Below, piece after piece: positions 1 through 64,000 of a DNA stretch of 64,000 nt. The DNA is taken from the UHGV virus genome UHGV-1384413, one strand, 5' to 3'. The stretch comes from a virus. The notes under the pieces are model-generated. The model was not told where the DNA came from, searched no databases, and saw only the letters and a program-made list of their open reading frames with translations. The position numbers and the translations under genes were made by a program. Positions within the stretch are counted from its first letter, which is position 1, and each line of letters opens with the position of its first letter.

Positions 1-276
1 AACGCAAAAGGCACCTTAAAGCCCTTCCAGGTGGTGGTAAAGGCCATTAAAGATGTAACTAATACGGCAAACCAGGTACAGGGGAACACCAACGAGAGTA
101 CCAGTATTGATCCGGCTTACATCATGAAACGGATCCGGACCTGCAAGAACAAAGAGCAAGTGTATAACGTCATAGACTGGTTGGATTCCATGGGCGACGT
201 GGTGTACAATAGGTTTTCTGCAGCTATCGAGATCCAGCTTGACAGGTTGGACGGGAAAGTACTGAAAACTTACTAA
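1..276 (+). CDS. hypothetical protein, 5'-truncated at window edge
   Basis: Frame open from position 1 to stop at 274-276; followed by conserved hairpin element. Confidence 0.4.
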   Translation, partial: NAKGTLKPFQVVVKAIKDVTNTANQVQGNTNESTSIDPAYIMKRIRTCKNKEQVYNVIDWLDSMGDVVYNRFSAAIEIQLDRLDGKVLKTY

Positions 277-323
277 GTTTATTTTTAGATGGCCTTGACT
301 CCAGGGCCATCAATAAAGTAAAC
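277..323. repeat. conserved 45-bp hairpin element, copy 1 (GATGGCC...GGCCATC stem)
   Basis: Near-identical sequence recurs at 907-953 and 4643-4689; sits directly after a stop codon. Confidence 0.6.
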
Positions 324-356
324 TAATCTCAGTTAAGCGAAAAAGGGGGCTTTAAG

Positions 357-476
357 ATGAGCACTACACGCCAATACACAAAGGTAACTATTATCGTTTG
401 CGTTGTCGGTTACATCCTGGCGCAAATGTTAATGAGTAGCGCTAACAGTTTTGCAAAATTTTTCTTAAATTTTTAA
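357..476 (+). CDS. small hydrophobic peptide (39 aa)
   Basis: ATG preceded by AAAAAGGGGG RBS; below ORF-track size cutoff; hydrophobic core. Confidence 0.35.
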   Translation: MSTTRQYTKVTIIVCVVGYILAQMLMSSANSFAKFFLNF

Positions 477-504
477 TTGACAAGCTAACTTAGATTGATA
501 TACT
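477..504 (+). promoter_or_regulatory. sigma70-like promoter (TTGACA-16-TATACT)
   Basis: Consensus -35 and -10 hexamers followed by conserved TAAACAC and CGGGAAAACTTCCC hairpin leader. Confidence 0.5.
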
Positions 505-555
505 TAAACACGTAAACGGGAAAACTTCCCAGAACACACAAAAGGAGAAAACATT

Positions 556-906
556 ATGAATACTTCCATCACTATGACCGCCGAAGAAAAAGCCCTGCAG
601 ATCGCCGCTCTGAAAAAACAGATTGCAGAACTTGAAGACAAGATCGACAATTTTGAAATCGACGAAGACAAATACGACGATAAATATGATGAATGGCTAG
701 ACGAAATCTATGGCGAAATTATGATCGGTTGTATCTCTTTTCTTCCGTCGCATATCCTCAAAGAGCTAGATCCTATCGCTTACCGCTGTGGCTTTAGTGA
801 TTATATTGATAGCCTAGATATTGAAGATGACGAAGACTATCAGGAATTGCAAGCGGAGCTTGAAGAAGTGAAAGAAGAGCTTGCAGAACTGGAAGAAAAC
901 GAGTAA
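556..906 (+). CDS. hypothetical acidic protein (116 aa)
   Basis: ATG with AAAAGGAGAAAACATT RBS; ORF followed by hairpin element. Confidence 0.6.
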   Translation: MNTSITMTAEEKALQIAALKKQIAELEDKIDNFEIDEDKYDDKYDEWLDEIYGEIMIGCISFLPSHILKELDPIAYRCGFSDYIDSLDIEDDEDYQELQAELEEVKEELAELEENE

Positions 907-953
907 GCTTATTTTTAGATGGCCTTGATTCCAGGGCCATCAATAAAGTAAAC
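907..953. repeat. conserved 45-bp hairpin element, copy 2
   Basis: Near-identical to 277-323. Confidence 0.6.
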
Positions 954-995
954 TTTACACTGTTAACACTGAACTAATACAGAGGAGTTAAAACC

Positions 996-1241
996 ATGGC
1001 CGCACTAATTACCAAATATTATGCCCCTACCAACACCAAAAGCGCCCGTATCATGGTAAAAGGCTTCGGACGTAAAAAGGTTTACACCTGGGATTATTCC
1101 CTAGACATGGAAGACAACTACACCAACGCAATGACCGATTTTATTAATGATCTGAATAAACAGATCTTGACCGACTACAAAGTGACCGATATTGCCTACG
1201 TCGGGGAAGGCGGGATCTGTTTTGTAGGCATTGTGAAATAG
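996..1241 (+). CDS. hypothetical protein (81 aa)
   Basis: ATG with AGAGGAG RBS. Confidence 0.55.
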   Translation: MAALITKYYAPTNTKSARIMVKGFGRKKVYTWDYSLDMEDNYTNAMTDFINDLNKQILTDYKVTDIAYVGEGGICFVGIVK

Positions 1242-1290
1242 TTATTTTTTCGGTGGTCCTGGCTGCAGGGCCATCTATAAAGATAATTTA
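1241..1290. repeat. degenerate copy of hairpin element
   Basis: T-run, GGCCCTGCAGCC-type palindrome, CATCTATAAAG tail resembling the 45-bp element. Confidence 0.4.
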
Positions 1291-1316
1291 TTAACACCAT
1301 GAAAGGAGAAAGTAAC

Positions 1317-1670
1317 ATGATCAGCGGTGCAAGTTTTATCATTGGCGCTATTGCTACGGCTTTAATTGTAAACAAGATCCAATCCAAAAACGAAAAAGAG
1401 AGCAACGCCTTTACAGAATACCCATTTTGGGTATTCAACGACAACGAAGACTATATAATCAAGTACAAGGATGAGAAGGGCGACCAGGTAACACCACGAC
1501 CGATCCCGGCTTACAAGATGCAAGAAACACTATACCGCCTAAAGGCTGGAGGCGCAAAAATCGTAGACTTTTGGGGATATGATTGCAAGGATCAGGAGGT
1601 TATAAAACGGCGTATCCGTGCGATTCAGGCAAATATTGAAATCAGTAAAGGGGGAAGTTATGAAAATTAA
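1317..1670 (+). CDS. hypothetical protein with N-terminal hydrophobic segment
   Basis: ATG at 1317 preceded by AAAGGAG; upstream in-frame ATG at 1299 lies inside the RBS. Confidence 0.55.
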   Translation: MISGASFIIGAIATALIVNKIQSKNEKESNAFTEYPFWVFNDNEDYIIKYKDEKGDQVTPRPIPAYKMQETLYRLKAGGAKIVDFWGYDCKDQEVIKRRIRAIQANIEISKGGSYEN

Positions 1671-1857
1671 TTTCGAAAAAATTGTAAAGCGCCCTCATGA
1701 TTCCGAAGAGTTGCCGAAACGCCGCCAGCGTAACAATAAACTGAATAAGCCAAAAAGGTTTGGGAAGATCTGGCGGAATCACTATGATCGCAAATTACCG
1801 GGCCTGCTTTTGGAACGTGAACGACAGGCAGAACGATACCGCCATAAAGACAAATAA
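1660..1857 (+). CDS. small basic protein (65 aa)
   Basis: ATG at 1660 with AAAGGGGGAAG RBS, overlaps upstream stop; followed by strong terminator. Confidence 0.5.
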   Translation: MKINFEKIVKRPHDSEELPKRRQRNNKLNKPKRFGKIWRNHYDRKLPGLLLERERQAERYRHKDK

Positions 1858-1864
1858 CAACCAA

Positions 1865-1893
1865 CGCCCCGCCATTGTGCGGGGCTTTTTATT
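1865..1893 (+). terminator. rho-independent terminator
   Basis: CCCCGC-CATTGT-GCGGGG hairpin followed by T-run. Confidence 0.75.
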
Positions 1894-2038
1894 TCTATCC
1901 CGCCGATAGCGCCCCTGGTTGGCCCCACAAGCCCCCTAAAAGCCCCTACCTATGCAATCCCCTTTCTTAACCTGAAAACAGCGCCCAGGGCCGTTTTATG
2001 GCGTTAAAAATATTATTGACAGTGATTTTATTTAAAGC

Positions 2039-2066
2039 TTGACATCTTAAACAGGTTAGATATACT
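2039..2066 (+). promoter_or_regulatory. sigma70-like promoter (TTGACA-16-TATACT)
   Basis: Consensus hexamers upstream of gene at 2099; a second TTGACA lies at 2016. Confidence 0.5.
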
Positions 2067-2098
2067 AACCACATCAAAGAGAGAAAGGAGTAAACGCC

Positions 2099-2359
2099 AT
2101 GCGTAAATTAAAAAATTTTGATAAGGTTGATGTTGTCCTGAATAATTTTTACTACTGCAACAACAAGGCCATTTGGTGGCGTGATAGTTCCACCGATAAA
2201 GTCAAGGCGCGCTTTCTCCAGGGGCACTGGCAAGGCCGCCCAGTGATTAAAATCATGGGGCAATTGGCAGCGTTTAAAAATTGCCGCCGTGTTGATGACG
2301 TTGAAGAGATTTTAAACATTTTGCGCCACAATAATTTAAAAAATAGCGTTGACAAGTAA
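2099..2359 (+). CDS. hypothetical protein (86 aa)
   Basis: ATG with GAAAGGAG RBS. Confidence 0.55.
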   Translation: MRKLKNFDKVDVVLNNFYYCNNKAIWWRDSSTDKVKARFLQGHWQGRPVIKIMGQLAAFKNCRRVDDVEEILNILRHNNLKNSVDK

Positions 2360-2376
2360 ATCTAGATAAGTATACT
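2349..2376 (+). promoter_or_regulatory. sigma70-like promoter (TTGACA-16-TATACT) with conserved leader
   Basis: Same promoter and leader architecture as 477-530. Confidence 0.5.
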
Positions 2377-2433
2377 TAAACACACAGGCGGGAAAACTTC
2401 CCGCCACTAACAAAGAAAATAGGAGAAAATATC

Positions 2434-3057
2434 ATGACCACCGTTAACATTACCACAGGTTACAATTTATCTTTCGACGTGCTGACCGATGAACAAAAAG
2501 AAAAAGCTATTGAAATGGTCCGCGAAAGAGAAGAACACAGCGGGGATAACTTTTTTGCAGAAAGTGTAATTGAAGACTATAAAGAATATATCTTTCCAGA
2601 GTATGGCCTTGAAGATACCAAGGTACATTGGTCCGGCTTTTGGTGCCAGGGTGACGGCGCGTCAATCAGTGCGGAAAACGTGGATTTAGAAAAATTCTTG
2701 CGTAAAGTCAAGTCTCTGACTAAATTCCGCTCAATTCGTCACTTGTTCGGCACAATGCACGATGGCGAGCTATCCGCAAGTGTTGAGCGTGATCCATATA
2801 GCCGCTATAGTCACGAAAACACTGTAAGCGGGTACATCGATACTACATGGCTAGACCTGACAGCCAAGCAAGAAAGTAAGGTTGAAGAGCTGGAAGAGTT
2901 GATCACCGAGACGGTGCGGGAGCTATCCCGCAAGGTTTACGTAGACCTGGAGCAAGCTTATCTTGAACAATTTACTACCGAAAACCTGATCGGCCTTATC
3001 GAGGCCAATGATTGGCGGTTTGATGTGGATGAATATGGCGAGATGACTTTTTCATAA
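2434..3057 (+). CDS. hypothetical protein (207 aa)
   Basis: ATG with AATAGGAGAAAATATC RBS; long ORF. Confidence 0.65.
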   Translation: MTTVNITTGYNLSFDVLTDEQKEKAIEMVREREEHSGDNFFAESVIEDYKEYIFPEYGLEDTKVHWSGFWCQGDGASISAENVDLEKFLRKVKSLTKFRSIRHLFGTMHDGELSASVERDPYSRYSHENTVSGYIDTTWLDLTAKQESKVEELEELITETVRELSRKVYVDLEQAYLEQFTTENLIGLIEANDWRFDVDEYGEMTFS

Positions 3058-3145
3058 ATAAAGTGTTGCAATAACCTAAAAACCTGCTATATTAAAACTC
3101 AAGGGGCAAGACGTTTGCCCCACACAAAACAAAGAGGAAAACATT

Positions 3146-3526
3146 ATGAAAAGCACCACTAAAGCCATTGACACCGTTATGTTTAACCTGGTTACCTTTC
3201 GTGAGGATATGAAAGATCTTCCACGTGAAACAGTGTGCGATCACATCGAAAACTATCGCAAACTGATCAAACAACTGCCTTTAAAACGTGACCAATATGC
3301 GGCTAACGCTATGCTTAACGCCATGATCAAAAAGATGATCCAGTGTGATTTAACTCTGGCCTATGATTATGCAGGCGGTCGTTTTGCAGTATACAATCAG
3401 CCCGTGCCCGGTATGAGCACCACTGAAGAATTGCACGCGTTAAATCTAAAACAAGATGTATGGGATAGCATGCCCCGCGTGGTGGTGTGGGCAGAAAGCG
3501 GAAAGATTTACGGCGATAATTTTTAA
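3146..3526 (+). CDS. hypothetical protein (126 aa)
   Basis: ATG with AAAGAGGAAAACATT RBS preceded by promoter-hairpin leader. Confidence 0.6.
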   Translation: MKSTTKAIDTVMFNLVTFREDMKDLPRETVCDHIENYRKLIKQLPLKRDQYAANAMLNAMIKKMIQCDLTLAYDYAGGRFAVYNQPVPGMSTTEELHALNLKQDVWDSMPRVVVWAESGKIYGDNF

Positions 3527-3536
3527 TCAGGTAACA

Positions 3537-3566
3537 GGCGGCGGCATATTTGCCGCCTTATTGTTA
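3537..3566 (+). terminator. putative rho-independent terminator
   Basis: GGCGGC-ATATTT-GCCGCC hairpin followed by TTATTGTT. Confidence 0.5.
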
Positions 3567-3593
3567 AGCAGAATTGTAAGAGAGGTACACAGA

Positions 3594-3965
3594 ATGGAAT
3601 TTATTATTTTGGCTGTATTAGTTGCCTTGTTCAACGCCTGGATAGCTGGCAAAACAGGTAGATCCGCTTTTCTATGGTTTGTTATATCTATTTTCCTGGG
3701 AGTGGTTGCAACCATTGTATTAGTTATCCTTGCAATTGTTGACAAGGATAATAATAAGAAAGGTAAAGTATTTTCCGACCTGTATGACGCTCAAACTTTT
3801 GTTAACGCCTATTATAGTGATCTTCCGGTCTCCTTGCGCTGCAGCCTAGCGCAACAAGTTTTCGATGAAGCTAAAACCAGAGAACAGGCCCATGAAATAT
3901 GTCTAACCGAGGCAGATCGCCTATTCGAGAGGAATAGAAAATATGTGGACCAGCCGTTTAAATAA
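3594..3965 (+). CDS. membrane protein (two predicted TM segments)
   Basis: ATG at 3594 with AGAGAGG RBS; hydrophobic N-terminal half. Confidence 0.55.
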   Translation: MEFIILAVLVALFNAWIAGKTGRSAFLWFVISIFLGVVATIVLVILAIVDKDNNKKGKVFSDLYDAQTFVNAYYSDLPVSLRCSLAQQVFDEAKTREQAHEICLTEADRLFERNRKYVDQPFK

Positions 3966-4075
3966 TGCCACGTTAATTAATCCCTTTAGTGAAGATTTGA
4001 AGCCAGCGGCCTGGCGTGAGGGATTCAACACAGAAAGATTTATTTTCAGGCCTGACCTTGAGGAATTTTATAACA

Positions 4076-4201
4076 ATGGATCGAACAACGACAGAGATAA
4101 TTTTTCTTGTAATGTGCGTGGTGATAATACTCCTGGGGGCCATTACAAACCACGTCACTGCTAACAGGAGGAAAGGGGGAGACGATGACAACCAAGGATA
4201 A
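4076..4201 (+). CDS. small membrane peptide (41 aa)
   Basis: ATG with GAGGA RBS; single hydrophobic helix. Confidence 0.3.
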   Translation: MDRTTTEIIFLVMCVVIILLGAITNHVTANRRKGGDDDNQG

Positions 4202-4304
4202 GCCCCGCACCGATAAGGTGCGCCGTGTTATGGTATGGCTTGAGATCATCGCCCTTGAAATATTGTTAGGCGTAGGGATGTACTTTATCGCTGTAAGTAA
4301 CTGA
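4185..4304 (+). CDS. small membrane peptide (39 aa)
   Basis: ATG with AGGAGGAAAGGGGGAG RBS; hydrophobic C-terminus; followed by terminator. Confidence 0.35.
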   Translation: MTTKDKPRTDKVRRVMVWLEIIALEILLGVGMYFIAVSN

Positions 4305-4306
4305 TA

Positions 4307-4340
4307 ACGGCCCCCAATCCCTGGGGGCTTAACTTTTTCA
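4307..4340 (+). terminator. rho-independent terminator
   Basis: GCCCCCA-ATCC-CTGGGGGC hairpin followed by T-rich tract. Confidence 0.55.
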
Positions 4341-4440
4341 AAAATTTTTCTTCTAGGGTGTTGCAATCCGGTCCGGAATATGGATAATAACAATCAACGG
4401 GGAGCAATCCCCACCACAAAGACTAGAAAGGAGAAACAAA

Positions 4441-4641
4441 ATGAGTAACAATATCCGCGTTATTAACTTCAAAAAAGAAGAAAAAATTGCCGTGCTGATT
4501 GACGGTCAAGAAATCTTTAAAGGTGATTATGAAGATCATCAAACGGCGATTAGTATCACTCGCGTGATTGGTTACCATAATTTTTACCCTCAAGGCGCTG
4601 AGGCAGCAGTAAAACGAATTAAAGAGATTGTAGGCCTGTAA
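4441..4641 (+). CDS. hypothetical protein (66 aa)
   Basis: ATG with AAAGGAGAAACAAA RBS; followed by hairpin element copy 3. Confidence 0.55.
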   Translation: MSNNIRVINFKKEEKIAVLIDGQEIFKGDYEDHQTAISITRVIGYHNFYPQGAEAAVKRIKEIVGL

Positions 4642-4642
4642 A

Positions 4643-4689
4643 ATTTATTTTTAGATGGCCTTGATTCCAGGGCCATCAATAAAGTAAAT
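4643..4689. repeat. conserved 45-bp hairpin element, copy 3
   Basis: Near-identical to 277-323 and 907-953. Confidence 0.6.
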
Positions 4690-4732
4690 TTAAACCCTGT
4701 TAAAATAATCAGTGCAAAAAGGAGTAATGATC

Positions 4733-5044
4733 ATGTTTATCCAGGCTAATAATCTTTATTTCTTTGATGGTCAGATCGTAGACGGCGTGGAGGTGGAAAT
4801 CACTGGGTGCCCTGGCGGTCAGGTTATGACTTTTCGGAATAATGCCTTTGATGATTCTCATATCGTTATGAGAATGGAAGTTAGTAAGCTGGATGATAAG
4901 AAAACATTGATTGACTATTCCGTCAAAGATCATCCAGACTACCACATGATCTATGGTGATTTGTGCATTGTTGACCGTGACAAGGTGAACGGCATTGTTA
5001 TAGCCATTGTGAACGATGTTTTCTCTGAGTATTCCGGCAAATGA
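4733..5044 (+). CDS. hypothetical protein (103 aa)
   Basis: ATG at 4733 with AAAAGGAG RBS. Confidence 0.55.
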   Translation: MFIQANNLYFFDGQIVDGVEVEITGCPGGQVMTFRNNAFDDSHIVMRMEVSKLDDKKTLIDYSVKDHPDYHMIYGDLCIVDRDKVNGIVIAIVNDVFSEYSGK

Positions 5045-5079
5045 TGCAAAATAAGGCCCCTGGCAGGGCCTGCAGCGAT

Positions 5080-5113
5080 ATAATCACATAAAGGCTATGC
5101 GGTTGCATGGCCT
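5080..5113 (+). terminator. putative rho-independent terminator
   Basis: GGCTATGC-GGTT-GCATGGCC hairpin followed by TTTATTATTTT. Confidence 0.5.
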
Positions 5114-5255
5114 TTATTATTTTAGCGTTACAGCTGCCCCCAAGGCGCTTAAAAAATTTTTAAAGAAGTACTTGCATCAAGCCCCACAATATGGATAATA
5201 AGAGTTGTCGAGGGGGCTATGCCTCCAATCATTAACAGAAACAGGAGTTAAAACT

Positions 5256-5540
5256 ATGGCTATTGTTACCGCTGGCGATGTAGTAGAAATGGAAGCAAAA
5301 TACTTAAAAGCGGGTATGCATATCCTACGGAATGATCAAGAGTTATTATTAACGATGGTCGACTATAATCCCGGCCAGGATTATCCAAGCATCGACTACT
5401 TTTTTGAGTATGTTGATGAAGAGTTGAAAGAGGATGAGGCCTATTGCGGTGAGTTCTGCAACTTCTTTTGTCCTGATGAGGTTGTAAAGGTTATTTATCA
5501 ACCTGGCGTAGCTTTCCCGCTGCACGCTATCAATAAATAA
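5256..5540 (+). CDS. hypothetical protein (94 aa)
   Basis: ATG at 5256 with AACAGGAG RBS. Confidence 0.55.
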   Translation: MAIVTAGDVVEMEAKYLKAGMHILRNDQELLLTMVDYNPGQDYPSIDYFFEYVDEELKEDEAYCGEFCNFFCPDEVVKVIYQPGVAFPLHAINK

Positions 5541-5595
5541 ACCTGGCGGGGCCGAAAAGGCCCCCAATTATGAAAATAAAGATAGGTTAATCATC

Positions 5596-5829
5596 ATGAT
5601 GGAACAAATTAAACGCGCCGAGGCTATTAATGGCAATGTGATCTATTCTGTCAGCAAAAACGAAAAAGGCGTACCATATGCGGCGGTAATAGTACAGCCT
5701 GACGGCGATTATTGGCTTACTGTGTACGGCGCGTATTCTTTCGGTCGTCCAGTGCATGATAAAATTTTGAAAGTAGCTAACCCTACGGGGAAGAATATCA
5801 CGGCAGAAAAATTTTTTGAAAATAATTGA
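5596..5829 (+). CDS. hypothetical protein (77 aa)
   Basis: ORF-track ORF; ATG at 5596/5599. Confidence 0.5.
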   Translation: MMEQIKRAEAINGNVIYSVSKNEKGVPYAAVIVQPDGDYWLTVYGAYSFGRPVHDKILKVANPTGKNITAEKFFENN

Positions 5830-5901
5830 CATGACCGCCTGAAAGTGTAGTATATAAATCAAAGGGCAAGCCCCGCCAACCACAAAGAGGATAAAAAAAT
5901 C

Positions 5902-6081
5902 ATGGCTATTATTGCAAAGACCGAGATTGCAGGTTTAGATTCTATTCTCCTGGCATATGAGGAAGCTATAGAAATGTATGTGGTTTCCTATGGTGAGTAT
6001 ATCCGTGAATATACATCTATTGATCTGGCTTTTGAATGTTATATCCGCCAGGTAAATAAAGCATATGATGATTATCGTTAA
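5902..6081 (+). CDS. hypothetical protein (59 aa)
   Basis: ATG with AAAGAGGATAAAAAAATC RBS downstream of TTGACA promoter and hairpin leader. Confidence 0.45.
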   Translation: MAIIAKTEIAGLDSILLAYEEAIEMYVVSYGEYIREYTSIDLAFECYIRQVNKAYDDYR

Positions 6082-6172
6082 AATAGTTTGACAACAAACA
6101 ACTATCTAACAAAGCATAATACATAAGGTGGTAGAATGATCCGCCACCTGGAACAAAGAAGAGGTAAACACC

Positions 6173-6418
6173 ATGAAAAGCAATAAAGGTTATAACGGTC
6201 ACAAAAACAAAACTCATTGGAATGTAAGCCTTTGGATTAATAACGATGAATCATTATACTTATACGCTGTAGGCTTAATAAATGAGTGCGGCAATAAAGA
6301 TAAAGCGGCGGATCTAATGTGCTACAGATTAAAACAGGACGGAATCACTCATACACCTGATGGTTTCAAGTATAGTAAAACTGCAATCCGTGCCGCTATG
6401 GTAGGAATGAAACACTAA
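6173..6418 (+). CDS. hypothetical protein (81 aa)
   Basis: ATG with AAGAAGAGG RBS. Confidence 0.55.
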   Translation: MKSNKGYNGHKNKTHWNVSLWINNDESLYLYAVGLINECGNKDKAADLMCYRLKQDGITHTPDGFKYSKTAIRAAMVGMKH

Positions 6419-6492
6419 AAGCACATAGCCGCCTTACCCTGGGGCTGTGGTAGCGGCCCCATGAATAAGGTTACTAACAAAGAATAGAAAAC

Positions 6493-6597
6493 ATGAAACA
6501 GAAATTAATTGATGCGGTAATCCTGGTTATTGCCCTGGGTATTGGCCTGATTGCAACCATGGCTAATATGATCTTGTCTTCCAACGGTATCGGATAA
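6493..6597 (+). CDS. small membrane peptide (34 aa)
   Basis: Short ORF with hydrophobic core; weak RBS. Confidence 0.3.
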   Translation: MKQKLIDAVILVIALGIGLIATMANMILSSNGIG

Positions 6598-6606
6598 GGT
6601 GGGCAA

Positions 6607-6822
6607 ATGATCACCAACAAAACAGGCAAAACAGAATTTTTACGCAACTTGCAGATCGGCAAGCCCGAGATCTGGTATTGCACTAAAACACCACGTGACG
6701 AAATGAAAGACTTCACCGCCACGCTGCAACGGGTAAAGATATCTATCACGCAGAAAAAAGCCTTGATAGTGGTTGAAGGTGAGATCCCTCAAGCCGTTGT
6801 TATAATTGAGCGTACAGCATAG
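6607..6822 (+). CDS. hypothetical protein (71 aa)
   Basis: ORF-track ORF with GGATAAGGTGGG RBS. Confidence 0.45.
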   Translation: MITNKTGKTEFLRNLQIGKPEIWYCTKTPRDEMKDFTATLQRVKISITQKKALIVVEGEIPQAVVIIERTA

Positions 6823-6913
6823 TTTAATTTATACAGATACCCGAAAATTAACCAACAAAGCATAAACAGGCGGTTACCGCCGCCTTAAACGTAGCAGAAA
6901 GAGGATAGACAAC

Positions 6914-7198
6914 ATGAAAAAGATGATCGCAGTGGTTGCCCTGGTTGTTGGACTTAATGCGCCTGTAATGGCTAAAGAGCTGGCAAAAGAGGTTGATCTA
7001 ACGGATATCCATGCCGTCAATCAAATCGGGGTTACTTATCGCTTATGCCTTGCCGCTAAAACTTTTAATGACGGTACAACAGAGTACTACGGATTCGAGG
7101 GTATCCGGTGCGGTGAGCTTGCTCGCGACCTTAAGGAAGATCCAGACCTGGAGGATCTGCCCATCACCGTAAACGGTAAAGCTTACGTAAACCGTTAA
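6914..7198 (+). CDS. secreted protein with N-terminal signal peptide
   Basis: MKKMIAVVALVVGLNAPVMA signal-like N-terminus; AGAAAGAGGA RBS. Confidence 0.6.
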   Translation: MKKMIAVVALVVGLNAPVMAKELAKEVDLTDIHAVNQIGVTYRLCLAAKTFNDGTTEYYGFEGIRCGELARDLKEDPDLEDLPITVNGKAYVNR

Positions 7199-7200
7199 CC

Positions 7201-7335
7201 ATGAGAAAGATGATCATCACCTTGGGGATTGTGGCGGGATTGCTGGCGCTCTTTCCCCTTATGGTTAGGTATGTGCTGATCAGTGTTGTCCTGGTAGTCA
7301 GCGATCTAATGTTATATATTAACTCATTGTTTTAG
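7201..7335 (+). CDS. small membrane peptide (44 aa)
   Basis: Short hydrophobic ORF immediately after upstream stop. Confidence 0.3.
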   Translation: MRKMIITLGIVAGLLALFPLMVRYVLISVVLVVSDLMLYINSLF

Positions 7336-7343
7336 GTGGAATA

Positions 7344-7535
7344 ATGACAGCAGAAGAAGTTAAAAAAGTACTGGCAGTACTACGTTACCATAATCATTGT
7401 AAGGTGAAGAATGATCCTGATTATCTCGATTCATCCCTTGAAGAGGATACACTACAAGCCATAAGTAACATGCAAGAATTGCTAAAGCGCATGACAGAGA
7501 AAAACCGACCGGACTACATAGGCGAAAAAATATAA
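7344..7535 (+). CDS. hypothetical protein (63 aa)
   Basis: ORF-track ORF. Confidence 0.45.
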   Translation: MTAEEVKKVLAVLRYHNHCKVKNDPDYLDSSLEEDTLQAISNMQELLKRMTEKNRPDYIGEKI

Positions 7536-7746
7536 TCCTTATTGACTAGAAAACAGGGCTTGCAATGGTCCTGTTTTTTGTTATACTTATTCCACGGCAG
7601 GCACCTGGCGACGGGGGGAGACAATCACCGGGCCTGCCTGTCATATAAGAACTATAAAAACCGTTGACATCTGCCAGGGGGTGGGGTAACATTTATCTTG
7701 AAGGGGCAAAAGTGCCCACACAACAACCAGAAGAGAGGAAAACATT

Positions 7747-8019
7747 ATGTCAAGCTGGATTAATCAAGAAGTCGAATCACGTTTTAATGCTATCTGGGAT
7801 CTCGTAGAAAAAGAGGACGGAACATCAAGCCCCTACCTCAACAATTTGGAATTCCATTTTGTGGAAGCGATGAACGCAGAACATGATCACGAAGGTGGCG
7901 CGGATGAGTTCGCTAAAGGTTATGGCTTTAACAATGCCAACGAAATGATCGAGTCGGTTGTACTCCAAGCCGAGGAAGATTATCAATTAAAAACGCTTGA
8001 ATTCTGCCGCCGCAAGTAA
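7747..8019 (+). CDS. hypothetical acidic protein (90 aa)
   Basis: ATG with AGAGAGGAAAACATT RBS after TTGACA promoter and hairpin leader. Confidence 0.55.
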   Translation: MSSWINQEVESRFNAIWDLVEKEDGTSSPYLNNLEFHFVEAMNAEHDHEGGADEFAKGYGFNNANEMIESVVLQAEEDYQLKTLEFCRRK

Positions 8020-8079
8020 TAAGATAATGACAAGGGCCGAAAGGCCCACTAATCAGAACCGCACAAAGAGGAAAACATC

Positions 8080-8343
8080 ATGAAACGTCTTGATCAGCTC
8101 AAATTAGTTCAATATATGGCTTATCGTGTTCTTGAAGTACAGAAAGGCAGCAAAAAAGAAGTTTGCGAGAAAGCGTACAAGATCTTTACTCGCAAAAAAG
8201 ACGATTGGATGTTACGCCAGACTAAAAAGGCTGACATCTTGGGGTACCTGGAAGAAGAGATCCGGCTTGAAGAACAAGAAGAGATCCGCCGTAGTGAGGC
8301 AGATTATCAGGCAGCTTGGGAAAACTGGATGAGCAACAAATAA
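8080..8343 (+). CDS. hypothetical protein (87 aa)
   Basis: ATG with AAAGAGGAAAACATC RBS. Confidence 0.55.
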   Translation: MKRLDQLKLVQYMAYRVLEVQKGSKKEVCEKAYKIFTRKKDDWMLRQTKKADILGYLEEEIRLEEQEEIRRSEADYQAAWENWMSNK

Positions 8344-8485
8344 TACAACAAGTTACATGGTCAGGGGCAATAAAGCCCCTTGATCACACAAAAATTATGC
8401 TATCCTTGTTGACAGAGATCGGCAGTTTTGCTATATTCTTTTTGAAGGGCAGTTGTAAGAAAATTAACTAAGAGGTAAAAACACC

Positions 8486-8905
8486 ATGAACATTAAATCT
8501 GATAATCCGGCATATAGCTTTGATAACGCTTTTTGTCACGGTCCGGCGGCGAAAGGATTCGAAATCGATGGTAAACTAATTATTGTCAATGTTGACGGGG
8601 AAGAGGTTGCAGTATATCCGGTGGCAGACGTTAAAAGCCGTCTACAATGCCGCATCGATGTTACCGCCTACCAGCTTGATCCGGTCCGGGTAGTTGCCCT
8701 GGTCCTGGAAGAAGAAATTAAAGCAATGCACCACAGCAACAAGTTTATTGGTGACGCTCAAGATAATATGCAGGTATGCCGCTATAAAGTTAATGAAGTG
8801 CTTAAAGAGTACGGCTATAAGGATTTAATGATCAAGCGTGATGAAAAATTCCGCTACCGTAACGACCTGGCAAATCGGATTTTTGAAATATACGAATCAT
8901 TATAA
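8486..8905 (+). CDS. hypothetical protein (139 aa)
   Basis: ATG with AAGAGGTAAAAACACC RBS; followed by terminator. Confidence 0.6.
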   Translation: MNIKSDNPAYSFDNAFCHGPAAKGFEIDGKLIIVNVDGEEVAVYPVADVKSRLQCRIDVTAYQLDPVRVVALVLEEEIKAMHHSNKFIGDAQDNMQVCRYKVNEVLKEYGYKDLMIKRDEKFRYRNDLANRIFEIYESL

Positions 8906-8924
8906 TTTCTTAACTGAATTATCA

Positions 8925-8950
8925 AGGGGCTTAAAGGCCCCTTTCTTTTT
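8925..8950 (+). terminator. rho-independent terminator
   Basis: GGGGC-TTAAAG-GCCCC hairpin followed by TTTCTTTTT. Confidence 0.7.
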
Positions 8951-11411
8951 GTCTGCTCTTCTCCTACCATAAACGGCCCTACCTGGCAAGTGGAATAATT
9001 GACTAGCCATCAATCCCACACACTGTATAAATATACATGGAAAATAACTATTGCATAATTTTTCATTGTGTGGTAGCAAGGCCATTTTTACCCGTTTTCT
9101 CTCCCAAAATTGCACGTAATGCCGCTATTGCACAAAATTTAACCTGATGCACATCTTCAACATCTTGTCAATAACTAAAAATCTTTATAAGTCATACACT
9201 TACACAACCATAAAGCCGTGTTCTACGTGAAAAATCGAGTATAACTATAGCCGCCAGATCTCAGAATTTACGTACGTTCACCATTCTATAGCCTGCAAAG
9301 TATTTATTCCAACCACAGAATAACGGAATAGTCAATACCTGCATAAAATAATTATTCGTGTAAACTGCATAACATAAATCAGCTCAGGTGTCAACATTTT
9401 TCGTAAGCAGTTCGAAATTGTCACGATAAGTTATTATACACAAAGAAATCTTTAGTCGTCTAATGGTTACTATACATTACTAATCTGACTGGAATCATTA
9501 GATGACTAAGAGAAAGATAAGAAATAATTAATAATGTAATTGTTTTACCTGTAACAATAAGGCAACTATGCAAACGAATGGCATGGCGCGACGGAGTCGC
9601 GACATAATATAAAAGCAGTAACCATCACCCCCGTGATAGTTTTTCTGCAATCTATTACTCAGATCATAGTTGCCTTGTATTTAGTTAATCATGACATAAC
9701 AAGCAAGGCAACTATAGATCTTCTAATAGTTGCCCTGCTTTTATATTATGTCATAGAAACGCCCGAAGGGGTGACCTAGTCACCTGGCATAGCCAGCGAA
9801 AGATTATTATCTTGTTAATTGTTTTCATGCAAACGAATGTCATGGCTTATCATCTATGCGTGAACTATCCAGGCGTAAACAGTCTATGCGGGAACAATCT
9901 ATACGGGAACAGTGAGGCATGCAATAGTAACAACTGTTATTGTATCCGGTGTGTTGAGTATGCCCGGTGTGTCACTATTATGTCACATTATGTCAGACAA
10001 GTTTTTCTCCTCTTTGTCAAGTGCTGCATGAAAAATTTACAAACTGGTATGGTAGCATTTTTGCGGCCCTGTTTACATTCAGAAATGTATGTATAATCCT
10101 TGGTGTGTGGGCGTTTAGACGTCTGGACGGTCAGAAGTCCGCAGGTCAATATCTAATCTATTGGTTGCTAACTATATCCCACACAAATAGTAAGAAATAT
10201 AATTGTTATGTGCGTAAACAGTAACCCATGTTATCAATCCCTGTATGTATCGCCAGTGGTGCGCATAATGGGTATTATGTTAAATTGCCCGTAATGATAA
10301 CTATTCTCACAATGATAGGTATTCTCATTCATCCCCACAAGATAGATTGCAAATGTTGTGCCACTGTGTGAACGGCCTGGTCTATTAATTTGCCTCACTG
10401 CCTCGATATTTGAGAATTATTATAAAAATGAGAAGTATTCCCATTCCGTCCGCCTGGCAGCACTCCTGTAGGACAAGCACAAAATCGGGGCATAACTGAC
10501 CTGTTCAGATATTTCTGGCTGACTCTTCAGGTCTGTGTGGGAAAAGCCAACCTCTCCGGCGGCGGGGTAGGGGTCAATTAAAAAATTTATGCGGTGTATG
10601 AAACCCTCTTCAGGCAAGGTGTGTATTATGGTATGAAACCCTCTTCAGGCAATGATATTTGTGGGTGTGATATTTGCTGGAAAGCCAGATATGACGGGAC
10701 TCCCGGCGGGGCAGGGGTAGTACAGACAGGGAAAATGTGGGGATGTAGTTGGGGAAATTGATCAGACAGGTAGAGTATGGAATATGTTATGAATATGTTA
10801 AATATGGAGGGTGAATATCTGTAGGATTTGTGTGTAAAATCAAAGACTTAAGTGGTGTTGTGGTATTTTCTATAAATAATTCAAGTTTAATAGGTAATAT
10901 TTGTCTCTATCCACTTTGTGTGGTAAACAGATTTAGATGAAATTGGTTTACAAGTGTATACATAATATACAAATTAAAGATACAAGAAACCCCCCTCCCC
11001 CTTCGGCTACCATTCACCTTTTCCTCTGACTGGTACTTAAACACTTATTCAGACTCTTCAGGTTATCACCCATATACTATATGGCAGTGACTGGTGTCCT
11101 CCGGCCCCTCTTTCGTCACCCGTCCGCTTCGCCAAGCTAATGCCATAGCCAAATGTTCGGTTGTTCACCCTGTTCACTCAGGTGTATCTCCATACCCCTT
11201 CAAACCGAAGAGAACAGAAAACCCGAATTACTCGGTAAAAGAAAAGAGAAGAACTTAATTTTATCAAGATAGGCAAGAATGTCAAGGGATGACTGCTCAC
11301 TAAACAAGCAAACAGTCATGTGTGGTAGGTAAGTGATTGTAGTGGTGGAAAATTTAGTTGAAAGATGTGTTATAGTGCTCCCAGCACTTTAGCCGGGCAG
11401 CTAATTGTGTG
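8951..11411. other. 2.4 kb AT-rich non-coding region with dyad and direct repeats
   Basis: No ORF with a credible RBS; palindromes and repeated AGGCAACTAT, ATGTCA and GTATGAAACCCTCTTCAGGCAA motifs. Confidence 0.6.
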
Positions 11412-11627
11412 TCAGTCCAGAGGTTCATCCTCCACTTCACTGAAATCAATGTTCATGGTCTCTTCCCAACCATCGATCTCAGCACAAGAGTGAAGTTCTT
11501 TAGGGTTTACTCCCAAAGCCTCAGCAACAGAGTCTATATTTAACACCTCTGGCAGGTATGATTCATCAAATTCAAGGTAAATCAGGCCACGAGTGTTGTC
11601 AGCCCCACCAAATATTTCTATTTTCAT
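11412..11627 (-). CDS. hypothetical acidic protein (71 aa)
   Basis: ATG with AGAGGAG RBS. Confidence 0.5.
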   Translation of the reverse strand: MKIEIFGGADNTRGLIYLEFDESYLPEVLNIDSVAEALGVNPKELHSCAEIDGWEETMNIDFSEVEDEPLD

Positions 11628-11746
11628 GAAATCTCCTCTGGAAATGAGAGTGTGAACAGGGTTATACGTTCCAATATGATGGAATTATGCACGTTTGCCT
11701 CTTCAGGCCATGCTTTAGCATGATAAACTTATGTGGGCTCGGTGCT

Positions 11747-11959
11747 TCATAGTCTCCCACCTCTGAACTCTTCGTGCTCAGGCATAATAGAGAACCAGAT
11801 ATCTACGATGTCTTCCCACGTTAGGTCATCAGCCTCAGGATCTACCTGGAGCGAAGATGGAGAATCTTCAGAATCGAAGTTTTCCTCTTTCACTGGCTCA
11901 GCCAAGGGACATATGGTCACTCCTTTGGATGTCTCTTCAGATGCATGTGTGTTGATCAT
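11747..11959 (-). CDS. hypothetical acidic protein (70 aa)
   Basis: ORF-track ORF, ATG start. Confidence 0.4.
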   Translation of the reverse strand: MINTHASEETSKGVTICPLAEPVKEENFDSEDSPSSLQVDPEADDLTWEDIVDIWFSIMPEHEEFRGGRL

Positions 11960-12267
11960 GTTCCACCCGTGAGTATTCCGGCAACAGCTGCTATGGACGT
12001 GATGATCATCAGGATCACCACTAAAACCTCTGACAATGTTTTCATTGTGTATTCCATATTATCCAAACAATGTGTGGATATTATCACAGGAGCGGTAATG
12101 TGTCAACAGAAGCGCCGCGAGGGTTTGGTTAAAATCCGAGCGTATGGTGATTTGGGTCAAAACGGACGTGCGTTCTCGCTACGCTCGAAATAGAGAGTTG
12201 TTTACAGGCCGTCCTTAAACGCTCTGTAATAAGATTATCCATCTAAGGTATGCAATCGTGCACCAGA

Positions 12268-12296
12268 TAAAGAAAAGGACGCCACAGAGCGTCCTA
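12268..12296 (-). terminator. rho-independent terminator
   Basis: GGACGC-CACAGA-GCGTCC hairpin followed by T-run on the minus strand. Confidence 0.7.
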
Positions 12297-12319
12297 GGTG
12301 CCTTAAATTTGATATTTTG

Positions 12320-12631
12320 CTATACCCATGAGGGCTTGTCCAGGTTGGAGTAACTGAAAGGGGTCAAAAGGTGACTGTCAAAATCTTTCAAACTGTCCAG
12401 ATCTTTTTCCTCGTCCTGACACCATCTGTGTCTACATTTATTGTTGTAGTGCATGGAATGCATAGCGTTCTGCAACTTAATAGGCACAAGTGATTCAGGA
12501 GTAGATAGAATTGTTGGGTATGCCAGGACTATCTCAAACAATGGAAACACATCGAAACTGAAGTCTATTTCTGCTGAGGTTGCTGGCATATAGGAGTATT
12601 TAGCTGTCGTTGTAGACATAATCCACCTCAC
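12320..12631 (-). CDS. hypothetical protein (103 aa)
   Basis: ORF in same-strand array; stop overlaps upstream gene start. Confidence 0.5.
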   Translation of the reverse strand: MRWIMSTTTAKYSYMPATSAEIDFSFDVFPLFEIVLAYPTILSTPESLVPIKLQNAMHSMHYNNKCRHRWCQDEEKDLDSLKDFDSHLLTPFSYSNLDKPSWV

Positions 12632-12960
12632 ACAGGCTTGATAATACCTTCACCGAATAACTCTTTATATTTAATCTTATCAGGATCCCACTCCTGGATA
12701 ATTTCGAAGACAATATCCAGCCCGGGGATAATCACTTCTCCAGTATCAAGTCTGGCAAGAACAAAACCGGAAGGTTGAATGGTTTCCCAGTTACGGCGAT
12801 CAGAATAGAATACTTCGAAAATATCACCAACCTCAATCCGTTTCTGTTGCTCAAGATGATCCAGGTTCTCTTTCATGCGGATGCAGCGTATTTTACGTGC
12901 AGGCCACAGGCCACCTGCATCACGTTCATTTAGCTCTTTTACAGTAATCGGCATTAACAT
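12628..12960 (-). CDS. hypothetical protein (110 aa)
   Basis: ATG start; coupled to downstream gene. Confidence 0.5.
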   Translation of the reverse strand: MLMPITVKELNERDAGGLWPARKIRCIRMKENLDHLEQQKRIEVGDIFEVFYSDRRNWETIQPSGFVLARLDTGEVIIPGLDIVFEIIQEWDPDKIKYKELFGEGIIKPV

Positions 12961-12982
12961 CTCTGATCTCCTTCATAGGTAG

Positions 12983-13012
12983 TAAAAAGAGGGGCTTTGA
13001 GCCCCTCTTTGT
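12983..13012 (-). terminator. rho-independent terminator (hairpin is T-flanked on both sides)
   Basis: AGAGGGGC-TTTGA-GCCCCTCT hairpin with T-runs. Confidence 0.65.
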
Positions 13013-13014
13013 CA

Positions 13015-13320
13015 TTATTCTACAGAGCGTTTGAACAGAATGTCTGCTTCAGACATGTGCTCAACCTCCTCTTCGATTTTAGCTCGACGTTTTTCAGCTT
13101 CGTAGCGGATATCGAACTCGGTAGCCACCAATGACTTGATAAACTTAGGAGAATACAAGTGATCCTGTTTCTCGACAAGAATAATATCCTTGATAGCGTC
13201 TTTCAGATCTTTAATCTGAAGCTGAAGTTCCACCAGCTCTTCAATTGTTTTACGGAGGCGATCACGCTCTGCAATGTCAGAAGGAAGAGAGGTGAACAGT
13301 TCAACTTTAGATTTAGCCAT
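13015..13320 (-). CDS. hypothetical coiled-coil protein (101 aa)
   Basis: ORF-track ORF; heptad-like charged sequence. Confidence 0.5.
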   Translation of the reverse strand: MAKSKVELFTSLPSDIAERDRLRKTIEELVELQLQIKDLKDAIKDIILVEKQDHLYSPKFIKSLVATEFDIRYEAEKRRAKIEEEVEHMSEADILFKRSVE

Positions 13321-13348
13321 AGTAAGAGTCTCCTTATATTGTTTTAAA

Positions 13349-13600
13349 TTAGCGTTCTACAAAAATACCGTTCAGTTCGATAACCAGGAATTTCTGGTCT
13401 TCACTATCGTCACGTGCCAGCACCTCACAGACGTAACGGTCATCTCCGTCATCATCGCAGTCAAATACAAGGCTGAGGACTTTATCATGATAAACCTTCG
13501 CCACTACCGCCTCGTAAGTGTTGCCGATTGTGAATCCAAGATAGTCCCCGATGCATTTGACAACAACATGGTCGCCAGCATTTAAGTCAATCTTCGCCAT
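13349..13600 (-). CDS. hypothetical protein (83 aa)
   Basis: Internal ATG at 13600 preceded by AAGGAG; longer ORF-track start at 13666 lacks RBS. Confidence 0.5.
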   Translation of the reverse strand: MAKIDLNAGDHVVVKCIGDYLGFTIGNTYEAVVAKVYHDKVLSLVFDCDDDGDDRYVCEVLARDDSEDQKFLVIELNGIFVER

Positions 13601-13755
13601 TACTGTGCTCCTTGGGTGATAATATGGTATGTAAAACTTTAACCAGAGATGTGAATAACGCCCCAAAACACACAGATAGCGCTAAAACGGATAAGGCCAT
13701 CATTAAAGCTTCAGTAAAATCAGTCATTCCTCACCTCTTGTTAGTAACTATACTA

Positions 13756-14019
13756 TCATTTATCTTTGCCGTCAAGAACTTTTTTAAATCTCTCAGGAAT
13801 ATCTCCTGTTCTTAGATAGTTCATGACCTCACAAGGTTCCCACTTAAACTTCTTACACAGCAGGGCGGCTGAGATTGTCTCATTGCGAAAAGAAAGGATA
13901 TCAATATCCCACTCTGAGAACCCTAATTTCCGAAGAGTGGCTATAGAAATCCTCACAGCAACCCAACAAGAGAGGCACGCAACAAACGCTACTGCTACAA
14001 CCCACACCAAGATGTTCAT
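13756..14019 (-). CDS. membrane protein (N-terminal TM)
   Basis: Hydrophobic N-terminus MNILVWVVAVAFVACL. Confidence 0.5.
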   Translation of the reverse strand: MNILVWVVAVAFVACLSCWVAVRISIATLRKLGFSEWDIDILSFRNETISAALLCKKFKWEPCEVMNYLRTGDIPERFKKVLDGKDK

Positions 14020-14108
14020 ACAGCCCCCTTAATGAAATACAAGACATAGTGCCAAGGTCACTATCCCGCAAATAATTAACAGTGTCGTTGCAACCTTGGC
14101 AAGATTTA

Positions 14109-14396
14109 TCATAGCGTCTCTAAAATTTCATACCCTTCGGGTCGGAAAACAAGCCACTCAGGTGCTCCATTTGGTCGATACGCTTTATACAGAACAACCT
14201 GATCTCGGCACATACACATTGCTACATAGTTTTCATCCACACCTGCAGCCTGCATTGCATCTTCTTCTCCGGCAACCGCTTTGCTTACAACTTCCTTGGT
14301 AGGCAGGTGGGCGATCAGCTCGTCACCATCGTTAATTCCAAAATGGCTGAGTTCTCCATTGGTGTCTTTAATCTTGATCTTAACCAAATCTTTCAT
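14109..14396 (-). CDS. hypothetical protein (95 aa)
   Basis: ORF in coupled array. Confidence 0.5.
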   Translation of the reverse strand: MKDLVKIKIKDTNGELSHFGINDGDELIAHLPTKEVVSKAVAGEEDAMQAAGVDENYVAMCMCRDQVVLYKAYRPNGAPEWLVFRPEGYEILETL

Positions 14397-14725
14397 TAGT
14401 CTTCCCCCAAGTTCAAAGGTCCTAAGATCTCATATGCCAGATTAGAAGTTACCAGAGGATCTTCTGCATCTTTAGTATTATACCACCCGTGAATAACCAG
14501 AGTCCCACTTTGCTTCATGTCTAACTGGAACTGTTCTGCCGTTTCCTCATCCATCTCCAAGATCTCCATGAGGTATTTGATGTTAGGAAGGTATGCAGCT
14601 GTTACAGTCCCCTCTACTAGGCCTTCAGGCCAACCTACATCCGGATGACAAGTAGGGACCAGAGAGGTCAGCTTGATAGTGTATGCTTTTTCTGCACGAG
14701 CCTTCAGTAACGGATCAATTTTCAT
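14396..14725 (-). CDS. hypothetical protein (109 aa)
   Basis: ORF in coupled array. Confidence 0.5.
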   Translation of the reverse strand: MKIDPLLKARAEKAYTIKLTSLVPTCHPDVGWPEGLVEGTVTAAYLPNIKYLMEILEMDEETAEQFQLDMKQSGTLVIHGWYNTKDAEDPLVTSNLAYEILGPLNLGED

Positions 14726-15075
14726 TATTCTTCCTCCTCTTCGGTGCCTGCTTCCAGTAGTAAGTTAAGAACATCTTCAGCAGAAGGTTCGTAGAACTCT
14801 TGGCCTTCGTTGTCGATGATACGATAGTCATCACCACGAATAATCAGAGGATCGTTATCAAAACCTTCAAGACCTTTAACAACGACAACACGGTCGATTG
14901 CCATCATTGTAAGAACTTTATCAACATCTTCCTCTGCCACACCATACTGCAGCAGGATGTCTTTGGTAGGAGGAACAGCATCAACCACAACACCGTTACC
15001 AAAACCTTCCGGAAGTTTAGCTAAAATATCTTCCGGAACCGCATTCATATCAAAACCTGTGATCTCTACTTTCAT
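14725..15075 (-). CDS. hypothetical acidic protein (116 aa)
   Basis: ORF in coupled array; acidic C-terminal tail. Confidence 0.5.
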   Translation of the reverse strand: MKVEITGFDMNAVPEDILAKLPEGFGNGVVVDAVPPTKDILLQYGVAEEDVDKVLTMMAIDRVVVVKGLEGFDNDPLIIRGDDYRIIDNEGQEFYEPSAEDVLNLLLEAGTEEEEE

Positions 15076-15336
15076 TTACAGCACCTCTTCGTCAACTACT
15101 TCATAAAAATGGCTTGGGATTGCAATGGCGTTCTCGCCTTCACCTAAGAACACTGTCCCACTAACGATTAACATTAGAAGAACGTCTGCGATACCTTCCT
15201 CGGGTACGTTGCCAAAACCTTTAATCAGCTCGTAGGTTGGAAGATTTACCTCTAAGATGTCACCATCCTTAGAACGGAAATCAACACCGTCCTGAATCTC
15301 TGCCGTTTCAAGGTTTTTCAATTTAATCTTCATCAA
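15076..15336 (-). CDS. hypothetical acidic protein (86 aa)
   Basis: ORF in coupled array. Confidence 0.5.
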   Translation of the reverse strand: MMKIKLKNLETAEIQDGVDFRSKDGDILEVNLPTYELIKGFGNVPEEGIADVLLMLIVSGTVFLGEGENAIAIPSHFYEVVDEEVL

Positions 15337-15412
15337 TCAGTCTCCTGTCTTGTTAAGATGGAGGTATTATTGCACACAGGGTTGGTGTTGTCAACACCTG
15401 TGTGGCATAAAA

Positions 15413-15808
15413 TTACTGAAATAGTGCAGATAAATTACCTTCTGGTGGGAACTTATCTGCCAGGAATGGGGTTAGAACAGTGGCCTTCTGAATATCAGGG
15501 GTCCACTCATTGTTCAGAACATCCCAGTAGTACGCAATGTTACTGTGTGGGTGCCGCATTACGAACTTTTTCCCTTCGTAGTCAGTTGAAACCTCTACAG
15601 AAGAAATAACAACAGAGTCTTCAAGGGTTTCTTCATAGAAAGATCCACCCTCAAATTTCCAACGAGATGCAAGAGCTCCTGCCTTGAACGCTGCAGATAA
15701 CGGACTGTCTGCAAGAACATACATTTCTTGCACTCTGTCACTGCGATCTTTGCTTCTTACATTGTATACAGTATCCGAGCTATACTCAACACGGTATAGA
15801 CTTACCAT
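15413..15808 (-). CDS. hypothetical protein, paralog family A (HYW...WTP motif)
   Basis: Shares C-terminal block with ORF 17615-18013. Confidence 0.55.
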   Translation of the reverse strand: MVSLYRVEYSSDTVYNVRSKDRSDRVQEMYVLADSPLSAAFKAGALASRWKFEGGSFYEETLEDSVVISSVEVSTDYEGKKFVMRHPHSNIAYYWDVLNNEWTPDIQKATVLTPFLADKFPPEGNLSALFQ

Positions 15809-16155
15809 TACCTAACCTCCTCAATAACTTCCACATCTGAACCCACCACAAATGCAAAAGGGCAGGTTTCATGAAAGATATCCGGATCTCCACCAAGCTT
15901 GCTAACTATCTCTCCACCACTAATAAACACAAGCTCACCAATATTCATCAGATTGCTAAAATAGTAGCCATAATGATTGAAGAATGCAGCTGGGTCAGGT
16001 AGACTGGTGGCCTCAAGCTCTACATTGCTTGAGATCACTTTCTTATCATACCCTCTCGCCTTTTGAGATGCAAGATCTGCAGAGTCTTCAGGAGACCGGA
16101 GATGCACAGGAATTGTTTCACCAATAAAGCGTACTTTCATATTCTCACCCCACAA
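15808..16155 (-). CDS. hypothetical protein, paralog family B
   Basis: N- and C-terminal blocks shared with 18026-18280. Confidence 0.55.
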   Translation of the reverse strand: MWGENMKVRFIGETIPVHLRSPEDSADLASQKARGYDKKVISSNVELEATSLPDPAAFFNHYGYYFSNLMNIGELVFISGGEIVSKLGGDPDIFHETCPFAFVVGSDVEVIEEVR

Positions 16156-16408
16156 TCATAGCTTCAAAAGGTGTCATAAACGAATAAACAGCATCATCAT
16201 CTGCTTCAGGGAATGCCCCCAAAGACTTTATGTCTGATCCCTTGACAAATACAAGGTTTTGATCAAAAGCTTCTTGGGGATCAATCCGATACATATCTCG
16301 TAGGATATTGCTTACCTCCTCATCAAGAGGTGAGTATGCTGTGCACGTTTTTCCAATCAAGCTTTGAGAATCAGGGTATCCACCTGAAGTTTTAAAATAA
16401 ACAATCAT
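16145..16408 (-). CDS. hypothetical protein, probable paralog family B member
   Basis: FVKGSDIKSLGAFPE block resembles FILGSDLIAAGAPE of 18026-18280. Confidence 0.5.
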   Translation of the reverse strand: MIVYFKTSGGYPDSQSLIGKTCTAYSPLDEEVSNILRDMYRIDPQEAFDQNLVFVKGSDIKSLGAFPEADDDAVYSFMTPFEAMIVG

Positions 16409-16499
16409 ATAGTATCACCTCTGGCAAGAGATGGGGATTCCTTTCCCACAAATAATTACAAACCTTCCTTATCGAGGAAGCATGCTAATCCAAGCAGGA

Positions 16500-16769
16500 T
16501 TATTCCTCTACAATCTCATACACATCAGGAGTTACAATCAACTCTTCTCCGTTACCCGGTGCAACAAACACCACCAAGCCTTCAGGTGTGTGCTTTTTAG
16601 CCATCTCGATAACATCTTCTCGCAGAGCTGGCTCCATCAGATCAAAGCCTTCACCCAGGGCATCACGAACCACCTTCATATAGTCCACTGGTTGTGCTTC
16701 AACAATCATGCCTTCAACCAGTCCACAGTTTTTGTCTGCCAGCTCAGTTTTGAATAATTTAATTTTCAT
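16500..16769 (-). CDS. hypothetical acidic protein (89 aa)
   Basis: ORF-track ORF. Confidence 0.5.
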   Translation of the reverse strand: MKIKLFKTELADKNCGLVEGMIVEAQPVDYMKVVRDALGEGFDLMEPALREDVIEMAKKHTPEGLVVFVAPGNGEELIVTPDVYEIVEE

Positions 16770-16795
16770 TTAGAGGTCTCCTCAATTATTTGATA

Positions 16796-16897
16796 TTAAT
16801 AGCCGTAACCTAACACATTAACTACAACTACGATTGCAAACATAATTTCAAAGCATGCAATCTCTACATTTGGGACTAATTTCTTAATCATACCCAT
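16796..16897 (-). CDS. small membrane peptide (33 aa)
   Basis: ATG with GGAGAATGAGGTG RBS; hydrophobic; below ORF-track cutoff. Confidence 0.3.
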   Translation of the reverse strand: MGMIKKLVPNVEIACFEIMFAIVVVVNVLGYGY

Positions 16898-16906
16898 TGT
16901 AGCACC

Positions 16907-17224
16907 TCATTCTCCAAAGTCAATCTTTACTTTGCCTTTCCCCTTACCTTTCTTTCCACCACATTTAGCCAACTGACGTGCTGCAACATCTACCATACGG
17001 TCAGTTGCCTCGTAAGCATCACTGCCTTTAGCTTTGGCAATAACTTCTTTTCCGGAAGTGTCAAAAATGAACGCCATAACTTCCTGGTGATCATTTTCAA
17101 CTTTTACACTCACACGTGCATAGTTGGCAGAGGGGTGCAAACGCTCCAGCTTAGACATTTTGTGGGAAATGAAAGACACCATACCTTCAGTGATTTCTAC
17201 GTTGCCAGTGATTTCAATTTGCAT
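16907..17224 (-). CDS. hpf: ribosome hibernation promoting factor / RaiA-family protein
   Basis: MQIEITGNVEITEG N-terminus and DAYEATDRMVDVAARQLAK C-terminal block match the HPF/YfiA family pattern; ATG with AAGGA RBS. Confidence 0.75.
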   Translation of the reverse strand: MQIEITGNVEITEGMVSFISHKMSKLERLHPSANYARVSVKVENDHQEVMAFIFDTSGKEVIAKAKGSDAYEATDRMVDVAARQLAKCGGKKGKGKGKVKIDFGE

Positions 17225-17231
17225 AACGTGT

Positions 17232-17262
17232 TCCTTTTAAAGAAGAGGGAACCAAACCCTCT
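17232..17262 (-). terminator. rho-independent terminator
   Basis: AGAGGGA-ACCAAA-CCCTCT hairpin followed by T-rich tract on minus strand. Confidence 0.6.
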
Positions 17263-17306
17263 TTGAAAACAATGATACTAAATCTGAAGCGTTGTGTCAA
17301 CAGTTT

Positions 17307-17597
17307 TTACAGCTTGTCGTCGATAGTTTTTAAAATATCCACAGCAAGATCTGCCATTTTTCGAACATACTCTGCAAACTCAACAGGATCCTTGATCAAA
17401 GAATTCACAGGGTCGTACCCTAGAGCGTTCAAAATGGCTGCAGCATCTACAACCTTCTCATCATTTGCGAAGATCTCTCCATCAAACTTGTAGGTCCATT
17501 TTGAGTCAATCTTGGCAGAGAAGGATTGGTCAACGCTTGTTACACCATCCTTTTTAAACTCTCCAGTGTTATCAGTGTCCAGAACTAAATCCATCAT
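17307..17597 (-). CDS. hypothetical protein (96 aa)
   Basis: ORF-track ORF. Confidence 0.5.
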   Translation of the reverse strand: MMDLVLDTDNTGEFKKDGVTSVDQSFSAKIDSKWTYKFDGEIFANDEKVVDAAAILNALGYDPVNSLIKDPVEFAEYVRKMADLAVDILKTIDDKL

Positions 17598-17614
17598 GTT
17601 AGTACCTCACTGTT

Positions 17615-18013
17615 TCAGTCTAGCTTTTCTTCAACAACCCCATAACTTGGGGCAGAGTCAAGAGCTTTCTGGTTTAAAAGTGGCGTAGCAGAATCTGCAA
17701 ACGGTGTCCAAGTTTTTGTTCTGGCATTCCAGTAATGCTTCACTCTGGAATCTGGATGCACTATAACAAAAACTTTTTCACTTGTCAACACATTAATTTC
17801 TTCTACACCCTTGCTGATAATTTCTCCGTCATAGCCACCAGTCTGGTATCCTTCGTACCAGGTTCTTGCATATGCATAGCCAGCCTGCCAGCATGCAGCC
17901 TCCTCCGAGGTGGAGACTACGTAGAAGTCTTTCTCAAATTCTGGGATACGCCCTTGCTTTACGCTCCAAGACCCGCGAATTTTCATTGTAACTTTGAACA
18001 GTTTATTTTTCAC
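17615..18013 (-). CDS. hypothetical protein, paralog family A
   Basis: VIVHPDSRVKHYWNARTKTWTP block parallels 15413-15808. Confidence 0.55.
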   Translation of the reverse strand: MKNKLFKVTMKIRGSWSVKQGRIPEFEKDFYVVSTSEEAACWQAGYAYARTWYEGYQTGGYDGEIISKGVEEINVLTSEKVFVIVHPDSRVKHYWNARTKTWTPFADSATPLLNQKALDSAPSYGVVEEKLD

Positions 18014-18025
18014 AACGGTTACCCC

Positions 18026-18280
18026 TCACAGCTCTACAATCTCTGCATCTGACCCTGCCCCAAAGGCATAATAGGATTCTTCCCCGAAATAATATTCCGG
18101 TGCACCAGCAGCGATCAGGTCTGATCCCAAGATAAACACCACGTTGTGGCCTACATAACTGTGATGTTGCCGCACAGGATCATCCCACGGCAACCCTTCA
18201 AAGTATACCGCAGGAACGACCTTTCCATTCAGGAAGGATTGTCCCAAGTAGACGTTAGAATCAAGAATTTTAACCTTCAT
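18026..18280 (-). CDS. hypothetical protein, paralog family B (DLIAAGA motif)
   Basis: MKVK N-terminus and GSDLIAAGA block shared with 18270-18497 and 21805-22053. Confidence 0.55.
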   Translation of the reverse strand: MKVKILDSNVYLGQSFLNGKVVPAVYFEGLPWDDPVRQHHSYVGHNVVFILGSDLIAAGAPEYYFGEESYYAFGAGSDAEIVEL

Positions 18281-18497
18281 TCTCGTCCTCCACTATCTCT
18301 ACATCCTCACCAAGGGCAAAGTTGTAGGTCCACTGACTGTCAAAGCAGTCCTGAGATGCACCAGCGGCAATAAGATCTGCACCTTTTATTTTTAAAAGGT
18401 CAGGATAATCTTCGTTAGGGATAGCGGTAAACACTTTCCCCACTAAGGGCTCCTGACCAATATAGAAGCTTGAATCTAAAACTTTAACTTTCATCAA
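18270..18497 (-). CDS. hypothetical protein, paralog family B
   Basis: MMKVKVLD and GADLIAAGA blocks. Confidence 0.55.
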   Translation of the reverse strand: MMKVKVLDSSFYIGQEPLVGKVFTAIPNEDYPDLLKIKGADLIAAGASQDCFDSQWTYNFALGEDVEIVEDENEG

Positions 18498-18778
18498 CGG
18501 TCTCCCTCAGGCGGTTGTGGAACGTAAACACTGTTACGAATCTCGTCAGCAGTGTAGTAACAAGTTTTCCCCTCTCTGCCCCTGGCAGCAATGTATTCAG
18601 CTATACCAATAAGTGCCATAGCCTTGGTGGCGTATCTCTTAAGCTCGTTAGCTCCCCAGCAAAATCTCTGCCAAAACGGTATGAAACCGAATAGGTACAC
18701 CTTCTGTTTCACTATCCAATAAGTTCCTTTACAGATCACTTTAAACTCTGCAGCACTATTGCTAACACCATTGCTCAT
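18494..18778 (-). CDS. hypothetical protein (94 aa)
   Basis: ORF in coupled array. Confidence 0.5.
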   Translation of the reverse strand: MSNGVSNSAAEFKVICKGTYWIVKQKVYLFGFIPFWQRFCWGANELKRYATKAMALIGIAEYIAARGREGKTCYYTADEIRNSVYVPQPPEGDR

Positions 18779-18790
18779 TATCTTCTCCTT

Positions 18791-19111
18791 TTATTTTTCT
18801 GGGTTTGGCAGATATTGCACATTGGCAGGAGGAACACCGGATAGCTCCCAAACAACCATAGTGCTGTACCCTGGCACACTTCTAACATTTAAAAGAGTAG
18901 GAGCACCAACACATTTAAACTTCCTTTTCCCAAATCCGTTCTCCATCATAACCCAGTATCCGGTATCCTGATCACCGGGAATTTGTGTTCCATCATCGTC
19001 CACCCAGCGGACGGTCCATTTCGATACAGCAACGGCTCGGTATTTAAACTTTTTAAACCACTCAAACAGTTTCATCTTCAGCCTCGCTTGGCAGCCCTTC
19101 CATTTTGACAT
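18791..19111 (-). CDS. hypothetical protein (start may be internal ATG at 19075)
   Basis: ORF-track ORF overlapping upstream gene by 50 nt. Confidence 0.45.
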   Translation of the reverse strand: MSKWKGCQARLKMKLFEWFKKFKYRAVAVSKWTVRWVDDDGTQIPGDQDTGYWVMMENGFGKRKFKCVGAPTLLNVRSVPGYSTMVVWELSGVPPANVQYLPNPEK

Positions 19112-19259
19112 ACCGGAAAGTGTTGCCGTAATAGTTGATCCATGACATCAGCTCACTTTCTTGCTCTTCCTCTGGGATGGACTCTCTAACGCTGACAAGT
19201 TTTAAGAAAACCCAATCACAATCCACCCCCATCCTACCAGACAGACAATAGTGCTTCAT
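19062..19259 (-). CDS. hypothetical protein (65 aa)
   Basis: ORF-track ORF. Confidence 0.45.
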   Translation of the reverse strand: MKHYCLSGRMGVDCDWVFLKLVSVRESIPEEEQESELMSWINYYGNTFRYVKMEGLPSEAEDETV

Positions 19260-19277
19260 AAAACCCTCCCGCCTGGT

Positions 19278-19472
19278 TTAGAATATTGCTTCTTCCATTG
19301 CACCTGAGAGCAACAAAGAGGTAATCTGGCTAACATTCATCTCAGACTCCACTTCCTCTCCTTTGAAAGGTTCGCGGCAGAATAGGACTGTTTCAGGATT
19401 TTTACTTCGAACAATATAATACAAATCATTCAAAGTGTTGTAGTAATAAGTGTTAAAATGTAAGTTTTTCAT
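19278..19472 (-). CDS. hypothetical protein (64 aa)
   Basis: ORF-track ORF. Confidence 0.45.
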   Translation of the reverse strand: MKNLHFNTYYYNTLNDLYYIVRSKNPETVLFCREPFKGEEVESEMNVSQITSLLLSGAMEEAIF

Positions 19473-19756
19473 TTTCTAGTCCCCTTTTTAGATTTTTGTG
19501 CAGAAACGCTTTCTGCAATACGAGACAGGCGTTCTTCTGAAGCTTTACCTACCCCAGGTTTCTTGAGCGGGTTATCTTTATGACCGCAATCCAATTGGAT
19601 GCTAGATACATCCCCAACCTTGTAAGTCAATTCTAGCAAAAGGTTGTCGTCCTTGTCAAATGTTTTTACGATAAATTTTTTATCGTCCTCCTTAACTTCA
19701 TATCTAGTACCTGCAGTATACAGCATGGTGCCATCAGCGTAGGATATCCAGATCAT
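19469..19756 (-). CDS. hypothetical protein (95 aa)
   Basis: ORF in coupled array. Confidence 0.5.
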   Translation of the reverse strand: MIWISYADGTMLYTAGTRYEVKEDDKKFIVKTFDKDDNLLLELTYKVGDVSSIQLDCGHKDNPLKKPGVGKASEERLSRIAESVSAQKSKKGTRK

Positions 19757-20100
19757 TGCACCTCCTTCTGCTGCAACAGCATCAACTCTTTGTTGGAAAT
19801 CTTTACTGCTGTCTTTATTGTCCCATCTTCACGGAACCACGACCAGAATTCTACAGTATCACCACTATCAAGCAAGGCATGACCATGGTAAAAATCTTTG
19901 TCCTTAGACAGTTTCTCATCTATATCTGCATCGACACATTCGTGATCCATAGCATTCTGCCTGAATGCATCGGTTATGCCAATGCACGCCTTACTCTCAA
20001 GGCTGGTATACCCAATATCTTTTAATTCAGTTTCCCAAGTCCAGTATCCTACAAAAGCTACAACAGCCACCCACATTAATATAGATTTAATCTTTGACAT
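19753..20100 (-). CDS. membrane-anchored protein (N-terminal TM)
   Basis: Hydrophobic N-terminus SILMWVAVVAFVGYWTW. Confidence 0.5.
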   Translation of the reverse strand: MSKIKSILMWVAVVAFVGYWTWETELKDIGYTSLESKACIGITDAFRQNAMDHECVDADIDEKLSKDKDFYHGHALLDSGDTVEFWSWFREDGTIKTAVKISNKELMLLQQKEVQ

Positions 20101-20160
20101 TCTCTCTACCTCTTTCTTAGTTTATTTAGTTATGGCACATCCTTTGTGCCATAATGCACA

Positions 20161-20622
20161 TTACTTAAACAACAGTTCAAAATAGTGCAAAATTAACAGA
20201 AGTTGAATTACGCCTAGCACAACTGCAAGTATGTTGATCTTAGAATCAAAAAACTTCTTAACTTTTACCCTAAAAGGCTCCTTAATGTCCTTTACGATCC
20301 TATTTATAGATGATTTCATATCCCTGATTACCATCCTAAACATTAGAGACGGATCTTCCTTCTCTGTAACGGAATCGAAAACATACTCTCTTCGGTCATA
20401 AGGACCTCCAGATCTGCGTATTAACCTCTCCACAGATACCTCGTACGACACACCTGTAACGTAATCATCTATGACAAGTAGTGACGGGTCTTTATCGTCC
20501 AAAGGTATCAAAGTTATCTTTCCAGATTTTGTTAAAATTTCTCCTTTTTCAAGCAGTGTGTACCAATGCTCTCTACCAAGGTTGTTGAGGCACGTTTTTA
20601 CATATTTAACAAACATCGTCAC
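20161..20622 (-). CDS. hypothetical protein with C-terminal hydrophobic segment (153 aa)
   Basis: ORF-track ORF. Confidence 0.5.
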   Translation of the reverse strand: MTMFVKYVKTCLNNLGREHWYTLLEKGEILTKSGKITLIPLDDKDPSLLVIDDYVTGVSYEVSVERLIRRSGGPYDRREYVFDSVTEKEDPSLMFRMVIRDMKSSINRIVKDIKEPFRVKVKKFFDSKINILAVVLGVIQLLLILHYFELLFK

Positions 20623-20822
20623 CCCTCATCGCACGTCTGATATAGCCATTCTATGAAATCTTGATACCACTCTCCCTCTGAGCGCTCCGTAGGCCAATAA
20701 TCTTCCCCCTCTCTTGCATTAAAATCTGAGTATTCAACTTTCCACTCCTTTACCAGCTCGTGGAGAAGGTTTTCAGCCTGTTCTAAGGATTTATTTTTTG
20801 TCATTACTGTCCCCTTTTTCAA
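20619..20822 (-). CDS. hypothetical protein (67 aa)
   Basis: ORF in coupled array. Confidence 0.45.
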   Translation of the reverse strand: MKKGTVMTKNKSLEQAENLLHELVKEWKVEYSDFNAREGEDYWPTERSEGEWYQDFIEWLYQTCDEG

Positions 20823-21039
20823 GATAATTATACATCAGCGCCGCGCCACCTAAAATGGCTACCAGCAGTAATACCCCAGAGAGCATTTCAATAAACATGG
20901 CTTGAAACATTAGAAGGCCCCCTAATTTCACGCACCATTTTAAATACATATTCTTTTCCCATAAAGGTGCCCGGCTAAGATCTGCGTAGAATGCAATCTC
21001 TTTAAGAACAGTATAAACAGTTTTAGGTGCGGTATCCAT
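20791..21039 (-). CDS. membrane protein (82 aa)
   Basis: Internal ATG at 21039 preceded by AAGGAGAG; hydrophobic C-terminal half. Confidence 0.5.
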   Translation of the reverse strand: MDTAPKTVYTVLKEIAFYADLSRAPLWEKNMYLKWCVKLGGLLMFQAMFIEMLSGVLLLVAILGGAALMYNYLEKGDSNDKK

Positions 21040-21259
21040 CCCTACTCTCCTTTTTCCCCTTACGGATATTCTTGTGGTAATCAACTAGGCACATTATTAC
21101 GATGAAGATAACAACAGGCCAAAAGGGCGCAGCAGTGATGATGGTGATAAAATCATCAAACTTCACCCTTCGTGTAGACACGATGCATATACCTGCCAAG
21201 ATTACTGCTGTTAGAACAGCTACTACCAGGTAACCTATCAGCACAGCATCTATACTCAT
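21023..21259 (-). CDS. membrane protein (78 aa)
   Basis: Two hydrophobic segments. Confidence 0.5.
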   Translation of the reverse strand: MSIDAVLIGYLVVAVLTAVILAGICIVSTRRVKFDDFITIITAAPFWPVVIFIVIMCLVDYHKNIRKGKKESRDGYRT

Positions 21260-21277
21260 TGGCTCCTCCTTTGTAGG

Positions 21278-21823
21278 TTAAATTGTACACTGCAGGTGGT
21301 TGCCGAGGGTGTCAAGAAAATTATCCCGTTCTTTCTCAGAGTTTTCATGGGTGTAGCTGAAAAACATATCTAGAATAACCTTATTGATATATTCCAGCTC
21401 CTCTGTGTTCAGGTACTTAGCAGGATCTACAATGACATCCCAAATATCATACAAACCGCACTCATGATACCCCCAACGCCGCTCAATTGTCAAACTGAGC
21501 GGCAAATCTTTACCATCACAAACAACCTTCCATCTGCAGATGTTGGTATCTGGACGTACCTGTGTACGGTATACCTGTACAAAATCCAATTTGAATTGGA
21601 GGTACTCGTCATACAATTTAAGTACAAAACTCTCGATTTGTGGAGATACTTTTGCAGCAAACTGTGCGTATTTGTACTTGCACTGGATGATCTTTCTGCG
21701 TTTTGCAGTTAAATTTTTTGCAGCCAGTTGTTCTTCAGTGTACCTCCACCTACGATCAACAAACGCAACAGGGTCTTTGTCCCCATAGAGGTCTTCCCAG
21801 TTAATCAGAAGCATACCTGCCAC
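21278..21823 (-). CDS. hypothetical protein (181 aa)
   Basis: ORF-track ORF. Confidence 0.55.
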   Translation of the reverse strand: MAGMLLINWEDLYGDKDPVAFVDRRWRYTEEQLAAKNLTAKRRKIIQCKYKYAQFAAKVSPQIESFVLKLYDEYLQFKLDFVQVYRTQVRPDTNICRWKVVCDGKDLPLSLTIERRWGYHECGLYDIWDVIVDPAKYLNTEELEYINKVILDMFFSYTHENSEKERDNFLDTLGNHLQCTI

Positions 21824-22053
21824 TCCTCCACAACTTCAAGGCCTTTGCCGCCTCGTTCTGGTAGATTACTTAAAGACAGGTAATACGTATAGTCAGGAGA
21901 GATCCTGCCAGACTCTGCACCTGCAGCTAGTAAATCTTTTCCCTTAACCATGACAACATTATCGTTTGCAGATAGCCGTTTTGCTTCCACAATTTTACCA
22001 ACGCAGTCAACCAAGGAAGGGTACCCTAAATCTGTAAGAAATTTAACTTTCAT
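21805..22053 (-). CDS. hypothetical protein, paralog family B
   Basis: MKVK start and KDLLAAGA block. Confidence 0.55.
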   Translation of the reverse strand: MKVKFLTDLGYPSLVDCVGKIVEAKRLSANDNVVMVKGKDLLAAGAESGRISPDYTYYLSLSNLPERGGKGLEVVEEWQVCF

Positions 22054-22092
22054 GCTACCTCCTGCTTTTACCGTCCCTGGTAAGATAAATTA

Positions 22093-22491
22093 TTACTGAA
22101 CAGATCGCGGAGCTGGGAAGGATAACTCTTCTAAAGAGAAGATTTCATTTCCCACAATCCATGTTGCCGGATCATCCGGGTTGACTGGATAGATAATCAT
22201 CACCTCGTCCGTGTTACATACTCGCTTTTTACCTGTGGAGTTATCAGCAACTAGCATGCGAGGCTCTTCAGAGATACACAAGTATCCACCACGTCCAACT
22301 GTCCCTTCTACAGGATCCTGGCCTTTTATCACGATGAATATCTTCTCTCCTGAGGTGATATTACCTTGCACACTCACCGTTTGACCAACCTTGGATGTGC
22401 CAATCTTAGTGACTTCGAACATTACATCACGGATAACTGTTGCATAGTTACCAGAGACTTTCTTACCTTCTTCAGTAATCTCAATCTTCAT
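22093..22491 (-). CDS. hypothetical protein (132 aa)
   Basis: ORF-track ORF. Confidence 0.5.
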   Translation of the reverse strand: MKIEITEEGKKVSGNYATVIRDVMFEVTKIGTSKVGQTVSVQGNITSGEKIFIVIKGQDPVEGTVGRGGYLCISEEPRMLVADNSTGKKRVCNTDEVMIIYPVNPDDPATWIVGNEIFSLEELSFPAPRSVQ

Positions 22492-22760
22492 AATCTAGGC
22501 TCCTTAAATGAATCTATATAGTCAATTAAATCCCAAGCATCCCTATGACCTGTCAGAGGGTATACTTCTCCAAGAGGGATCATAGCAATAAGCCTATCAA
22601 AAACCCAGTCTGGACGCAACATTTTATGATGATATTCCCACTCACCTTCCACAGATTTTTTCTGAGTGATCAGAATCTCTGTGTAGTGTTTTGCCTGTCT
22701 TGAGTAAATTGAAAATGACTTATACATAGATGACCCCCTCTTGTTGAAAACAAAATACAC
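22488..22760 (-). CDS. hypothetical protein (90 aa)
   Basis: ORF in coupled array. Confidence 0.5.
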   Translation of the reverse strand: MYFVFNKRGSSMYKSFSIYSRQAKHYTEILITQKKSVEGEWEYHHKMLRPDWVFDRLIAMIPLGEVYPLTGHRDAWDLIDYIDSFKEPRL

Positions 22761-22762
22761 TA

Positions 22763-23047
22763 CTACCAGGTCACTGTCAAGTAGGCAACTGTGTTATTTT
22801 TCTCCGGGGAGATGCCAACAACATCCACCTGCAGACCTCCTGCCCTCAAATCCCCAACGATGTGTGGGAAGTAGTCTGAGAGGTGTGATGGAAGATTTAT
22901 CGAAAATCCGCATCCCAGAAAGCCTGCTAACGCCTTATTTTGTATCTCCCCTACAATCGCATCATAAATGGAGTTAAGCTCGTCAGGGAGAGTTACAGGA
23001 CGTTTTAGCGCTAACTGGTGCAACTTGTCCTTAGCACTCATTTTCAT
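22763..23047 (-). CDS. hypothetical protein (94 aa)
   Basis: ATG at 23047 overlaps upstream stop (ATGA) and follows GGAGG. Confidence 0.5.
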   Translation of the reverse strand: MKMSAKDKLHQLALKRPVTLPDELNSIYDAIVGEIQNKALAGFLGCGFSINLPSHLSDYFPHIVGDLRAGGLQVDVVGISPEKNNTVAYLTVTW

Positions 23048-23577
23048 TTCAAGTCTGCCTCCGGAGGTGCCAACCACATAAATGGTGGTAGGTCTAAACG
23101 GTTCTTCTTGTCCCACACAAAATATGCATATGCTTGCCCGTCAGTTCTGCCATTCGATTGGAATGATGGACGCTTAGATATTGTGATCACAGTGGTAGGG
23201 GCATTATCAAGCCACCATTCAAATCTGGCCTTGCTTTCCAGAAAATTAAGACGCAAAAGCATAATAACTACGTCGGCATCTTTCAACGCCTTGTCCACAA
23301 ACTCACGAGCCAGGCTGTACGGCGGGTTGGTGATAATACAGTCAACATGGTTGTATTCTGTATTCAGATAGTCAACACCTTCTTGGATTTCTCCCCATGC
23401 AGATCCTAACGGCATACGGGAGTAGAACACACCTGAGGCGCTATTCCTGCAAGGCTCCAAATAGGTCCAATCTTCTGGGAACGGAATGAGGTCATACAAC
23501 CCTTCTGCACACCACTCTGGTGTCACATATTCATCATAGGCGTTACGTTGTTCGTCAGGTTTTCTAGCACAAGTCAT
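23044..23577 (-). CDS. DNA N6-adenine methyltransferase-like (small Dam-like)
   Basis: DCIITNPPYSLA catalytic motif IV (NPPY). Confidence 0.55.
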   Translation of the reverse strand: MTCARKPDEQRNAYDEYVTPEWCAEGLYDLIPFPEDWTYLEPCRNSASGVFYSRMPLGSAWGEIQEGVDYLNTEYNHVDCIITNPPYSLAREFVDKALKDADVVIMLLRLNFLESKARFEWWLDNAPTTVITISKRPSFQSNGRTDGQAYAYFVWDKKNRLDLPPFMWLAPPEADLK

Positions 23578-23595
23578 GCAAATCTCCAGATCATA

Positions 23596-23622
23596 AAAGC
23601 CCTCCGAAGAGGGCTTTAAGAT
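23596..23622 (-). terminator. rho-independent terminator
   Basis: AAGCCCTC-TTCGGA-GAGGGCTT hairpin followed by TTTATGAT on minus strand. Confidence 0.65.
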
Positions 23623-23628
23623 TAATGT

Positions 23629-24678
23629 TTAAGCTTCTTCGATAATTCCTGCGCCCAGGATTTTTTCATTGAGCTCTTTTGCTGTTTTAATAATATTGTC
23701 CACCAGACGCTTGCGGGTCTTATCTTTAACCTGAACTTCTTCACCTCCGTTCAGGGTGGTTTTCAATTGGGACAAAATGTCCTGAAGCTCTACCACAGAG
23801 AATCGCTGCAGATCTTCCGAGGTAATCTCACTCAGTGCAATCTTAACGGTCTCACCACTCTCCATCTGCAGATTCAGGAACACAGTGTGAACATCACCTT
23901 TCATACCATTTGCTTTTGCAGACTCAACAGCGTGAACCAGCTCGTCCAGAGATGTGCATTGGTGAATCTCTGGCAGGCCTGCTTCGCCTAGCACACCTTC
24001 TTCATCACTTTTTGCCAAAAGCTTTTTCGGTTTCTGCCCATTCTGAATGCGCTGAATGTTTTCATCGTCCAGAATGATAGCACCAGTTCGAGCTGCCAGC
24101 TCTTCTCCATCCAACCACACTTCTCCACCAGCCGTGATGGATGCGATCTCATCTTCTGTCAGAACCCCACCGTAGTATTTTTCGATCAGGCGTTCAAAAC
24201 GTTTCTTCCAGTAGTTGACCTGAGTATTCATGTTCACACCGTTGCCATAGGTGCCACCTTGATAGTAGTGGAACATAAACTCTGTGTCCGGAGCCACAGT
24301 TCGTTCTTTGCAACCCAGCCATAAGATTGTTCCTGCTGAGCAGCACATCCCTTCAGCGTGTACAACAACGCTTGCCTGAGACTCGCGGAATGCCTGCAAA
24401 TACGCCATGGCAATGTGGACGCAACCACCAGGGCTGTTAACAATTACACGGATACTTTCTTCCGGCTGTGCCATACGAATTGTTTGCAAACGGGACATAT
24501 GATCCTGCAAATCATCAAGATCGTCAATATAAAGCACGTGGTCAACAACTGGCGTTGGGTAGCTGTATGTTTCCATAATACCACCAGGCATACCAAACAT
24601 TTTATTACTCATCGGTTCGAAGCCGTTCTGTTTTTCTTTCATGCCGTGTACCATGGTGCTGCGAGGTGTTAAATTCAT
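23629..24678 (-). CDS. ClpP-family (S14) serine protease-like protein with about 150-aa C-terminal extension
   Basis: VNSPGGCVHIAMAY, MCCSAGT (Ser) and MFHYY (His) blocks parallel ClpP catalytic motifs; ATG with AAGGA RBS. Confidence 0.65.
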   Translation of the reverse strand: MNLTPRSTMVHGMKEKQNGFEPMSNKMFGMPGGIMETYSYPTPVVDHVLYIDDLDDLQDHMSRLQTIRMAQPEESIRVIVNSPGGCVHIAMAYLQAFRESQASVVVHAEGMCCSAGTILWLGCKERTVAPDTEFMFHYYQGGTYGNGVNMNTQVNYWKKRFERLIEKYYGGVLTEDEIASITAGGEVWLDGEELAARTGAIILDDENIQRIQNGQKPKKLLAKSDEEGVLGEAGLPEIHQCTSLDELVHAVESAKANGMKGDVHTVFLNLQMESGETVKIALSEITSEDLQRFSVVELQDILSQLKTTLNGGEEVQVKDKTRKRLVDNIIKTAKELNEKILGAGIIEEA

Positions 24679-24738
24679 GTGAGGTCCTTAATGTTGGAAA
24701 GTTAAAAGCGATCTATTTAAACCTGATTCTCATTTACT

Positions 24739-25050
24739 TTATTTAGCAATTACCATGGAATACTTACAATTGTCAGAAGCATCACAGGTCAACGATTGCC
24801 AGTCTACCACATACCACGTGTCATTGTCAACAATTACTTTATCCCCTGTTCTGTAAAATGTGTTGCTTTCAATAACACGGGACTCAGTGAAGAATCGGTG
24901 TCTTCGCTCACGTAGTAGCGCCAAGTTGATTATGTTACCACCGCTGTCCTTAATCCACACATTCTTGTATCCTTTGTTTGCCAAAATTGTCTCACCGTTA
25001 TAGACAAATAGGCAGTATATCTTATTCAGTCTCTCTTGTATTGTAGCCAT
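24739..25050 (-). CDS. hypothetical protein (103 aa)
   Basis: ORF-track ORF. Confidence 0.5.
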   Translation of the reverse strand: MATIQERLNKIYCLFVYNGETILANKGYKNVWIKDSGGNIINLALLRERRHRFFTESRVIESNTFYRTGDKVIVDNDTWYVVDWQSLTCDASDNCKYSMVIAK

Positions 25051-25149
25051 ACTGTCATTCTCCTTGTTTTGTTCGATAATACCTAAAACTTATCTGTTTG
25101 TCAATAATTGTTTTAGATATTTAAGGGTGGAATAACCACCCTTTTTGTA

Positions 25150-25938
25150 TTACTCGGAAACAGGCGTCCAAATATGATTTGCACGATCCTTAATAAGATT
25201 GAGTGCAATCTGACGACCCAACCCGGAACGAACGACATCATCTGGGCTATCAAAGCTAATCATCCCAACCTCAGGATCTGGATGACGAGTAAAGAAATCC
25301 GTTACCCATGCAAGCCCAGACTTACCAGGGATGTCACGTTGGCTATTATCACCCATGATTACAAGTGTGGCCTGATCAGAGATCCTTGTGATAATTGACA
25401 ACATCTCTTCAGGGTTAGTTTGCTGTGCCTCGTCAATTAGGACAAAGCATCGCTCATCGAAACTACGACCACGAATGCTTTCAACTTCACAGATCTCGAT
25501 ACGACTGTTCTGACCATCTCCCAGCATTGCGGCAAAAGCACCTTTGCCAACACGACGACAAATCGTGTCCATCATGCTTCGGAGATAGGGCCACAGTTTC
25601 TGCATTGCGTTTCCAGGTTTAAACCCTGAAGTCTTTCCTGTCTGAACGTAAGGGCGTGCAACAATGATCTTATCAATCTCGTTCTTACGCAAAAGATCAC
25701 CTGCATATGCGGATGCCATGAATGTCTTACCGGATCCAAACACACCGTTTACAATAATAATCTTACGCGATCCTAGATAATCAAGATACTTTTGCTGCTT
25801 TTTGTTCATTGGTCTGAGAGCTGGAGCTGTGTGCTCTCGTTCGTCAGCAAATTTCTCAGCAGCCTTACGCAGACGATCAGATTTGCGAGCCTCTTTGGCT
25901 TCATCACGCATGCGTTTTGTTTCTTTAGCTCGACCCAT
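25150..25938 (-). CDS. phoH: PhoH-family ATPase
   Basis: Walker A GVFGSGKTF and PhoH-like length; ATG with AAGGAG RBS. Confidence 0.8.
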   Translation of the reverse strand: MGRAKETKRMRDEAKEARKSDRLRKAAEKFADEREHTAPALRPMNKKQQKYLDYLGSRKIIIVNGVFGSGKTFMASAYAGDLLRKNEIDKIIVARPYVQTGKTSGFKPGNAMQKLWPYLRSMMDTICRRVGKGAFAAMLGDGQNSRIEICEVESIRGRSFDERCFVLIDEAQQTNPEEMLSIITRISDQATLVIMGDNSQRDIPGKSGLAWVTDFFTRHPDPEVGMISFDSPDDVVRSGLGRQIALNLIKDRANHIWTPVSE

Positions 25939-25976
25939 GTTGGGACTCCTTTCAGATTGAGATGTGTCAAGAACTT

Positions 25977-26327
25977 CTACTGCAACAGTTTTTCAATAGC
26001 CGCTTCCATGCTGCTTGCAACAGCCTGAACTCGGATATTCATCTCTTCTTGGCGGATCAGCTCCTTAAGCTCTTTAACGGTGAATTCTTTGGAGAAACCT
26101 TCCACCATAATCTTGTGCAAGGCTTCTTGCGTGTCTACTTGCAAGAACTTTTCCAGTTTGTTGGCAGAGGCCTCTAAATCGGCCCGAATACGTGGGTCAT
26201 CTGTTCGGTTCAGCATTAGGCGTAAGCCATCAAGATTGGTAGAAATAGCGTCTGCATGTTGAGTAACCAACCGTGGCAAAATGAGATCTACAAACTTACT
26301 GGCTAAATCAATACGCTCTTGTGTCAC
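25977..26327 (-). CDS. hypothetical protein (GTG start)
   Basis: ORF-track ORF; start codon GTG overlapping upstream stop. Confidence 0.45.
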   Translation of the reverse strand: MTQERIDLASKFVDLILPRLVTQHADAISTNLDGLRLMLNRTDDPRIRADLEASANKLEKFLQVDTQEALHKIMVEGFSKEFTVKELKELIRQEEMNIRVQAVASSMEAAIEKLLQ

Positions 26328-26437
26328 TGTTGCACCCCCTCTTCATCTCCATGATATTTCTTTTCACGCTTGTGTTTTTTCTTAAGCTCAAGCGCAATCT
26401 CTTTCTTGTACGCCTTCTTCAAGGCTTTTTTAGCCAT
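26324..26437 (-). CDS. small lysine-rich protein (37 aa)
   Basis: ATG with GAGGAGG RBS; below ORF-track cutoff. Confidence 0.35.
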   Translation of the reverse strand: MAKKALKKAYKKEIALELKKKHKREKKYHGDEEGVQQ

Positions 26438-26499
26438 TTGGCACCTCCTCTGCTTTCATTACGATAATTATAACCAACTTACCAAAGCTTTGTCAACGA

Positions 26500-26973
26500 T
26501 TAGTCAACCTGAACCCAACCGCCTGCTACCTTTTTAAACATTCTTTGGTTATCGCTGCCTCGGAATGGTTTCTTTGTTGGTAAATCTTTTACATACTTGC
26601 CATCAATGATGATATCAGCCAGCTCAAGAACATCACTAGAGATATGCTCAAATGTGAACCCAGTATACACAAGAATAGTTTTCTTGTCACCAAACTTTTC
26701 CTTAATTCTCCTCATAAGTTTAATAATACCGGGCTCATTATACGTAGCCAAAGGCTCTCCACCAAGCAAAGAAATACCGCATATAGATTCATTGTCTAAA
26801 TCTGACAAAATTCTCTGCAAATCTTCTTCGGTGAATTCTCTTCCCTTATCTTTTGACCAAAATGCTTGATTAAAGCAACCAGGACAAGCGTGTGGGCACC
26901 CAGATACCCACAAGGCCGTCCTGAGACCTGGCCCTTCGGTGTAGGATATTTCTGTGTATCCGACAATATTCAT
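26500..26973 (-). CDS. nrdG: anaerobic ribonucleotide reductase activating protein (radical SAM)
   Basis: CPHACPGC cysteine cluster near N-terminus; adjacent to nrdD. Confidence 0.8.
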   Translation of the reverse strand: MNIVGYTEISYTEGPGLRTALWVSGCPHACPGCFNQAFWSKDKGREFTEEDLQRILSDLDNESICGISLLGGEPLATYNEPGIIKLMRRIKEKFGDKKTILVYTGFTFEHISSDVLELADIIIDGKYVKDLPTKKPFRGSDNQRMFKKVAGGWVQVD

Positions 26974-27086
26974 AAGTACTCCGCATCACATTTAGGACAA
27001 TGCCAAATAAAATCGTCCAGTGCCTTGCACCAACGAAGATTGCAATGACAACCACACTTGCAAATTTTATAAATACCTGACGACAT
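26970..27086 (-). CDS. small cysteine-rich (zinc-ribbon-like) protein, 38 aa
   Basis: MSSGIYKICKCGCHCNLRWCKALDDFIWHCPKCDAEYL; GGAGG RBS; stop overlaps nrdG start. Confidence 0.45.
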   Translation of the reverse strand: MSSGIYKICKCGCHCNLRWCKALDDFIWHCPKCDAEYL

Positions 27087-27149
27087 ACTGCACCTCCTAG
27101 TTTACTGTGTAACAACAATATGCCACATCCTTGTGGCTTTTGTCAAGTA

Positions 27150-29273
27150 TCAGCAACCACAGCTTCCGTAGTGCTTAACCCGTTCTATAACTTCCGCTTG
27201 CTTACCTTTGTTGTAAGGTCGGGAGTTTGGACTGGACAGATACCCAGATACACGTCTAATCACACTGATCGTTCCATCTTCATGGTTTCCGCACTCTGGG
27301 CATACAAAGCCTTTAGCTGTTGCACTGAACTCACCAGAGAATCCACACTTAAGACATTTATCCACAGGTTGGTTAATACCAAAATACATAATGTGTTTAT
27401 ACCCGAAATCGACAAGGGATTCCAAAGCATCCAGGTTGTTTTTCAGGTTAGGTGTTTCTATGTATCCAATGTTGCCGCCAGAAGAGATCATAGCAAAACC
27501 TTCCTCATACTTCCACTTGTCAAAAGGTGAGCTATTGATCCACACGGGTTGGTGGAAACTGTTGGTAAGGTATTCGTGCTCGTGCTTCAACACTTCAGGA
27601 TATTCACGATCTAGACATGTTGCAGCCTTATAGCACAAGCTCTCTGAAGGAGTGCCGTACAAGCTGAATGCCAGACCACTTTCTTTTTTGTACCGATCAC
27701 AAGCGTCTTTCATGTGTTGAAGGATCCCAAGAGCTAAGGACTTGTCTCCCTCTCTGCCTAAAATCTGGCAGGTTTCATACACACCAATATACCCAATACT
27801 TATGGAAGCATACCCGTCATAGAAGAGTTTATCAATACTCTCTTCAGGATCCAGGCGAGCAAGGGCCCCTTCACACCACATGATGGGGTTCTGCCCTGCC
27901 TTTGTTCCTTTTAGACGGTTAACCCTTACAAGGTGAGCCTCGTATGCCAGATCCAAGTACTCGTCAAGAACTGCAAAGAAATCAACACCTTCCGTTTTAG
28001 CTTTTGCCGCAATCATTGGTAGGTTAAGGCTAACAACACCTAAGTTGAATCTGCCAAGGTATTTCTCCTCTCCTGTTTCCAAGTCATTGTATTTGCTAAG
28101 AAAACTCCGGCAACCCATGCTTGTGACATTACCTTCTGTTGAACCTGTCACTTTTCTATTTAGTGGTACAGATACGAAGTCAGGATAAATCCGCTCTGCA
28201 GAGCATTCCAGAGCTAATCGTTTCAAATCATAGTTAGGATCCCCGGGGTTCATGTTGATACCCTCCTCCAGGAAGAACAGCACCTTAGGGAACACAGGTG
28301 TGATACGTTCTTCACCAAGACCCATTTTGTGGACTTTCAGGTAGTTTTTGGTAATCATTCTACCAAAGATTGAGGTATCCAGTCCTAAACTTAATGTGAT
28401 GAATGGGGTTTGCCCGTTGACAGAAGTTAACGTATTGATTTGGTATAGCAAAGTTTGCATACTATCAAACACGTCTTTATCCGTCATTTGCATTGCAACA
28501 GTCTCAGCATCAGGCAACCATTGTTCCTGACAAAATTTAAGATTCTTCTCATAGGTTGCTTCAGCATACTGCGCCAGATAATGATCAATATGGCTCATGG
28601 TCTGACCACCATATTGAGCACTAGCTACTGCACTAGAGATTTGGCTGAGGATTGTTGTTGCAACCCCTATTGACTTCGGCTTACTGACATGGGCGTTGCC
28701 AATGTTGAATCCGTTTTCCAGCATATCCGGATAATTCACCAAACAACAGTTTGTTAACGGACTGATCAGATAGTCAAGATCATGCACATGGATGAATCCC
28801 TTGTTGTGCTCTTCGGAGACACGATCTGGCAGTATCTGTGTTGATGCAAGGTGTTTGCTAAGGATACCTGCAAGCAGGTCACGATGAGTATGTACATGAT
28901 TAGTGGGCTTATTTGCGTTTTCTTTTGTAAATTCATCACAAGTTCGATCCAAGAAGCCACTAATATCTGCAAGCAGTTTTCCACCTGCCTCTCTGTTATT
29001 ATCTCTTGTCTGTCTATACTGGATATATTCTCTGGCTGCACATTTTAAACCCATATCCATAAGAGCATCTTCAACAAGGATATGGATATTTTTTACAGAG
29101 ATCGTGCACTGGTCGGTTGGTAGATTGTTGGCAACAACTTCATTAACCGCACAAGCGATCCGGTAAGCTTCTTCTTCAGTATGCCCAGATTCAAGTAAGG
29201 CGGACTCTGCCGCCTTGATTACCTTAACTCCGTTATAGACCTCTTCTCTACCGTCCCGTTTTACAACTTTCAC
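27150..29273 (-). CDS. nrdD: anaerobic ribonucleoside-triphosphate reductase (class III)
   Basis: C-terminal glycyl-radical-like RRVSGYL motif and CLKCG...CPECG zinc site; GTG start with GGAGAG RBS. Confidence 0.85.
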   Translation of the reverse strand: MKVVKRDGREEVYNGVKVIKAAESALLESGHTEEEAYRIACAVNEVVANNLPTDQCTISVKNIHILVEDALMDMGLKCAAREYIQYRQTRDNNREAGGKLLADISGFLDRTCDEFTKENANKPTNHVHTHRDLLAGILSKHLASTQILPDRVSEEHNKGFIHVHDLDYLISPLTNCCLVNYPDMLENGFNIGNAHVSKPKSIGVATTILSQISSAVASAQYGGQTMSHIDHYLAQYAEATYEKNLKFCQEQWLPDAETVAMQMTDKDVFDSMQTLLYQINTLTSVNGQTPFITLSLGLDTSIFGRMITKNYLKVHKMGLGEERITPVFPKVLFFLEEGINMNPGDPNYDLKRLALECSAERIYPDFVSVPLNRKVTGSTEGNVTSMGCRSFLSKYNDLETGEEKYLGRFNLGVVSLNLPMIAAKAKTEGVDFFAVLDEYLDLAYEAHLVRVNRLKGTKAGQNPIMWCEGALARLDPEESIDKLFYDGYASISIGYIGVYETCQILGREGDKSLALGILQHMKDACDRYKKESGLAFSLYGTPSESLCYKAATCLDREYPEVLKHEHEYLTNSFHQPVWINSSPFDKWKYEEGFAMISSGGNIGYIETPNLKNNLDALESLVDFGYKHIMYFGINQPVDKCLKCGFSGEFSATAKGFVCPECGNHEDGTISVIRRVSGYLSSPNSRPYNKGKQAEVIERVKHYGSCGC

Positions 29274-29548
29274 TTTTTCTCTCCAAAACCATTCTTAACA
29301 AAAGAGATGAAATCGTCAGCACCACCTATGTGGACACTATCAAGGTTGCTTTCCAAGAAGATCTGAGGCAACGTTCTGGGAACAAATGGACTACACTTCT
29401 CAATAAGCTCTTCTTTTGTGTATCCTTCACCGAGCGTCTTGTATACGAAAGGTATACCTTTGCTTGCTGCAAATTCTTTTGCTCTTACACAATGTGGGCA
29501 GTTATCCTTACCGTAGATGATAATGAAAAAAGATTTTTCACAGCTCAT
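29270..29548 (-). CDS. glutaredoxin-like protein
   Basis: CPHC active-site motif in about 90-aa protein; between nrdB and nrdD. Confidence 0.7.
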   Translation of the reverse strand: MSCEKSFFIIIYGKDNCPHCVRAKEFAASKGIPFVYKTLGEGYTKEELIEKCSPFVPRTLPQIFLESNLDSVHIGGADDFISFVKNGFGEKK

Positions 29549-29551
29549 GTA

Positions 29552-30640
29552 TTAAAACTCCCAAATTTCTTCTTCAGCGTCATTAACAGTTGTGTTGACG
29601 CGATAGTCGGTGTTAGACATTTCCTGGTTAGCCGTCTGTTGCAGTGAAGGTTTCATCCACACCTGCATAAACGGTAACGGGTCTTTTGTTGGCGGCACAA
29701 AGTCTTTGTCGATGTTATAGTAATCATAAATCGGTGAACAGTTATAGTCAACCCATTCTTTAAGTAATGGTGAGTTAAGCCCTATAATCGCCCTTCCTTC
29801 GCTGAAAATATAGTCACTCCAACCGTACTCCTTGATCCGTACTTCGTCAAGAATCTCTTTTAACTCTCCCTTAATCTCAAGAAAGCTTTGCTCCCATGTA
29901 GGATCATCAAGCAGGATATCGATGATAGCAAAATCACCTTTCGAATGCAGCATCTCATCAAGCATAATTTTTTGAACGAGTTGTGCAACTTGAACAAAAA
30001 TACCTTGCTCAGCTACTGCGAACGTACATGCAAAACTTGCAATAAACTCAATACTCTCTAGAGCTAAAAGTGCAAAAAGTGCTCTAAGGATACATTTCCG
30101 TACAACATCTTCTTCAACACTGGAAGGATCCAGTCGGTATTTTGCACCAATAACCTCAAGCTCTTGCATATATTTGACAATAACTCCAGACCTGCTTAGC
30201 ACGTTCTGGTTTTCCTGAATCTCTTCTATAATCTCACGAGCATTAGGAAGGCATTGTCTAACAATCTCTGAGTAAGTTAGTGCATGAAGAACCTCGATCT
30301 CAGACTGCTTCATCAACAAGGTGAAAAGTTCACTATTAGTGATAAATGGTGAAAACAGACAAATGATAGATCTTGCTGCAACACTGTCTGCCTCCCATTG
30401 CCACATCAGTGTCTGCACCATTACATCGTAAGTTGACTTTGAGCATGTTACGAAATCCGAAATAGACTGTGACAAATCTACTTCGTCCTCTGCCCAATCT
30501 TGTTCTTTTTGTTTTTTGTATAGTTCAAACAGCTGTGGGTACTTTTTGTTAATAGAGTCGTACATCCCCATCTGCTGTCCTAAAAACAGCGGATAATCAC
30601 CAGTTTTATGAGCAGTGTTCTCAGTATTAAATACAGCCAT
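29552..30640 (-). CDS. nrdB: ribonucleotide reductase class Ia beta subunit
   Basis: Family-typical sequence; start set at internal ATG 30640 with AGAGG RBS (ORF-track start 30730 overlaps nrdA). Confidence 0.8.
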   Translation of the reverse strand: MAVFNTENTAHKTGDYPLFLGQQMGMYDSINKKYPQLFELYKKQKEQDWAEDEVDLSQSISDFVTCSKSTYDVMVQTLMWQWEADSVAARSIICLFSPFITNSELFTLLMKQSEIEVLHALTYSEIVRQCLPNAREIIEEIQENQNVLSRSGVIVKYMQELEVIGAKYRLDPSSVEEDVVRKCILRALFALLALESIEFIASFACTFAVAEQGIFVQVAQLVQKIMLDEMLHSKGDFAIIDILLDDPTWEQSFLEIKGELKEILDEVRIKEYGWSDYIFSEGRAIIGLNSPLLKEWVDYNCSPIYDYYNIDKDFVPPTKDPLPFMQVWMKPSLQQTANQEMSNTDYRVNTTVNDAEEEIWEF

Positions 30641-30647
30641 TATTCTA

Positions 30648-30680
30648 CCTCTAAAATGGGGCCGAAGCCCCTTTTTTAAA
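30648..30680. terminator. bidirectional hairpin terminator/attenuator between nrdA and nrdB
   Basis: GGGGC-CGAA-GCCCC hairpin flanked by T6 on plus strand and T-rich on minus strand. Confidence 0.55.
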
Positions 30681-32996
30681 TTACAGTGCACAACTTTCGC
30701 AATACGGATCTTCAACTGAACTATCTGCAATCAAAGGATAGTTCTTTCTGGTTTCATCTTCAGCCTGTTTCTTCGCGTGAAGCTCCTCTGTCAAAGAGTC
30801 ACCAGCACCAACCCGAGAGTTTAAGTAATACCATGTCTTCATCCCGAATTTAGTAGCACGGATAAGATACCCCAGCTGCTCTTTCATTGAAATTTTACCA
30901 TCTTTCAACTTGGTGTAATCAATATATAGGTCAGCACTGATTGCCTGTCCTGTGAATTTTTGAATCACAGCATACATATCAATCATGTCGTTAGTATCAA
31001 CGTCCCAAGCCGAGGTATAATACTCTTTCAGTTCATCATATTCAGGAACGATAAACAGCACCTGTCCTTGTGGCGACTTTTTAAAGATAATGTGCTCACG
31101 GATAGGATAAACCCCGTTAGTGGTGTTTGTTGCCAGCGAAGAGCTTTCATTAGGCATATATGCTTCAAGAACGCTATTACGTAGCCCACCATTTTCAATG
31201 ATTTCTTTACGTAACCCTTCCCAATCCTGCTTAAGAGAAGGATCTTTCACCACACTATCGACCTCTTTGTTATAGGTGTCGATTGGTAACCAACCCTCCG
31301 GGTATTTTGTTTTATGCATCCACTCACAGACACCACGCTCTTTTGCCAATCGTAAACTTGCCTTATGCAAGCTGTAGCTGTGAAGTTCTGCAAGATCGTG
31401 AACAAGCTGTTTACTTTCAGGAGATCCGTAAGTAACCTTGTGGCTGGCAATAAAATGTGCAACATTAGTAAGGCCAACCCCAATGGATCTGCGTTTTTTA
31501 ACAGTGCTCTCCATATTTTCATACGGATATGTCATGATTTCCATAACATTGTCAATCATAAGCACCGTGTAGTATGCAACATCCTCATACTCCTCTGGGG
31601 TAACCCTTCCAGCTACAAGAGATGACAGGAAGCACAATGCAACTTCGCCATCATCAACATCGTACTTGAAGATATTACGCATATCTGAATAGCCTTTTGT
31701 CGGGAGGGCTATTTCTGCACACAGGTTACTTGAATAGATTACATCTTTAAAAGGTGTATGTCTATTCATCTCATCTGTCCAGTATACGTACAGCCTTCCA
31801 ACCTCGGTACGCTGCGTGATCAGCTCAACAGCAAGATCTCTAGCTCGGATCCATGTTTTAGGAATACTGTCATCTTTAGCGATACGATCAACCTCTGCAT
31901 CAAACTCCTCCATAGACATGGTGAAGATACCCTCATGCAGTTGAGGCGCATGCTTATAAGAAACAAGCATCCAATCTAAATTCTTAGCCACACGGTTGAT
32001 AAACGACCTATTAATACCTATAGAGTAGTCCATGGTGTTGATTCTTTTTGAAGCAACAGTCATAGGGTTTCTCAAACGGATTAGCTCATCAATCTGCGGG
32101 TCCAGTGCAAGGAATGATACTGTTGCAGAACCGCCACGTGATTGTTGTCTGTTCTCCTTAACCCCAGCATCAATACCTCGATAATATGGAATCTTGCCCA
32201 TATGTTTAATAGTGTTACCACGAACACCATCACCTGCAGATCTTGATGATAAATAGTAGCCAATACCTGCTTGGTTAACCGTCATTGTGTATGCAACTTC
32301 ACGTGCCACACCAATAGATTTTGCTGTATCGTCAGCTTTTATTACACAACAAGATGCATACCCTGTCTTGCCTGTGCGTAGACCGTTTAAGTACGGTGTC
32401 GGGGCATTGATCTTTAAGTCTGACAGATAAGTGTATAATTTTACAACATCTTCAATACGGCGTTCTTTCGGCATATTTTTCATGACAGCCATCGCTATCC
32501 CCATAAACATCATCTGTGGAGATTCGAACAGGGTGTCTTTAAGAGTATCCTTGATCCCGTATTTGTCTCGAAACTGTTTAAGGACTGCATAGCCATAACC
32601 AAGGTCTTTACTGTGATCAATAACAGTGTCTAAAGTGTTTAACTCGGTAAAGCTATATCCCATATCCTCCCAATACCCTTTATCAACCATGGTATTGTAA
32701 AATGATGGTAAGGAAGGGATCTTTGTGAATCCTCCAAAAGCCTCTTTATAAATCTGACCGATAAGAACACGACCAGCCATACGAGAATGTGCTTCGTCCT
32801 TACGGCTAACACAGGAGTCTATAATAGCTTGGTTAACTTCTTTGGTTGTGCATCCATCATACAGCCGTTTGTATGCATCAAGTGCAATATGTGACCAATT
32901 GCCGTTACCGTCGTCACCGAAAATAGCTGCCTTATTTAAACGTTCCGGATCGAATGCTACTTCACATCCGTTGCTTTTAATTACCTTGGTGATCAA
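30681..32996 (-). CDS. nrdA: ribonucleotide reductase class Ia alpha subunit
   Basis: 771 aa; N-terminal ITKVIKSNGCEVAFDPERLNK resembles NrdA ATP-cone; C-terminal CESC; apparent TTG start with GGAGGA RBS. Confidence 0.85.
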   Translation of the reverse strand: MITKVIKSNGCEVAFDPERLNKAAIFGDDGNGNWSHIALDAYKRLYDGCTTKEVNQAIIDSCVSRKDEAHSRMAGRVLIGQIYKEAFGGFTKIPSLPSFYNTMVDKGYWEDMGYSFTELNTLDTVIDHSKDLGYGYAVLKQFRDKYGIKDTLKDTLFESPQMMFMGIAMAVMKNMPKERRIEDVVKLYTYLSDLKINAPTPYLNGLRTGKTGYASCCVIKADDTAKSIGVAREVAYTMTVNQAGIGYYLSSRSAGDGVRGNTIKHMGKIPYYRGIDAGVKENRQQSRGGSATVSFLALDPQIDELIRLRNPMTVASKRINTMDYSIGINRSFINRVAKNLDWMLVSYKHAPQLHEGIFTMSMEEFDAEVDRIAKDDSIPKTWIRARDLAVELITQRTEVGRLYVYWTDEMNRHTPFKDVIYSSNLCAEIALPTKGYSDMRNIFKYDVDDGEVALCFLSSLVAGRVTPEEYEDVAYYTVLMIDNVMEIMTYPYENMESTVKKRRSIGVGLTNVAHFIASHKVTYGSPESKQLVHDLAELHSYSLHKASLRLAKERGVCEWMHKTKYPEGWLPIDTYNKEVDSVVKDPSLKQDWEGLRKEIIENGGLRNSVLEAYMPNESSSLATNTTNGVYPIREHIIFKKSPQGQVLFIVPEYDELKEYYTSAWDVDTNDMIDMYAVIQKFTGQAISADLYIDYTKLKDGKISMKEQLGYLIRATKFGMKTWYYLNSRVGAGDSLTEELHAKKQAEDETRKNYPLIADSSVEDPYCESCAL

Positions 32997-33223
32997 TTTG
33001 CTTCCTCCACTTCATCAACGTATTTATCAAGGCAGGTATCAGTATCTTGTTGGGTAAAGGTATCCTCTTCTACAGAGATATTTATAATTTTACCTGTATA
33101 CTCGTCATAATAAACATCATCATACATTTTAATATCGTTTGTCAGGCCATTGAACCAAAGCCAACCAACATATTCTGCCCGACTTGCAAAACCAAGATCC
33201 TTCCACTTGGAGTTATGACTCAT
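32993..33223 (-). CDS. hypothetical protein (76 aa)
   Basis: Internal ATG at 33223 preceded by AAGGTGG. Confidence 0.45.
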   Translation of the reverse strand: MSHNSKWKDLGFASRAEYVGWLWFNGLTNDIKMYDDVYYDEYTGKIINISVEEDTFTQQDTDTCLDKYVDEVEEAN

Positions 33224-33233
33224 CTTCACCACC

Positions 33234-33695
33234 TTAGCTTTCAATACCGAATAATTTTTCCAGGCGATGCAGATCTTCAAAATTGAAAGGTTCATCAACA
33301 ATATGAATATCTTCAGCCTTTTCAGATTGTTTTGTATACTTTCTTACATTGACACGATCCTCTACGGGGATATCATACGGAAGATCTTGAACAAGCATTG
33401 TCTCACCGGGTGCTTTATCTACATCTAGAATATCTACACCATTATACATTTGTGGGTATCTAAAGTCTGCACGCATGACACCAGCAAATACATCGGCCTT
33501 TCGATAATGAGTTGGTTTATTTTTGCATCTAACGTTTTTTCCACGAAGAACATCAATATTTTTTAAATCAAACCCTACGGCAAAGAGTGCAGCTCGAAGA
33601 CCGTTTCGTGTGCGAACGTTAAACCCAGGAACGGTAGATAGGAAATCTAAAGTAACTGAAATAAATGTCTTTTTAGGAATCATAACATCACTCAT
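33234..33695 (-). CDS. hypothetical protein (153 aa)
   Basis: ATG at 33695 preceded by AAGGGAGA. Confidence 0.5.
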   Translation of the reverse strand: MSDVMIPKKTFISVTLDFLSTVPGFNVRTRNGLRAALFAVGFDLKNIDVLRGKNVRCKNKPTHYRKADVFAGVMRADFRYPQMYNGVDILDVDKAPGETMLVQDLPYDIPVEDRVNVRKYTKQSEKAEDIHIVDEPFNFEDLHRLEKLFGIES

Positions 33696-33793
33696 ATCTG
33701 TCTCCCTTTCTGGCTCACCAACAAAGTGAGCCACTATTATAGATTATCTAATGCTATTAGTCAACACAAAAGTTACCTATCGCTGTGATAGGC

Positions 33794-34777
33794 TTACCCT
33801 TTCATGAAGTGGTTATTAAGCAACTGTCTGTGCTGAACCCACCCACAAAAGTTGGCAGACCAGAATTTACCATCACGGTCTTGATGGGTTACACCTTCCT
33901 GCCAAACACAACTATCTTGTGTGATTTCACATGAAGACAGGTAGTAGTTTAAACGTTCCATTGCATTATCGTGATCCATAGGTGTCGCCTGGTGCTCGTA
34001 AGGGCTTGCATGAATACGATCCCCACCAATCAATTTTTTAGCCACACTGTCTGCTTTTTCAAACGTGCTGTCAATATTGCGATAAGATACTTGTGCACAG
34101 CAGCTCGCACTAATAGATAGAGCTTCTCCAGTATCGAGAATGCATAGCTTCCCTTCTGTGTCACGCACGGCATAGTTAAACTCACCGTCCAAATAAACGT
34201 GCTCTACATATGGGGTGTGCCATTGGCCTGGTTTAAGGGTTTCAGGAGTGCTATTCATAAGAGCATCCCACATACAATTAGCCAGCATCTGAATCGTAGG
34301 ATCAGCATCGTGCCAGCAACGCAGATGGAAAAAATTATTCCACTCGGTGCTTGTTACAACTGTTTTCATGCGCTGAAACGGCTCCACTAAGCGATTACAT
34401 ACTTGCTTATGGTAACCAGCAAGGGCGAACTTCTCTGCATGCCACGCGGCGTTTTTTGCAGCTTCTTTCCAAAACTCTTCAGGAGTTAACTCCATATCGG
34501 TATACTCTACACGGATCTTTTGATCGTGTTCCCCACCATCTTCCATCCCTCGCTTATTTACACCGAAGCGAACTGGCATTGCCGGATTCTCCACGATCTG
34601 CTGCAGCATCTTACCGACAGGAACTGCACGAGAAGACATGGCGTTTCGGCTGAACACTCGATGTGTCATAAGCTCTGAGTGAATAATTCGAGGATACTCT
34701 AGCTCAAAAGTGGTGATACGCTTACCTTTCTCGGAAATACTGTCGGCAATAATCTTTGCAGTGCACAGTTTTAGCAT
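33794..34777 (-). CDS. thyX: flavin-dependent thymidylate synthase (ThyX)-like protein
   Basis: THRVFSRNAMSSRA resembles the ThyX RHRx7S signature with first Arg replaced by Thr; AAGGAGAG RBS. Confidence 0.55.
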   Translation of the reverse strand: MLKLCTAKIIADSISEKGKRITTFELEYPRIIHSELMTHRVFSRNAMSSRAVPVGKMLQQIVENPAMPVRFGVNKRGMEDGGEHDQKIRVEYTDMELTPEEFWKEAAKNAAWHAEKFALAGYHKQVCNRLVEPFQRMKTVVTSTEWNNFFHLRCWHDADPTIQMLANCMWDALMNSTPETLKPGQWHTPYVEHVYLDGEFNYAVRDTEGKLCILDTGEALSISASCCAQVSYRNIDSTFEKADSVAKKLIGGDRIHASPYEHQATPMDHDNAMERLNYYLSSCEITQDSCVWQEGVTHQDRDGKFWSANFCGWVQHRQLLNNHFMKG

Positions 34778-34977
34778 TATTTAGCTCTCCTTGTTTTAAT
34801 TTTGGAAATTTCGTCTGGGTTTATGTTGGCCTTAAATGCAAGGTATCTGTTAAACATATCAGAGCACATGTCTTGGGTGATCCTGGAGGCATACACTAGC
34901 TTACCTCCAAGATCATATACCTCTAGCCAGTCACCGTATCTGACTACAGGATCGCCACCTTTAGAACATCTGCCCAT
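34777..34977 (-). CDS. hypothetical protein (66 aa)
   Basis: ORF in coupled array. Confidence 0.45.
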   Translation of the reverse strand: MGRCSKGGDPVVRYGDWLEVYDLGGKLVYASRITQDMCSDMFNRYLAFKANINPDEISKIKTRRAK

Positions 34978-34978
34978 T

Positions 34979-35572
34979 TCAAATACCTTCTAAAAACTTT
35001 CCTATTTTATACCAACTATTGGTGGTATAGTCAACACTGACCTTCAACTCCTCGAATTGCTCATAAGGAGTGTCTTTTAAGATTTTAATAACTTCAGGGC
35101 GTGAAGCGAATTGGTTCAGGTATTCATGCCTGTCGTCAATTATAACATCTACAGCCACATTACCTTTGAAATGTGTGGCGTAGAAGCCGTGGCCCTGGGT
35201 GTGATCGTCCAGATCCATAAAATCACTGGTCCAACGCTTTAAGAACCTTGATTTAGATGCAAGGTGACCTTTCTTGCATACCGAGATAAATGCAAGCTTG
35301 TGACCACGAGCCACCAAATCTTTCATAACCTCAATAGCCCCCTCTTCAGGCTTAAGAAAGTCGTAGAGGAACGGATCACTCCAGAAATCAAAAGGCCCTA
35401 TGATGTTTTCTTTGGGGCGATCAGGCCAATACTTTGACAGATCGTAATACATCAGTCCGTTAGAAGGTTTAGCAACTGTCTTACTGGCTGGACCATACAA
35501 ACGCTCCAACCACTCCCACCATGCTGTTCCTGAATCTACCAGTGTCAAATCTACATCAATTCCGATTAACAT
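34979..35572 (-). CDS. HAD-superfamily phosphatase (5'-deoxynucleotidase-like)
   Basis: N-terminal IGIDVDLTLVD matches HAD motif I (DxDxT). Confidence 0.55.
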   Translation of the reverse strand: MLIGIDVDLTLVDSGTAWWEWLERLYGPASKTVAKPSNGLMYYDLSKYWPDRPKENIIGPFDFWSDPFLYDFLKPEEGAIEVMKDLVARGHKLAFISVCKKGHLASKSRFLKRWTSDFMDLDDHTQGHGFYATHFKGNVAVDVIIDDRHEYLNQFASRPEVIKILKDTPYEQFEELKVSVDYTTNSWYKIGKFLEGI

Positions 35573-36180
35573 TCTTCTTGGGCCTCTTTAGCATCAATAT
35601 ACTTGCACACAATCTCCGATGCACATTCCCAAGGTGCACCTTCAGGGTTTACAACATCGAACTCAATCCCTTTTATTCCGTTCTTTTCCAGACTTAGATA
35701 GGTTCTGGAATCATTTCCCCAGTCATATCCAGCCCGGTGAATACGGAACAACAACAGATCTCCACCTGTGCTGTATGCGTACTCGCTAAGGCATGCCAGC
35801 TCCTCTTTGAAGCCACCATCGGAGTAAACAACAACCCCTTTACCTTCTGGGAAATCTTTCTCCAGAGAAGCAACACTGGCCTTTCCGAAGGCATCACTGC
35901 CGAATACAGGTTTAATCAGGGCCTCGCTACAATGGATCATCCACTCACGAGGAGAAACGTGCTTGCCATCGATCATCAAGAACGGGCACGGCTCTTCTTT
36001 ATAGCGGCGATCATAGAATGCATTCCACAGCTGTGGTGAAATACCTGCTGCCTTAATTGCCACGCTGAATAGCATTTCCTTTACCTCGCGGTGATGCGAG
36101 TTTGGAATAGCTTCCAACAAAAGATCTGCGATATGGTCTTTTCCAGAACTTGGTGGGGCATTAAGAACAATAATATCCAT
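35566..36180 (-). CDS. deoxynucleoside monophosphate kinase-like P-loop protein
   Basis: N-terminal LNAPPSSGKDHIADL P-loop resembling phage dNMP kinases. Confidence 0.55.
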   Translation of the reverse strand: MDIIVLNAPPSSGKDHIADLLLEAIPNSHHREVKEMLFSVAIKAAGISPQLWNAFYDRRYKEEPCPFLMIDGKHVSPREWMIHCSEALIKPVFGSDAFGKASVASLEKDFPEGKGVVVYSDGGFKEELACLSEYAYSTGGDLLLFRIHRAGYDWGNDSRTYLSLEKNGIKGIEFDVVNPEGAPWECASEIVCKYIDAKEAQEEC

Positions 36181-36371
36181 TAAAAACCTCCGTGATATTC
36201 TTCGACTGCATCAATAATACTTTTACACTTATCTACCAGCTCGTTAGCCACTACAGCATCATCTTCCCAAACAGCCTCCTCAATCTGATCAAGAAGTGAT
36301 CGCATCTTCCCCATCATCTCTGGAACAAAGTCTTCTGAAAAGCTGTCGGGAATTGTTAACTCTGGTGTCAT
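36180..36371 (-). CDS. hypothetical acidic protein (63 aa)
   Basis: ATG at 36371 with GGAGA RBS (ORF-track start is TTG). Confidence 0.45.
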   Translation of the reverse strand: MTPELTIPDSFSEDFVPEMMGKMRSLLDQIEEAVWEDDAVVANELVDKCKSIIDAVEEYHGGF

Positions 36372-36398
36372 TGCGGTCTCCAATCATATTGTGCGTTA

Positions 36399-36857
36399 TT
36401 AGAAGTTTGTTTTTACACGTCCCTTTTCATCTACTTCGTTGTTAGCTAAAAGCGTTACAAAGTCTGTAAAACGAACATGAAGAACTCTTTTCTTATCTAG
36501 GTATCCTAAAGCCACACCTGAGAAATTTATCATCAAAGGGGCTAAAGAAGCTCTAGCACTGAAATGCTGCTGCTCCACTCTTCCAACACCCTTAGTATAA
36601 GAAGGGTTGAGATTGTAAGTTCTGAATCCAAGTTTTGTTGGAGCTTTAGAATTAAAAACAACTTTATAACGTTTCTTACTCAGCTTATGTTCCAGAATAA
36701 GCATACCCTTTTCACCCCGGATAAGCTGAAAATCTGTAAAATGCTCTTTTAAGACAAAAGGTAGTGCCAGCCCCATAGCCTGCCCCCTTTGCACGGCTGT
36801 CTCACCAAAAGCTTTTGCATCGGTAAGCTCTTTAGTCAAGTCTATGCTTTTGATCAT
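36399..36857 (-). CDS. hypothetical protein (152 aa)
   Basis: ORF-track ORF. Confidence 0.5.
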   Translation of the reverse strand: MIKSIDLTKELTDAKAFGETAVQRGQAMGLALPFVLKEHFTDFQLIRGEKGMLILEHKLSKKRYKVVFNSKAPTKLGFRTYNLNPSYTKGVGRVEQQHFSARASLAPLMINFSGVALGYLDKKRVLHVRFTDFVTLLANNEVDEKGRVKTNF

Positions 36858-37638
36858 ACCTGGTCTCCAAAATGTATTGTAGTTCTTTCTTGCCTATACT
36901 CTTCATTCCAGCAGTCTTACCTGCTTCTTCTTGAAAAGAAGAATAGCACTCAACAAACACTCTGTCAACACCATCAACTAAAGATTTTATAAAGTATGTT
37001 GATTCTTCAGATTTTGGGTCATCATCTCCCAATACTTTCCCAGCATTATACCCAACACGTCTTATACAGAAGTCGTAATCGTCCGGTGTGCTAAAAGAAA
37101 ATAACTTATTCTCCCCGATCTCTACAGGGTCCCTATTGCACACCTTTTTCTCCCAAATTTGGAAAACACATGGCACGTCATAAGGTTTGCCGTTAAGTAA
37201 AAACGAGTTCTTGGGGCACCTTTCGCTGTAAATAAGGTGCATCGACATGTCCAGTTTGTTTGCAAAAAATATTTTTTCAAAAGTCCGTGGCAAGATGAAG
37301 GCTATAGCTCCACCAGGCTCTAGCAATGATGCACAGTGGTTAAAGAACTTGCAAGCTAAAGACGAATTTTTGCCGAATGGAGGATTACCTATGAATACAT
37401 CGGCCTTGGGATACACCTCTAAGAAGTTTGCCTTAATACACGGGGTTGGGCCTTCAAATTCAGGATCTGGTACCAAATCATACGACAGTATCTCTGAAAA
37501 TAGTTTTGAAAAAGAACCCTTTCCAGCAGAAGGCTCAACGTATGCACAATTCCCATACTTACCTTTTACTTTACCAACAAGATATTCTGCATACTCGGGG
37601 TCTGTGTAATATTTGTCGTTGGACTCTTTCTTGCTCAA
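36832..37638 (-). CDS. DNA N6-adenine (or N4-cytosine) methyltransferase
   Basis: EPSAGKGSF (AdoMet motif I) and GNPPFGK (motif IV); probable TTG start at 37638 after GGAGG. Confidence 0.65.
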   Translation of the reverse strand: MSKKESNDKYYTDPEYAEYLVGKVKGKYGNCAYVEPSAGKGSFSKLFSEILSYDLVPDPEFEGPTPCIKANFLEVYPKADVFIGNPPFGKNSSLACKFFNHCASLLEPGGAIAFILPRTFEKIFFANKLDMSMHLIYSERCPKNSFLLNGKPYDVPCVFQIWEKKVCNRDPVEIGENKLFSFSTPDDYDFCIRRVGYNAGKVLGDDDPKSEESTYFIKSLVDGVDRVFVECYSSFQEEAGKTAGMKSIGKKELQYILETRYDQKHRLD

Positions 37639-37649
37639 AGTGCCTCCAA

Positions 37650-37678
37650 AAGGAAAAGGGAGGCGCAAGCCTCCCTCT
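37650..37678 (-). terminator. rho-independent terminator
   Basis: GGGAGGC-GCAA-GCCTCCC hairpin followed by T-rich tract on minus strand. Confidence 0.65.
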
Positions 37679-37683
37679 ATTTG

Positions 37684-38670
37684 TTAGATTATCTGAATAA
37701 GGGTGTTTTTCATCTCTTCCCTAGTACGGATGTTGTTACGATCACGAACAACAGATCCACAACCTTCGCAGCGGTATGTTTTAAATGCACTCAGCTGAGT
37801 ATACGCCAAAGCTTCTTCCTCGTGAAGGTGTTCTCCACCACAACGTGGGCAACGAACTTTTGACTCCTCATCTTGGTAGTACAATGACATGTTAGGGTGC
37901 TGCTTAGCAAACGGACGCGCCAGCAAATACAGGCCTTCCAGAGACAAGATGTCCCCAACATTATACTCCCGCATCTGTTTAAACGCCTCAAGATCACCAT
38001 GAACACACTTGATCCACATTTCAAATGTGTGGTCAATCAGCTTCTGTCGGGCCAGTTGGAAGTATTTACATGCATACTCTAACGTGTTTGCATTCAAACG
38101 GAATGCCTTTTTAATCATCTTGAGGGTGTCAACCTCTTTGTATTGACTTGTTGGCGGCAAACCGTGAAATGCAAATCGTTGGTTGGCCCACCCACAGTCA
38201 AAACCGGAGTTGTGCGCTACTGCTACATCACATTTATCCAGATAATACCACAAATCTTGAATCAGTTCAAGATCGTTGTGGATATCCTCGTCCCACATTT
38301 TGTAATCAGGAAGACCACAGTCAACCACGCTAGGGCTATCTAACCACTTACCTGCGAAAGTCAACATATAGGGCATAATTTCAATACCGCAGGTTTGAAT
38401 GTTGGTCTTATAATGCCCAAAGAACCAGCCGTTTGTTGGAGATGTCTCTGTGTCATACACCCAAACTTTAGCACCTTTATGCTCTTCAAGGAAGCGCTCC
38501 GTTGCCTCTCCTACAATCTCTGACATATTCTCTTGTGCACGTTTAAGCTGTAGTCGGATCCAGCTTTCACGCGACTCACGCCCTAAAAATTCACGAGCAA
38601 TTTGTCTATTAGTGTATCCCTGTTGCTTTAGTGTTAAAATTTGCTCAAGAGTTAACTTTGTCATCATCAT
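37684..38670 (-). CDS. DnaQ-like (DEDD) 3'-5' exonuclease with N-terminal HTH and C-terminal zinc-finger-like CxxC pairs
   Basis: VYDTETS (Exo I) and AHNSGFD (Exo II) motifs; CPRCGG...CEGCG. Confidence 0.5.
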   Translation of the reverse strand: MMMTKLTLEQILTLKQQGYTNRQIAREFLGRESRESWIRLQLKRAQENMSEIVGEATERFLEEHKGAKVWVYDTETSPTNGWFFGHYKTNIQTCGIEIMPYMLTFAGKWLDSPSVVDCGLPDYKMWDEDIHNDLELIQDLWYYLDKCDVAVAHNSGFDCGWANQRFAFHGLPPTSQYKEVDTLKMIKKAFRLNANTLEYACKYFQLARQKLIDHTFEMWIKCVHGDLEAFKQMREYNVGDILSLEGLYLLARPFAKQHPNMSLYYQDEESKVRCPRCGGEHLHEEEALAYTQLSAFKTYRCEGCGSVVRDRNNIRTREEMKNTLIQII

Positions 38671-38679
38671 TAAGATTCC

Positions 38680-38901
38680 TTAGTAAAACTGAAGAATGTC
38701 TTTTAAAGCGAAGTCACGGTATTCGCCCTTATCTACGTCAAATGCATGCATCAACCACTGCTCTTCTTTATGATACTCTGTAGAGCCAAACCATAAATTA
38801 GGCTCAGTAACGCAGCGATCTGCAACAACACCTTTCCAGTTACGGTATTTCATCCTGATCAGAACTGAATCGCAAGGATTGAATACCTTTTTCGTCCCCA
38901 T
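38680..38901 (-). CDS. hypothetical protein (73 aa)
   Basis: ATG with GAGGAGAG RBS. Confidence 0.5.
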   Translation of the reverse strand: MGTKKVFNPCDSVLIRMKYRNWKGVVADRCVTEPNLWFGSTEYHKEEQWLMHAFDVDKGEYRDFALKDILQFY

Positions 38902-39319
38902 AGAAATCTCTCTCCTCAGTTTTCTTTATAAACTCCTGCATGTAGGCCTCAATAGCCTCATGCTTGGTATACTCTGAATTAATGACAAGACCGAGATCTG
39001 ATTCTGCACGTGCAATAATCGTAGCTTTAGAGCATCTCCTCAAGAACTTTGTCATATCATCTCTGTAGTTTTTGTGGAGCGGGAAGTCGCTGTAGTCTTT
39101 CTCCAGATAGTCAGCCATCCGGCGTAACGCCTCTGATAAACTGCAATCTGTATACTCGTTACAGTATTTCATCCAGTATTTAAGCACATACCCTTCAAAG
39201 GTATTAGTGCATTGGGACAAAACACCCCTGCAACGACCAGTCAGATGATCATGATCTAAACAAGGCTTACGAAGTGGTTCGCACAAGATTGGATCAAGAC
39301 CATCCTGCTCTTCTGACAA
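38840..39319 (-). CDS. hypothetical cysteine-containing protein (159 aa)
   Basis: ORF-track ORF. Confidence 0.45.
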   Translation of the reverse strand: MSEEQDGLDPILCEPLRKPCLDHDHLTGRCRGVLSQCTNTFEGYVLKYWMKYCNEYTDCSLSEALRRMADYLEKDYSDFPLHKNYRDDMTKFLRRCSKATIIARAESDLGLVINSEYTKHEAIEAYMQEFIKKTEERDFYGDEKGIQSLRFSSDQDEIP

Positions 39320-39396
39320 TTCTTTCCGAAAGTCGGCTATGTCCTTAGAATCTTTTAGCCACCCGCTATGGACGGGGGCTTTGACAGCTTTCTTTC

Positions 39397-40026
39397 TTAT
39401 TTTACGCTTTGCGATAATCCCTCCAGATGCGCCCTACCTATCCAATAAGCATCTGCGAGATCGGCCTTACCTTGTACTAAGTTGATCCCATCCAGGAACC
39501 CGGGTTCAGATACTTCGCAGGCCTTAACCATCAACTTTTTATCCATCGTAACAGGTTTCTTCACAGTATGCTCTTTACCTGTCCTTTTGTCAAGCTTTTT
39601 CTTCTCCTCAAAAGCAAGTTCTTCAGGAAGATGACTACGAGCAAACTTTTTGGCAGTTGTTGGTGTCACTGTGTGAACCTTAAACAGGCCGTCATTTTCA
39701 CAATCTGCTAAAGCATCCCAAAGCATAACTTCAAGACCGTAAAACAACCCAGCCAGTTCACGTGTGGCATCTCCTCGCGATCCGAAGGAGAGCCCTTCCA
39801 TAACCACGGTGTCAACGCCGTGCGTGTGGATATAATATCTAACCTGTTTGCAGATCCAGTCAATACGCTCAGCAGCTGTTGCAAAAGAAACCGTCCCTGG
39901 TTTCTTCTCTTTTGCAGATGAGCTTTGTGTGCGTAACACAACCTTATGAACAGGCTTACCATCGTCCCATACAACACAGGCTGTGTGGGTAAGAGACTGG
40001 TCTATAGACAGCAGTCTTTCTCTCAT
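39397..40026 (-). CDS. RuvC-like Holliday junction resolvase (RNase H fold) candidate
   Basis: N-terminal LLSIDQSLTHTACVV resembles the RuvC first acidic motif; VVMEGLSFG second block. Confidence 0.4.
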   Translation of the reverse strand: MRERLLSIDQSLTHTACVVWDDGKPVHKVVLRTQSSSAKEKKPGTVSFATAAERIDWICKQVRYYIHTHGVDTVVMEGLSFGSRGDATRELAGLFYGLEVMLWDALADCENDGLFKVHTVTPTTAKKFARSHLPEELAFEEKKKLDKRTGKEHTVKKPVTMDKKLMVKACEVSEPGFLDGINLVQGKADLADAYWIGRAHLEGLSQSVK

Positions 40027-40349
40027 GCTGTTTCCTCTTCATCTGGAGAATAAGCTTTGTCTTTGAATAGCACAAGAGAGCAAAGCTTAACGTCTGTTTC
40101 CACGCTGGTAAACATGCATAACCGCTCGCCCTCAATCAGCTCGCAATCTTCTTTTAAAACAGCAGACCATACACGATCATCTGCGTAATCATCAGTATAC
40201 AGGATGTATGCAATAGTGTCATCTTCATACAACCGCCACATACCTGTGGCAACAATAAATGTATTTTTTGTTTTAAGGGTCCCTGTTGTATGATCATCCT
40301 CAAAAACAGCTTCCATAATTGCATTATCTACAGAATTTTTAGTCATCAA
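40023..40349 (-). CDS. hypothetical protein (108 aa)
   Basis: ORF in coupled array. Confidence 0.45.
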   Translation of the reverse strand: MMTKNSVDNAIMEAVFEDDHTTGTLKTKNTFIVATGMWRLYEDDTIAYILYTDDYADDRVWSAVLKEDCELIEGERLCMFTSVETDVKLCSLVLFKDKAYSPDEEETA

Positions 40350-41485
40350 ATTGCTCCAACATTTCTAAGAACGTTAACAAGTTTTGTTTGATCATTGAAT
40401 GTTCGCTTCATATACAAACAGTCAAAAATTATACTCATCCACTGGCCTACGGAAATCCTACGGTCGATACCATTGAAATCGGTATACTTAACAGCACCTT
40501 TCGGAAACCATTTTTTATACTGATCAATGATTGTTAACCACATCTCTTTCGGTGTGCTGCACTGGGACAGCAAGGAGAATGCAGATGCATCTCCAAACTT
40601 CCCTTTACCAATAAGACCTTGGTAAGGCTTAATATTGTCAGCTGAGTCACCACACAGCATTTGATAACCGAAGAACAACATTCCATACCCACCAACATCG
40701 CCGTTTGGTTTCATGAATATGTTACCCATACCGTTATCAATGAGCATAGGTGTCTCTCTTACAAAATCACCTTTATCGTTCCTCATCGGATCGAATACAA
40801 GCCCAGGAAGTGTTCGCTGGTCCTTATCTATAGAGATAATAAACTTGTTGAACTTTCCTGTTTTCTGGTAGTGGTTCCAACCTTCAAATTGCTGGATAGC
40901 TAACCAGTCGTCAGCTTCAATACCGTTGATCACTTGAGCGTTATATTGCTTTTGGAGATACTGTCTTGCATCTTCAAGCAACAGTGGTCGAAGAGTATTG
41001 TTACGGTTGGCTTTATATCGTTCCGGCATGGGAAGATCTAGTCTGAAATTACCAGTACCCCCAAGCACTCCTACGCACCGATCTTCAGGAATACCGAGAT
41101 AGTTAAGGACTGCATTAGCTTTACACTTAATTGTGTGCAAGCAGTTCTCTACAGGATCAGGGGTTTGGATATCCAAGACATCGAAATCTTCTCGTGTCCA
41201 CGGAATAAACTCCTTACCAGCTTTTTTACATGCAGCTTCACGGTTGGTGTTCTCAGCCTTTAACCAACCACCAACTGCGTTCTTCTGTCTCCCCCAAAAC
41301 TCTGTTCGTGTTTTAAACACCTTCTTACGTCCTGAGGCTTTATGTGTTACCTCAATTGTCCTTTTTTCACAACTTGCTGCAGCTTGATATGCAACCTGAT
41401 CGAAGTCATAATAAACTATAGCGTCAGGTTCAAGAAGATCAGCTAGACAATCTATGGACTCAATAAGCGGATATTCTCTACTCAA
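40346..41485 (-). CDS. 5'-3' exonuclease / flap endonuclease (T4 RNase H-like)
   Basis: ERYKANR, GIEADDWLA, ISIDKDQRTL and CGDSADNIK blocks parallel FEN-family motifs; TTG start after AGGAGGG. Confidence 0.6.
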   Translation of the reverse strand: MSREYPLIESIDCLADLLEPDAIVYYDFDQVAYQAAASCEKRTIEVTHKASGRKKVFKTRTEFWGRQKNAVGGWLKAENTNREAACKKAGKEFIPWTREDFDVLDIQTPDPVENCLHTIKCKANAVLNYLGIPEDRCVGVLGGTGNFRLDLPMPERYKANRNNTLRPLLLEDARQYLQKQYNAQVINGIEADDWLAIQQFEGWNHYQKTGKFNKFIISIDKDQRTLPGLVFDPMRNDKGDFVRETPMLIDNGMGNIFMKPNGDVGGYGMLFFGYQMLCGDSADNIKPYQGLIGKGKFGDASAFSLLSQCSTPKEMWLTIIDQYKKWFPKGAVKYTDFNGIDRRISVGQWMSIIFDCLYMKRTFNDQTKLVNVLRNVGAI

Positions 41486-41786
41486 AGACCCTCCTGTTAG
41501 TTATTCTGCAAGATGGTTGGATGCTGTAATGGAATGCATCATCACTCTCTGCAATAAGCGACTCAACATCCCAATATTTTTCAAAAAGGAACGGATTAGA
41601 CCCCCAGTGGTGGGTTATTTTCATCAAGGAGTCTGGTATCAGATAGCCACAGATCTTAATTACATCGCCAGGTTGAATGGTGTTTTCATGAAGGTTGCTT
41701 GCCTTCTTCAGGATCATACCTTTATGATTCTCGTTTGCATACAACTGGACAATATCTTTATCTTCAACAATAAAAATTTTAAGCAT
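41478..41786 (-). CDS. hypothetical protein (102 aa)
   Basis: ORF-track ORF. Confidence 0.45.
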   Translation of the reverse strand: MLKIFIVEDKDIVQLYANENHKGMILKKASNLHENTIQPGDVIKICGYLIPDSLMKITHHWGSNPFLFEKYWDVESLIAESDDAFHYSIQPSCRITNRRVFE

Positions 41787-41845
41787 GTCTAGTTCTCCTA
41801 GTTTATAAATATCTGACTGATAATATCAGATTAATAGCACTTTTG

Positions 41846-42139
41846 TCAAGACTTTTTAGTCTTTCTTGGAGAGCCTTTTGTTGATCTTTTCCTTTTGTGG
41901 TAGATTCCAAGTGCGGCGTTTTCTTGGGCGCACGTTTTAACAGTTCTCAGACAAGAACTTTCAGCTTTAGGTAGGTTTAACTCCCACCAACCAAGCCAGT
42001 AAAGTTCTGATTCAGACAACTGCTCAGATTCAGCCTTTCGATACAGTGCTTGCATACCTCTGATAATGTCGTCCAGAGGCGTATCAAATACAAAAGCTGT
42101 CTTATCGAATTTCTCTTTTACAGGTTTCTTAGCCATCAA
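41846..42139 (-). CDS. hypothetical basic protein (97 aa)
   Basis: ORF-track ORF. Confidence 0.45.
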   Translation of the reverse strand: MMAKKPVKEKFDKTAFVFDTPLDDIIRGMQALYRKAESEQLSESELYWLGWWELNLPKAESSCLRTVKTCAQENAALGIYHKRKRSTKGSPRKTKKS

Positions 42140-42593
42140 GGTAACCCTCTATCCACGAAAAGTCAGTCTTCCATTCTGGAACTTTACTAAGCTCACGCCA
42201 CTCTGCAAAGCAGTCTCGGTAATACGCCTCTGCCATACCCTTGGTGATCTTATTCACCTTAGCCAACTGATTAACTGCCTGAGCATACTTTCCACGGATA
42301 TTTGCTAACCCAGGATGCACCGATGTGTGACAATCTGGGCACAACGCTATCAGTCCGACAAGCCGGATCACTCCCTCTTCGAAAGTGTAAAGTTCATGAC
42401 ACTCCACCGGATGTTTGCTGCCTTTACCACCACACACCTCACAAGTGTAGTTGGCTTCTCTGTAACACTTCTTACGGATCTTATCCCACTCACTCTTCTT
42501 CACAGCGTTTCTGAGGTTATTATACCAAGCTGTCTCCGGGATCAGTTGCACAATAAGCCTGCGTTCAGACTTCATTAAACGTCCGTCTTCCAT
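42129..42593 (-). CDS. zinc-binding HNH-like nuclease candidate
   Basis: CEVCGG...HPVECHE...CPDCH pattern; internal ATG at 42593 with GGAGGG RBS. Confidence 0.35.
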   Translation of the reverse strand: MEDGRLMKSERRLIVQLIPETAWYNNLRNAVKKSEWDKIRKKCYREANYTCEVCGGKGSKHPVECHELYTFEEGVIRLVGLIALCPDCHTSVHPGLANIRGKYAQAVNQLAKVNKITKGMAEAYYRDCFAEWRELSKVPEWKTDFSWIEGYLDG

Positions 42594-42811
42594 CAGCCCT
42601 CCAATTTGACCATACAATGACCATCTTTCCACTTAGAAATCGATCTTTCGCCATTAGAGTAATAAACTTCAAGCTTAGCACGGTCATTCTTGATCTGTAT
42701 GACCTTCGCTGTTTCTAGGGAACCATAACCGTAGTATACTGCAACAGTATCTCCCACATACACTACACTCCCGCGATAATCGTGAATATAATCAGTGCCT
42801 TCTAAAGCCAT
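42593..42811 (-). CDS. hypothetical protein (72 aa)
   Basis: ORF-track ORF. Confidence 0.45.
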   Translation of the reverse strand: MALEGTDYIHDYRGSVVYVGDTVAVYYGYGSLETAKVIQIKNDRAKLEVYYSNGERSISKWKDGHCMVKLEG

Positions 42812-42821
42812 ATTACCACCC

Positions 42822-43028
42822 TTATTCGAAGAAGTGAGTCCGAGGACAAGATCCAGCCTCGCCTTGTTTCACAAGCTCGTAGAGCTCACCTTGGCTTGTT
42901 TCATAAAGGCAAATACGTTTACCATTGTCCCGATATACATCTACAAGATACGCTGTTTCACCTGCAAACACGACACCACAGGCAAGGCATGCTGCCATGA
43001 ACAAAATTGCCAACAGAAAATCTTTCAT
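42822..43028 (-). CDS. small lipoprotein/secreted protein
   Basis: N-terminal hydrophobic segment with lipobox-like LAC|G. Confidence 0.45.
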   Translation of the reverse strand: MKDFLLAILFMAACLACGVVFAGETAYLVDVYRDNGKRICLYETSQGELYELVKQGEAGSCPRTHFFE

Positions 43029-43091
43029 GGTTAAACTCTCCTTAACATTTTACTGGGTAACAATACCACATCCATGTGGTCATGTCAATGA

Positions 43092-43562
43092 TTAATCTAG
43101 AACAACACCGCCTGACTTTTTAAACACCTCGATCAACTTTTCGATCTTCTGTTCGTGCTGACCATACCCTGCACCGGGGAGGCTTGCCCATCGGGATCTG
43201 CAAAGATGGATGGCCTGATGAATACGACCTTCATCAATATCATCGAGCGCCTTGCACTCACGGATCAATTGTAGTGCGATCTTATCCTGACTGGCAGGGC
43301 CAAAATCTGGTAATCCTAACTGTTTCATATAGTGTTTAGCAAACTTCTCCAAAACTTGGTAGCGCCCCGCAGCAGAGGAGGTAAGTTTAGCATTTAGCTT
43401 AACGTACACACCTGGATGCTTACTGTAATCGCTAAACAGCTTGCCACCGACTATGACATCATAGCCCCGATCCTTGGTAGGTTGTCTACCATTATCTGTA
43501 CCTTCTGAATATGCGATCATGTCCAAGAAAGCTTTTCGTTGAACATTTTTATCAAGTCTCAT
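43092..43562 (-). CDS. endolysin, lambda R-like lytic transglycosylase (GH24-like)
   Basis: QRKAFLDMIAYSEGTDNGRQ, GYDVIVGG, WASLPGAGYGQ blocks closely parallel lambda R as recalled. Confidence 0.85.
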   Translation of the reverse strand: MRLDKNVQRKAFLDMIAYSEGTDNGRQPTKDRGYDVIVGGKLFSDYSKHPGVYVKLNAKLTSSAAGRYQVLEKFAKHYMKQLGLPDFGPASQDKIALQLIRECKALDDIDEGRIHQAIHLCRSRWASLPGAGYGQHEQKIEKLIEVFKKSGGVVLD

Positions 43563-43686
43563 TTTTCATACTCTCCAATTTACTCATAACTAACCCGATC
43601 AACAACACTGCATAATGTGGTTATGTAGGTGCCAATTGAAAAACCATCATTCAATTGGCTACCGTTACCTACTAAACCTTCCTACA

Positions 43687-44970
43687 TCATTCCAGAACCT
43701 CCCAAGTGTCAGGGTTAACATTTCGGACGCAGATGCCGACAGGGAATTGGTAGTTGTTGTCTTCTGTCCTTGCTTGATATTTGAAGGTGACAAACTTGCC
43801 GATCATTTCCTGCATCCTGTCATAGCTACGCTCCTCGTGCGTGCCTTTCATCTTCATTTTAACAACGATACCTTCCTTGTCAACGCAGATAAGAACACCT
43901 TCATCATTCTTATCTTTCTCAACGTCAATAACTTTCACCTCAGCATCGTTGAACTTTTTCCATTTCAATGCTTCAGATGTTCGCTGACCATATTCATATT
44001 TACCGCAGAAGTTACGCATGATAGTACCTTCATATCCTTCGGACATGAATACACCAACAGATTCTTCGCAATGATCAACTGTGTACGCAAGCTCTGCGTC
44101 AACAACCTTGATATGGTCAAGCATCAGGGTGGTAATGGTATCTTCTGCATCCATAAGATCCTTGCATCGTCCAGATTCTGTTTCTGGATCCCACCATACC
44201 TTGTCACTAGGGATGTCGAAAATATGATACTCTAAGTCATAGCTACAGTACCCTCCGTAACGCAAATCATCACGAATAGGCTCAACATCAACAGGAATAT
44301 CTACCTTATTGAAGTTTTTGTATGTTGATAAGCCTGCCTTAATTGCGGCATGACGGCGTTTTTTATCTGCCTCGTAGTCTTTATCGATCTCGGCCTGAAT
44401 CTCTTCCTGTGTGCGCCACCGTTTAGCAAGAGACACTATTTTCTGCAGAGGCAGACCATGAATATAGATCTCTCCGTCGAGCTGTTTAATCCCGGTGGTG
44501 AAGTGGAAAGAACGAAGTTGCTCCAGAAGCTTTCCTTGAATAGGGTAGGACTTATTACCACGGGAAATAAATTTAGGCTCACCGTTTTGGAAAACAACCA
44601 GTAGACGAAGGCCATCTAATTTACGCAAAATCCAGCAAGGTAATTTAAGTGCCTTTCCACGCTTCAGGTAGTCATGCACCAACATGGGTAAAAGGTCAAC
44701 ACCCTGCTCGCAATCTTCCATATTTTCAACATATCCCAGACGGACTTGTTTTTCCCACTTACTGATCGCTTCCAGCTCAGCCTGTTGCTCAGCTGTAGTT
44801 TCATTGGCACGACCCACGTTCTTAGGTGTGCAGATCGTCTCTTTGTATTGCAGTTTACCATCAAGCTTGCCAAACTCTACAATAACCTTATCACCATCCG
44901 TGAATACTTTCCACTGCTGGTAGCTGCCATCTTTGTTCAGTGCGTACAGTGTTGTTTTGATCTGATGCAT
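43687..44970 (-). CDS. ATP-dependent DNA ligase
   Basis: Motif I KLDGLR (KxDGxR), motif IV-like EGYEGTIMR, motif V-like LKWKKF. Confidence 0.7.
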   Translation of the reverse strand: MHQIKTTLYALNKDGSYQQWKVFTDGDKVIVEFGKLDGKLQYKETICTPKNVGRANETTAEQQAELEAISKWEKQVRLGYVENMEDCEQGVDLLPMLVHDYLKRGKALKLPCWILRKLDGLRLLVVFQNGEPKFISRGNKSYPIQGKLLEQLRSFHFTTGIKQLDGEIYIHGLPLQKIVSLAKRWRTQEEIQAEIDKDYEADKKRRHAAIKAGLSTYKNFNKVDIPVDVEPIRDDLRYGGYCSYDLEYHIFDIPSDKVWWDPETESGRCKDLMDAEDTITTLMLDHIKVVDAELAYTVDHCEESVGVFMSEGYEGTIMRNFCGKYEYGQRTSEALKWKKFNDAEVKVIDVEKDKNDEGVLICVDKEGIVVKMKMKGTHEERSYDRMQEMIGKFVTFKYQARTEDNNYQFPVGICVRNVNPDTWEVLE

Positions 44971-45239
44971 TACTCAGCCTCTTCCTTAAAAATTTTAAAC
45001 ATCTCTTCTTTGCTCATTACCAACCAGTCTCCCATAAAGTCAACTAACCAATCCCCTTGGTACAAGACCAGGTTACCAAACGGCTCGACAAGCTCACACA
45101 TGCGAAGAATATCTCTGGTCCGAACAGGTGACGGTGTAAACACACCTGTATCAATCCACCGTTGTAGATCAGATACTGATGAAGAGCTTCCGTCAAACTG
45201 GTGTGCTTCTACAGGTTTAGCAAGATTAAATAACGGCAT
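44970..45239 (-). CDS. hypothetical protein (89 aa)
   Basis: ORF in coupled array. Confidence 0.45.
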   Translation of the reverse strand: MPLFNLAKPVEAHQFDGSSSSVSDLQRWIDTGVFTPSPVRTRDILRMCELVEPFGNLVLYQGDWLVDFMGDWLVMSKEEMFKIFKEEAE

Positions 45240-45534
45240 TGCAGTCCTCCTTCTCTAATAAGTCTTTTATCGGGTAAACAAGCAGGTGCGGATCGTAATA
45301 ATTTATAGTTTTATTCTGCCACACTATGAACTTAATTACAACTAAATTTACCACATCTTTATCTCCATGCAGTCCAACACACAGATTTGTCCATATTTTG
45401 TGGTTGAATACTTTGCTGTCGATGTAGATCTTAGTGTCAAACTTATCCTCTATCCTACCTATAAGTTTAACCAATTCTTTCATCTGATCCCCAAACACAG
45501 CATCGTTTTCAAGATCTCTGGAGTGCTTGTACAT
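45226..45534 (-). CDS. hypothetical protein (102 aa)
   Basis: ORF-track ORF. Confidence 0.45.
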   Translation of the reverse strand: MYKHSRDLENDAVFGDQMKELVKLIGRIEDKFDTKIYIDSKVFNHKIWTNLCVGLHGDKDVVNLVVIKFIVWQNKTINYYDPHLLVYPIKDLLEKEDCNAVI

Positions 45535-45574
45535 AACTTTCTACCTCACTTGCATACTTTCCTAAACAAGTAAA

Positions 45575-45598
45575 GCCGGGATCGCCCCGGCTATGTTA
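45575..45598 (-). terminator. putative rho-independent terminator
   Basis: GCCGGG-GCGATC-CCGGC hairpin followed by T-rich tract on minus strand. Confidence 0.5.
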
Positions 45599-46312
45599 TT
45601 AAATATATTCTGTTACATCCTTGAAGCTTGAAGGCTTCATAATCTTACCTTTACTGTCGAGGAATATGATAACTTTATTTCCGTTGTAGAATTCTTCTTT
45701 AGCAACAAAACCTTCATAGCGACCATCAAAGCGTCGCTCAAGATCTTTAATCTCCAACTCGATAAGTTGTTCAGCAGGCATATCTGCACTGGCACCGTGT
45801 GAATACCGCAGATGGTTGACGCGTGCAAACTTGCTGTCATTAGATTTTAGAACCTTCCGCATCATCCCGCACACATCACCGCGAAGCTGGAACAGCAAAG
45901 CTGTTGACAACTCTGCTAAGCGGTAAGCAGACGCTCTTTGCTTAGAGGTATTTTTCGCAGCGATCAGTGTATCATAAAATTCACCGATCTTAAACTTAAG
46001 ACCTCGCGGATTATCAAACAGGTTTGACCACTTTTCATGGTTATCGTTAACAAGATAAGCGGCATAACTTGTGACAACGTGAAGATCGCAGGCCTCTTTT
46101 AGGAGATGATCCCCACCATCACCTTTCTCCAACTCTTCCAAAACTTCATTGAACTCTTCCTCAATGAAACTCAGCTGAAGTTCGAATGGTGTGTATGATT
46201 TTTTCACTTTAGCTGCTACACGGTTCCAATTTTCCACCCAGTTGGCAGACCAAAGGTAGTTTTCAGGCTGAGACAGTTTTTCCAAGTTGTCAATCAGTTT
46301 AGTATTCAGCAT
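45599..46312 (-). CDS. MazG-like nucleotide pyrophosphohydrolase candidate
   Basis: EEEFNEVLEELE...EACD fits the EExxE...ExxD MazG pattern. Confidence 0.35.
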   Translation of the reverse strand: MLNTKLIDNLEKLSQPENYLWSANWVENWNRVAAKVKKSYTPFELQLSFIEEEFNEVLEELEKGDGGDHLLKEACDLHVVTSYAAYLVNDNHEKWSNLFDNPRGLKFKIGEFYDTLIAAKNTSKQRASAYRLAELSTALLFQLRGDVCGMMRKVLKSNDSKFARVNHLRYSHGASADMPAEQLIELEIKDLERRFDGRYEGFVAKEEFYNGNKVIIFLDSKGKIMKPSSFKDVTEYI

Positions 46313-46326
46313 TAAAAGGCCTCCGC

Positions 46327-47088
46327 TTACAGTTCCATAAAGTTTTCTACGATGTCAATGAATGTTTTATCAGAGAAAGCGTCAACAGCCCCGTTAAACC
46401 AAACTGGGATGCCGCGATCCTCATACTGGTAAATGTCACTACGTGAAATGCCATTCTCCCCTAAATGCTGTGAGTCGTATTTGTTAACGATCAGCAGTTT
46501 GGTCCCCTTATTACAGGCAGGGAATAGCTCCCAGTTAAAATTGATAACTGTGTTGGAGCACCCTATAAGGATAACCATATCATTGCTCGTCAGAGAAGTC
46601 AACAGGTCATACATGTCTGTATACTTTGGAGCTACTTCTCCGAAGAACACGACATTAGGCTTAACCCAAGTATACTTGCTTGCATCTACCTCAGAGTATC
46701 CAATGTCTTTAATGACGTTACTCCCTTCATCATCCTCGTAGACTATTTCTGGCAAATATCCGTGGACATGTAAAATATCTTCATGTTTTACACCAGCACG
46801 CTCCAGCAAATCATCTACATTGGTTGTCAGGTTGATCACGCGACCAGACCAGCGGGAATACCATTCAGCGATCCGGAGATGTGCAAGGTTAGGATCAACA
46901 CTGCCCAGAGCTACACGCCGTGCATTGTAAAAGTCATGAACCTTATAGTAGTTCTTGGCAAAGGTGTGGATGTTACACACCTCATCGATGCTGAAATTCT
47001 CCCACATTGCAGTGCCACCAGATCGGAAAGTTGGGATACCAGATTCAGCGCTCAAACCAGCACCGGAGATAATGATCAGTCGTCGCAT
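46327..47088 (-). CDS. Sir2-family (sirtuin-like) NAD-dependent protein lacking zinc-ribbon cysteines
   Basis: GAGLSAESGIPTFRS, FYNARR, TTNVDDLLERAG, HVHG, VVFFGE blocks match sirtuin catalytic core. Confidence 0.7.
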   Translation of the reverse strand: MRRLIIISGAGLSAESGIPTFRSGGTAMWENFSIDEVCNIHTFAKNYYKVHDFYNARRVALGSVDPNLAHLRIAEWYSRWSGRVINLTTNVDDLLERAGVKHEDILHVHGYLPEIVYEDDEGSNVIKDIGYSEVDASKYTWVKPNVVFFGEVAPKYTDMYDLLTSLTSNDMVILIGCSNTVINFNWELFPACNKGTKLLIVNKYDSQHLGENGISRSDIYQYEDRGIPVWFNGAVDAFSDKTFIDIVENFMEL

Positions 47089-47096
47089 AAGTGTCC

Positions 47097-47447
47097 TCAG
47101 TAGATGTTTTGTTTAATCTCTATTCCAAACTTTTTAAACGAGTCAGCAGCAAGCATGAATTTACGAGCAGCTGATGGGTTAGAAGTATGCACGAAAATCT
47201 TCACGTTGTCAACTACAGGAGGCTTACCAAATATAAATTTTTCCTCCAGCATAGATAGGCAATCGTACCCTTCAAATACCTCTCCAAGGTCGTTGTCCAT
47301 GTGCCACTCAGAAACGCGCCTGTAGAGCTTTCCCTTATCGTTAATAAAATCCATAAACTCAGAGGAATTCTTTAGCCAAAGAGCATCTGGGAGCCCATAA
47401 TTTGACGGATCTCTCAAGTCATCCAGCCACACAATCAACTTCTTCAT
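47097..47447 (-). CDS. hypothetical protein (116 aa)
   Basis: ORF between Sir2-like and Rnl-like genes. Confidence 0.5.
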   Translation of the reverse strand: MKKLIVWLDDLRDPSNYGLPDALWLKNSSEFMDFINDKGKLYRRVSEWHMDNDLGEVFEGYDCLSMLEEKFIFGKPPVVDNVKIFVHTSNPSAARKFMLAADSFKKFGIEIKQNIY

Positions 47448-48358
47448 TGCATATAGTCCTCGTTGTGGAAATAGTAGTCAAGTATCTCACGACGTTCTTG
47501 CTCCAGGAGGCAGTTCCACACATCTTCTGTGTAATTGCTACGAATGAAGTTTACCATGCCATAAAACTCTTCGTCAACACGTTTAAAGATATCATCATCC
47601 CAAATCTTCCAAGCTTTACCCCTCATTACGGCCTTCCGTGCCAAATAGTATGGAGACTTGATCTTCAGCTGCAAATCATAAGGGTAGTAAGGCTTACGAA
47701 TCATATACCCTTCACCTCTTGTTTCTGCAGCTAATTCTTTTGCATAGCTGAACGGAATTTCACGCACAGTGTGAGGACGTTTTGCACCAAGGTATTTGGC
47801 AATCCCATCTAAAGCTGCTTCTGGTAGCATTATTCCAGAATCATTATATCTGCAACCTATCAAATATGCGCCATGATCTTCCTGAACAATATGCGGATCT
47901 GAAGGGTGGCAAATTTCAAACATGAATGTCATGTTTTCATGGCCCATAACCCTCTTGATAAGATCTAAATTACCACATTGCTCCTGGATTGTTTCTTTTG
48001 CGAGGTTACAATATGGAGAATCAAGAGACCCGGTTGTTGAGAACAATAGTTCACCTTTATGAGATGATACCACACCAAGGAATCCGTTCTTTTTCTCTAC
48101 CGCCGTCACAAGTTTATTGTCAGGCAGGTTGGTGGAATTTTCTCCCAAGTTAAACACTTTTGTGAAGGGCCATGCCACAACATTTCCTTCATTACCGACA
48201 ACAATGCCTCGGCACTCCAGCAAACGAGGAGACAAATGCCATAAATTGTTGTAGAATACTTTTCTGGCATATTTATAGATCTTTAACCCAAGATCCGGGT
48301 AATATCTGCTGGTTACAAGACCTTTGTCAACTAGGTCGTCTGCATTAAAATACTTCAT
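47444..48358 (-). CDS. RNA ligase-like nucleotidyltransferase (Rnl family candidate)
   Basis: KKNGF (KxNG motif I variant as in tRNA ligases); divergent from polynucleotide kinase gene. Confidence 0.5.
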   Translation of the reverse strand: MKYFNADDLVDKGLVTSRYYPDLGLKIYKYARKVFYNNLWHLSPRLLECRGIVVGNEGNVVAWPFTKVFNLGENSTNLPDNKLVTAVEKKNGFLGVVSSHKGELLFSTTGSLDSPYCNLAKETIQEQCGNLDLIKRVMGHENMTFMFEICHPSDPHIVQEDHGAYLIGCRYNDSGIMLPEAALDGIAKYLGAKRPHTVREIPFSYAKELAAETRGEGYMIRKPYYPYDLQLKIKSPYYLARKAVMRGKAWKIWDDDIFKRVDEEFYGMVNFIRSNYTEDVWNCLLEQERREILDYYFHNEDYMQ

Positions 48359-48424
48359 TATACATTCCTCATTTGTTATTTTGTCCCTTTATCCTGCCAC
48401 ACAAATAACTTGGTGTCAACACTT

Positions 48425-48455
48425 GAAATTAACAAAACAGTTAGGTATACTATCA
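48425..48455 (+). promoter_or_regulatory. sigma70-like promoter (TTGAAA-17-TATACT) in divergent intergenic region
   Basis: Hexamers upstream of kinase gene. Confidence 0.4.
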
Positions 48456-48479
48456 TTAAAATTAAAACGGAGAGTTACT

Positions 48480-48890
48480 ATGTCTAAAATGCTATATATC
48501 GTGCGTGGTCTACCAGGGTCTGGCAAATCAACACTGGCAAATGCGCTATCTTTAGAAGGTCTGTATCCACATTTTGAGAACGATATGTTCTGGTACGACG
48601 ATGACGGCAATTACAATTGGGATGCAAGTAAAGTAACACTTGCAGCAAAATGGTGCAAAGATAACGTAGAAGATATGATGCGTATGGGCTACGACCGTAT
48701 CGTGGTAAGTAATACGTTTACAAAAGAAAAATATGTGCAAGAATATATTGACATGGCGATCAGTCATGGATATAGTTATACCGTGATCGTGGTTGAAAAC
48801 CGCCATGGTAATAAAAGCATTCATGATGTTCCAGACAGGGTTGTGGATCGTATGGAACGCCAGCTTAAAAACTGCATTAAACTTAAATGA
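48480..48890 (+). CDS. polynucleotide 5'-kinase-like P-loop protein
   Basis: N-terminal YIVRGLPGSGKSTLA Walker A typical of Pnk kinase domains; ACGGAGAG RBS. Confidence 0.6.
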   Translation: MSKMLYIVRGLPGSGKSTLANALSLEGLYPHFENDMFWYDDDGNYNWDASKVTLAAKWCKDNVEDMMRMGYDRIVVSNTFTKEKYVQEYIDMAISHGYSYTVIVVENRHGNKSIHDVPDRVVDRMERQLKNCIKLK

Positions 48891-48897
48891 GGAATGT

Positions 48898-49452
48898 ATG
48901 AAATACTTTGTAACAAGCGACACACACTTTCTCCACCAGCGGGTAATGGAGTTCGACTCATGTCAAAAACACAGATCTCAGTATGATCACAATCTTGACA
49001 GTATGAATGCGGGAATCATCACCAAGTGGAACTCTGTTGTGTCACCTGCAGACACTGTGTTTCACTTGGGGGATATTGCGTGCACTAATGATAAGAATAT
49101 CAACAAATTGCTTCCAGATGTTCTAAATATGTTGAACGGACATATTATTCTTGTTCGTGGTAACCATGACACAAGGACGACTGTCAGAATTATGAAAGAG
49201 TTCGGTCATGAGGTTGTAGATTATTACGAGCTTCGCCACAACAAGAATTTGATCTGTATGAGCCATTACCAGTTTGCAAAGTGGAACAGAAAGCCTCACG
49301 GATCAGTCCAACTGTTCGGTCATGCTCACGGAACCACACAGCAGTTGTTTGGCAGGCAGTTTGATGTCGGTTGGGATGTGTGGGGGAGACTCTTACCATT
49401 AGAAGAGGCATACCGTATTGCAATGAGTCTTGCTATTGACAGCGGGGAGTAA
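48898..49452 (+). CDS. calcineurin-like metallophosphoesterase
   Basis: SDTHF, GDIA and GNHD motifs; GAGGA RBS. Confidence 0.7.
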   Translation: MKYFVTSDTHFLHQRVMEFDSCQKHRSQYDHNLDSMNAGIITKWNSVVSPADTVFHLGDIACTNDKNINKLLPDVLNMLNGHIILVRGNHDTRTTVRIMKEFGHEVVDYYELRHNKNLICMSHYQFAKWNRKPHGSVQLFGHAHGTTQQLFGRQFDVGWDVWGRLLPLEEAYRIAMSLAIDSGE

Positions 49453-49499
49453 TCCCTGCTATTTTAAAGAAAATTGCCACACAAGGAGAATCAGGAGAT

Positions 49500-49850
49500 A
49501 TGAAAGATGGGGATAAGCTGCTATATCTTAAAGTCCCCCTTGAAATACTGTCTATGTCAAAAGTTTTGAATGACACAACTGGGGAGGTTGTTGTTCTTGA
49601 CTTATATGACAAGATCGTATACTGCTACCTGCACAACTGGTATAAGCTTGGAGAAAATTCACGCTTCACACCCAGCACAAGGAAAATTGCAGCAGATGTT
49701 GGGATAAAGAAAACAAAAGCAGCAGCGTGCGTTAAAACTTTAGAATGTGCAGGAGTGGTTGAAATATCCACACAAGGGAGAGGTAAAAGATGCACATTTT
49801 CCAAAGTTTTGCCACCAGAAGAAGTTATTCGAATGTCAACAACTGGTTAG
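49500..49850 (+). CDS. small DNA-binding protein (winged-helix/HTH-like), candidate iteron-binding protein
   Basis: TPSTRKIAADVGIKKTKAAACVKTLECAGVV resembles an HTH; immediately upstream of iteron array. Confidence 0.45.
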   Translation: MKDGDKLLYLKVPLEILSMSKVLNDTTGEVVVLDLYDKIVYCYLHNWYKLGENSRFTPSTRKIAADVGIKKTKAAACVKTLECAGVVEISTQGRGKRCTFSKVLPPEEVIRMSTTG

Positions 49851-49923
49851 ACCAGTAAAAACTTAAACATCTGTACTATAAGGATTTGTATGTTTTATGT
49901 TCACTCTGGAACAGAGGTTAGTA

Positions 49924-50007
49924 ACTGTCCGTGATACGGACACTACTGTCCGTCACGCGGACACATCTGCCCGTAGTACGGACACTAACTGTCCGTGATA
50001 CGGACAC
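49924..50007. repeat. four tandem palindromic iterons (ACTGTCCGT-N3-ACGGACAC) at 21-22 bp spacing
   Basis: Copies start at 49924, 49945, 49966, 49988; each has dyad GTCCGT/ACGGAC. Confidence 0.8.
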
Positions 50008-50150
50008 ATAAAGAATATAACTAAAATAACTAAATAATAAAAATAAAAGATCTAGCACTTATGGTACTAAAGTACATATACTTAACTTATGTAGAATATA
50101 CTAGATCCTAAGTACCATGTTTTAAATTTATTACTTATTACTTATTATGG
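50008..50150. other. AT-rich tract with short direct repeats (candidate DNA unwinding element)
   Basis: ATAACTAAA and TTACTTATT repeats and a GGTACT...AGTACC inverted repeat directly after iterons. Confidence 0.5.
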
Positions 50151-50154
50151 GTAG

Positions 50155-50400
50155 TGTCGGCCCTTCATTGGCACTCGCCTACGAGGGGCGAGATGCCGGG
50201 CCTCCGTAGTGCACACAATAACAGAAGTGCATACATGCAGGACTGTTAACATGTGTGGGAGCGAAGCGATAGCGCAGGCCAAAGGCCGAGCACTAATGTG
50301 GATCACCGACGAAAGCTTGCCAGCGCCGGAAGGAGTCGGTTGAGAGCCTCCCGCGCGAGTTCTGATAAAGTTTATGTGTGGAAACTGACAAGAAGGCTCC
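50155..50400. other. GC-rich ORF-free island (candidate structured RNA or DNA element)
   Basis: Composition contrast with AT-rich flanks; no ORF with RBS. Confidence 0.3.
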
Positions 50401-50517
50401 TAAATCGCTCCACAGCTATATAAACTATACCAAGTAAGGCAATCGCACCAGTTTGATAGAAAAGCTCGTTACAAAGCGATACAGTGAGTTTTTCTATAAC
50501 TTGAAGAGGAGGCTGCT

Positions 50518-51096
50518 ATGAGTTCACGCAAAGATGCCCGTGAAAAGATTGCAAAACGTTATCAGGATGAAGAACAGATGGAGAAAACTTTCAAGTGGAA
50601 GCCAGGTTTCCAGCGTAATCATTCTAACGCCCGTGATCGTAAGCATCCTGATAAGTGGCTAACACCGCCAAATGATGGCATGCAGGTTGGTGATGAGAAG
50701 GAGCTATCACCTGGAAAAGATGGCAACTACATTCGCACTAAGGACGCCAGTCCAAAGGATGACAGCTATCTTGTAGATAAGGTTCTTGATGGTATTGATG
50801 TAGATGTTGACACTGCACGAAACCTTTTTCTTGGTTGGTATCGTACAGGGTTTTTCGACATCAAGGCTATTCGTCGTGTTTGTGATATTAAAAAGTCTGC
50901 ATATGATGACGACTCGTTACATCGCACCCTGAGACAATATTCAGAAAGATATGGTCATCCGGTTATCACTCTTGACGATGTTAACGAAGTGATGTATCAT
51001 GCAGAGGTTGTTGCAGGCAGATTTGGTGATGCATATCTTGATATCCTTTCTGCAAACGATGAGGTAATGTTGAATAAGATTTACTATGAACGTTGA
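50518..51096 (+). CDS. hypothetical protein (192 aa)
   Basis: ATG with GAAGAGGAGG RBS. Confidence 0.6.
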   Translation: MSSRKDAREKIAKRYQDEEQMEKTFKWKPGFQRNHSNARDRKHPDKWLTPPNDGMQVGDEKELSPGKDGNYIRTKDASPKDDSYLVDKVLDGIDVDVDTARNLFLGWYRTGFFDIKAIRRVCDIKKSAYDDDSLHRTLRQYSERYGHPVITLDDVNEVMYHAEVVAGRFGDAYLDILSANDEVMLNKIYYER

Positions 51097-51106
51097 GGAG
51101 AGCTTA

Positions 51107-51295
51107 ATGAACAATCCGGTAGCAAAGAACTGTAATAAGTTCAACAAGTCTGCAATTCACACCGACAGGAAAAAGAGCTGGTCACCGGACATTGACGAGG
51201 AGCTTGAGAATTACTTTGAAGATCTAGTCACCAATGCAGGTGAGGTTGCGATTAAAGAATACGCAGACAGGAAGGATAAGGCCGGAATCTGTTGA
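51107..51295 (+). CDS. hypothetical protein (62 aa)
   Basis: ATG at 51107 with GAGGAG RBS. Confidence 0.45.
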   Translation: MNNPVAKNCNKFNKSAIHTDRKKSWSPDIDEELENYFEDLVTNAGEVAIKEYADRKDKAGIC

Positions 51296-51371
51296 CAAAA
51301 ATAATGTTACCTGATAAGATCTGCAATATGATGTGATACAATTTTAACTTACGAGGTCTACAGGTAATGCT

Positions 51372-51614
51372 ATGTTTAAGGTTAAGCTCGTTTTCCGTTC
51401 CATGAATGAGGATTATTTAGAAGATGAAGGTGAATTTCGTGCACTAGATGATGCAATAGATTTTGCCAACGACTTAGCTTGTATGAATACTGGTTATGGT
51501 TTATGTTGTTGGGATGGTGGTGTTCAGATTGGTGATAGCAAGATCTTCTACTTCTACCCTGAGCCCGATAACAAACAAATTAAGTATGTTTTATTTATTT
51601 GTGCTTTACAATAA
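51372..51614 (+). CDS. hypothetical protein (80 aa)
   Basis: ORF-track ORF. Confidence 0.5.
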   Translation: MFKVKLVFRSMNEDYLEDEGEFRALDDAIDFANDLACMNTGYGLCCWDGGVQIGDSKIFYFYPEPDNKQIKYVLFICALQ

Positions 51615-51639
51615 GGTTGTTTTCGTGTATCATGATGAA

Positions 51640-51900
51640 TATCCAATTTAAAGATGAGTTTGATGGCTTTATCTCCGGATGCTTTGAAACAGGGTTCGGA
51701 GAAGACTGAGTTCCCCTTAGAGGGCTTGATAGTGCACCACACTTAAAATGGTAGGGGCAGCCAGCACATGACGATGTGACCCCAGCCAACCTGTAATAAG
51801 GTCGAGCCAGAGCGCGGTAATGGGTATCTGGTAACCCACTTGTTGGGTCTTGCTGGTCCAGGACGCTGGGCAAGTCGCAGGGAATACCACCCTGCGGCGA
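51640..51900. other. GC-rich ORF-poor island (candidate structured ncRNA)
   Basis: Overlapping Pro/Gly-rich minus-strand ORFs in all frames typical of non-coding GC-rich sequence. Confidence 0.3.
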
Positions 51901-51903
51901 ACT

Positions 51904-51933
51904 TGACAATCAGTATTTGCCGTGATAAAATCC
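51904..51933 (+). promoter_or_regulatory. sigma70-like promoter (TTGACA ... GATAAAAT)
   Basis: Consensus -35 and extended -10 upstream of gene at 51960. Confidence 0.5.
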
Positions 51934-51959
51934 ACCTATCACGTGATAATGGAGGAAAC

Positions 51960-52298
51960 ATGGCGGATACAACTAAAAAGCGTCGCCGTAGAGGCAGACC
52001 TCTGAAAGAGGAGTCCAACGCCATTCAGCTAGAGAAGAACATTCTTGATATGAAGGAATCTTTTATAGCGATGGTTCCAGAAGCTCACAAAGTTTTAAGA
52101 GAGCTGATGTTGGACCCGAAAACCAAACAAAATATTCGTCAAAGCATTGCAGAGTATGTTCTTGATAAGGCAGACCGAATGCAGGAAGAATATGATGAGA
52201 TGTTTGGTGAAGAGGAAGAGGTGGTAGTAGAAGAGGCTGAAAAACCAGCACCTTTTATGCCATTTACCACAGAAATACAGCCTGTTGGCAATAGTTAA
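51960..52298 (+). CDS. basic/acidic DNA-binding-like protein; possible terminase small subunit
   Basis: N-terminal KKRRRRGRPLK basic stretch; GGAGGAAACATG RBS; upstream of terL region. Confidence 0.3.
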   Translation: MADTTKKRRRRGRPLKEESNAIQLEKNILDMKESFIAMVPEAHKVLRELMLDPKTKQNIRQSIAEYVLDKADRMQEEYDEMFGEEEEVVVEEAEKPAPFMPFTTEIQPVGNS

Positions 52299-52394
52299 AA
52301 TATTTTCTTGACAAACTTTGCTTAACAGTGTAATATTGTAAACATGGTCTCCCACCTTTTCTGGCGGCTCAGGTGTAAAAGAAAGCCACCCAGT

Positions 52395-52469
52395 GCCCTG
52401 TTAGCTTAGTGGATAAAGCAGCGGCCTTCTAAGCCGTTGACACTGGTTCGAGTCCAGTACGGGGTGCCA
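52395..52469 (+). tRNA. tRNA-Arg (anticodon TCT)
   Basis: Manual cloverleaf: acceptor, D, anticodon loop CTTCTAA, T-loop TTCGAGT, CCA encoded. Confidence 0.8.
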
Positions 52470-52473
52470 AATT

Positions 52474-52560
52474 GGGGAGTTATCCCGTAGAGGTAGCGGT
52501 GTAGACTGTAAATCTATTGTCATTGCGACTCGGGTGGTTCGACTCCACCACTCCCCACCA
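52474..52560 (+). tRNA. tRNA-Tyr (anticodon GTA), long variable arm
   Basis: Acceptor GGGGAGT/ACTCCCC, anticodon loop CTGTAAA, T-loop TTCGACT, CCA encoded. Confidence 0.75.
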
Positions 52561-52674
52561 AATTTACATTTTTAAATGCATAAATTATACAGATAATGAC
52601 ATTGATATTTATCGTCGTTTATACTAGTCACTAACTGCTCGAAAATCAGTGTCATTATCAGTGTAATTTATAAA

Positions 52675-52765
52675 GGAGAGTAGGGAGCAATGGTGCTCAA
52701 GCGGTCTTGAAAACCGTCCCATTGAGGACGACTTGATGATGGTTCGATTCCATTACTCTCCGCCA
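52675..52765 (+). tRNA. tRNA-Ser (anticodon TGA), long variable arm
   Basis: Acceptor GGAGAGT/ACTCTCC, anticodon loop CTTGAAA, 20-nt variable arm, CCA encoded. Confidence 0.8.
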
Positions 52766-52863
52766 TATTGTTAACCTTGTAATTAAGCGAAAGCCGGAAG
52801 CAGAACCGGATTATCAAATGTTACAGTCGTCATCGCCGACTAGCAACATGGTTAACATTATTC

Positions 52864-52960
52864 GCTAGGTAAGCCCTTTGGCAAGGGCGAGGATTTTTAA
52901 TCCTGAAAATAGACGAGGTAGTCGTTGAATACATAGGTGGTTCGATTCCATCACCTAGCA
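52864..52960 (+). tRNA. atypical tRNA-like gene (possible anticodon TTT) with about 30-nt variable region
   Basis: Perfect 7-bp acceptor stem, D-arm and T-arm; anticodon stem only 4 bp; no CCA encoded. Confidence 0.45.
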
Positions 52961-52966
52961 CCTTTT

Positions 52967-53042
52967 GCTGATGTAGCACAATTGGCAGTGCAATTGATTT
53001 GTAATCAATAGGTTGCAGGTTCAAGTCCTGCCATCAGCACCA
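52967..53042 (+). tRNA. tRNA-Thr (anticodon TGT)
   Basis: Canonical cloverleaf, anticodon loop TTTGTAA, CCA encoded. Confidence 0.85.
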
Positions 53043-53043
53043 T

Positions 53044-53118
53044 GGCCCTGTAGCTGGAAGGTTCAAGCAAGCGACTCATAATCGCCAGACGGTGGTTCAA
53101 TTCCACCCAGGGCCACCA
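53044..53118 (+). tRNA. tRNA-Met/Ile2 (anticodon CAT)
   Basis: Acceptor GGCCCTG/CAGGGCC, anticodon loop CTCATAA, T-loop TTCAATT, CCA encoded. Confidence 0.75.
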
Positions 53119-53129
53119 AATAATAAATA

Positions 53130-53206
53130 CTCCGCGTAGCTCAGCTTGGTAGAGCGCCTGATTTGGGATCAGGAGGTCGAGTGTTCGAATCACTCCGTGG
53201 AGACCA
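53130..53206 (+). tRNA. tRNA-Pro (anticodon TGG)
   Basis: D-arm TAGCTCAGCTTGGTAGAGC, anticodon loop TTTGGGA, T-loop TTCGAAT, CCA encoded. Confidence 0.8.
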
Positions 53207-53252
53207 CCTTTAGTTATACTTTAAATATATACACACAAAAGGAACCTTTAAA

Positions 53253-53522
53253 ATGTATACACTTAAAATTGTAGAACGTGTAAATCCAACCCATACTTTA
53301 GATCTTCGTGACGATTTCAACCCTCTTGCTGTAAATCTTCGAGAGTCGTATCATGAACTAAGCTGCGATGCAGTTGTGGTCTTCTTTGAAGACAACTCTG
53401 AAGGGGCAGTAGCTTGTGTTGTTGATAGCGAGCAGAAGTTTTATATTTACAGAGATGTGGATGCTTACTTGATGAATGAGAATGCGGTTACTGTCAGAAT
53501 CATCCACCGAGTGCCTCGATAA
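53253..53522 (+). CDS. hypothetical protein (89 aa)
   Basis: ATG with AAAAGGAACC RBS. Confidence 0.5.
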   Translation: MYTLKIVERVNPTHTLDLRDDFNPLAVNLRESYHELSCDAVVVFFEDNSEGAVACVVDSEQKFYIYRDVDAYLMNENAVTVRIIHRVPR

Positions 53523-53576
53523 GTATTAGTCTCCTTTTAGTTAGTTTCGATCTATTTAGGTTACTCAATTTTAACC

Positions 53577-53613
53577 CGCCCCGTTAGCTGTATAGCTGCG
53601 GGGTTTTTTCGTT
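53577..53613 (+). terminator. rho-independent terminator
   Basis: CCCCG...CGGGG extended hairpin followed by TTTTTTCG. Confidence 0.6.
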
Positions 53614-53628
53614 TCTGGAGCCTTAAAA

Positions 53629-54027
53629 ATGATTTCAGTTTTAACATTGATGAGTAAACACAGAGGGATCATAAAAGGTTTAGTTTTTGCAGCGGCTATA
53701 GGCATGGCTTATCTTGGGGCCGTGTATTGGTTTAACTCTAAGCTCAATGATGCTTATCAAGAAGGTGTGTTAGCAACAGAGTTAAAGTGGGAACGGATCC
53801 TTGACCAACAACAAAAGCAGGCCGACAAAATTAAAATGGGCCACGCAGAGGAGGTTAAAAACCTTGAAAAATCTCTTTCTGATCTACAGGATAAATTAAA
53901 TATGGCTGAGAAGGCAGGTAAAGAAAAGCAGATTATCTACCTCCAATCTCCTGAAGGTAAGAAGTCAACACTTCCTGATCAGCTAATAGATATTTATAAT
54001 GAGAGTATCAATCAGGAGGTTCGATGA
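53629..54027 (+). CDS. i-spanin-like protein (Rz-like: N-terminal TM plus coiled coil)
   Basis: Hydrophobic GLVFAAAIGMAYLGAVYWF followed by charged coiled-coil-like sequence; overlaps next gene start. Confidence 0.5.
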   Translation: MISVLTLMSKHRGIIKGLVFAAAIGMAYLGAVYWFNSKLNDAYQEGVLATELKWERILDQQQKQADKIKMGHAEEVKNLEKSLSDLQDKLNMAEKAGKEKQIIYLQSPEGKKSTLPDQLIDIYNESINQEVR

Positions 54028-54311
54028 GAGTTACTGCACTGGTTGTTTTGTGCTTGTTATTGTGTGGGTGTGCAACCAGCGTTGAGAGAGAATACAAGAT
54101 TGACCCTCCGGATGTAGGAAGGTTGATTGTTAAACCTCCCGAGGGTGCTATGAAACCACCTGCTAAAGCTATCCCTTTGAAGAAAGGTGCGCCAGATGCG
54201 GTGAATTCTGGCATTATGAGGGATAATAACCTGTCTTGTAGTAATGATAGGGCTAAATTGATCATTTTGCAAGACTATATAAGAACACTGTTTCCAAAGG
54301 AGAGAGGTTAA
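54024..54311 (+). CDS. o-spanin-like lipoprotein (Rz1-like, proline-rich)
   Basis: Signal/lipobox LLLCGC followed by Pro-rich sequence; CAGGAGG RBS; ATGA overlap with upstream gene. Confidence 0.5.
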   Translation: MRVTALVVLCLLLCGCATSVEREYKIDPPDVGRLIVKPPEGAMKPPAKAIPLKKGAPDAVNSGIMRDNNLSCSNDRAKLIILQDYIRTLFPKERG

Positions 54312-54736
54312 TGTCTAAGATTTACGGACCGTGTTCTGAAAAGCAGAAGATGATCCTAGAGAACGATGCAGATATTTTGGTGATCGGAGGTGCAGCTGGG
54401 TCTGGCAAGTCGTTCCTCTTGCAGCTAATGCCGCTTAAAATTATTGATGACCCGCACAGCTCTGTGGTTATGTTCCGAAGAACAACTCCCCAGTTGGAAG
54501 GTGAGGGTGGGCTATGGCCTAAAGCAGTAGCTATTTACAGTGATCTGCCTGAAAACATTAAACCAAAGTTCAGAGAGAAGGATCATAAGTTTATTTTTCC
54601 ACGGTTTGATCCGAGCACTGGCAAGTGGGATAGGAGCAAAAAGGGGGCCGTTGTAAAATACTGCCACATGGAGTATGTCCAAGATAAGCTTAACCATCAA
54701 GGCCTTGAGTACACCATGGTTTGCTTCGATGAGGGT
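54311..54736 (+). CDS. terL: terminase large subunit, exon 1 (ATPase N-terminal part)
   Basis: Walker A GGAAGSGKS; ORF ends right after Walker B-like MVCFDEG; AAGGAGAG RBS. Confidence 0.65.
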
Positions 54737-55620
54737 TAATTTGTAGCTCTCGTAAAACCTCCCTAATTGCGGGGAAATCTTTATTATTGACACCACCAAC
54801 CTGTCATGGTAACATGATAGAGGCTTCGAAGAGAGATCGAAGGTATGGTAACAGTGTGTTAATTTAGATAATCCGCAGCGAAGCATCCGAGAGGATGAAC
54901 GTTCAACGACTAGTCGAAAGACGTAGAATCAAGCGATTCGAAACGGGAGGGTGAATGTGTAATACTAAAAAAATGTATGGATTGCCAAAGAGTTCTGCCT
55001 CTTGATGATTTCTTTTTATCATCTAAGAGCAAGGATGGATACTCAGGTACATGCAAGGAATGCTATATGTACTACAGGAAGAATGGATCTCGTAGAAACA
55101 AAAATATGGTTAAGAGAGATGATGCAGCATCTTTTGTTCAAGACTTGCTGAAGAAAGGTGAGCTTTTTGAATGTAAATCTTGTCATGAAAGTATGCTTGC
55201 TGATAGTTTTTACACAAAGCGTGACTATGGTAAAGTGTATCTGGTTACGAACAGGTGTAAGATGTGTGAAAAGTTTTATCAGATTGAGAAGAAATTTCAC
55301 ATAACAAAAGATGAATACTATCGTTTACTCTCAGATCAAGATCATAAGTGTGCCATTTGTAGAATATCTCTTGATGAGTATAGGACGCAAGGGTACAGAG
55401 ATTTCTTTTGTGTTGATCATGACCATAAAACTGGTGCTGTAAGAGGGTTGCTTTGTGATAAATGCAACAGAGCTTTAGGGTTCTTCCAAGAGGATGAGGA
55501 AACCATTCTTAGAGCAGCAGAGTATTTGCACATTCATAAGATATAGTCTGGTCTGCATGGAGACATGCAGCTGCCTGAAAATGGCGGGGCAAGACTAGCG
55601 ACCTTGCCCGAACATAAACG
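54737..55620 (+). mobile_element. putative group I intron carrying an HNH homing endonuclease gene
   Basis: Interrupts terL after Walker B; last exon base is T and last intron base is G; boundaries inferred. Confidence 0.5.
54977..55546 (+). CDS. HNH homing endonuclease
   Basis: CxxC zinc sites and DHDHKTGAVRGLLCDKCN HNH core. Confidence 0.7.
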   Translation: MDCQRVLPLDDFFLSSKSKDGYSGTCKECYMYYRKNGSRRNKNMVKRDDAASFVQDLLKKGELFECKSCHESMLADSFYTKRDYGKVYLVTNRCKMCEKFYQIEKKFHITKDEYYRLLSDQDHKCAICRISLDEYRTQGYRDFFCVDHDHKTGAVRGLLCDKCNRALGFFQEDEETILRAAEYLHIHKI

Positions 55621-56742
55621 ACGCAATTCGAATGGGAGCAGATAGACTACCTGATGTCTCGTTTGCGATCTCAGTCAAAGTATCCATCAAGAATGGTTAT
55701 CAGCTGTAACCCCGACTCAGAACACATGCTTGCCAAACTGGTTAGGTGGTGGTTGGACGATGAAGGGTATCCAGATCCGGAGAAATGTGGTAAGAAAAGA
55801 TATTTTATCCGACGCGACGGTGAATTTATTTGGGGAGACTCTAAAGAAGAGTTAATAGAGAAATACACCACGGTTAACGGACTGGGTGTGGAGATCAAGC
55901 CAAGACCGTTGTCATTCTCGTTTATAGGCGCAACAATTTTCGATAATCCTGTCTGCTTGAGAGACAACCCAGAATACCTTGCTTTCCTTGAAGGTCTGCC
56001 AGAGCTTGAAAAAGCCCAGCTTCTTCATGGAAACTGGTTTGCCAAACCTGAGGGTGCAAACTATTTCCAAAGATCTTTCCTTCGGGATGCCGATAGAGTA
56101 CCTCTTGGATCAGTATCTTGCAGGGCATGGGATAAGGCAGGAACCGAGAGAACTTCCGGTAATAAATTTCCTGACTTTACTGCCAGTGTTAAGGTAAGTA
56201 AAGATAGCGACGGCTTTTATTACCTGTCCGGGGATTATTGTCCTGAGAACGTGGATGACGGTAGGTATTCCACAGGTCTGGAAGGAAAGTTCTGTAAAAA
56301 GGCTGGGGAACGAGATGTGATCATCAGGAAACAGGCGCAGTTTGATGGAGATGATTGCATAATCGTATTTTCTGTGGACCCCGGTCAGGCAGGTAAGAGT
56401 GAGTTCTTAACCTCGTCCAGATCCTTGCTCGCCGAAGGGTTCAGGGTTGAAGAAGATCCAATGCCTTCCAACAAATCTAAGCTGACAAGGTTCTCACCTT
56501 TTGCCAATCTTGCCCAACAAGGAATGGTGAGGATTGTAAAATCCAGTTTCCATCCTGACACTCTGGAAGCATTTCTGACTGAACTTGAAAAGTTCAACGG
56601 GGAAAGATCAACATTTAACAGAAAAGACGACTGGGCCGACTGTGTAGCTTCTGCGATTAATTTCCTGGAGAAAGAGGAGGTAGCGCTGCCTTGTGTGATT
56701 CCATCAATCTCATCACCTTCTATGTTCAAGCGTTTTATCTAA
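55621..56742 (+). CDS. terL: terminase large subunit, exon 2 (nuclease C-terminal part)
   Basis: In-frame continuation; acidic RNase H-like nuclease blocks RAWDKAG, VFSVDPGQ, DWADC; exon start inferred. Confidence 0.6.
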   Translation, partial: TQFEWEQIDYLMSRLRSQSKYPSRMVISCNPDSEHMLAKLVRWWLDDEGYPDPEKCGKKRYFIRRDGEFIWGDSKEELIEKYTTVNGLGVEIKPRPLSFSFIGATIFDNPVCLRDNPEYLAFLEGLPELEKAQLLHGNWFAKPEGANYFQRSFLRDADRVPLGSVSCRAWDKAGTERTSGNKFPDFTASVKVSKDSDGFYYLSGDYCPENVDDGRYSTGLEGKFCKKAGERDVIIRKQAQFDGDDCIIVFSVDPGQAGKSEFLTSSRSLLAEGFRVEEDPMPSNKSKLTRFSPFANLAQQGMVRIVKSSFHPDTLEAFLTELEKFNGERSTFNRKDDWADCVASAINFLEKEEVALPCVIPSISSPSMFKRFI

Positions 56743-56844
56743 GTGTTGCCAATCTTAATTAGATGTGGTAGAATAGAGTAATCGGAGATACTGGCCCTCT
56801 GACACGAGGGCTATTTTGTTATACTGTTTTGAGGGGTAAAGCTT

Positions 56845-58401
56845 GTGTCCAAAAAGAACCGCAGGAAACACAACGCCACAGCCAAAACTGTGAATAAATC
56901 TGGGAACGCAGGCGCACCAACTCATAATGTTCGTATGAGTGAGATCGGTTCTGGCGCACTTTCCCAAATTATGGCAGAATCACAATCTATGATGGTTGAG
57001 GAATTGCGTTGGCCTCAACTGATTGCCACAGTGGAGACTATGAAATGTGATTCCACAGTTGCTACTGCCTTAGATACAAAATATGTTTTCATCACGAAAG
57101 CATTCAATGATTTTAAGATCCTTTATAATGTTAAAAGTGAAGACTCTAAGAAAGCCGCCGAGCTTATAGAGTATTCTTTGCGTAATTTGGCAAACCAACA
57201 AACTCTTCGAGATATTGCAAGAAGCGCAGCTACCTTTAACGAGTATGGTTTTTCACTGTTTGAGAAAGTATACCGCAGAGAGAAAGAAGGTAAATACGCC
57301 GGGATGCTTCTTATTGATAAGATTGCGTTCCGACCACAGGCCAGTTTGTCCAGATCAGAGCCGTTTGTCTTTGACAAGAATAGTAGAACACTGACAGGTA
57401 TTTATCAATCACCTAATGCATTTCTAAACACGCAGAATGCACGCTGGGCTGGTCCTCTCGCTGCAATGCCTTCAAAAGGCTTTAATGAGCCTGAAATTTT
57501 CATCCCTGCTAAAAAGCTTATGCTCATGACTCTGTCAGGAACAGAATCTAACCCTGCAGGTGTGTCACCGATGATAGGTTGCTACAGATCTTTCCGTGAG
57601 AAAGTTTTGATTGAAAACCTTGAGGTTGTTGGCTGTTCCAAAGACCTTGGTGGTGTTCTTGAGCTGAAAATTCCTTCCAATATTTTGAACAAGGCCAGTA
57701 TTGACCCGAATTCAATGGAAGGGAGAATGGTTGCAGATCTTATGCTTGACGCAGCAAACGCCCATAGTGGGGAGCAAAGTTTCTTTATACTTCCGTCTGA
57801 TAGAGATAAGTCTGGTAAAGAGCTTTACTCCATGACCCTGAAGGGGGTTGATGGTATGGGTAAGCAGTATTCCACTAAAGATTTGATTGATGCCCGTAAG
57901 AAGGCGATTCTTGACCGTTTCGGTGCTGGCTTTATTAACCTTGGTAACGATAACGTTGGATCCTTCTCTCTGTCTGAGTCAAAACAATCTATTCATGGTC
58001 ATTTTGTTCAGCGTGATATAGATATTATCACTGAGGCCTTCAATAAAGATCTTATTCCACAGCTTCTGGCATTGAATGGTATCATCCTTGAAGATGATGA
58101 TATGCCTAAACTGAAACCTGGTCTGATTGAAGAAGTGGACATGGAGAGCTTCTCCAAGTTTGTCCAGAGGATCGGTGCTGTAGGTTACTTGCCAAAAACT
58201 CCTGCAGTAATTAATAAGATTCTTGAAGTAGGTGGGTTTGATGAAAGATTTGACGAGGACATGGATCAGGAAGAGCTAATGAAGCTCTTGGGCCAGGACA
58301 TCAGCAGGGCTGGCGATGGAATGGCTGCAGGATCCACTGGCAACGGCACTTCTAAGATGTCATCAACCAGAGATAATTCCATATCCAACATGGAAAATTA
58401 A
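56845..58401 (+). CDS. portal protein (by position and size)
   Basis: 518-aa ORF directly after terL; GTG start with GAGGGG RBS. Confidence 0.55.
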   Translation: MSKKNRRKHNATAKTVNKSGNAGAPTHNVRMSEIGSGALSQIMAESQSMMVEELRWPQLIATVETMKCDSTVATALDTKYVFITKAFNDFKILYNVKSEDSKKAAELIEYSLRNLANQQTLRDIARSAATFNEYGFSLFEKVYRREKEGKYAGMLLIDKIAFRPQASLSRSEPFVFDKNSRTLTGIYQSPNAFLNTQNARWAGPLAAMPSKGFNEPEIFIPAKKLMLMTLSGTESNPAGVSPMIGCYRSFREKVLIENLEVVGCSKDLGGVLELKIPSNILNKASIDPNSMEGRMVADLMLDAANAHSGEQSFFILPSDRDKSGKELYSMTLKGVDGMGKQYSTKDLIDARKKAILDRFGAGFINLGNDNVGSFSLSESKQSIHGHFVQRDIDIITEAFNKDLIPQLLALNGIILEDDDMPKLKPGLIEEVDMESFSKFVQRIGAVGYLPKTPAVINKILEVGGFDERFDEDMDQEELMKLLGQDISRAGDGMAAGSTGNGTSKMSSTRDNSISNMEN

Positions 58402-58468
58402 AAATTATCAACACAGGGGGTTGCAAAACCTCCTTTGGCGTGATAAAATAATCCACATGGGGAATAAG

Positions 58469-58888
58469 ATGCCACAGGAAGAAATGATTTCCTACGAAAT
58501 CATCTACGAACCGGACACTAAAGACGCTCACGGTGAGTGGATGAGTAAAGACACCATCAAAAAGGCTAAAGATAATTGGGACGCAGCATACGCCGCAGGC
58601 CTAGTTTCTGAAAACCTTTTCCACTTGACCTCTACAGATGCTTTCACTATTGAAAAGACGTGGATTCAAGAAGAGTTTGATGTTGTAGTAATTGGCACTG
58701 AGCAGGTCATCAAGGCTGGCTCTTGGGTTGCTAAAGTTAAATACAATAATCCTGAATTATGGGAAGCTAAGAAGGCTGGCATTGTTGGTGGCCTAAGCAT
58801 TCAGGCAACAGGTAATGTTGATGAAGAAACTGGTGAAATTACCAACGTAAACTTCGGGATCAGTGTTGTAGAAGAGGGCAATGAATAA
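58469..58888 (+). CDS. hypothetical head-module protein (139 aa)
   Basis: ATG at 58469 with GGGGAATAAG RBS; between portal and scaffold. Confidence 0.45.
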   Translation: MPQEEMISYEIIYEPDTKDAHGEWMSKDTIKKAKDNWDAAYAAGLVSENLFHLTSTDAFTIEKTWIQEEFDVVVIGTEQVIKAGSWVAKVKYNNPELWEAKKAGIVGGLSIQATGNVDEETGEITNVNFGISVVEEGNE

Positions 58889-59865
58889 TGTCTGAAAAAA
58901 CGATTACTATTAAAGAGAAGGGGATTGCCCTGTGCCATAAGGCGCAAGGCTATAGCGCTAACAACAGACCTGTATCTCTTTTGATGAAGAGTGATCTTCA
59001 GCCTGAGCAGTTGACAGACGATATTGTTAAGGCACTTCGCCAAGTTACTGTGGAGCTGAGTTTTGAAGAATACCTGCGTCGTTTCTTCGATATGTGGTAT
59101 GATGATGCCAAAGCACTTGCACACATGCTTGGTTTTGAGATTGAAGAGGAAGCTTGGGCTAAAGAGCATCCTGATTGGGAATGGGCACAAGCTGACGCAG
59201 AGTCTTGCATTGCATGGCTGGAAGAGCGTTGTGATAACGTGACCATTCATAAAGCTGCAAAAGAAGGCAAGCAGCTTAGTGTGGTAGATCAGTACAGTCT
59301 GTTAAAAACACAACAGATTTTTGAACAAGTAACCGCTGATCTCTTCGATAAAGAAGGGAACCTGATCAAGGCGGTACAGGAACCTACTGAGGTGGATAAA
59401 ACTACCGAGGTGGATGATGTTGCAAAATCCGCAAATACCGAGGAGAATCCGGTGGACGTAACCAAAACTAAAGAGTATCTGGATCTGCTGAAGCAAGTAG
59501 AAGAGCTGAAAGCAACCCAGAGTAAAGCTGAAGAAATCATCAAGGCCCAGGTTGAAGTTGAAAAAGCTAAAATGCTGGCTAAAGCTCAAGCTTTAAGCTT
59601 TGTTGGTGAAGAAGATCATGCAACCCTGGTTGACTTCATGCTGGAAAAAGCTAACGAACCTATCGTAGCTATGCTGGAGAAAGCTCAAGCCAAAATTAAA
59701 GAGCTGGAAGCAGAGGTGCATAAAACCAAAGAAGAGTTTGCCACCACTGAACATGGTAATGATGGCGAACCTGTTGTGGATGATATTGCAAAATCCGCAG
59801 AAGAAATTCTTGCTGAAAACGTTGCAAAAGCACTTGCTCGTGCACGTGCAGAATCTACCAAATAA
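58888..59865 (+). CDS. scaffolding protein candidate
   Basis: Acidic, Ala/Glu/Lys-rich coiled-coil C-terminal half; position between portal and capsid. Confidence 0.5.
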   Translation: MSEKTITIKEKGIALCHKAQGYSANNRPVSLLMKSDLQPEQLTDDIVKALRQVTVELSFEEYLRRFFDMWYDDAKALAHMLGFEIEEEAWAKEHPDWEWAQADAESCIAWLEERCDNVTIHKAAKEGKQLSVVDQYSLLKTQQIFEQVTADLFDKEGNLIKAVQEPTEVDKTTEVDDVAKSANTEENPVDVTKTKEYLDLLKQVEELKATQSKAEEIIKAQVEVEKAKMLAKAQALSFVGEEDHATLVDFMLEKANEPIVAMLEKAQAKIKELEAEVHKTKEEFATTEHGNDGEPVVDDIAKSAEEILAENVAKALARARAESTK

Positions 59866-59885
59866 GACATTAACGGGGGAAATAA

Positions 59886-60272
59886 ATGATTACCGCTCAA
59901 TATTCTGATATCGTGCTCGGCAAAGTTGATTCTAGCGATGCTGGCTACAATTTTAAAGAAATCAAGGTAACACTGACAGAGCATCACCACGCTGGTACTG
60001 TTGTAACAAAAACTGGGACCATCGCTAACGCAGACGGTTCTGATGTGTACGGCGTTCTTGTTGACCGTGCTCTTGTCAAAGATGCTGGTACGGTTCATCT
60101 TGCAAAACCGTTAGAAGTTGGTCAATCCTATAACCTGGTTGTTGCCGTTCACGGTGTTACCTTTGCAAAAGACATGCTGTTAGGTGCAGATGGAGCTAAA
60201 GCAGACCAAAGAATTCTGGATAAGTTGGAAGCTTTAGGTAACAAAGTTCACGTCCAAACTGTTGGTGAATAA
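59886..60272 (+). CDS. head decoration protein (gpD-like) candidate
   Basis: About 128 aa, immediately upstream of major capsid gene. Confidence 0.45.
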   Translation: MITAQYSDIVLGKVDSSDAGYNFKEIKVTLTEHHHAGTVVTKTGTIANADGSDVYGVLVDRALVKDAGTVHLAKPLEVGQSYNLVVAVHGVTFAKDMLLGADGAKADQRILDKLEALGNKVHVQTVGE

Positions 60273-60322
60273 TAAGCCCTAAATTGTTCGGGAAATATTT
60301 AAGTTTTACTTTGGAGAAATAA

Positions 60323-61333
60323 ATGATTACTCGTAAAGATGAATTTGGCATTGTCGATTTAGGTGCTACTCTGGACCTTGTTCCGCGCCAATTCCGACTG
60401 ATTACCGGTATGGATCTGTTCGAAACCCGTCTCGGCACCTCAACAATTGCTCAGATCGAGCGTGTTGATGAAGTTGTAACCGACATTCCGGCACGCCGTC
60501 GTGGTGGTGAGCGTAACTATGTTGGTAGTGAACGTGCTCAGGTTAAAAACCTGAACATCCCGTTCTTCCCTCTGGACAAAGGCATCACTGCTGCAGATGT
60601 TCAGAACTTCCGTCGTTACTTCACCCCTGATGCTCCGAAAACTGTTCAGGATGTAGTAACCCGCGTTGTTCGCCGTATCCGTGTTTCTCATGAAGCACTG
60701 CGTGAGAAAGCGCTGTTCCAGGCTATTCTGGGTAAATCCTATGCGCCTGGTGACGCTACCTGCCAGTATGATTACTACACTCTGTGGGGTGTGTCTCAGA
60801 AGTCTGTTGAGATCGACCCTGCAAAAGCAGATCAGGATCCTATGGAGGTTCTGGAAGAAGCTCGTCTGCACATCGCACTGCAAGCTGGTGATAACGCAGC
60901 TGGCTATCGTATTGTAGCTCTGTGCTCACCAGAGTTCTTCAGTGCTATTACCCATCACCCGCTGGTAGAACTGGCATACACCTATTACGGCTCTGCTCAG
61001 GAACCTCTGCGTCGCCGTCTGGGTGCTGGCGGTCAAGACAGCGTATACCGTGTGTTTGAGCATAAAGGTATCACCTTTATCGAAGATATCTCTGGCAATA
61101 TTCCTAAGAAAGAAGCTCGCATTCTGCCGATGGGTATTGATCAGATGTTCCAGCTGCACTTTGCTCCGGCAGACGATGTTAACGAAGCAAACACTCCAGC
61201 ACAGGAACTGTACATGTGGTATAAACACTCTGCATACCTGCGTGAAGAGAAGATTGAATCTGAAACTTCTATGCTGGCAGTTAACACCCGCCCAGAGCTG
61301 GTTGTTAAAGCAACTCTGAAAAACGGTGACTAA
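60323..61333 (+). CDS. major capsid protein (lambda gpE-like family)
   Basis: 336 aa; blocks such as VVRRIRVSHEALREKALFQAILGKSY resemble lambda E as recalled; biased codon usage; strong terminator. Confidence 0.65.
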   Translation: MITRKDEFGIVDLGATLDLVPRQFRLITGMDLFETRLGTSTIAQIERVDEVVTDIPARRRGGERNYVGSERAQVKNLNIPFFPLDKGITAADVQNFRRYFTPDAPKTVQDVVTRVVRRIRVSHEALREKALFQAILGKSYAPGDATCQYDYYTLWGVSQKSVEIDPAKADQDPMEVLEEARLHIALQAGDNAAGYRIVALCSPEFFSAITHHPLVELAYTYYGSAQEPLRRRLGAGGQDSVYRVFEHKGITFIEDISGNIPKKEARILPMGIDQMFQLHFAPADDVNEANTPAQELYMWYKHSAYLREEKIESETSMLAVNTRPELVVKATLKNGD

Positions 61334-61357
61334 TCACTAAGGTGATTCATCCCATAT

Positions 61358-61390
61358 GGGGAGGGGGTTCTCCCCCTCCCCTTTTTTATT
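61358..61390 (+). terminator. strong rho-independent terminator
   Basis: GGGGAGGGGG-TTCT-CCCCCTCCCC hairpin followed by TTTTTTATTT. Confidence 0.85.
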
Positions 61391-61415
61391 TATTAGGGTT
61401 TAACAGGAGTGTCCC

Positions 61416-62270
61416 GTGAAGAGAGCCGTATATCCAGTTGAGTATGATCCTCTATTAAGAGTTTTCAACAATCAGTTAAGTTTCTATCAATTTTTAGCAC
61501 AATATAACCCAGAAATCAATGTTGGTTTATCAGCCTTGCTGCCACCAACAGAATTCGTTATTGGCAGTGTTCACTATCCATGTAGAACTATTGTAGACTT
61601 CTTCGAGAAGATTGCAAAACATACAGGCCTGCCAATTGATACTGGTATTTCAACCATCCGTATGGGTGTTATTCTTCTGTTCTTCACAGAGAACCTTGAT
61701 GAAAGCACTTTAACACTGCAAAGCGGTGATGTCAATATCACACTCACCCCGTCAGTGTTTAAAGAGGTAGATGCCGCTTTCAAAGTTTCAGTGGCAGAAG
61801 GTCATCTGTGGGACCCTGAAGGGATGCCCAAAAAAGTGACCATAAACGATGAGCAATGCGATGTTGCTTATGCAGAAGATACCCAAACTTTCACCATTGA
61901 GTGGCCTAAGAAACGTTCTCAGGTTGTAAATCTTGGGCTGACTTCTACAGTAGCCCCAGAACCTGAACCAGAGCCGGAGCCACCTGTAGGCCCTACTGAA
62001 CCTGGTGGTGGCAGTGAGGAATCACCAGGTCCGACCGCACCGGATGGTACGGAAGGTACTGAGCAGGATCCTGAACAGGCACAAGAATCAAGATCTTCTC
62101 ACGGCGATGTTGATGCCATACTGCACCAAGCCGCAGCTCTTAACAACGAAGAGGACAAGAGTGGTTCAAAAGATGCACTCCAAACCTTCGCTAAAGAGTA
62201 CGGTGTTACCTTAAGTAAGGCAAAAACTTTCCAAAATATGATGAAAGATTTTGAGGCTGCACTGGCATAA
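61416..62270 (+). CDS. hypothetical structural protein with PEPEPEPEPP linker (284 aa)
   Basis: GTG start with AGGAG RBS. Confidence 0.5.
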   Translation: MKRAVYPVEYDPLLRVFNNQLSFYQFLAQYNPEINVGLSALLPPTEFVIGSVHYPCRTIVDFFEKIAKHTGLPIDTGISTIRMGVILLFFTENLDESTLTLQSGDVNITLTPSVFKEVDAAFKVSVAEGHLWDPEGMPKKVTINDEQCDVAYAEDTQTFTIEWPKKRSQVVNLGLTSTVAPEPEPEPEPPVGPTEPGGGSEESPGPTAPDGTEGTEQDPEQAQESRSSHGDVDAILHQAAALNNEEDKSGSKDALQTFAKEYGVTLSKAKTFQNMMKDFEAALA

Positions 62271-62279
62271 TTTTGTTAA

Positions 62280-62316
62280 GGCCCCTTCCAAATCAGGAAT
62301 GGGGCTTTATTTTTAC
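62280..62316 (+). terminator. rho-independent terminator
   Basis: GCCCC...GGGGC hairpin followed by TTTATTTTT. Confidence 0.6.
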
Positions 62317-62329
62317 GAGGTATTTTCAA

Positions 62330-62950
62330 ATGGCATGGTATGAAGATGAAGAGATTATCCCGTCACCGCCTAACCATGATGGTGTAGTCGATACCCCAGA
62401 AGAACCACCAAAAGAAGATCCTGTGCCTCCGGAACCTGATCCAGACCAACCTCTTATTGATATTATGAGGTTATTGCTTGGCAATGTTGACGAGGAAACA
62501 CTCCCTGATGAGGTAATTAAAACATTCCTTGACATGGAGAAGCTGAAACTAAATTATCCGGCAGACCCTGATAAGCTACCCCTGCTTAAGTACAATGTGC
62601 TTGTGCAGCTTGTGCGGTGGCTGATGATGCAGGAAGTTTCCAGCGGTAATGCAAGTATAACTTCTCGTCTGGAAAAAATAGGTGATGAGACCATAGAGAT
62701 TCGTGGTGGATCTTCCTACGCTCAGTGGAAAGATTTTCTTGATTGGCTGCTGGCACACCCAGATTATGTAGACTCTGAGCTAGATGCTTATAGCAGAATG
62801 ATTATCATTGGTGGTGTTCGTGTAGACGAAGGAATTCGGGTTAAATTTAATGAAAACAGTAACGGCCCGTTCGATGTTCAGGGGATTACACCTATTAGTG
62901 GTCTAAATAATCAACCTCCTCGCCACCCAAGACGCAAACGCAGTTTTTAA
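62330..62950 (+). CDS. hypothetical structural protein (206 aa)
   Basis: ATG at 62330 in ORF-track frame. Confidence 0.45.
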   Translation: MAWYEDEEIIPSPPNHDGVVDTPEEPPKEDPVPPEPDPDQPLIDIMRLLLGNVDEETLPDEVIKTFLDMEKLKLNYPADPDKLPLLKYNVLVQLVRWLMMQEVSSGNASITSRLEKIGDETIEIRGGSSYAQWKDFLDWLLAHPDYVDSELDAYSRMIIIGGVRVDEGIRVKFNENSNGPFDVQGITPISGLNNQPPRHPRRKRSF

Positions 62951-63003
62951 AAATTGTTGCTTTTGATGTATCTTTGTGGTAAAATACATTAGTGAGGAAT
63001 ATA

Positions 63004-63462
63004 ATGCTAAAGGTTAAATGTCAAACAAGGTTCAACCTAAAGCGTTTAGATCGCTTTTATAAAGACCTTGTGAAACTTGAAAGCAAAACAATAACCTACG
63101 GCTTTTATGATGAACCTCACCCGTCAGGCTTAAATATGGCAACATTGGCAGCTATTCACAACTTCGGTTGGAACGGGCTGCCTGTTCGCAATTTCATGGA
63201 GACGGCCTTTGCATTTCACAGCACGCAACTACAGACCTTGACAGAAAAATTGTTGAGAGCTATGGCTAGAGGATCAAGTGCAGAGGCTGTTCTTAGGCAG
63301 ATGGGGGACACAGGGGCCAAAGCTATCCAGTTTGTTATTGAGGCTGGTCAGTTTAGTAACCCTACTGTTAGTGAGCAGTGGGCACAAGAGAAGGGCTTCA
63401 ACGAGGCTATGCGGCATTACGATGTGCTGCTTGAATCTGCAACCTTTAAAATTGGACAGTAA
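63004..63462 (+). CDS. hypothetical head/neck protein (152 aa)
   Basis: ATG with GTGAGGAATATA RBS. Confidence 0.5.
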   Translation: MLKVKCQTRFNLKRLDRFYKDLVKLESKTITYGFYDEPHPSGLNMATLAAIHNFGWNGLPVRNFMETAFAFHSTQLQTLTEKLLRAMARGSSAEAVLRQMGDTGAKAIQFVIEAGQFSNPTVSEQWAQEKGFNEAMRHYDVLLESATFKIGQ

Positions 63463-63477
63463 AAATAAGGGGGTTGA

Positions 63478-63903
63478 GTGGCAGCAGGTTATAAGCTGAT
63501 AGGAAAGAACAGGCTAATACCTCGTAAAACATTCAAAGGTCGCCACAGAGTGTATAACAAAACAGTTGGTGGTCCTTTTGCTAACGAGGGGTTAGAACTT
63601 GAGTATGAAGAGTTTGATGTCTTAGAGTGTGTTGTGCAGCCGTTGACAGGAAGGGCAGCTAAAGATTACTCCTCTCAAATAAATCCTGAGGGTGACAGAC
63701 AGTACGAGGCTTTTACAGTTTACTCCTCAACCAAGTTGTATAGTCCAGACGAAGGAACATATGCAATGGCTGATCAAATTCAACTGCCTGACATCCGTGG
63801 TGACCTGAAGTGGTTTACCGTTTTAAAATGTGATGCTTATGTCACGTCTGGTGGTGGAAGATATAGATTTTTTGTGGTAGAAGAGCCTGAAGGAGAAAAC
63901 TGA
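63478..63903 (+). CDS. hypothetical head/neck protein (141 aa)
   Basis: GTG start with AAGGGGG RBS. Confidence 0.5.
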   Translation: MAAGYKLIGKNRLIPRKTFKGRHRVYNKTVGGPFANEGLELEYEEFDVLECVVQPLTGRAAKDYSSQINPEGDRQYEAFTVYSSTKLYSPDEGTYAMADQIQLPDIRGDLKWFTVLKCDAYVTSGGGRYRFFVVEEPEGEN

Positions 63904-64000
63904 TGGAAGCTTTCGAAAAAGTTTTTTCTGATCTTGAAACAACCATCGCTAAGCTTGTCAAGGTTGCCACAGGAAGAACTGTAGTTCTGGCAGAAAGCTC
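63903..64000 (+). CDS. hypothetical protein, 3'-truncated at window edge
   Basis: ATG overlapping upstream stop (ATGA); frame open to window end. Confidence 0.4.
   Translation, partial: MEAFEKVFSDLETTIAKLVKVATGRTVVLAES

Follow-up and report, generated by a model that had tools for sequence, protein, structure and literature searches.

A conserved stem-loop array beside the probable replication origin of rV5-like phages, present also in putative plasmid satellites

The window, meaning the whole 64,000-nt stretch of DNA analyzed, belongs to an rV5-like (Vequintavirus) phage of E. coli. Phages of this type rank with the E. coli phages isolated most often, and have found use in therapy cocktails; to our knowledge, neither their origin and packaging signal nor any satellites of theirs have been characterized so far, and a literature search retrieved no paper on an rV5 non-coding RNA, on the rV5 origin or on satellites of rV5-like phages. 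In a sequence comparison, the 49800-50600 interval matched 119 phage records, with identities of 87-99%; every one is an rV5-like myovirus (genus Vequintavirus), and some were deposited with another host named. The features recognized at the locus are the following.

49500..49850, + strand: gene of a winged-helix replication initiator, 116 aa (rV5 ORF 79; phrog_12838, PF13730)
49922..50007, no strand assigned: four iterons, each with the palindrome TGTCCGTNNNACGGACA, at 21-22 bp spacing (repeat and inverted-repeat search)
50008..50154, no strand assigned: AT-rich stretch, ~25% GC, candidate DNA-unwinding element (GC profile)
50159..50202, + strand: H1, a long GC-rich stem-loop (fold, invariance, compensatory pairs)
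50206..50251, + strand: variable middle segment (deletion, broken pairs, low identity)
50252..50259, + strand: linker motif TGTGTGGG, which also separates the stem-loop modules of satellite arrays
50260..50294, + strand: small tight hairpins, GC-GAA-GC at 50261-67 and GGCC-AAA-GGCC at 50277-87 (consensus and single-sequence folds)
50295..50340, + strand: AATGTGGA motif (50295-302), then stem-loop P3 (covariation)
50344..50381, + strand: GAGCCTCCCGCGCG (50344-57) and candidate hairpin H4 (consensus fold)
50399..50408, + strand: short motif CCTAAATCGC, found once in the window and common to satellites as CCTAAATGGC
50436..50517, + strand: conserved phage-only 5'-UTR segment with a hairpin (arms 50456-67 and 50486-97; inverted repeat)
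50518..51096, + strand: downstream gene, 192 aa (rV5 ORF 77; sole match phrog_12226, a family of unknown function)

A GC-rich patch of about 250 bp had been singled out here by a sequence-only reading, and the sequence quoted in it corresponds letter for letter to 50156-50205. The patch is real. The GC content of the 50155-50400 island is 0.561, vs. 0.248 in the left flank (49990-50154) and 0.393 in the right flank (50401-50517). Windows of 246 nt taken over the 64 kb have a mean GC of 0.425 (sd 0.036), and the maximum, starting at 50154, is unmatched elsewhere. A second GC-rich island, at 51650-51950, is weakly structured (z -1.6), and has no similarity to the first. The 50155-50400 island resides in all of the 119 related phage records, once per genome. 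In the rV5 genome it is found between ORF 79 and ORF 77, on the strand which also encodes the tRNA cluster, the large terminase with its intron and the whole set of structural genes, near the start of a unidirectional block of ~50 kb which includes terminase and structural genes. The large-terminase gene lies ~4 kb downstream, in the same orientation. The core strings GAAAGCTTGCC, CCCGCGCG and CCTAAATCGC occur once each in the 138 kb of rV5, as does the P3 loop.

The same reading had placed the patch downstream of a candidate origin, which is indeed there: the four palindromic repeats are followed by ~145 bp of AT-rich DNA. The repeats are annotated as repeat_region in the records of phages pangalan and Alma. 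The 116-aa protein matches phrog_12838 ('replication initiation protein') at 2.4e-79 and PF13730 HTH_36 / DUF6945, and is a replication initiation protein also in the RefSeq annotation. Repeats spaced by helical turns, an AT-rich stretch (25% GC here) and an adjacent initiator gene are hallmarks of iteron-type origins, and by sequence the three together probably make up one. DnaA-box and T7-type primase-site readings of short motifs were discarded, being neither conserved nor statistically meaningful. Both proteins flanking the island are confined to Vequintavirus.

The island shows no independent transcription unit. Upstream, at 50121-50148, a promoter-like site (TTTAAA-16-TATTAT, score 9/12) would start transcription at ~50155; it is created by a 7-nt duplication (TTATTAC) missing in other Vequintaviruses, and was dropped as a conserved feature marking an RNA 5' end because it depends on this window-specific duplication. 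No sigma-70-like site was detected upstream of the island in pangalan or in the divergent phage L019, and no terminator-like site within 49800-50600. As no terminator intervenes, transcription of the initiator gene probably continues into the island, yielding + strand RNA. A discrete small-RNA gene was rejected, since the promoter-like site exists in the window only, with none in pangalan, L019 or the satellite-like plasmids described below, and since the 49800-50600 interval has no terminator-like site. Searches against Rfam gave no family at the gathering threshold for the island: the whole window yielded only tRNAs and a group I intron at the gathering threshold (Rfam 15), the 49800-50600 interval only chance-level matches outside the island core at E<=10, and three whole satellites none at the gathering threshold.

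Nor does the island look like the leader of the downstream gene, a role which had also been suggested. Satellites carry the element without ORF 77 and have their own sigma-70 promoters downstream of it, the promoter-like site is peculiar to the window, and P0006, a distant ORF 77 homologue (51% identical), is found among DNA-metabolism genes with a 59-nt gap upstream and no leader. ORF 77 has no Pfam match, and its AlphaFold model (pLDDT 49.5) is too poor for a structure search. The 50436-50517 hairpin segment sits just before the ribosome-binding site of ORF 77. It is near-invariant in 10 phages, 90.2% identical in a relative from IMG/VR, and absent from satellites.

That the island is free of ORFs, as had been proposed, is inexact in the letter and correct in substance. 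Three mechanical ORFs of 31, 44 and 56 aa, each with a GTG start, overlap it; none behaves as a gene. A small protein encoded here would find support in the 56-aa ORF, which is open in 9 of 13 phages; it is the 'ORF 78' of the rV5 annotation, and some other records list hypothetical proteins here. Against it, no Shine-Dalgarno sequence was found before the GTG starts, and variable sites are distributed over codon positions 1/2/3 as 16/20/21, 3/5/6 and 10/7/4 in the three ORFs, with no third-position excess, most differences altering the amino acid. Indels of 1 nt and 18 nt interrupt or join the frames in several relatives (Alma, Ph206, Murica, rV5, Aya, the IMG/VR contig), the 56-aa frame being interrupted in the first two and joined to another in further phages, and satellite copies lose the frame through a 1-nt indel before P3. 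With codon periodicity missing, frames broken or fused and the frame lost in satellites, the island must be regarded as non-coding. A hidden protein gene was looked for, and conserved frame and third-position variation were both absent; a small-protein gene is effectively excluded.

BLAST of complete E. coli genomes and of plasmids located pieces of the island, 83-87% identical, on circular 'plasmids' 13.2-13.7 kb in size, one plasmid record of 39.6 kb being a head-to-tail trimer of a 13.2-kb unit. BLAST, a metagenome pattern scan and protein-based look-ups revealed 17 copies of the array outside phages, in contigs of 13.2-14.3 kb. The metagenome scan gave five real and five chance matches, the IMG/VR pattern scans one real relative and otherwise chance 17-mers, and a pattern scan of one genome per species no homologue. 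Among the products of the plasmids are a capsid and a tape-measure protein, a Dit-like protein (54% identity to rV5 ORF 48) and a homologue of ORF 56, the neck/tail-completion protein of rV5 (48% identity), in addition to an O-like/HTH_36 initiator (the O-like family matches are weak) and small HTH proteins. No terminase, portal, sheath or fibre genes were recognized (terminase and portal by Pfam and PHROGs). Because virion genes related to those of rV5 occur without a recognizable terminase, the 13-14 kb plasmids are, by gene content, probably satellites of rV5-like phages. The family appears undescribed: no paper on satellite plasmids of 13-14 kb was found in a literature search. The array is the only non-coding DNA common to helper and satellites, and it is the sequence link which exposes these plasmids in clinical and animal E. 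coli isolates.

The order of elements is the same in all satellite copies: iterons, a short AT-rich stretch, two GC-rich hairpins, stem-loop modules, P3. The iterons, 23 bp apart, fall into at least five sequence types. Modules A, B, C and D are arranged in a fixed order, vary in presence from copy to copy, and are separated by TGTGTG(TG)GGG linkers, as expected if modules are lost by deletion between linker repeats. H1 is found in two satellites. P3 is followed by a CGCGCG tract, an alternating purine-pyrimidine tract and CCTAAATGGC and, ~200-300 nt further on, by the sigma-70 promoters of the initiator (rep) operon. The hairpins located left of the array in satellites and in L019 are terminator-like on the opposite strand only.

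Two divergent relatives of the window phage were recovered, one as an IMG/VR contig and one as a Logan contig, both encoding an ORF 77 protein 82% identical to that of the window. In the divergent phages, L003 and L019, initiator gene, iterons and AT-rich stretch are replaced by an unrelated module, made up by the gene of a 143-aa protein and 23-nt palindromic repeats. Homology to the window restarts exactly at 50155, the boundary of the module swap, implying that the array stays put while the initiator/iteron module is exchanged. Among phages, the element was found in Vequintavirus only, and not in the other genera of the subfamily.

H1 consists of an outer stem (50159-63 paired with 50198-202) and an inner stem of 10 bp (50170-79 with 50187-97, with a bulged A at 50193) closed by a 7-nt loop. 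It folds at -28.1 kcal/mol (z -3.2), and the sequence is invariant in 14 phages. In satellites L020 and L045 the stem is retained through compensated pairs (GGCA/TGCC to GTCA/TGAC, and CTCGCC/GGCGAG to CTCTCC/GGAGAG). The middle segment at 50206-50251 features an 18-nt deletion in rV5 and Murica and is ~70% identical in the IMG/VR relative. A hairpin proposed for it was rejected, and the segment is apparently dispensable, because the pairs are broken in pangalan and deleted in rV5. The TGTGTGGG motif which follows is found 13 times in the window, vs. 1.95 expected. The 50260-50294 segment, hosting the small hairpins, is homologous to satellite module F, AGCGTAGTGCGA(A/TA)GCACGTAGCT.

P3 provides the clearest evidence of structure. 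The stem (50305-10 with 50335-40) is 100% paired in 10 distinct sequences, with three of six pairs changed on both sides, and exceeds all slid controls. It reads ACCGAC/GTCGGT in most phages, GCCGAC/GTCGGT in three phages, with a G.U pair, and GCTGCC/GGCAGC in satellites, so that one changing pair occurs as A-U, G.U and G-C, a second as C-G and U-A, and a third as A-U and C-G. The loop (50311-34) is, in contrast, a constant 24 nt, GAAAGCTTGCCAGCGCCG(G/T)AAGGA. It is retained, on the different stem, by 11 of the 17 satellites. The remaining six have another P3, a stem of 8 bp (GTCCGGAT/ATCCGGAC) with an 18-nt loop, unmatched in the phage collection, and a diverged CGCGCG flank, so that not every satellite needs to share this sequence with the helper.

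Compensatory changes are found also within the satellite modules: GUCAC/GUGAC becomes GUGCU/AGCAC, UUUAGCU/AGCUAAA becomes UUAAGCU/AGCUUAA, GUGCC/GGCAC becomes GUGCU/AGCAC, and UUAGCC/GGCUAA gains a compensated base pair to give UUAAGCC/GGCUUAA. The comparative search for compensatory base changes was thus positive for P3, H1 and satellite modules, and the island stems are under selection, kept by such changes between phages and satellites. Conservation is uneven. Relative to the IMG/VR phage, identity is 95.9% in H1 and 92.4% in the 3' domain, ~70% in two linkers and 83.1% in the neighbouring gene; H1 and the 3' domain are more conserved than adjacent coding sequence. H4, formed by CCGCGC at 50351-56 and GTGTGG at 50376-81, can form on the + strand only, as two of its pairs are G.U. 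In the consensus fold one pair is compensated, G.U changes to G-C in two sequences, and a pair is broken in one; a local hairpin CCCGCGC-N4-GUGUGGG occurs in satellites L033 and L034. Support for H4 is moderate, since alternative pairings with 50253-62 or 50297-301 are possible. Three other helices were set aside because devoid of covariation, the long-range GAGCGA/TCGCTC helix predicted by RNAalifold, UGUGUGGGAG/CUCCCGCGCG and UGUGG/CCGCG; they are partly broken in L019 and in phage EduardK.

The array is thus a real, non-coding, single-copy element at the probable origin of all Vequintaviruses, a conserved, structured and unannotated feature of every sequenced member which marks the probable origin precisely. 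The initial suggestion of a structured RNA or of a DNA element linked to the origin holds for structure, by compensatory changes, and for origin association, by synteny; by sequence, the folded strand may be either RNA or DNA.

The reading favoured here, at a probability of roughly 35%, is that the array is an origin-associated signal which would fold as single-stranded + strand and mark the start of priming or helicase loading. The small initiator would bind the four iterons and open the adjacent AT-rich stretch; opening would expose the lagging-strand template of a rightward fork, here the + strand of the GC-rich block. The exposed strand would fold into stable hairpins (H1, the small hairpins and P3) joined by G/T-rich linkers, and the folded strand would be the start of priming and/or of loading of the T7 gp4-like primase-helicase of the phage. 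The array would then be a single-strand initiation signal of the kind known beside plasmid and small-phage origins. Satellites, having their own initiator and iterons and no replisome, would keep the same type of array, and most of them the phage-type P3 loop.

This reading is preferred because iterons, AT-rich stretch and array are constant over three types of replicon (window-type phages, L003 and L019, the 17 satellite copies), in one orientation and once per genome, with unrelated iterons and initiators. The selection acting on P3, H1 and satellite modules fits in, as do the missing conserved sigma-70 promoter upstream and terminator downstream and the single-copy core motifs of the 138-kb genome. 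Well-supported stems are perfect Watson-Crick, mostly with 3-nt loops, and mini-hairpins of the C-GAA-G type are found in three modules; the DNA hairpin d(GCGAAGC), noted at phage origins, has unusual stability. rV5 has genes for a DnaB-family primase-helicase (ORF 230) and a T7-like polymerase of its own, satellites only for the O-like/HTH_36 initiator. Hints that the + strand, the lagging-strand template of a fork moving rightward from the AT-rich stretch, is the one that matters come from the G.U pairs of H4 and of P3 in three phages and from the stronger folding of this strand. Strand evidence fits a + strand RNA equally well, however, the element being co-oriented with downstream genes in phage and satellites. 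Other observations also weigh against an origin signal. Loops typical of RNA are present, C-UUCG-G occurring in two satellite modules, and the P3 tetraloop varies between GGAA and GTAA with the GNRA form kept. Six of the 17 satellites lack the phage-type P3 loop and have the diverged flank, the element is restricted to Vequintavirus within its subfamily, and iteron origins generally need no signal of this sort. Of the traits of single-strand initiation signals, covarying hairpins and origin adjacency were found; the strand preference is only suggestive.

Nearly as likely is a structured + strand RNA, either a stable processed non-coding RNA or a cis-acting element heading the rightward gene block. 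In the latter form it might modify RNA polymerase in the manner of put or nut, or serve as a platform for a helper protein, copied so that the satellite operon responds to infection. Covarying stems, the C-UUCG-G and GNRA tetraloops, the position near the start of the ~50-kb block and the probable transcription past the initiator gene are what an RNA would predict. In 16 of 17 copies the more stable fold is that of the + strand, a difference from the - strand which may only reflect G-richness (positive GC skew), and G.U pairs possible only on the + strand are found in P3, in H4 and in one satellite hairpin, the series AUGC/GCAU, AUGC/GUAU, AUGU/GUAU being paired throughout on that strand only. 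The z of about -3 given by the whole-island fold upon shuffling is also in favour of an RNA. Yet the value is similar on both strands, the - strand folding nearly as well (z -3.4). G.U pairs are almost missing over ~90 well-supported base pairs and 3-nt loops are many, which is unusual for RNA. Other data are also at odds with an RNA: no conserved promoter lies upstream and no terminator downstream, the promoters of the satellite operon are downstream of the element, the left hairpins are terminators, if at all, of the opposite strand, and the constant adjacency to iterons is left unexplained.

The best likeness in Rfam is a sub-threshold one to small SRP (4.5S) RNA domain IV, seen in satellites only. 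Their P3 region, CCAGCGCC-GGAA-GGAGGCAGCAAAG, aligns end to end with RF00169, and ~20 of 26 positions match UCAGGUCC-GGAA-GGAAGCAGCCAAGG of the E. coli 4.5S RNA. The score is 20.8 bits vs. a gathering score of 40, with many non-standard pairs, and the phage copy gives no hit. The assignment was rejected, as it is below threshold, rests on CCAG..CC-GGAA-GGAGGCAGC and conflicts with the covariation of P3.

The array could also be a packaging initiation (pac) site, recognized by the helper terminase, with repeated TGTGTGG-type motifs as small-terminase binding sites, carried by satellites devoid of a terminase of their own; this is regarded as improbable. Occurrence once per genome, the status of sole non-coding DNA common to helper and satellites, the missing satellite terminase, the co-oriented large-terminase gene ~4 kb away, and direct repeats of a 7-10-nt motif every 44-80 bp are all compatible with packaging, and headful, pac-type packaging has been inferred for Vequintaviruses (PMC13211470). 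By PhageTerm, however, Vequintaviruses are circularly permuted with no fixed termini (PMC8407724), so that a strong unique pac site may not exist. Changes which keep only complementarity are not explained by a double-stranded protein site, and a pac site is weakened by the covarying stems and by the reported permutation. The phage-type P3 loop is missing in six of the 17 satellites, single satellites have anything from 1 to 5 repeats, and no small-terminase gene was recognized beside the element by PHROGs and Pfam.

A role independent of specific sequence is unlikely, though less so. The array would be a GC-rich hairpin spacer, limiting the spread of unwinding beyond the AT-rich stretch or insulating the origin against transcription, or a recombination-prone array exchanged by helper and satellites. 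Deletion between the TGTGTG(TG)GGG direct repeats accounts for the variation in modules, the middle segment is dispensable in rV5 and Murica, loop sequences vary freely, and terminator-like hairpins flank the origin side in satellites and L019. None of this explains why conservation exceeds that of the adjacent gene in H1, in the P3 loop (24 of 24 nt invariant in phages and in 11 satellites) and in the CCCGCGCG flank, and compensatory changes denote selection on specific stems.

In architecture, the known elements nearest to the array would be the ssi signals of plasmid origins and the lambda-type origin. As the primosome signals of the phage G4 complementary-strand origin, of R1/R100 (G4-type ssi) and of RSF1010 (ssiA/ssiB), the array is non-coding and single, made up by stable one-strand hairpins beside an iteron and AT-rich origin, and its strand and orientation would suit priming of the lagging-strand template beside an unwound region. 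The RSF1010 layout, iterons, AT-rich stretch and hairpin signals, is that of the island. No sequence similarity to ssi signals was detected, and the array is longer (250-450 nt) and modular; ssi signals are host-generic, the array is instead specific to a virulent phage and its putative satellites. In the lambda-type origin four dyad-symmetric iterons and an AT-rich stretch are followed by a palindrome on the right; likewise, the window has four palindromic iterons at about two-turn spacing, an AT-rich stretch and then inverted-repeat DNA, and satellite initiators match O-like families weakly. In contrast to lambda, the window has its origin beyond the initiator gene, whose product is a protein of only 116 aa, and the structured block is far larger, with covarying stems. 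The antitermination RNAs of HK022 (put) and lambda (nut) are cis-acting stem-loops at the head of long phage operons, as the island may be; the island differs in that neither a sequence nor an Rfam match was obtained and no promoter immediately precedes it, and promoters of satellites are downstream.

In logic, the nearest systems would be P2/P4, with cos and late promoters, and the PLE/ICP1 hijack, where, as here, a satellite equipped with initiator and iterons depends on a virulent helper and has a unique non-coding element in common with it. The common element is in this case an array of covarying stem-loops, the satellites exist as plasmids and not as integrated islands, and dependence on the helper is deduced from gene content alone. 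It is possible, if doubtful, that the array is the handle of plasmid satellites on virulent rV5-like phages, a structured signal read by a helper machine (replisome or packaging motor) and copied beside the satellites' own origins. If so, the two satellite P3 types would match different helper lineages. As an interaction point between helper and satellite, the array would offer a compact, mutable target for studying the hijack of replication or packaging, and a route to how satellites may interfere with therapeutic phages.

A homologue of the GC-rich stem-loop array found in the window at 50155-50400 (island 1) resides in a family of circular E. coli plasmids, 13.2-14.3 kb in size (L020-L022, L027, L032-L034 and L038-L048; e.g. 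NZ_CP020521.1, NZ_CP035869.1 and CP134895.1). These plasmids carry an origin of the iteron type, with an O-like initiator, and encode their own capsid and tape-measure proteins, along with a Dit-like protein 54% identical to rV5 ORF 48 and a neck protein 48% identical to rV5 ORF 56. No terminase or portal gene was recognised in the family. The plasmids are probably satellites of rV5-like phages, elements of which a literature search gave no account. A single cluster of their capsid proteins includes 441 member sequences. One 'plasmid' record (L021, NZ_CP043822.1, 39,610 bp) is a head-to-tail trimer of a 13.2-kb unit, the structural genes of one copy carrying deletions; it may be either an assembly artefact or a genuine concatemer.

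The initiator gene, the iterons and an AT-rich stretch form a cassette (window 49462-50154), replaced in two divergent relatives, the IMG/VR contig L003 and the Logan contig L019, by an unrelated initiator/iteron cassette. In the comparison of the window with both contigs, one break point falls where the phosphoesterase gene ends, the other at 50155. Between array and iterons, terminator-like hairpins occur in the satellites as well as in one divergent phage:

L033 (satellite) 494-607 and L019 (phage) 2593-2622: hairpins followed by T-runs, which resemble intrinsic terminators when read against the orientation of the array, not along it

No promoter matching these opposite-strand hairpins was found in the satellites or in the divergent phage. 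The region of the stem-loop P3 in the satellite L033 (692-779) aligns end-to-end with the bacterial small SRP RNA at a sub-threshold score (20.8 bits, gathering score 40), the string CCAG..CC-GGAA-GGAGGCAGC being common to this region and to the Ffh-binding domain.

The linkers of the satellite arrays are formed by the motif TGTGTGGG, which occurs 13 times in the whole window, 1.95 copies being expected and 6 being the maximum in 100 shuffles. Several copies lie within a large non-coding region, a few bases 3' of -10-like hexamers, a placement which, judged from the sequence, looks as if they marked transcript starts:

about 8900-11300: 2.4 kb (approximately) devoid of annotated genes, corresponding to rV5 104013-106618, also unannotated
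9022(-), 10104(+), 10185(-), 10534(+): examples of TGTGTGGG copies, from the motif count in the window

The region devoid of annotated genes holds repeats and hairpins, as well as promoter-like sites on both strands. The sequence CCCACACAAATAGTAAG (10178-10194) is similar to that immediately 5' of the stem-loop H1 in the satellite L020. In the initiator gene of L020, positions 10882-10938 match phage DNA at two places, 9755-9803 and 11884-11940 of the window; the matches are short (82-88%), and may encode a common DNA-binding motif.

Additional elements were noted downstream of the array:

50436-50517: nearly invariant stretch of 5'-UTR; the arms of its A-tract/U-tract hairpin are 50456-67 and 50486-97
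51650-51950: second GC-rich non-coding island (about 54% GC), upstream of the ORF 74 promoter
52864-52962: tRNA-like gene, 99 nt
54727-55570: group I intron, as reported by Rfam

The 5'-UTR segment sits immediately 5' of the ribosome-binding site of ORF 77, a 192-aa gene, is 90% conserved in a divergent relative and absent in the satellites, and may work as a translational or attenuation element. The second island, whose downstream neighbour ORF 74 encodes a 112-aa basic/acidic protein, has little structure (z -1.6); it resembles neither island 1 nor the satellites. ARAGORN gives the tRNA-like gene an unusual anticodon of four bases, and its Rfam score is only 35.5 bits; it is labeled 'tRNA-OTHER' in the phage pangalan annotation and is unlisted in the rV5 record. 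The intron, scoring 50.9 bits in Rfam, just above the gathering score, is located in the counterpart of the rV5 large-terminase gene, to which the annotation assigns three exons and an internal HNH endonuclease.

Follow-up and report, generated by a model that had tools for sequence, protein, structure and literature searches.

A tRNA-shaped and very probably non-decoding RNA family in the tRNA clusters of rV5-like and related phages

What kind of RNA is encoded by an element that lies in a row of ordinary phage tRNA genes, carries the acceptor stem, D arm and T arm of a tRNA and departs from one in the region between them? An earlier note on this DNA left three options: a degenerate pseudo-tRNA, a tRNA with an insertion or a tRNA-like RNA. 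Here we consider it highly probable that the element is a conserved, structured and non-decoding tRNA-like RNA, that is, we favour the third option, given that a tRNA fold is conserved in its family without a conserved usable anticodon. What such an RNA would do is discussed below with graded confidence.

The element and its surroundings

The stretch of DNA analysed here (the window, 64,000 nt) derives from a Vequintavirus, i.e., an rV5-like Escherichia myophage, and over 100 such genomes match the 951 bp around the element at 97-99% identity. The tRNA cluster has the order Arg-TCT, Tyr-GTA, Ser-TGA, element, Thr-TGT, Met/Ile2-CAT and Pro-TGG, with tRNA-Thr starting 4 nt past the CC of the element (Table 1). 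Genes for an RNA ligase, a P-loop kinase and a metallophosphoesterase are found 3.4-5.4 kb upstream of the element and together form what, by analogy with T4, reads as an end-healing and sealing set. T4 repairs cleaved tRNA-Lys with a similar set of enzymes. Three cluster neighbours, Tyr-GUA, Thr-UGU and Pro-UGG, are of isoacceptor types that are reported targets of Retron-Eco7, PARIS and P2-OLD (PMC12409363, PMC12445682).

The perfect 7-bp acceptor stem, the D arm and the T arm described in the earlier note are confirmed in the sequence, and the oversized gap between anticodon stem and T stem holds as well, at 31 nt (52905-52935). Rfam tRNA (RF00005) scores 35.5 bits against 52864-52960 (gathering score 29, E = 1.5e-5), in an alignment with an anticodon-stem deletion and a 26-nt variable-region insertion. 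ARAGORN, which had been proposed as a check, returns no canonical isotype and labels 52864-52962 as 'tRNA-???(atcc)'; we rejected its fold (stem ATTTT/AAAAT, 8-nt loop, 4-base anticodon ATCC), the stem being absent from other genera. The minimum free energy (MFE) fold is a five-arm cloverleaf with z = -3.7 against shuffles and, taken together with the Rfam score and the ARAGORN call, makes the element more than a chance resemblance. The 3′ end had been set apart from five of the six neighbours by a missing CCA: the element indeed has no complete CCA, but all six neighbours encode one, and the element itself carries A73-CC, only the final A being missing.

Table 1. Coordinates of the element, its parts and its surroundings in the window.
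Feature	Coordinates	Strand	Remark
Whole element, 97 nt	52864-52960	+	Encoded CC extends to 52962
Acceptor stem, 5′ strand GCTAGGT	52864..52870	+	Pairs 7/7 with 52953-52959
Positions 8-9, AA	52871..52872	+	A8 in place of near-universal U8
D arm GCCC / TTTGGCAA / GGGC	52873..52888	+	
G26 connector	52889..52889	+	Invariant among variants
Anticodon-position hairpin AGGAT / TTTTA / ATCCT	52890..52904	+	Alternative AGGA / TTTTTAA / TCCT
Single-stranded linker GAAAATA	52905..52911	+	Conserved
Variable-arm hairpin GACGA / GGTAG / TCGTT	52912..52926	+	
Single-stranded linker GAATACATA	52927..52935	+	Conserved; phi92-like form UAAAUACGAAA
T arm GGTGG / TTCGATT / CCATC	52936..52952	+	Canonical T-loop
Acceptor stem, 3′ strand ACCTAGC	52953..52959	+	Partner of 52864..52870
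Discriminator A73 and encoded CC	52960..52962	+	Without terminal A
tRNA cluster, seven genes	52395..53206	+	ARAGORN and Rfam
Sigma-70-like promoter (TTGACA-17-TAATAT), upstream of tRNA cluster	52308..52336	+	Consensus scan only, 10/12 matches
Second, weaker promoter-like site	52596-52625		Consensus scan
Rnl1-type RNA ligase	47444-48358	minus	Window ORF
P-loop kinase	48480-48890		Window ORF
Metallophosphoesterase	48898-49452		Window ORF

Family members, fold and covariation

Homologues are present in about 200 GenBank phage genomes, from five Vequintavirinae genera and the phi92-like Justusliebigvirus. Blastn with the element returned 114 rV5-like records at 94-97% identity along with diverged copies (72-75%) in Avunavirus and Seunavirus. 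Queries with the diverged copies added PVP-SE1, SSE121, 4MG and GAP31, Mydovirus (KB57, Mydo and Klebsiella phages), Henunavirus (Erwinia phages Hena1 and pEp_SNUABM_01), Raoultella phage Ro1 and, in another subfamily (Stephanstirmvirinae), the phi92-like Justusliebigvirus. Pattern scans of IMG/VR and metagenomes yielded extra variants, for a total of 25 distinct sequences. The searches showed no copy in Phapecoctavirus or Certrevirus. Orthologues from other genera align along the entire element, the rV5 and Av-05 forms being the shortest (96-97 nt) and most others measuring about 105 nt plus CCA.

The element is always inside a tRNA cluster and in most genomes a flanking tRNA is 2-7 nt away. 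Its upstream neighbour varies: Ser in rV5, Ile, Ser or Arg in Seuna- and Mydovirus, Thr in Avuna- and Henunavirus and Leu in phi92-like phages. Among rV5-like genomes it is near-identical although the flanks vary. A covariance model trained on 20 of the 25 variants gives members 91-121 bits and all ordinary tRNAs at most 30 bits, with an empty gap between the two over about 1 Mb of phage and metagenome loci, so the family is discrete. A pattern of family-specific motifs run against 185,579 bacterial and archaeal genomes (one per species) returned 2 matches, both non-members (≤10.8 bits); going by that single scan, which motif-less forms would escape, the family looks phage-specific.

Current annotation does not treat these loci as one thing. 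GenBank labels range over tRNA-Lys, tRNA-OTHER, tRNA-TERM/'suppressor', tRNA-Stop(tta), tRNA-???(atcc) and 'isotype prediction inconsistent'; hypothetical CDSs overlap the element in some records, and in others, among them the rV5 and PVP-SE1 reference records, it is unannotated. Rfam holds no dedicated family: the window form matches the generic tRNA model only, and no model reaches its threshold with the PVP-SE1, Klebsiella-phage or phi92-like forms. The tRNA-Sec model does not match the window element and gives the PVP-SE1 form 27 bits against a gathering score of 47. No tmRNA was called by ARAGORN, and the Rfam YrlA/tmRNA matches in the window lie elsewhere, far below threshold. The inconsistent labels result in skewed tRNA counts and 'suppressor tRNA' claims in phage genomes, and a dedicated covariance model would mend the annotation.

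Covariation was tested in a 20-sequence alignment over four cloverleaf stems and one tertiary pair (21 pairs). Standard pairs occupy 98.6% of the cells, compared with 81% when shuffled and 28-46% with slid partners; 11 of the 21 pairs show double-sided changes, and the covariation score is 0.50 versus 0.17 for shuffled and ≤0.11 for slid controls. G1-C72 and C2-G71 are invariant in the 20 variants and compensatory changes occur at acceptor pairs 3-5, where pair 3:70 is C-G, A-U or U-A and never G3:U70. Three of the four D-stem pairs covary, as do three of the five pairs in the 5-bp anticodon-position stem (AU, UA and CG types) and the T stem (UA to CG, GU to GC or AU). The elbow pair G19:C56, which joins the D-loop's second G to the T-loop C, is exchanged for U19:A56 (13 versus 7 variants) with zero exceptions: the GC elbow combines TTTGGCAA with TTCGATT and the UA elbow TTTGTCAA with TTAGATT. 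Since the seven UA variants look like one clade, this exchange may have happened just once. Every variant carries A8 and U14, a swap of the usual U8/A14 of tRNAs. Covariance folding, another check that had been proposed, recovers the cloverleaf: RNAalifold and single-sequence folds agree on five arms.

The fifth arm belongs to a variable region of 31-40 nt across the family. Its 5′ linker begins with GAAAA in 25/25 variants, followed by UA or AUA except in two Erwinia-phage variants, and its 3′ linker, near-invariant (G/U)AAUACAUA, runs into the T stem, with AAUAC invariant and the following AUA near-invariant. Folded by itself, the segment between the linkers forms a hairpin at a constant position in 24 of 25 variants, the pEp_SNUABM_01 segment forming a shifted stem. 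These stems have 3-9 bp and sequences unrelated between lineages, and Av-05 departs from the window form by a compensatory change from A-U to G-C.

As for the anticodon position, a 4-bp stem with a TTTTTAA loop, as first proposed, is one possible reading, but U31-A39 can add a fifth pair and the orthologues favour 5 bp with a loop of 5-6 nt. The loop is UUUUA in rV5-like and UUAUA in Av-05-like forms, CAUCCA, CAGCCA, CCGCCA, CCUCCA, CUUCCA or CCUCAA in Seuna- and Mydovirus and AUCAA in the Erwinia-phage, phi92-like and one metagenomic form; U33 is absent from most lineages. From the comparison of variants the hairpin is best read as 5 bp closing a 5-6 nt loop of non-conserved sequence. We conclude that this is very probably no working decoder, because the loop is that short, varies among lineages and mostly lacks U33; decoding of the ordinary kind needs a regular anticodon loop, which the family does not have. 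The pattern of substitutions indicates that the tRNA body, the elbow and the linker strands are under selection and that the anticodon is not.

Possible roles of the RNA

Our best explanation in full, towards which we lean slightly, is a phage family of tRNA-shaped RNAs that is processed from the tRNA operon and acts as a tRNA mimic; on whether the mimic acts in trans we hold the case to be evenly balanced. The element would be co-transcribed with the neighbouring tRNAs from the promoter-like site at 52308-52336, RNase P would cut its 5′ end at 52864, trimming from the 5′ cut of tRNA-Thr, 4 nt further on, would produce its 3′ end and, in this phage, the host CCA-adding enzyme would add the terminal A. 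A stable RNA of about 98 nt, unable to decode like a normal tRNA, would then accumulate. Its acceptor, T arm and elbow would engage a tRNA-binding factor, and the linker-plus-variable-arm module would provide the specificity. One annotated genome was read and eight nearby ORFs were scanned for a partner protein, and no candidate was identified there.

In the version that we prefer, this mimic would work as a decoy or sponge where phage and host contend over defences or toxins that target tRNAs; by analogy with other phage tRNAs, an anti-defence decoy specifically is put forward tentatively. Spelled out, the rV5, PVP-SE1 and phi92 groups would make the decoy beside rescue tRNAs and RNA-repair enzymes and with it bind and neutralise a host factor recognising the body or the acceptor end of tRNAs, be it a tRNA-cleaving immune nuclease or a toxin that modifies the CCA or aminoacyl end; the linker-plus-variable-arm module would be the inhibitory part and the Vequintavirus hairpin would have drifted into, or been recruited as, a look-alike of the tRNA-Lys anticodon arm. 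We regard this detailed scenario as possible rather than probable. The decoy role is attractive on grounds of context, namely the RNA-repair genes, the defence-targeted isoacceptors next to the element and the existence of nuclease-resistant phage tRNAs. Phage tRNAs counter tRNA-cleaving defences (PMC11464382, PMC12409363, PMC12445682), and altered or shortened anticodon stems are a means by which they resist such nucleases (PMC12409363, PMC12445682). Against a decoy, the loop needed to bait anticodon nucleases is the least conserved part, and the invariant linkers could equally fit a role in cis or a protein unrelated to defence.

A role in cis would make the element a tRNA-shaped spacer on the operon transcript, recruiting RNase P or other processing enzymes for the ends or the stability of its neighbours and having no role once released. 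Its constant location in tRNA clusters, usually within a few nucleotides of a flanking tRNA, is in line with such a spacer, and so is the fact that the acceptor, T arm and elbow, which are RNase P recognition features, are its best conserved part. We nevertheless judge it unlikely: an ordinary tRNA would do equally, the order relative to the neighbours is not fixed, and neither the invariant strands GAAAA(A)UA and AAUACAUA nor the kept variable hairpin nor the U73-CCA end would be explained.

Also doubtful is a real but aberrant tRNA-Lys(UUU) in the rV5-like phages, with a 4-bp anticodon stem and a 7-nt loop UUUUUAA, which could evade host nucleases that cut tRNA-Lys and replace the host tRNA as T5 tRNA-Lys does against PARIS. 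With U31-A39 open, the window form does read U33-UUU-A37-A38, and UUU plus A73 matches the lysine identity set of E. coli, i.e., anticodon and A73 (PMC9976931), which is why tRNAscan-based labels say tRNA-Lys. Rfam and tRNAscan-based annotations concur on Lys and ARAGORN finds no tRNA-Lys elsewhere in the cluster. The 3′ half of loop and stem, UAAUC|C, resembles the AriB cleavage context apart from a change at position 41 (PMC12409363), shortened anticodon stems confer P2-OLD resistance on phage tRNA-Thr (PMC12445682), and 4-bp anticodon stems are reported in bacterial tRNAs (abstract of PMC13092985). However, the combination of this loop and anticodon with A73 is absent from every other genus. 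The sister genus Avunavirus has UUUAUAA and a discriminator U or C, and the remaining lineages have 5-6 nt loops with a C-G closing pair; lysine decoding is therefore not a conserved function of the family. Even in the window, U31-A39 can leave a loop of 5 nt and in the MFE fold 3 nt remain open, a tRNA reading lacks position 26 or the 27:43 pair (Rfam alignment), and U8/A14 are swapped; the LL12 record itself states that the isotype prediction is inconsistent. The nominal UUU anticodon of the earlier note can be read here, then, but is specific to one genus and not kept in relatives, and the comparison among genera points to the tRNA-Lys look of Vequintavirus as a genus-specific coincidence or a secondary adaptation.

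The acceptor end suggests another amino acid. G1-C72, C2-G71 and U73 are bacterial glycine determinants, and U73 combined with G71 is described as exclusive to tRNA-Gly and as specifying acetylation by TacT (PMC9976931). Family 3′ ends are mostly U73-CCA, with A73-CC in the window, U-ACA in Av-05, C-ACA in TH18 and U-UCA in phi92-like forms, so that the discriminator is A, U or C. The Gly-type end might be charged, or might bind GlyRS without charging, and the RNA would then have a use outside decoding: it could donate an amino acid to a non-ribosomal reaction, or it could regulate or titrate either the synthetase or toxins acting on tRNA-Gly ends. The invariant G1-C72 and C2-G71 and the U73-CCA of most lineages speak for this proposal, along with the YCCA in the loops of many variants and the CUUCCA of one metagenomic variant, which equals the tRNA-Gly(UCC) loop minus one A. 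We find it rather improbable all the same, since CC occurs in the loop of Seuna- and Mydovirus forms only, rV5, Av-05, Erwinia-phage and phi92-like forms having no C35/C36, the discriminator is A in the window and C in TH18 and several lineages lack a CCA 3′ end. Nor does tRNA-Gly stand out as the closest by overall similarity, and an aminoacyl-tRNA-dependent transferase was not noticed in one annotated relative genome. Descent from tRNA-Gly is plausible on these features. When the trimmed core was compared with 167 phage tRNAs from the same loci, top matches were mixed (Gly, Cys, Met, Thr, Arg) and Gly is thus not singled out as the ancestor. It is in this sense, as an origin, that the tRNA with an insertion of the earlier note may fit (Gly-type acceptor end, one variant with a tRNA-Gly-like loop less 1 nt), but not as a working decoder.

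The two conserved and apparently unpaired stretches of 7-9 nt recall the seeds of many small RNAs, and they could be seeds directed against phage or host mRNAs in a base-pairing small RNA. This would leave the tRNA fold and the CCA end unexplained, and complements of the linkers are not enriched within the phage window, the DNA scanned here (TATGTATTC at ≤1 mismatch has 21 matches versus 18.7 expected; TATTTTCAG has 4 versus 1.2 expected, the element itself included); we consider it very improbable. A decaying tRNA pseudogene carried in the cluster, the first option of the earlier note, might account for the non-canonical loop, the missing terminal A and the inconsistent tRNA-finder calls and is rejected as exceedingly improbable, because the covariation data contradict a loss of constraint, with compensatory changes between genera in all four stems and the tertiary pair, linkers invariant across two phage subfamilies and near-identity in rV5-like genomes despite varying flanks.

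Significance and comparison with known systems

Cleavage of tRNAs is a major bacterial strategy against phages, one that phage tRNA genes are taken to counteract. Should the tRNA mimic proposed here be true, this conflict over tRNAs would gain a new kind of player, a non-decoding tRNA-shaped RNA conserved in some 200 sequenced phages; at minimum it constitutes a new structured RNA family. Its carriers include therapeutic and model phages (rV5, PVP-SE1, phi92-like phages and the BASEL collection). The family also offers a natural experiment on what a tRNA core tolerates, namely the A8/U14 swap, U19:A56, a 5-6 nt loop and a variable region of 30-40 nt.

The nearest likeness in shape is to class II tRNAs (Leu, Ser, Tyr, Sec), whose cloverleaf likewise has one more hairpin, inserted between anticodon arm and T arm, and which share with the family the 7-bp acceptor, the canonical T-loop, the GG of the D-loop, the CCA end and the location in tRNA clusters. 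Their variable region measures roughly 13-22 nt. Unlike class II tRNAs, the family has a non-conserved loop of 5-6 nt at the anticodon position and a discriminator that is not fixed, its variable hairpin is set off from the core by invariant single strands of 7-9 nt, and A8/U14 stand in place of U8/A14. A threshold of the Rfam tRNA or tRNA-Sec model is reached by the short rV5-type form only.

Small RNAs from a phage tRNA gene region have a precedent in T4 RNA C and RNA D (species 1 and 2 RNAs), which are transcribed beside the tRNA genes and whose roles are still unexplained (PMC3014915). RNA C also has a hairpin resembling a T arm. Those RNAs differ in being 119-139 nt long and of another architecture, and our family model, run with filters off on the T4 tRNA region, gives rnaC 9 bits and rnaD nothing, which indicates no homology.

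With the nuclease-resistant phage tRNAs (T5 tRNA-Lys against PARIS AriB, tRNA-Thr against P2-OLD) the family has in common that it is phage-encoded, clustered and altered in the anticodon stem. The window form, moreover, has a UUU-like loop and lies beside tRNA-Thr(UGU) and tRNA-Tyr(GUA), isoacceptors that defences target (PMC11464382, PMC12409363, PMC12445682). Those tRNAs are, however, canonical decoders with few substitutions, whereas the family has no conserved anticodon and carries a large added module.

Finally, Bacillus cereus tRNA-Other, mascRNA, the YrlA/Y RNA module and the tmRNA domain are tRNA-shaped and non-decoding, as the family would be judging from its sequence. Such look-alikes are handled by tRNA enzymes for uses other than decoding (abstract of PMC3399842; for mascRNA, PMC9976931). 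The family is distinguished from these cellular RNAs by having no sequence or model match to them, no G3:U70 and no Ro-binding stem and by being confined to phages in our scans. The literature searched contained no description of the element or its family, which we take to be an apparently undescribed RNA family of a known kind, that of the non-decoding tRNA look-alikes.

Flanking sequences and neighbouring genes

In rV5-like phages, the element is separated from the preceding tRNA-Ser gene by a 98-nt spacer (window 52766-52863) carrying the small hairpins CCGG...CCGG and GTCG...CGAC. Given that only 2-7 nt lie between the element and its preceding tRNA in other genera, the spacer may be what is left of a tRNA that has since been lost. 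A second promoter-like site is located one spacer further upstream, between the Tyr and Ser genes. Inside the element, the D-arm hairpin followed by GAGGATTTTT (52873-52899) scores as intrinsic-terminator-like in a consensus scan; since the T-run is absent from other genera, the score probably arises by chance from the U-rich loop found in this genus.

Elsewhere in the cluster, the CAT-anticodon tRNA (53044-53118) is Met according to ARAGORN, and in the BASEL record of a near-identical phage it is annotated as a tRNA-Ile reading ATA, i.e., lysidine-modified. Just upstream of the cluster, an RNA-repair-like gene set and its SIR2 neighbour occupy 46327-49452.

Coordinates of features in the window and in the compared phage and viral loci
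Feature	Location	Strand	Remark
SIR2-family protein	window 46327-47088	minus	adjoins the RNA-repair-like set
Rnl1-family RNA ligase	window 47444-48358	minus	PF09511
P-loop kinase	window 48480-48890
Calcineurin-like metallophosphoesterase	window 48898-49452
Second promoter-like site	window 52596-52625		within Tyr-Ser spacer, 52561-52674
Second tRNA-like gene, phi92-like phages	L027 1389-1467		Escherichia phage PaulScherrer, MZ501100.1
Second tRNA-like gene, phi92-like phages	L028 587-665
tRNA-minihelix-like structure	L055 2281-2367	minus	IMGVR_UViG_2506381023_000002

Database records carrying the element

Eighteen GenBank records named 'Campylobacter phage' (MG065635-MG065690) show ~95% identity to rV5-like coliphages across the element locus. 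Record lengths, listed for 12 of the 18, are 58-60 kb in three cases and 128-143 kb in the rest. These records look like Vequintavirus genomes whose host label is doubtful.

Compared with close relatives, the copy in Salmonella phage GE_vB_MG (MG969411.1, marked UNVERIFIED) is one C short in each of two C-runs, which turns the loop CAUCCA into CAUCA and the 3′-end CCA into CAA. Such losses are more typical of homopolymer sequencing error than of true variation.

Other tRNA-like structures

In phi92-like phages, the copy of the element is followed after ~70 nt by a second unusual and unannotated tRNA-like gene with a separate promoter-like TTGACA...TATAGT in front of it. The latter gene combines a 7-bp acceptor stem, a T arm and CCA with a normal anticodon arm (UCU, Arg) and a 22-nt variable region; the D arm is absent, and the acceptor and anticodon stems are just 7 nt apart. 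This gene was not called by ARAGORN and scores 38.6 bits with the Rfam tRNA model, the D arm being deleted in the match.

On L055, a viral contig itself unrelated, a T-arm-like hairpin (GAAGG-TTCGATT-CCTTC) is enclosed by an 8-bp stem, CACGTGAA/TTCACGTG, which is preceded by UGAAAAG...CAAUAC motifs. The structure scores 25 bits with the family covariance model and looks like a tRNA minihelix.

What the first reader, a model, noticed from the sequence alone, without database searches (positions are those of the whole stretch)
54311..56742. Terminase large subunit gene split by a putative group I intron carrying an HNH homing endonuclease
The terL ATPase reading frame (Walker A GGAAGSGKS) stops immediately after a Walker B-like MVCFDEG (TAA at 54737-54739; last coding base is T at 54736). 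884 nt downstream the frame reopens (from 55618; proposed exon 2 start 55621, preceded by G at 55620) and continues with nuclease-domain-like acidic blocks. The intervening sequence carries a free-standing HNH endonuclease ORF (54977-55546) flanked by GC-richer ORF-free sequence with many short complementary stretches. A homing-endonuclease intron inserted in a conserved catalytic motif of an essential gene is the classic intron architecture; the U/G splice-site nucleotides fit group I. The exact junctions are inferred.
Basis: partly seen in the sequence, partly recalled or inferred. Interest (0 to 1): 0.8.

Follow-up and report, generated by a model that had tools for sequence, protein, structure and literature searches.

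The report
Known group I intron splitting terL
The DNA-packaging enzyme gene (terL) of this rV5-like coliphage is interrupted, one codon after its ATPase Walker B motif, by an 884-base self-splicing group I intron that carries a homing endonuclease gene; this is real and cleanly bounded, but the same element has already been described and annotated in rV5-type phages.

Summary
The terL frame stops at TAA 54737-54739 and reopens at 55618. Intron-less alleles in close relatives lack exactly 54737-55620 (884 nt).

Rfam's group I model hits 54727-55570 at 50.9 bits (gathering score 50). The ORF-less copy of the same intron in phage JohannBauhin scores 84.3 bits. P1 carries the U54736·G54746 wobble, G55620 is the terminal G, and P3 to P9.2 can all be drawn.

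The spliced 516-aa product is 100% identical to an uninterrupted TerL on an IMG/VR contig. It is continuous in the PHROG and Pfam terminase profiles.

The 189-aa ORF sits in the P8 loop. It is an Endo VII-motif (DHHRN family, His-Me finger) endonuclease, not a canonical HNH.

Population data show mobility:
- Relatives are intron-less, carry an ORF-less intron, or carry the intron with the ORF.
- The base before the intron is T in 14/14 intron-bearing alleles and C or A in 10/10 intron-less alleles.
- The window's differences from its nearest intron-less relative cluster within 47 nt of the junction.

The window's endonuclease copy has an extra A (A7 instead of A6) that disconnects the usual start codon.

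Novelty: already known (rV5 genome paper 2013, joined-CDS GenBank annotations, RT-PCR splicing of a terL intron in the sister genus). Interest is low.

The parts
54311..54736 (+). terL exon 1 (142 codons). Walker A GGAAGSGKS is at 54386-54412 and Walker B MVCFDE at 54716-54733. The last base, U54736, is the 5' splice-site U.
   Evidence: Pfam Terminase_6N profile 2-104. phrog_979 profile 147-273. D140/E141 are invariant in the TerL alignment.
54737..55620 (+). Group I intron, 884 nt.
   Evidence: Rfam RF00028 at 50.9 bits, E 5e-10. Exactly absent from 10 intron-less alleles. The 319-320-nt ORF-less form scores 84.3 bits.
54731..54751 (+). P1 hairpin: GAGGGU|UA (54731-54738) pairs with UAGCUCUC (54744-54751). 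The U54736·G54746 wobble lies at the 5' splice site. The internal guide sequence is 54742-54751. UGU 54742-54744 can pair with exon-2 ACG 55621-55623 (P10, 3 bp).
   Evidence: All 8 pairs are kept in 12 alleles except one cell.
54758..54950 (+). P3 (54758-63 / 54945-50) encloses the following helices: P4 (54768-73 / 54872-77); P5 (54777-80 / 54866-69); a branched P5 extension (54781-54865); P6/P6a (54878-54902); the P7 5' strand GACUA (54908-12); P7.1 (54913-22, GAAA loop); and P7.2 (54926-39).
   Evidence: Helix check. Unconstrained MFE folding recovers these helices. Rfam alignment. A C-G to U-A compensatory change occurs in the P5 extension hairpin.
54952..55536 (+). P8: UGAAUGUG (54952-59) pairs with CACAUUCA (55529-36). 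Its loop holds the endonuclease ORF.
   Evidence: ORF-less alleles have a different but fully paired 8-bp P8 (AUAAGCGG/UCGCUUAU) with a 6-nt loop.
54977..55546 (+). Intron-encoded endonuclease ORF, 189 aa as it stands. Motifs: two N-terminal CxxC...CxxC repeats; CAIC 55349-60; DHDH 55415-26; Arg 55442-44; CDKCN 55454-68. The stop UAG 55544-46 is the first three bases of the P7 3' strand.
   Evidence: Pfam Endonuclease_7, E 2e-21. PHROG 'endonuclease VII' families. PDB matches to Hpy99I (1.4e-5) and T4 Endo VII (6e-4). Motif coordinates. dN/dS about 0.1 among copies.
54945..54976 (+). Consensus translation start region of the endonuclease. GGGAGG (54945-50, also the P3 3' strand) serves as the Shine-Dalgarno sequence. 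AUG 54955-57 lies in the P8 5' strand. The A-run 54967-54973 is 7 A here and 6 A in relatives, which puts AUG 54955 out of frame (16-codon ORF ending at UGA 55003-05).
55544..55620 (+). P7 3' strand UAGUC (55544-48), P9 (55553-70, GAGA loop), P9.1 (55571-87), P9.2 (55588-55608), a 3' tail, and the terminal G 55620.
55621..56742 (+). terL exon 2 (373 codons plus stop): the rest of the ATPase domain and the RNase H-like nuclease domain.
   Evidence: Pfam Terminase_6N profile 110-211 and Terminase_6C. phrog_979 profile 274-621.
56792..56813 (+). Terminator-like hairpin with a T-run after terL.
   Evidence: Annotated as a terminator in the HdK5 and Murica records.

Best explanation
Window 54737-55620 is a mobile, self-splicing group I intron of subgroup IA-like architecture. 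It sits in the large terminase gene of an rV5-like Vequintavirus, between codons Gly142 and Thr143, one codon after the invariant Walker B Asp-Glu.

Inferred mechanism:
1. The terL pre-mRNA folds into the ribozyme.
2. An exogenous guanosine bound in P7 attacks after U54736, which is held in P1 by a U·G wobble with G54746.
3. The freed exon-1 3'-OH then attacks after the terminal G55620.
4. This joins GGU|ACG and yields a 516-aa TerL.

The P8 loop carries an Endo VII-motif (DHHRN, His-Me finger) homing endonuclease. When made during mixed infection, it should cut intron-less terL alleles near the GGC|ACG site. Repair from the intron-bearing copy then copies in the intron and short exon flanks, including the obligatory U at -1.

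The endonuclease's Shine-Dalgarno sequence is the 3' strand of P3. Its usual AUG is in P8 and its stop codon is in P7, so folding of the ribozyme and translation of the ORF should exclude each other.

Shown here: boundaries, core structure, restoration of the ORF, presence/absence polymorphism, co-conversion pattern, and purifying selection on the ORF.

Inferred: splicing chemistry in vivo, endonuclease specificity, and the splicing/translation coupling.
For: Ribozyme:
- Rfam RF00028 scores 50.9 bits (GA 50) in the window and 84.3 bits, E 9e-21, for the ORF-less allele.
- AAUUGCGGG, AAUCCGCAGC, GUUCAACGACUA and AAGAUAUAGUCU match the model consensus.
- All helices pair and MFE folding finds them unaided.
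- On 12 alleles, 99.1% of cells are paired, against 33-41% with slid partners.
- P8 differs between ORF-bearing and ORF-less forms yet is fully paired in both.

Boundaries and product:
- Ten intron-less alleles lack exactly these 884 nt.
- The product is 100% identical to an uninterrupted TerL.
- Profile continuity and a gap-free alignment to distant TerLs.

Mobility:
- Of 123 related terL records, 53 carry the intron and 30 carry the ORF.
- The -1 base is T in 14/14 intron-bearing alleles and C/A in 10/10 intron-less alleles.
- Against ECP2309, 5 of 21 differences in 2148 nt lie within -4..+43 of the junction.

Endonuclease:
- PF02945 at E 2e-21.
- The DHHRN motif is complete (compared with PMC6083498).
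- dN/dS is about 0.1.

Precedent:
- The rV5 paper has a section 'Introns in terminase'.
- Joined CDS annotations exist in BASEL phages, LL12 and rV5_ev146.
- RT-PCR showed splicing of a terL intron in the Vequintavirinae phage CB7.
Against: - There are no RNA data for this phage, so splicing is inferred.
- The window's Rfam score is only just above the gathering score. The 590-nt P8 insert costs score, and the ORF-less allele removes the doubt.
- Covariation within the family is thin because the intron copies are about 98% identical. Most pairs never vary.
- The endonuclease copy in this window has an extra A that unhooks the usual start codon, so this copy may not be mobile by its own enzyme.
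- The cleavage site and specificity of the enzyme are unknown.
- P10 is only 3 bp.
Confidence: 0.93

Rival explanations
1. The ribozyme is intact and splices, but the endonuclease copy in this particular genome is already disabled. Here the intron would be an immobile passenger, at an early stage of the gain-decay-loss cycle of homing elements.
For: - The window has A7 at 54967-73, where 8 other ORF-bearing alleles have A6.
- The Shine-Dalgarno-linked AUG 54955 now opens a 16-codon ORF.
- The 189-aa ORF starts at AUG 54977 without a Shine-Dalgarno sequence, and it lacks Cys2 and Cys7 of the first CxxC...CxxC unit.
- Another copy (IMG/VR 3300010279) has an internal frameshift.
- 23 or so relatives have lost or never had the ORF.
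Against: - The extra A lies in a homopolymer and could be a sequencing error.
- The rest of the ORF is intact and only 7 nt differ from ECP26.
- Slippage on the A-run, or initiation at AUG 54977, could still give some enzyme.
- The assembly shows only 5 single-base indels in 24 kb against its closest relative, which does not decide the matter.
Confidence: 0.35
2. The insert is not spliced. TerL would be made as two polypeptides (142 aa and about 362 aa from AUG 55654) that assemble after translation, like the mobE-split NrdA of Aeromonas phage Aeh1.
For: - Many GenBank records annotate two separate terminase ORFs.
- Precedent for unspliced split genes is cited in PMC7344957.
Against: - A complete, conserved group I core with correct splice-site nucleotides is present.
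- The ribozyme parts are about 98-99% conserved, while synonymous sites of the ORF have dS 0.12-0.16.
- AUG 55654 would drop 11 conserved residues (TQFEWEQIDYL). Its nearest GGAG lies 16 nt upstream.
- The two-ORF annotations are automatic calls. Curated records use join.
Confidence: 0.03
3. The endonuclease is not selfish. It would be an HNH-type accessory factor of the packaging machine (as HK97 gp74 is for its terminase) that happens to be encoded next to terL.
For: HNH proteins adjacent to terminase genes that stimulate terminase are known (Kala et al. 2014, cited in PMC7344957).
Against: - About 93 of 123 closely related phages lack the ORF and are viable isolates.
- It sits inside the P8 loop of an intron.
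- It belongs to the Endo VII-motif endonuclease clade, which includes intron-encoded members.
- The co-conversion pattern fits homing.
Confidence: 0.02
4. The interruption is an assembly artefact, an intein or a group II intron.
For: None found.
Against: - The same 883-884-nt insert occurs at the same site in 30 independent records.
- A stop codon opens the insert, so it cannot be an in-frame intein.
- No Rfam family other than RF00028 hits the region, even at E<=1.
Confidence: 0.01

Closest known systems
terL intron of Escherichia phage rV5 and other Vequintavirus isolates (Kropinski et al. 2013, PMC3606486; joined-CDS records such as DrSchubert MZ501060, LL12 MH491969, rV5_ev146 LR699804)
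   Same: It is the same element at the same site. The region is 96-98% identical across intron and ORF, and splice junctions are annotated identically.
   Different: - The window's copy has one extra A in the run at 54967-73, which unhooks the usual start codon.
- The window lacks the second terL intron that rV5-type records such as HdK5 carry.
- The window's exons are of the ECP2309/NHEP1 type (99%), with a short converted tract.
terL group I intron of Pectobacterium phage CB7 (Certrevirus, Vequintavirinae; PMC7344957)
   Same: - A group I intron with an endonuclease ORF at the Walker B motif of an orthologous TerL.
- Splicing was shown by RT-PCR and cDNA sequencing.
- The Rfam group I hit is 35.2 bits.
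   Different: - It is inserted 6 nt upstream, between Asp and Glu (IGVD|EGTQF).
- Its endonuclease (CB7_2, annotated HNH) has a different sequence from the one here.
- There is no DNA similarity to the window's intron beyond the core.
Phage T4 nrdB, td and nrdD(sunY) introns and other subgroup IA phage introns (Twort, SPO1, phiKZ relatives)
   Same: - The core stretch 54898-54947 (J6/7, P7, P7.1, P7.2, P3') is 82% identical to the T4/RB3 nrdB intron, and 73-90% identical to introns of Staphylococcus, Bacillus and Pseudomonas phages.
- P7.1/P7.2 lie between P7 and P3', as in subgroup IA (established knowledge: Michel and Westhof 1990).
- The host gene is essential and conserved, and the insertion is at a catalytic motif.
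   Different: - The host gene is different.
- No P2 is present (the Rfam alignment deletes it).
- The P5 extension is large and branched.
- The ORF is in P8 and overlaps J8/7 and P7.
- The endonuclease family differs (from memory: I-TevI and I-TevII are GIY-YIG, I-TevIII is HNH).
- Formal subgroup assignment was not run.
F-CphI and the Endo VII-motif 'DHHRN' homing endonuclease family (Fang et al. 2018, PMC6083498)
   Same: - The catalytic module is C-terminal, with CX2C, DHDH, Arg, CX2C and Asn all present.
- Pfam PF02945 matches.
- The nearest solved relatives are Hpy99I and T4 Endo VII.
- That paper already lists intron-encoded members, in the DNA polymerase introns of Yersinia phage Berlin and LUZ24.
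   Different: - F-CphI is free-standing and works by 'collaborative homing' next to an ORF-less intron. Here the ORF is inside the intron.
- The N-terminal half here is two CxxC...CxxC repeats.
- No biochemical data exist for this protein.
terL group I introns of Lactobacillus phage LL-H and of Bastillevirinae (PMC11878797)
   Same: They are group I introns that interrupt large terminase genes. Splicing was shown in vitro and/or in vivo for SIOphi and phiAGATE TerL.
   Different: The phage lineages, intron sequences and endonucleases are unrelated. Their insertion sites were not compared here.

Membership tests
Group I intron (Rfam RF00028) | Conserved catalytic core (P3-P8 with the P, Q, R, S stretches) detectable by covariance model at or above the curated threshold. 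| tested here: met
   50.9 bits against GA 50 in the window, E 5e-10. 84.3 bits for the ORF-less allele of the same intron.
Group I intron (Rfam RF00028) | 5' splice site after a U that forms a U·G wobble in P1 with the internal guide sequence. | tested here: met
   U54736·G54746 within an 8-bp P1. The U is present in 14/14 intron-bearing alleles.
Group I intron (Rfam RF00028) | Terminal G (omega G) at the 3' end of the intron, with P10 pairing to the 3' exon. | tested here: met
   G55620 is the last base by comparison with intron-less alleles. P10 is only 3 bp: ACG 55621-23 with UGU 54742-44.
Group I intron (Rfam RF00028) | P7 helix (guanosine-binding site) forming a pseudoknot with P3. | tested here: met
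   GACUA 54908-12 pairs with UAGUC 55544-48, crossing P3 (54758-63 / 54945-50). Both are invariant in 12 alleles. Binding of guanosine itself is not testable here.
Group I intron (Rfam RF00028) | Precise excision restores an uninterrupted functional reading frame. | tested here: met
   The join gives 516 aa, 100% identical to an uninterrupted TerL. Profile continuity at 273|274. Gap-free alignment.
Group I intron (Rfam RF00028) | GTP-dependent self-splicing of the transcript. | not testable with these tools
   There are no RNA data. The nearest experimental precedent is the CB7 terL intron (RT-PCR).
Subgroup IA of group I introns | Extra helices P7.1 and P7.2 between the P7 5' strand and the P3 3' strand. 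| tested here: met
   Hairpins at 54913-22 (GAAA loop) and 54926-39. No formal subgroup classifier was available.
Endo VII-motif (DHHRN) homing endonucleases | CX2-4C ... DHDH ... R ... CX2C-N catalytic/zinc module, placed C-terminally. | tested here: met
   CAIC (aa 125-128), DHDH (147-150), R156, CDKCN (160-164) of 189 aa. PF02945 at E 2e-21. Definition taken from PMC6083498.
Endo VII-motif (DHHRN) homing endonucleases | Site-specific cleavage of the element-free allele and promotion of element transfer. | not testable with these tools
   The support is indirect only: presence/absence polymorphism, strict -1 T association, a clustered conversion tract, and dN/dS about 0.1.
Canonical HNH endonucleases (Pfam PF01844 / I-HmuI type) | His-Asn-His/Asn motif with the central Asn, recognised by the HNH profiles. 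| tested here: not met
   Pfam reports only Endonuclease_7 for this ORF at E<=0.01. Only one PHROG named 'HNH endonuclease' matches, and it matches the N-terminal zinc-finger part (aa 3-70), not the catalytic part. Fang et al. separate the Endo VII motif from HNH. It shares the His-Me finger superfamily only.
Terminase large subunit (Terminase_6N / Terminase_6C) | N-terminal ATPase with Walker A and Walker B, and a C-terminal RNase H-like nuclease. | tested here: met
   Pfam hits on both exons. phrog_979 at E 4e-153 on exon 2. GGAAGSGKS and hhhhDE with invariant D140/E141. No sequence-level PDB match, so the 3D check was not done.
Intein | In-frame insertion translated with the host protein. 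| tested here: not met
   TAA is the first codon of the insert.

The most novel reading that the evidence does not exclude
The window may capture a very recent homing event caught at the first step of endonuclease decay.

- An ECP2309/NHEP1-type terL acquired the intron together with a conversion tract of fewer than 50 nt. The U at -1 is an obligatory passenger, because a C or A there would abolish the U·G splice-site wobble.
- The endonuclease then lost its start through a +1 change in an A-run.
- The Shine-Dalgarno sequence lies in P3, the AUG in P8 and the stop in P7. This layout would make splicing and endonuclease translation mutually exclusive.
- The A6/A7 run could act as a slippage-prone on/off switch for the enzyme.
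- The enzyme may serve in competition between co-infecting Vequintaviruses by cutting rivals' terL.
Probability: 0.2. Interest if true: 0.4.

Novelty: already known. Interest (0 to 1): 0.2.

Why it matters
For annotation it matters in practice. Many GenBank records of this phage group still list terL as two or three unrelated ORFs, some with wrong product names, and terL is the standard phylogenetic and packaging-type marker. A correct join (54311..54736, 55621..56742) is needed.

Biologically it is a clean natural series: an empty site, an ORF-less intron, the intron with the ORF, and decaying ORFs. The series includes a visible co-conversion tract and a strict synonymous U/C dimorphism at the splice site. 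That makes the group a convenient system for studying homing by the little-studied Endo VII-motif endonucleases.

It does not open a new kind of biology.

Tried and rejected
- Sequence searches of the spliced TerL, and of a TerL profile, against the PDB gave no meaningful hit. The Walker B assignment therefore rests on Pfam/PHROG profiles and invariant residues.
- The IMG/VR scan returned only 15 terL loci. It was useful for uninterrupted homologues but too few for a large population test.
- Covariation statistics on 12 intron alleles are weak because the copies are about 98% identical. MAFFT also put the ORF-less P8 out of register, so P8 compensation was read directly from the sequences.
- The sigma-70 promoter scan gave 10 sites against 5.6 expected, which is not informative for a virulent phage.
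- Minus-strand ORFs 54512-54886, 55043-55300 and 56385-56729 have no family matches and were dismissed.
- Intein, group II intron, artefact and unspliced split-gene readings were considered and rejected (see the rival explanations).
- The alternative junction one base to the left (exon ending GG, intron T...C) fits intron-less alleles equally by mismatch count. It was rejected because it violates the U(-1) and terminal-G rules.
Full report
**What is in the sequence**

The window is an rV5-like coliphage (Vequintavirus). The region 54311-56742 is 98.2% identical to phage ECP26 and 96-97% identical to many others. Another 24-kb stretch is 98.5-99.2% identical to ECP32, NHEP1, ECP26 and S127 BCL3, so the genome is a close but not identical relative of deposited isolates.

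The local gene order is a tRNA cluster, i-spanin, o-spanin, terL, portal.

Exon 1 (54311-54736) encodes 142 residues with GGAAGSGKS and ends ...MVCFDEG. TAA follows at once. The exon-2 frame reopens at 55618. A 189-codon ORF lies at 54977-55546. The ORF is AT-richer (GC 33-39%) than the flanking non-coding segments (42-49%).

**Boundaries**

Aligning the window with 23 related terL loci gives three allele classes at this site:
- No insert: ECP2309, AlexBoehm, FV3, Murica, nimi, NHEP1, phiWec189, PDX and two IMG/VR contigs.
- A 319-320-nt insert without an ORF: JohannBauhin, LL12, slur12, phiWec191, SophiaRose.
- An 883-884-nt insert with the ORF.

The intron-less alleles lack exactly 54737-55620. 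Across the phage collection, 123 records match terL, 53 carry the 5' half of the insert, and 30 carry the ORF.

**It is a group I intron**

Rfam RF00028 matches 54727-55570 at 50.9 bits (gathering score 50; E 5e-10 in the whole-window search, 1e-11 locally). The low margin is due to the 590-nt insertion in P8. The ORF-less allele of the same intron scores 84.3 bits, E 9e-21.

The four classical conserved stretches match the model consensus:
- AAUUGCGGG
- AAUCCGCAGC
- GUUCAACGACUA
- AAGAUAUAGUCU

I checked each helix directly:

| Helix | Coordinates | Note |
|---|---|---|
| P1 | 54731-38 / 54744-51 | U54736·G54746 wobble exactly at the 5' splice site |
| P3 | 54758-63 / 54945-50 | |
| P4 | 54768-73 / 54872-77 | |
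| P5 | 54777-80 / 54866-69 | branched extension at 54781-54865 |
| P6/P6a | 54878-54902 | |
| P7 | GACUA 54908-12 / UAGUC 55544-48 | pseudoknotted with P3 |
| P7.1 | 54913-22 | |
| P7.2 | 54926-39 | |
| P8 | 54952-59 / 55529-36 | |
| P9 | 55553-70 | |
| P9.1 | 55571-87 | |
| P9.2 | 55588-55608 | |
| P10 | ACG 55621-23 / UGU 54742-44 | 3 bp |

The intron ends with G55620. Unconstrained MFE folding of the ORF-less allele recovers all nested helices.

On 12 distinct alleles, 99.1% of cells are paired, against 33-41% when partners are slid by 1-3 columns. Covariation is sparse because the copies are about 98% identical. It includes a C-G to U-A change, with a U·G intermediate, in the P5 extension.

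P8 is the most telling helix. ORF-bearing copies have UGAAUGUG/CACAUUCA and ORF-less copies have AUAAGCGG/UCGCUUAU. Both are perfect 8-bp stems with different sequences.

P7.1 and P7.2 between P7 and P3' indicate a subgroup IA-like architecture. The core stretch 54898-54947 is 82% identical to the T4/RB3 nrdB intron and 73-90% identical to introns of Staphylococcus, Bacillus and Pseudomonas phages. No P2 is present. Formal subgroup typing was not possible.

**The join restores TerL**

The joined exons (1548 nt) give 516 aa. Four checks show continuity:
- An IMG/VR contig encodes an uninterrupted TerL that is 100% identical over residues 1-515.
- PHROG phrog_979 is matched by exon 1 up to profile position 273 and by exon 2 from position 274.
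- Pfam Terminase_6N covers profile positions 2-104 and 110-211, followed by Terminase_6C.
- Uninterrupted homologues of 34-72% identity align across the junction without a gap. D140 and E141 are invariant.

The intron therefore sits between Gly142 and Thr143, one codon after the Walker B Asp-Glu.

**The endonuclease**

The ORF matches Pfam Endonuclease_7 (E 2e-21) and PHROG 'endonuclease VII' families. Among solved structures it matches Hpy99I and T4 Endo VII.

It has the full CX2C / DHDH / R / CX2C-N module at its C-terminus. This is the Endo VII-motif 'DHHRN' homing-endonuclease family defined with F-CphI, and that paper already lists intron-encoded members (PMC6083498). 'HNH' is therefore right only at the level of the His-Me finger superfamily.

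The N-terminal half has two CxxC...CxxC repeats. Among eight copies, dN/dS is about 0.1, so the protein has been under purifying selection.

The ORF occupies the P8 loop and overlaps the ribozyme core at both ends:
- The GGGAGG that is the 3' strand of P3 lies 4 nt upstream of the consensus AUG (54955) and would serve as its Shine-Dalgarno sequence.
- That AUG lies in the 5' strand of P8.
- The last six codons cover the P8 3' strand and J8/7.
- The stop UAG is the first three bases of the P7 3' strand.

From this I infer that ribozyme folding and ORF translation exclude each other.

In this window alone, the A-run at 54967-73 has seven A. Eight other ORF-bearing copies have six. AUG 54955 now opens a 16-codon ORF. 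The long ORF starts at AUG 54977 without a Shine-Dalgarno sequence and lacks two cysteines of the first zinc-binding unit. The assembly has only 5 single-base indels in 24 kb against its nearest relative, so error and real mutation cannot be told apart.

**Evidence of mobility**

The base before the intron is T in 14/14 intron-bearing alleles and C (8) or A (2) in 10/10 intron-less alleles. All three are synonymous Gly codons. U is what the U·G wobble needs, so this base must travel with the intron.

The window's exons are of the ECP2309 type. Over 2148 nt there are 21 differences, and five of them (-4, -1, +30, +31, +43) lie within 47 nt of the junction. About 0.4 would be expected there from the rate elsewhere. 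The interval was chosen after looking at the data, so the excess is indicative only. This pattern is what co-conversion during homing leaves behind.

**What is already known**

- The rV5 genome paper has a section 'Introns in terminase': terL in three segments, one with a homing endonuclease, with intron placement credited to D. Shub.
- The LL12 announcement states that terL and the DNA polymerase gene are disrupted by introns.
- BASEL, LL12 and rV5_ev146 records annotate the same join.
- In the sister genus Certrevirus, phage CB7 has a terL intron shown by RT-PCR to splice. I find that it lies 6 nt upstream (D|E), has a different endonuclease, and gives a 35.2-bit group I hit.
- terL group I introns are also known in phage LL-H and in Bastillevirinae.

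The finding is therefore real, correctly interpreted and already described. What this analysis adds is a base-level structure, the endonuclease family, the ORF/core overlap, the co-conversion evidence and the A-run frameshift.

**Rivals**

- An unspliced split TerL is very unlikely, given the intact and highly conserved ribozyme and the lack of a proper start for exon 2.
- A packaging-accessory role for the nuclease is contradicted by its absence from about three quarters of relatives.
- An intein, a group II intron and an assembly artefact are excluded.
- The one open question is whether this copy's endonuclease is still functional.

Noticed in passing
window 54955-55005 (A-run 54967-54973): The window has A7 where 8 other ORF-bearing intron copies have A6. 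The usual endonuclease start AUG 54955 therefore opens only a 16-codon ORF, and the long ORF begins at AUG 54977 without a Shine-Dalgarno sequence. This is either a homopolymer sequencing error or the first step of endonuclease decay.
   Followed up: partly
window ~55937|55938 (empty site); L002 2628-3606, L031, L035, L014: Relatives (HdK5, SophiaRose, PDX and an IMG/VR contig) carry a second 979-980-nt insertion in terL at codon ~248 (GATI|FDNP). It has an I-HmuI-like HNH ORF and weak Rfam group I hits (34.9 and 24.3 bits). The window lacks it. Alignment-based ends give A as the last base. Shifting both ends by one base gives U(-1) and a terminal G, with a synonymous ATA in place of ATT.
   Followed up: partly
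window 52864-52962 (+): A 99-nt tRNA-like gene is called 'tRNA-???' with a 4-base anticodon by ARAGORN (Rfam tRNA 35.5 bits). It folds as a cloverleaf with a long extra arm and an unusual anticodon stem-loop (AGGAUUUUUAAUCCU).
   Followed up: partly
window 52474-52962 versus L037 1036-1257: ARAGORN calls tRNA-Tyr, tRNA-Ser and the odd tRNA between tRNA-Arg and tRNA-Thr in the window, a spacing of about 500 nt. The JES2013 RefSeq record annotates no tRNA in its roughly 220-nt Arg-Thr interval. The tRNA complement therefore varies among close relatives.
   Followed up: no
L010 (IMGVR_UViG_3300010279_000001), intron ORF: This copy of the intron endonuclease has an internal frameshift (89-aa and 120-aa pieces). 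It is a second example of endonuclease decay in the family.
   Followed up: no
window 54787-54815 (+): A sigma-70-like TTGACA-17-TAACAT with an upstream TG (10/12 matches) lies inside the P5 extension, upstream of the endonuclease ORF. Three ORF-less alleles have TTAATA in place of TTGACA. It could be an internal promoter or chance.
   Followed up: no
L023 (Pectobacterium phage CB7) 385-1347: The experimentally spliced CB7 terL intron is inserted 6 nt upstream of the window's site (between Asp and Glu of Walker B) and carries a different endonuclease. Two different introns therefore target the same motif in sister genera.
   Followed up: partly
database records MG0656xx ('Campylobacter phage A142, A141, C15' and others): About 18-21 records labelled as Campylobacter phages are 96-97% identical to these coliphages across terL and elsewhere. 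This suggests mislabelled hosts or contaminating coliphages.
   Followed up: no
GenBank records of relatives (L006 ECP26, L032 APECc02, L002 HdK5): terL exon 1 is annotated as 'putative recombinase endonuclease' in ECP26. In APECc02 the product names are shifted by one gene. In several records the exons are 'hypothetical protein'. The join is missing in many records.
   Followed up: no
window ~42593-42808: The window has about 215 nt that are not aligned in its closest relative, S127 BCL3. They lie next to genes annotated there as HNH endonuclease and transposase-like proteins. This is possibly another small mobile-element polymorphism.
   Followed up: no
one search hits H96, H97, H99 (Av-05, SYGMH1, TH18); H81 (HMD-6, 2 places): The intron's P4'-P6-P7 stretch matches other loci of Vequintavirinae genomes at 86-94% identity. 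It probably marks the related DNA polymerase intron mentioned for LL12. No second group I hit exists in this window.
   Followed up: no
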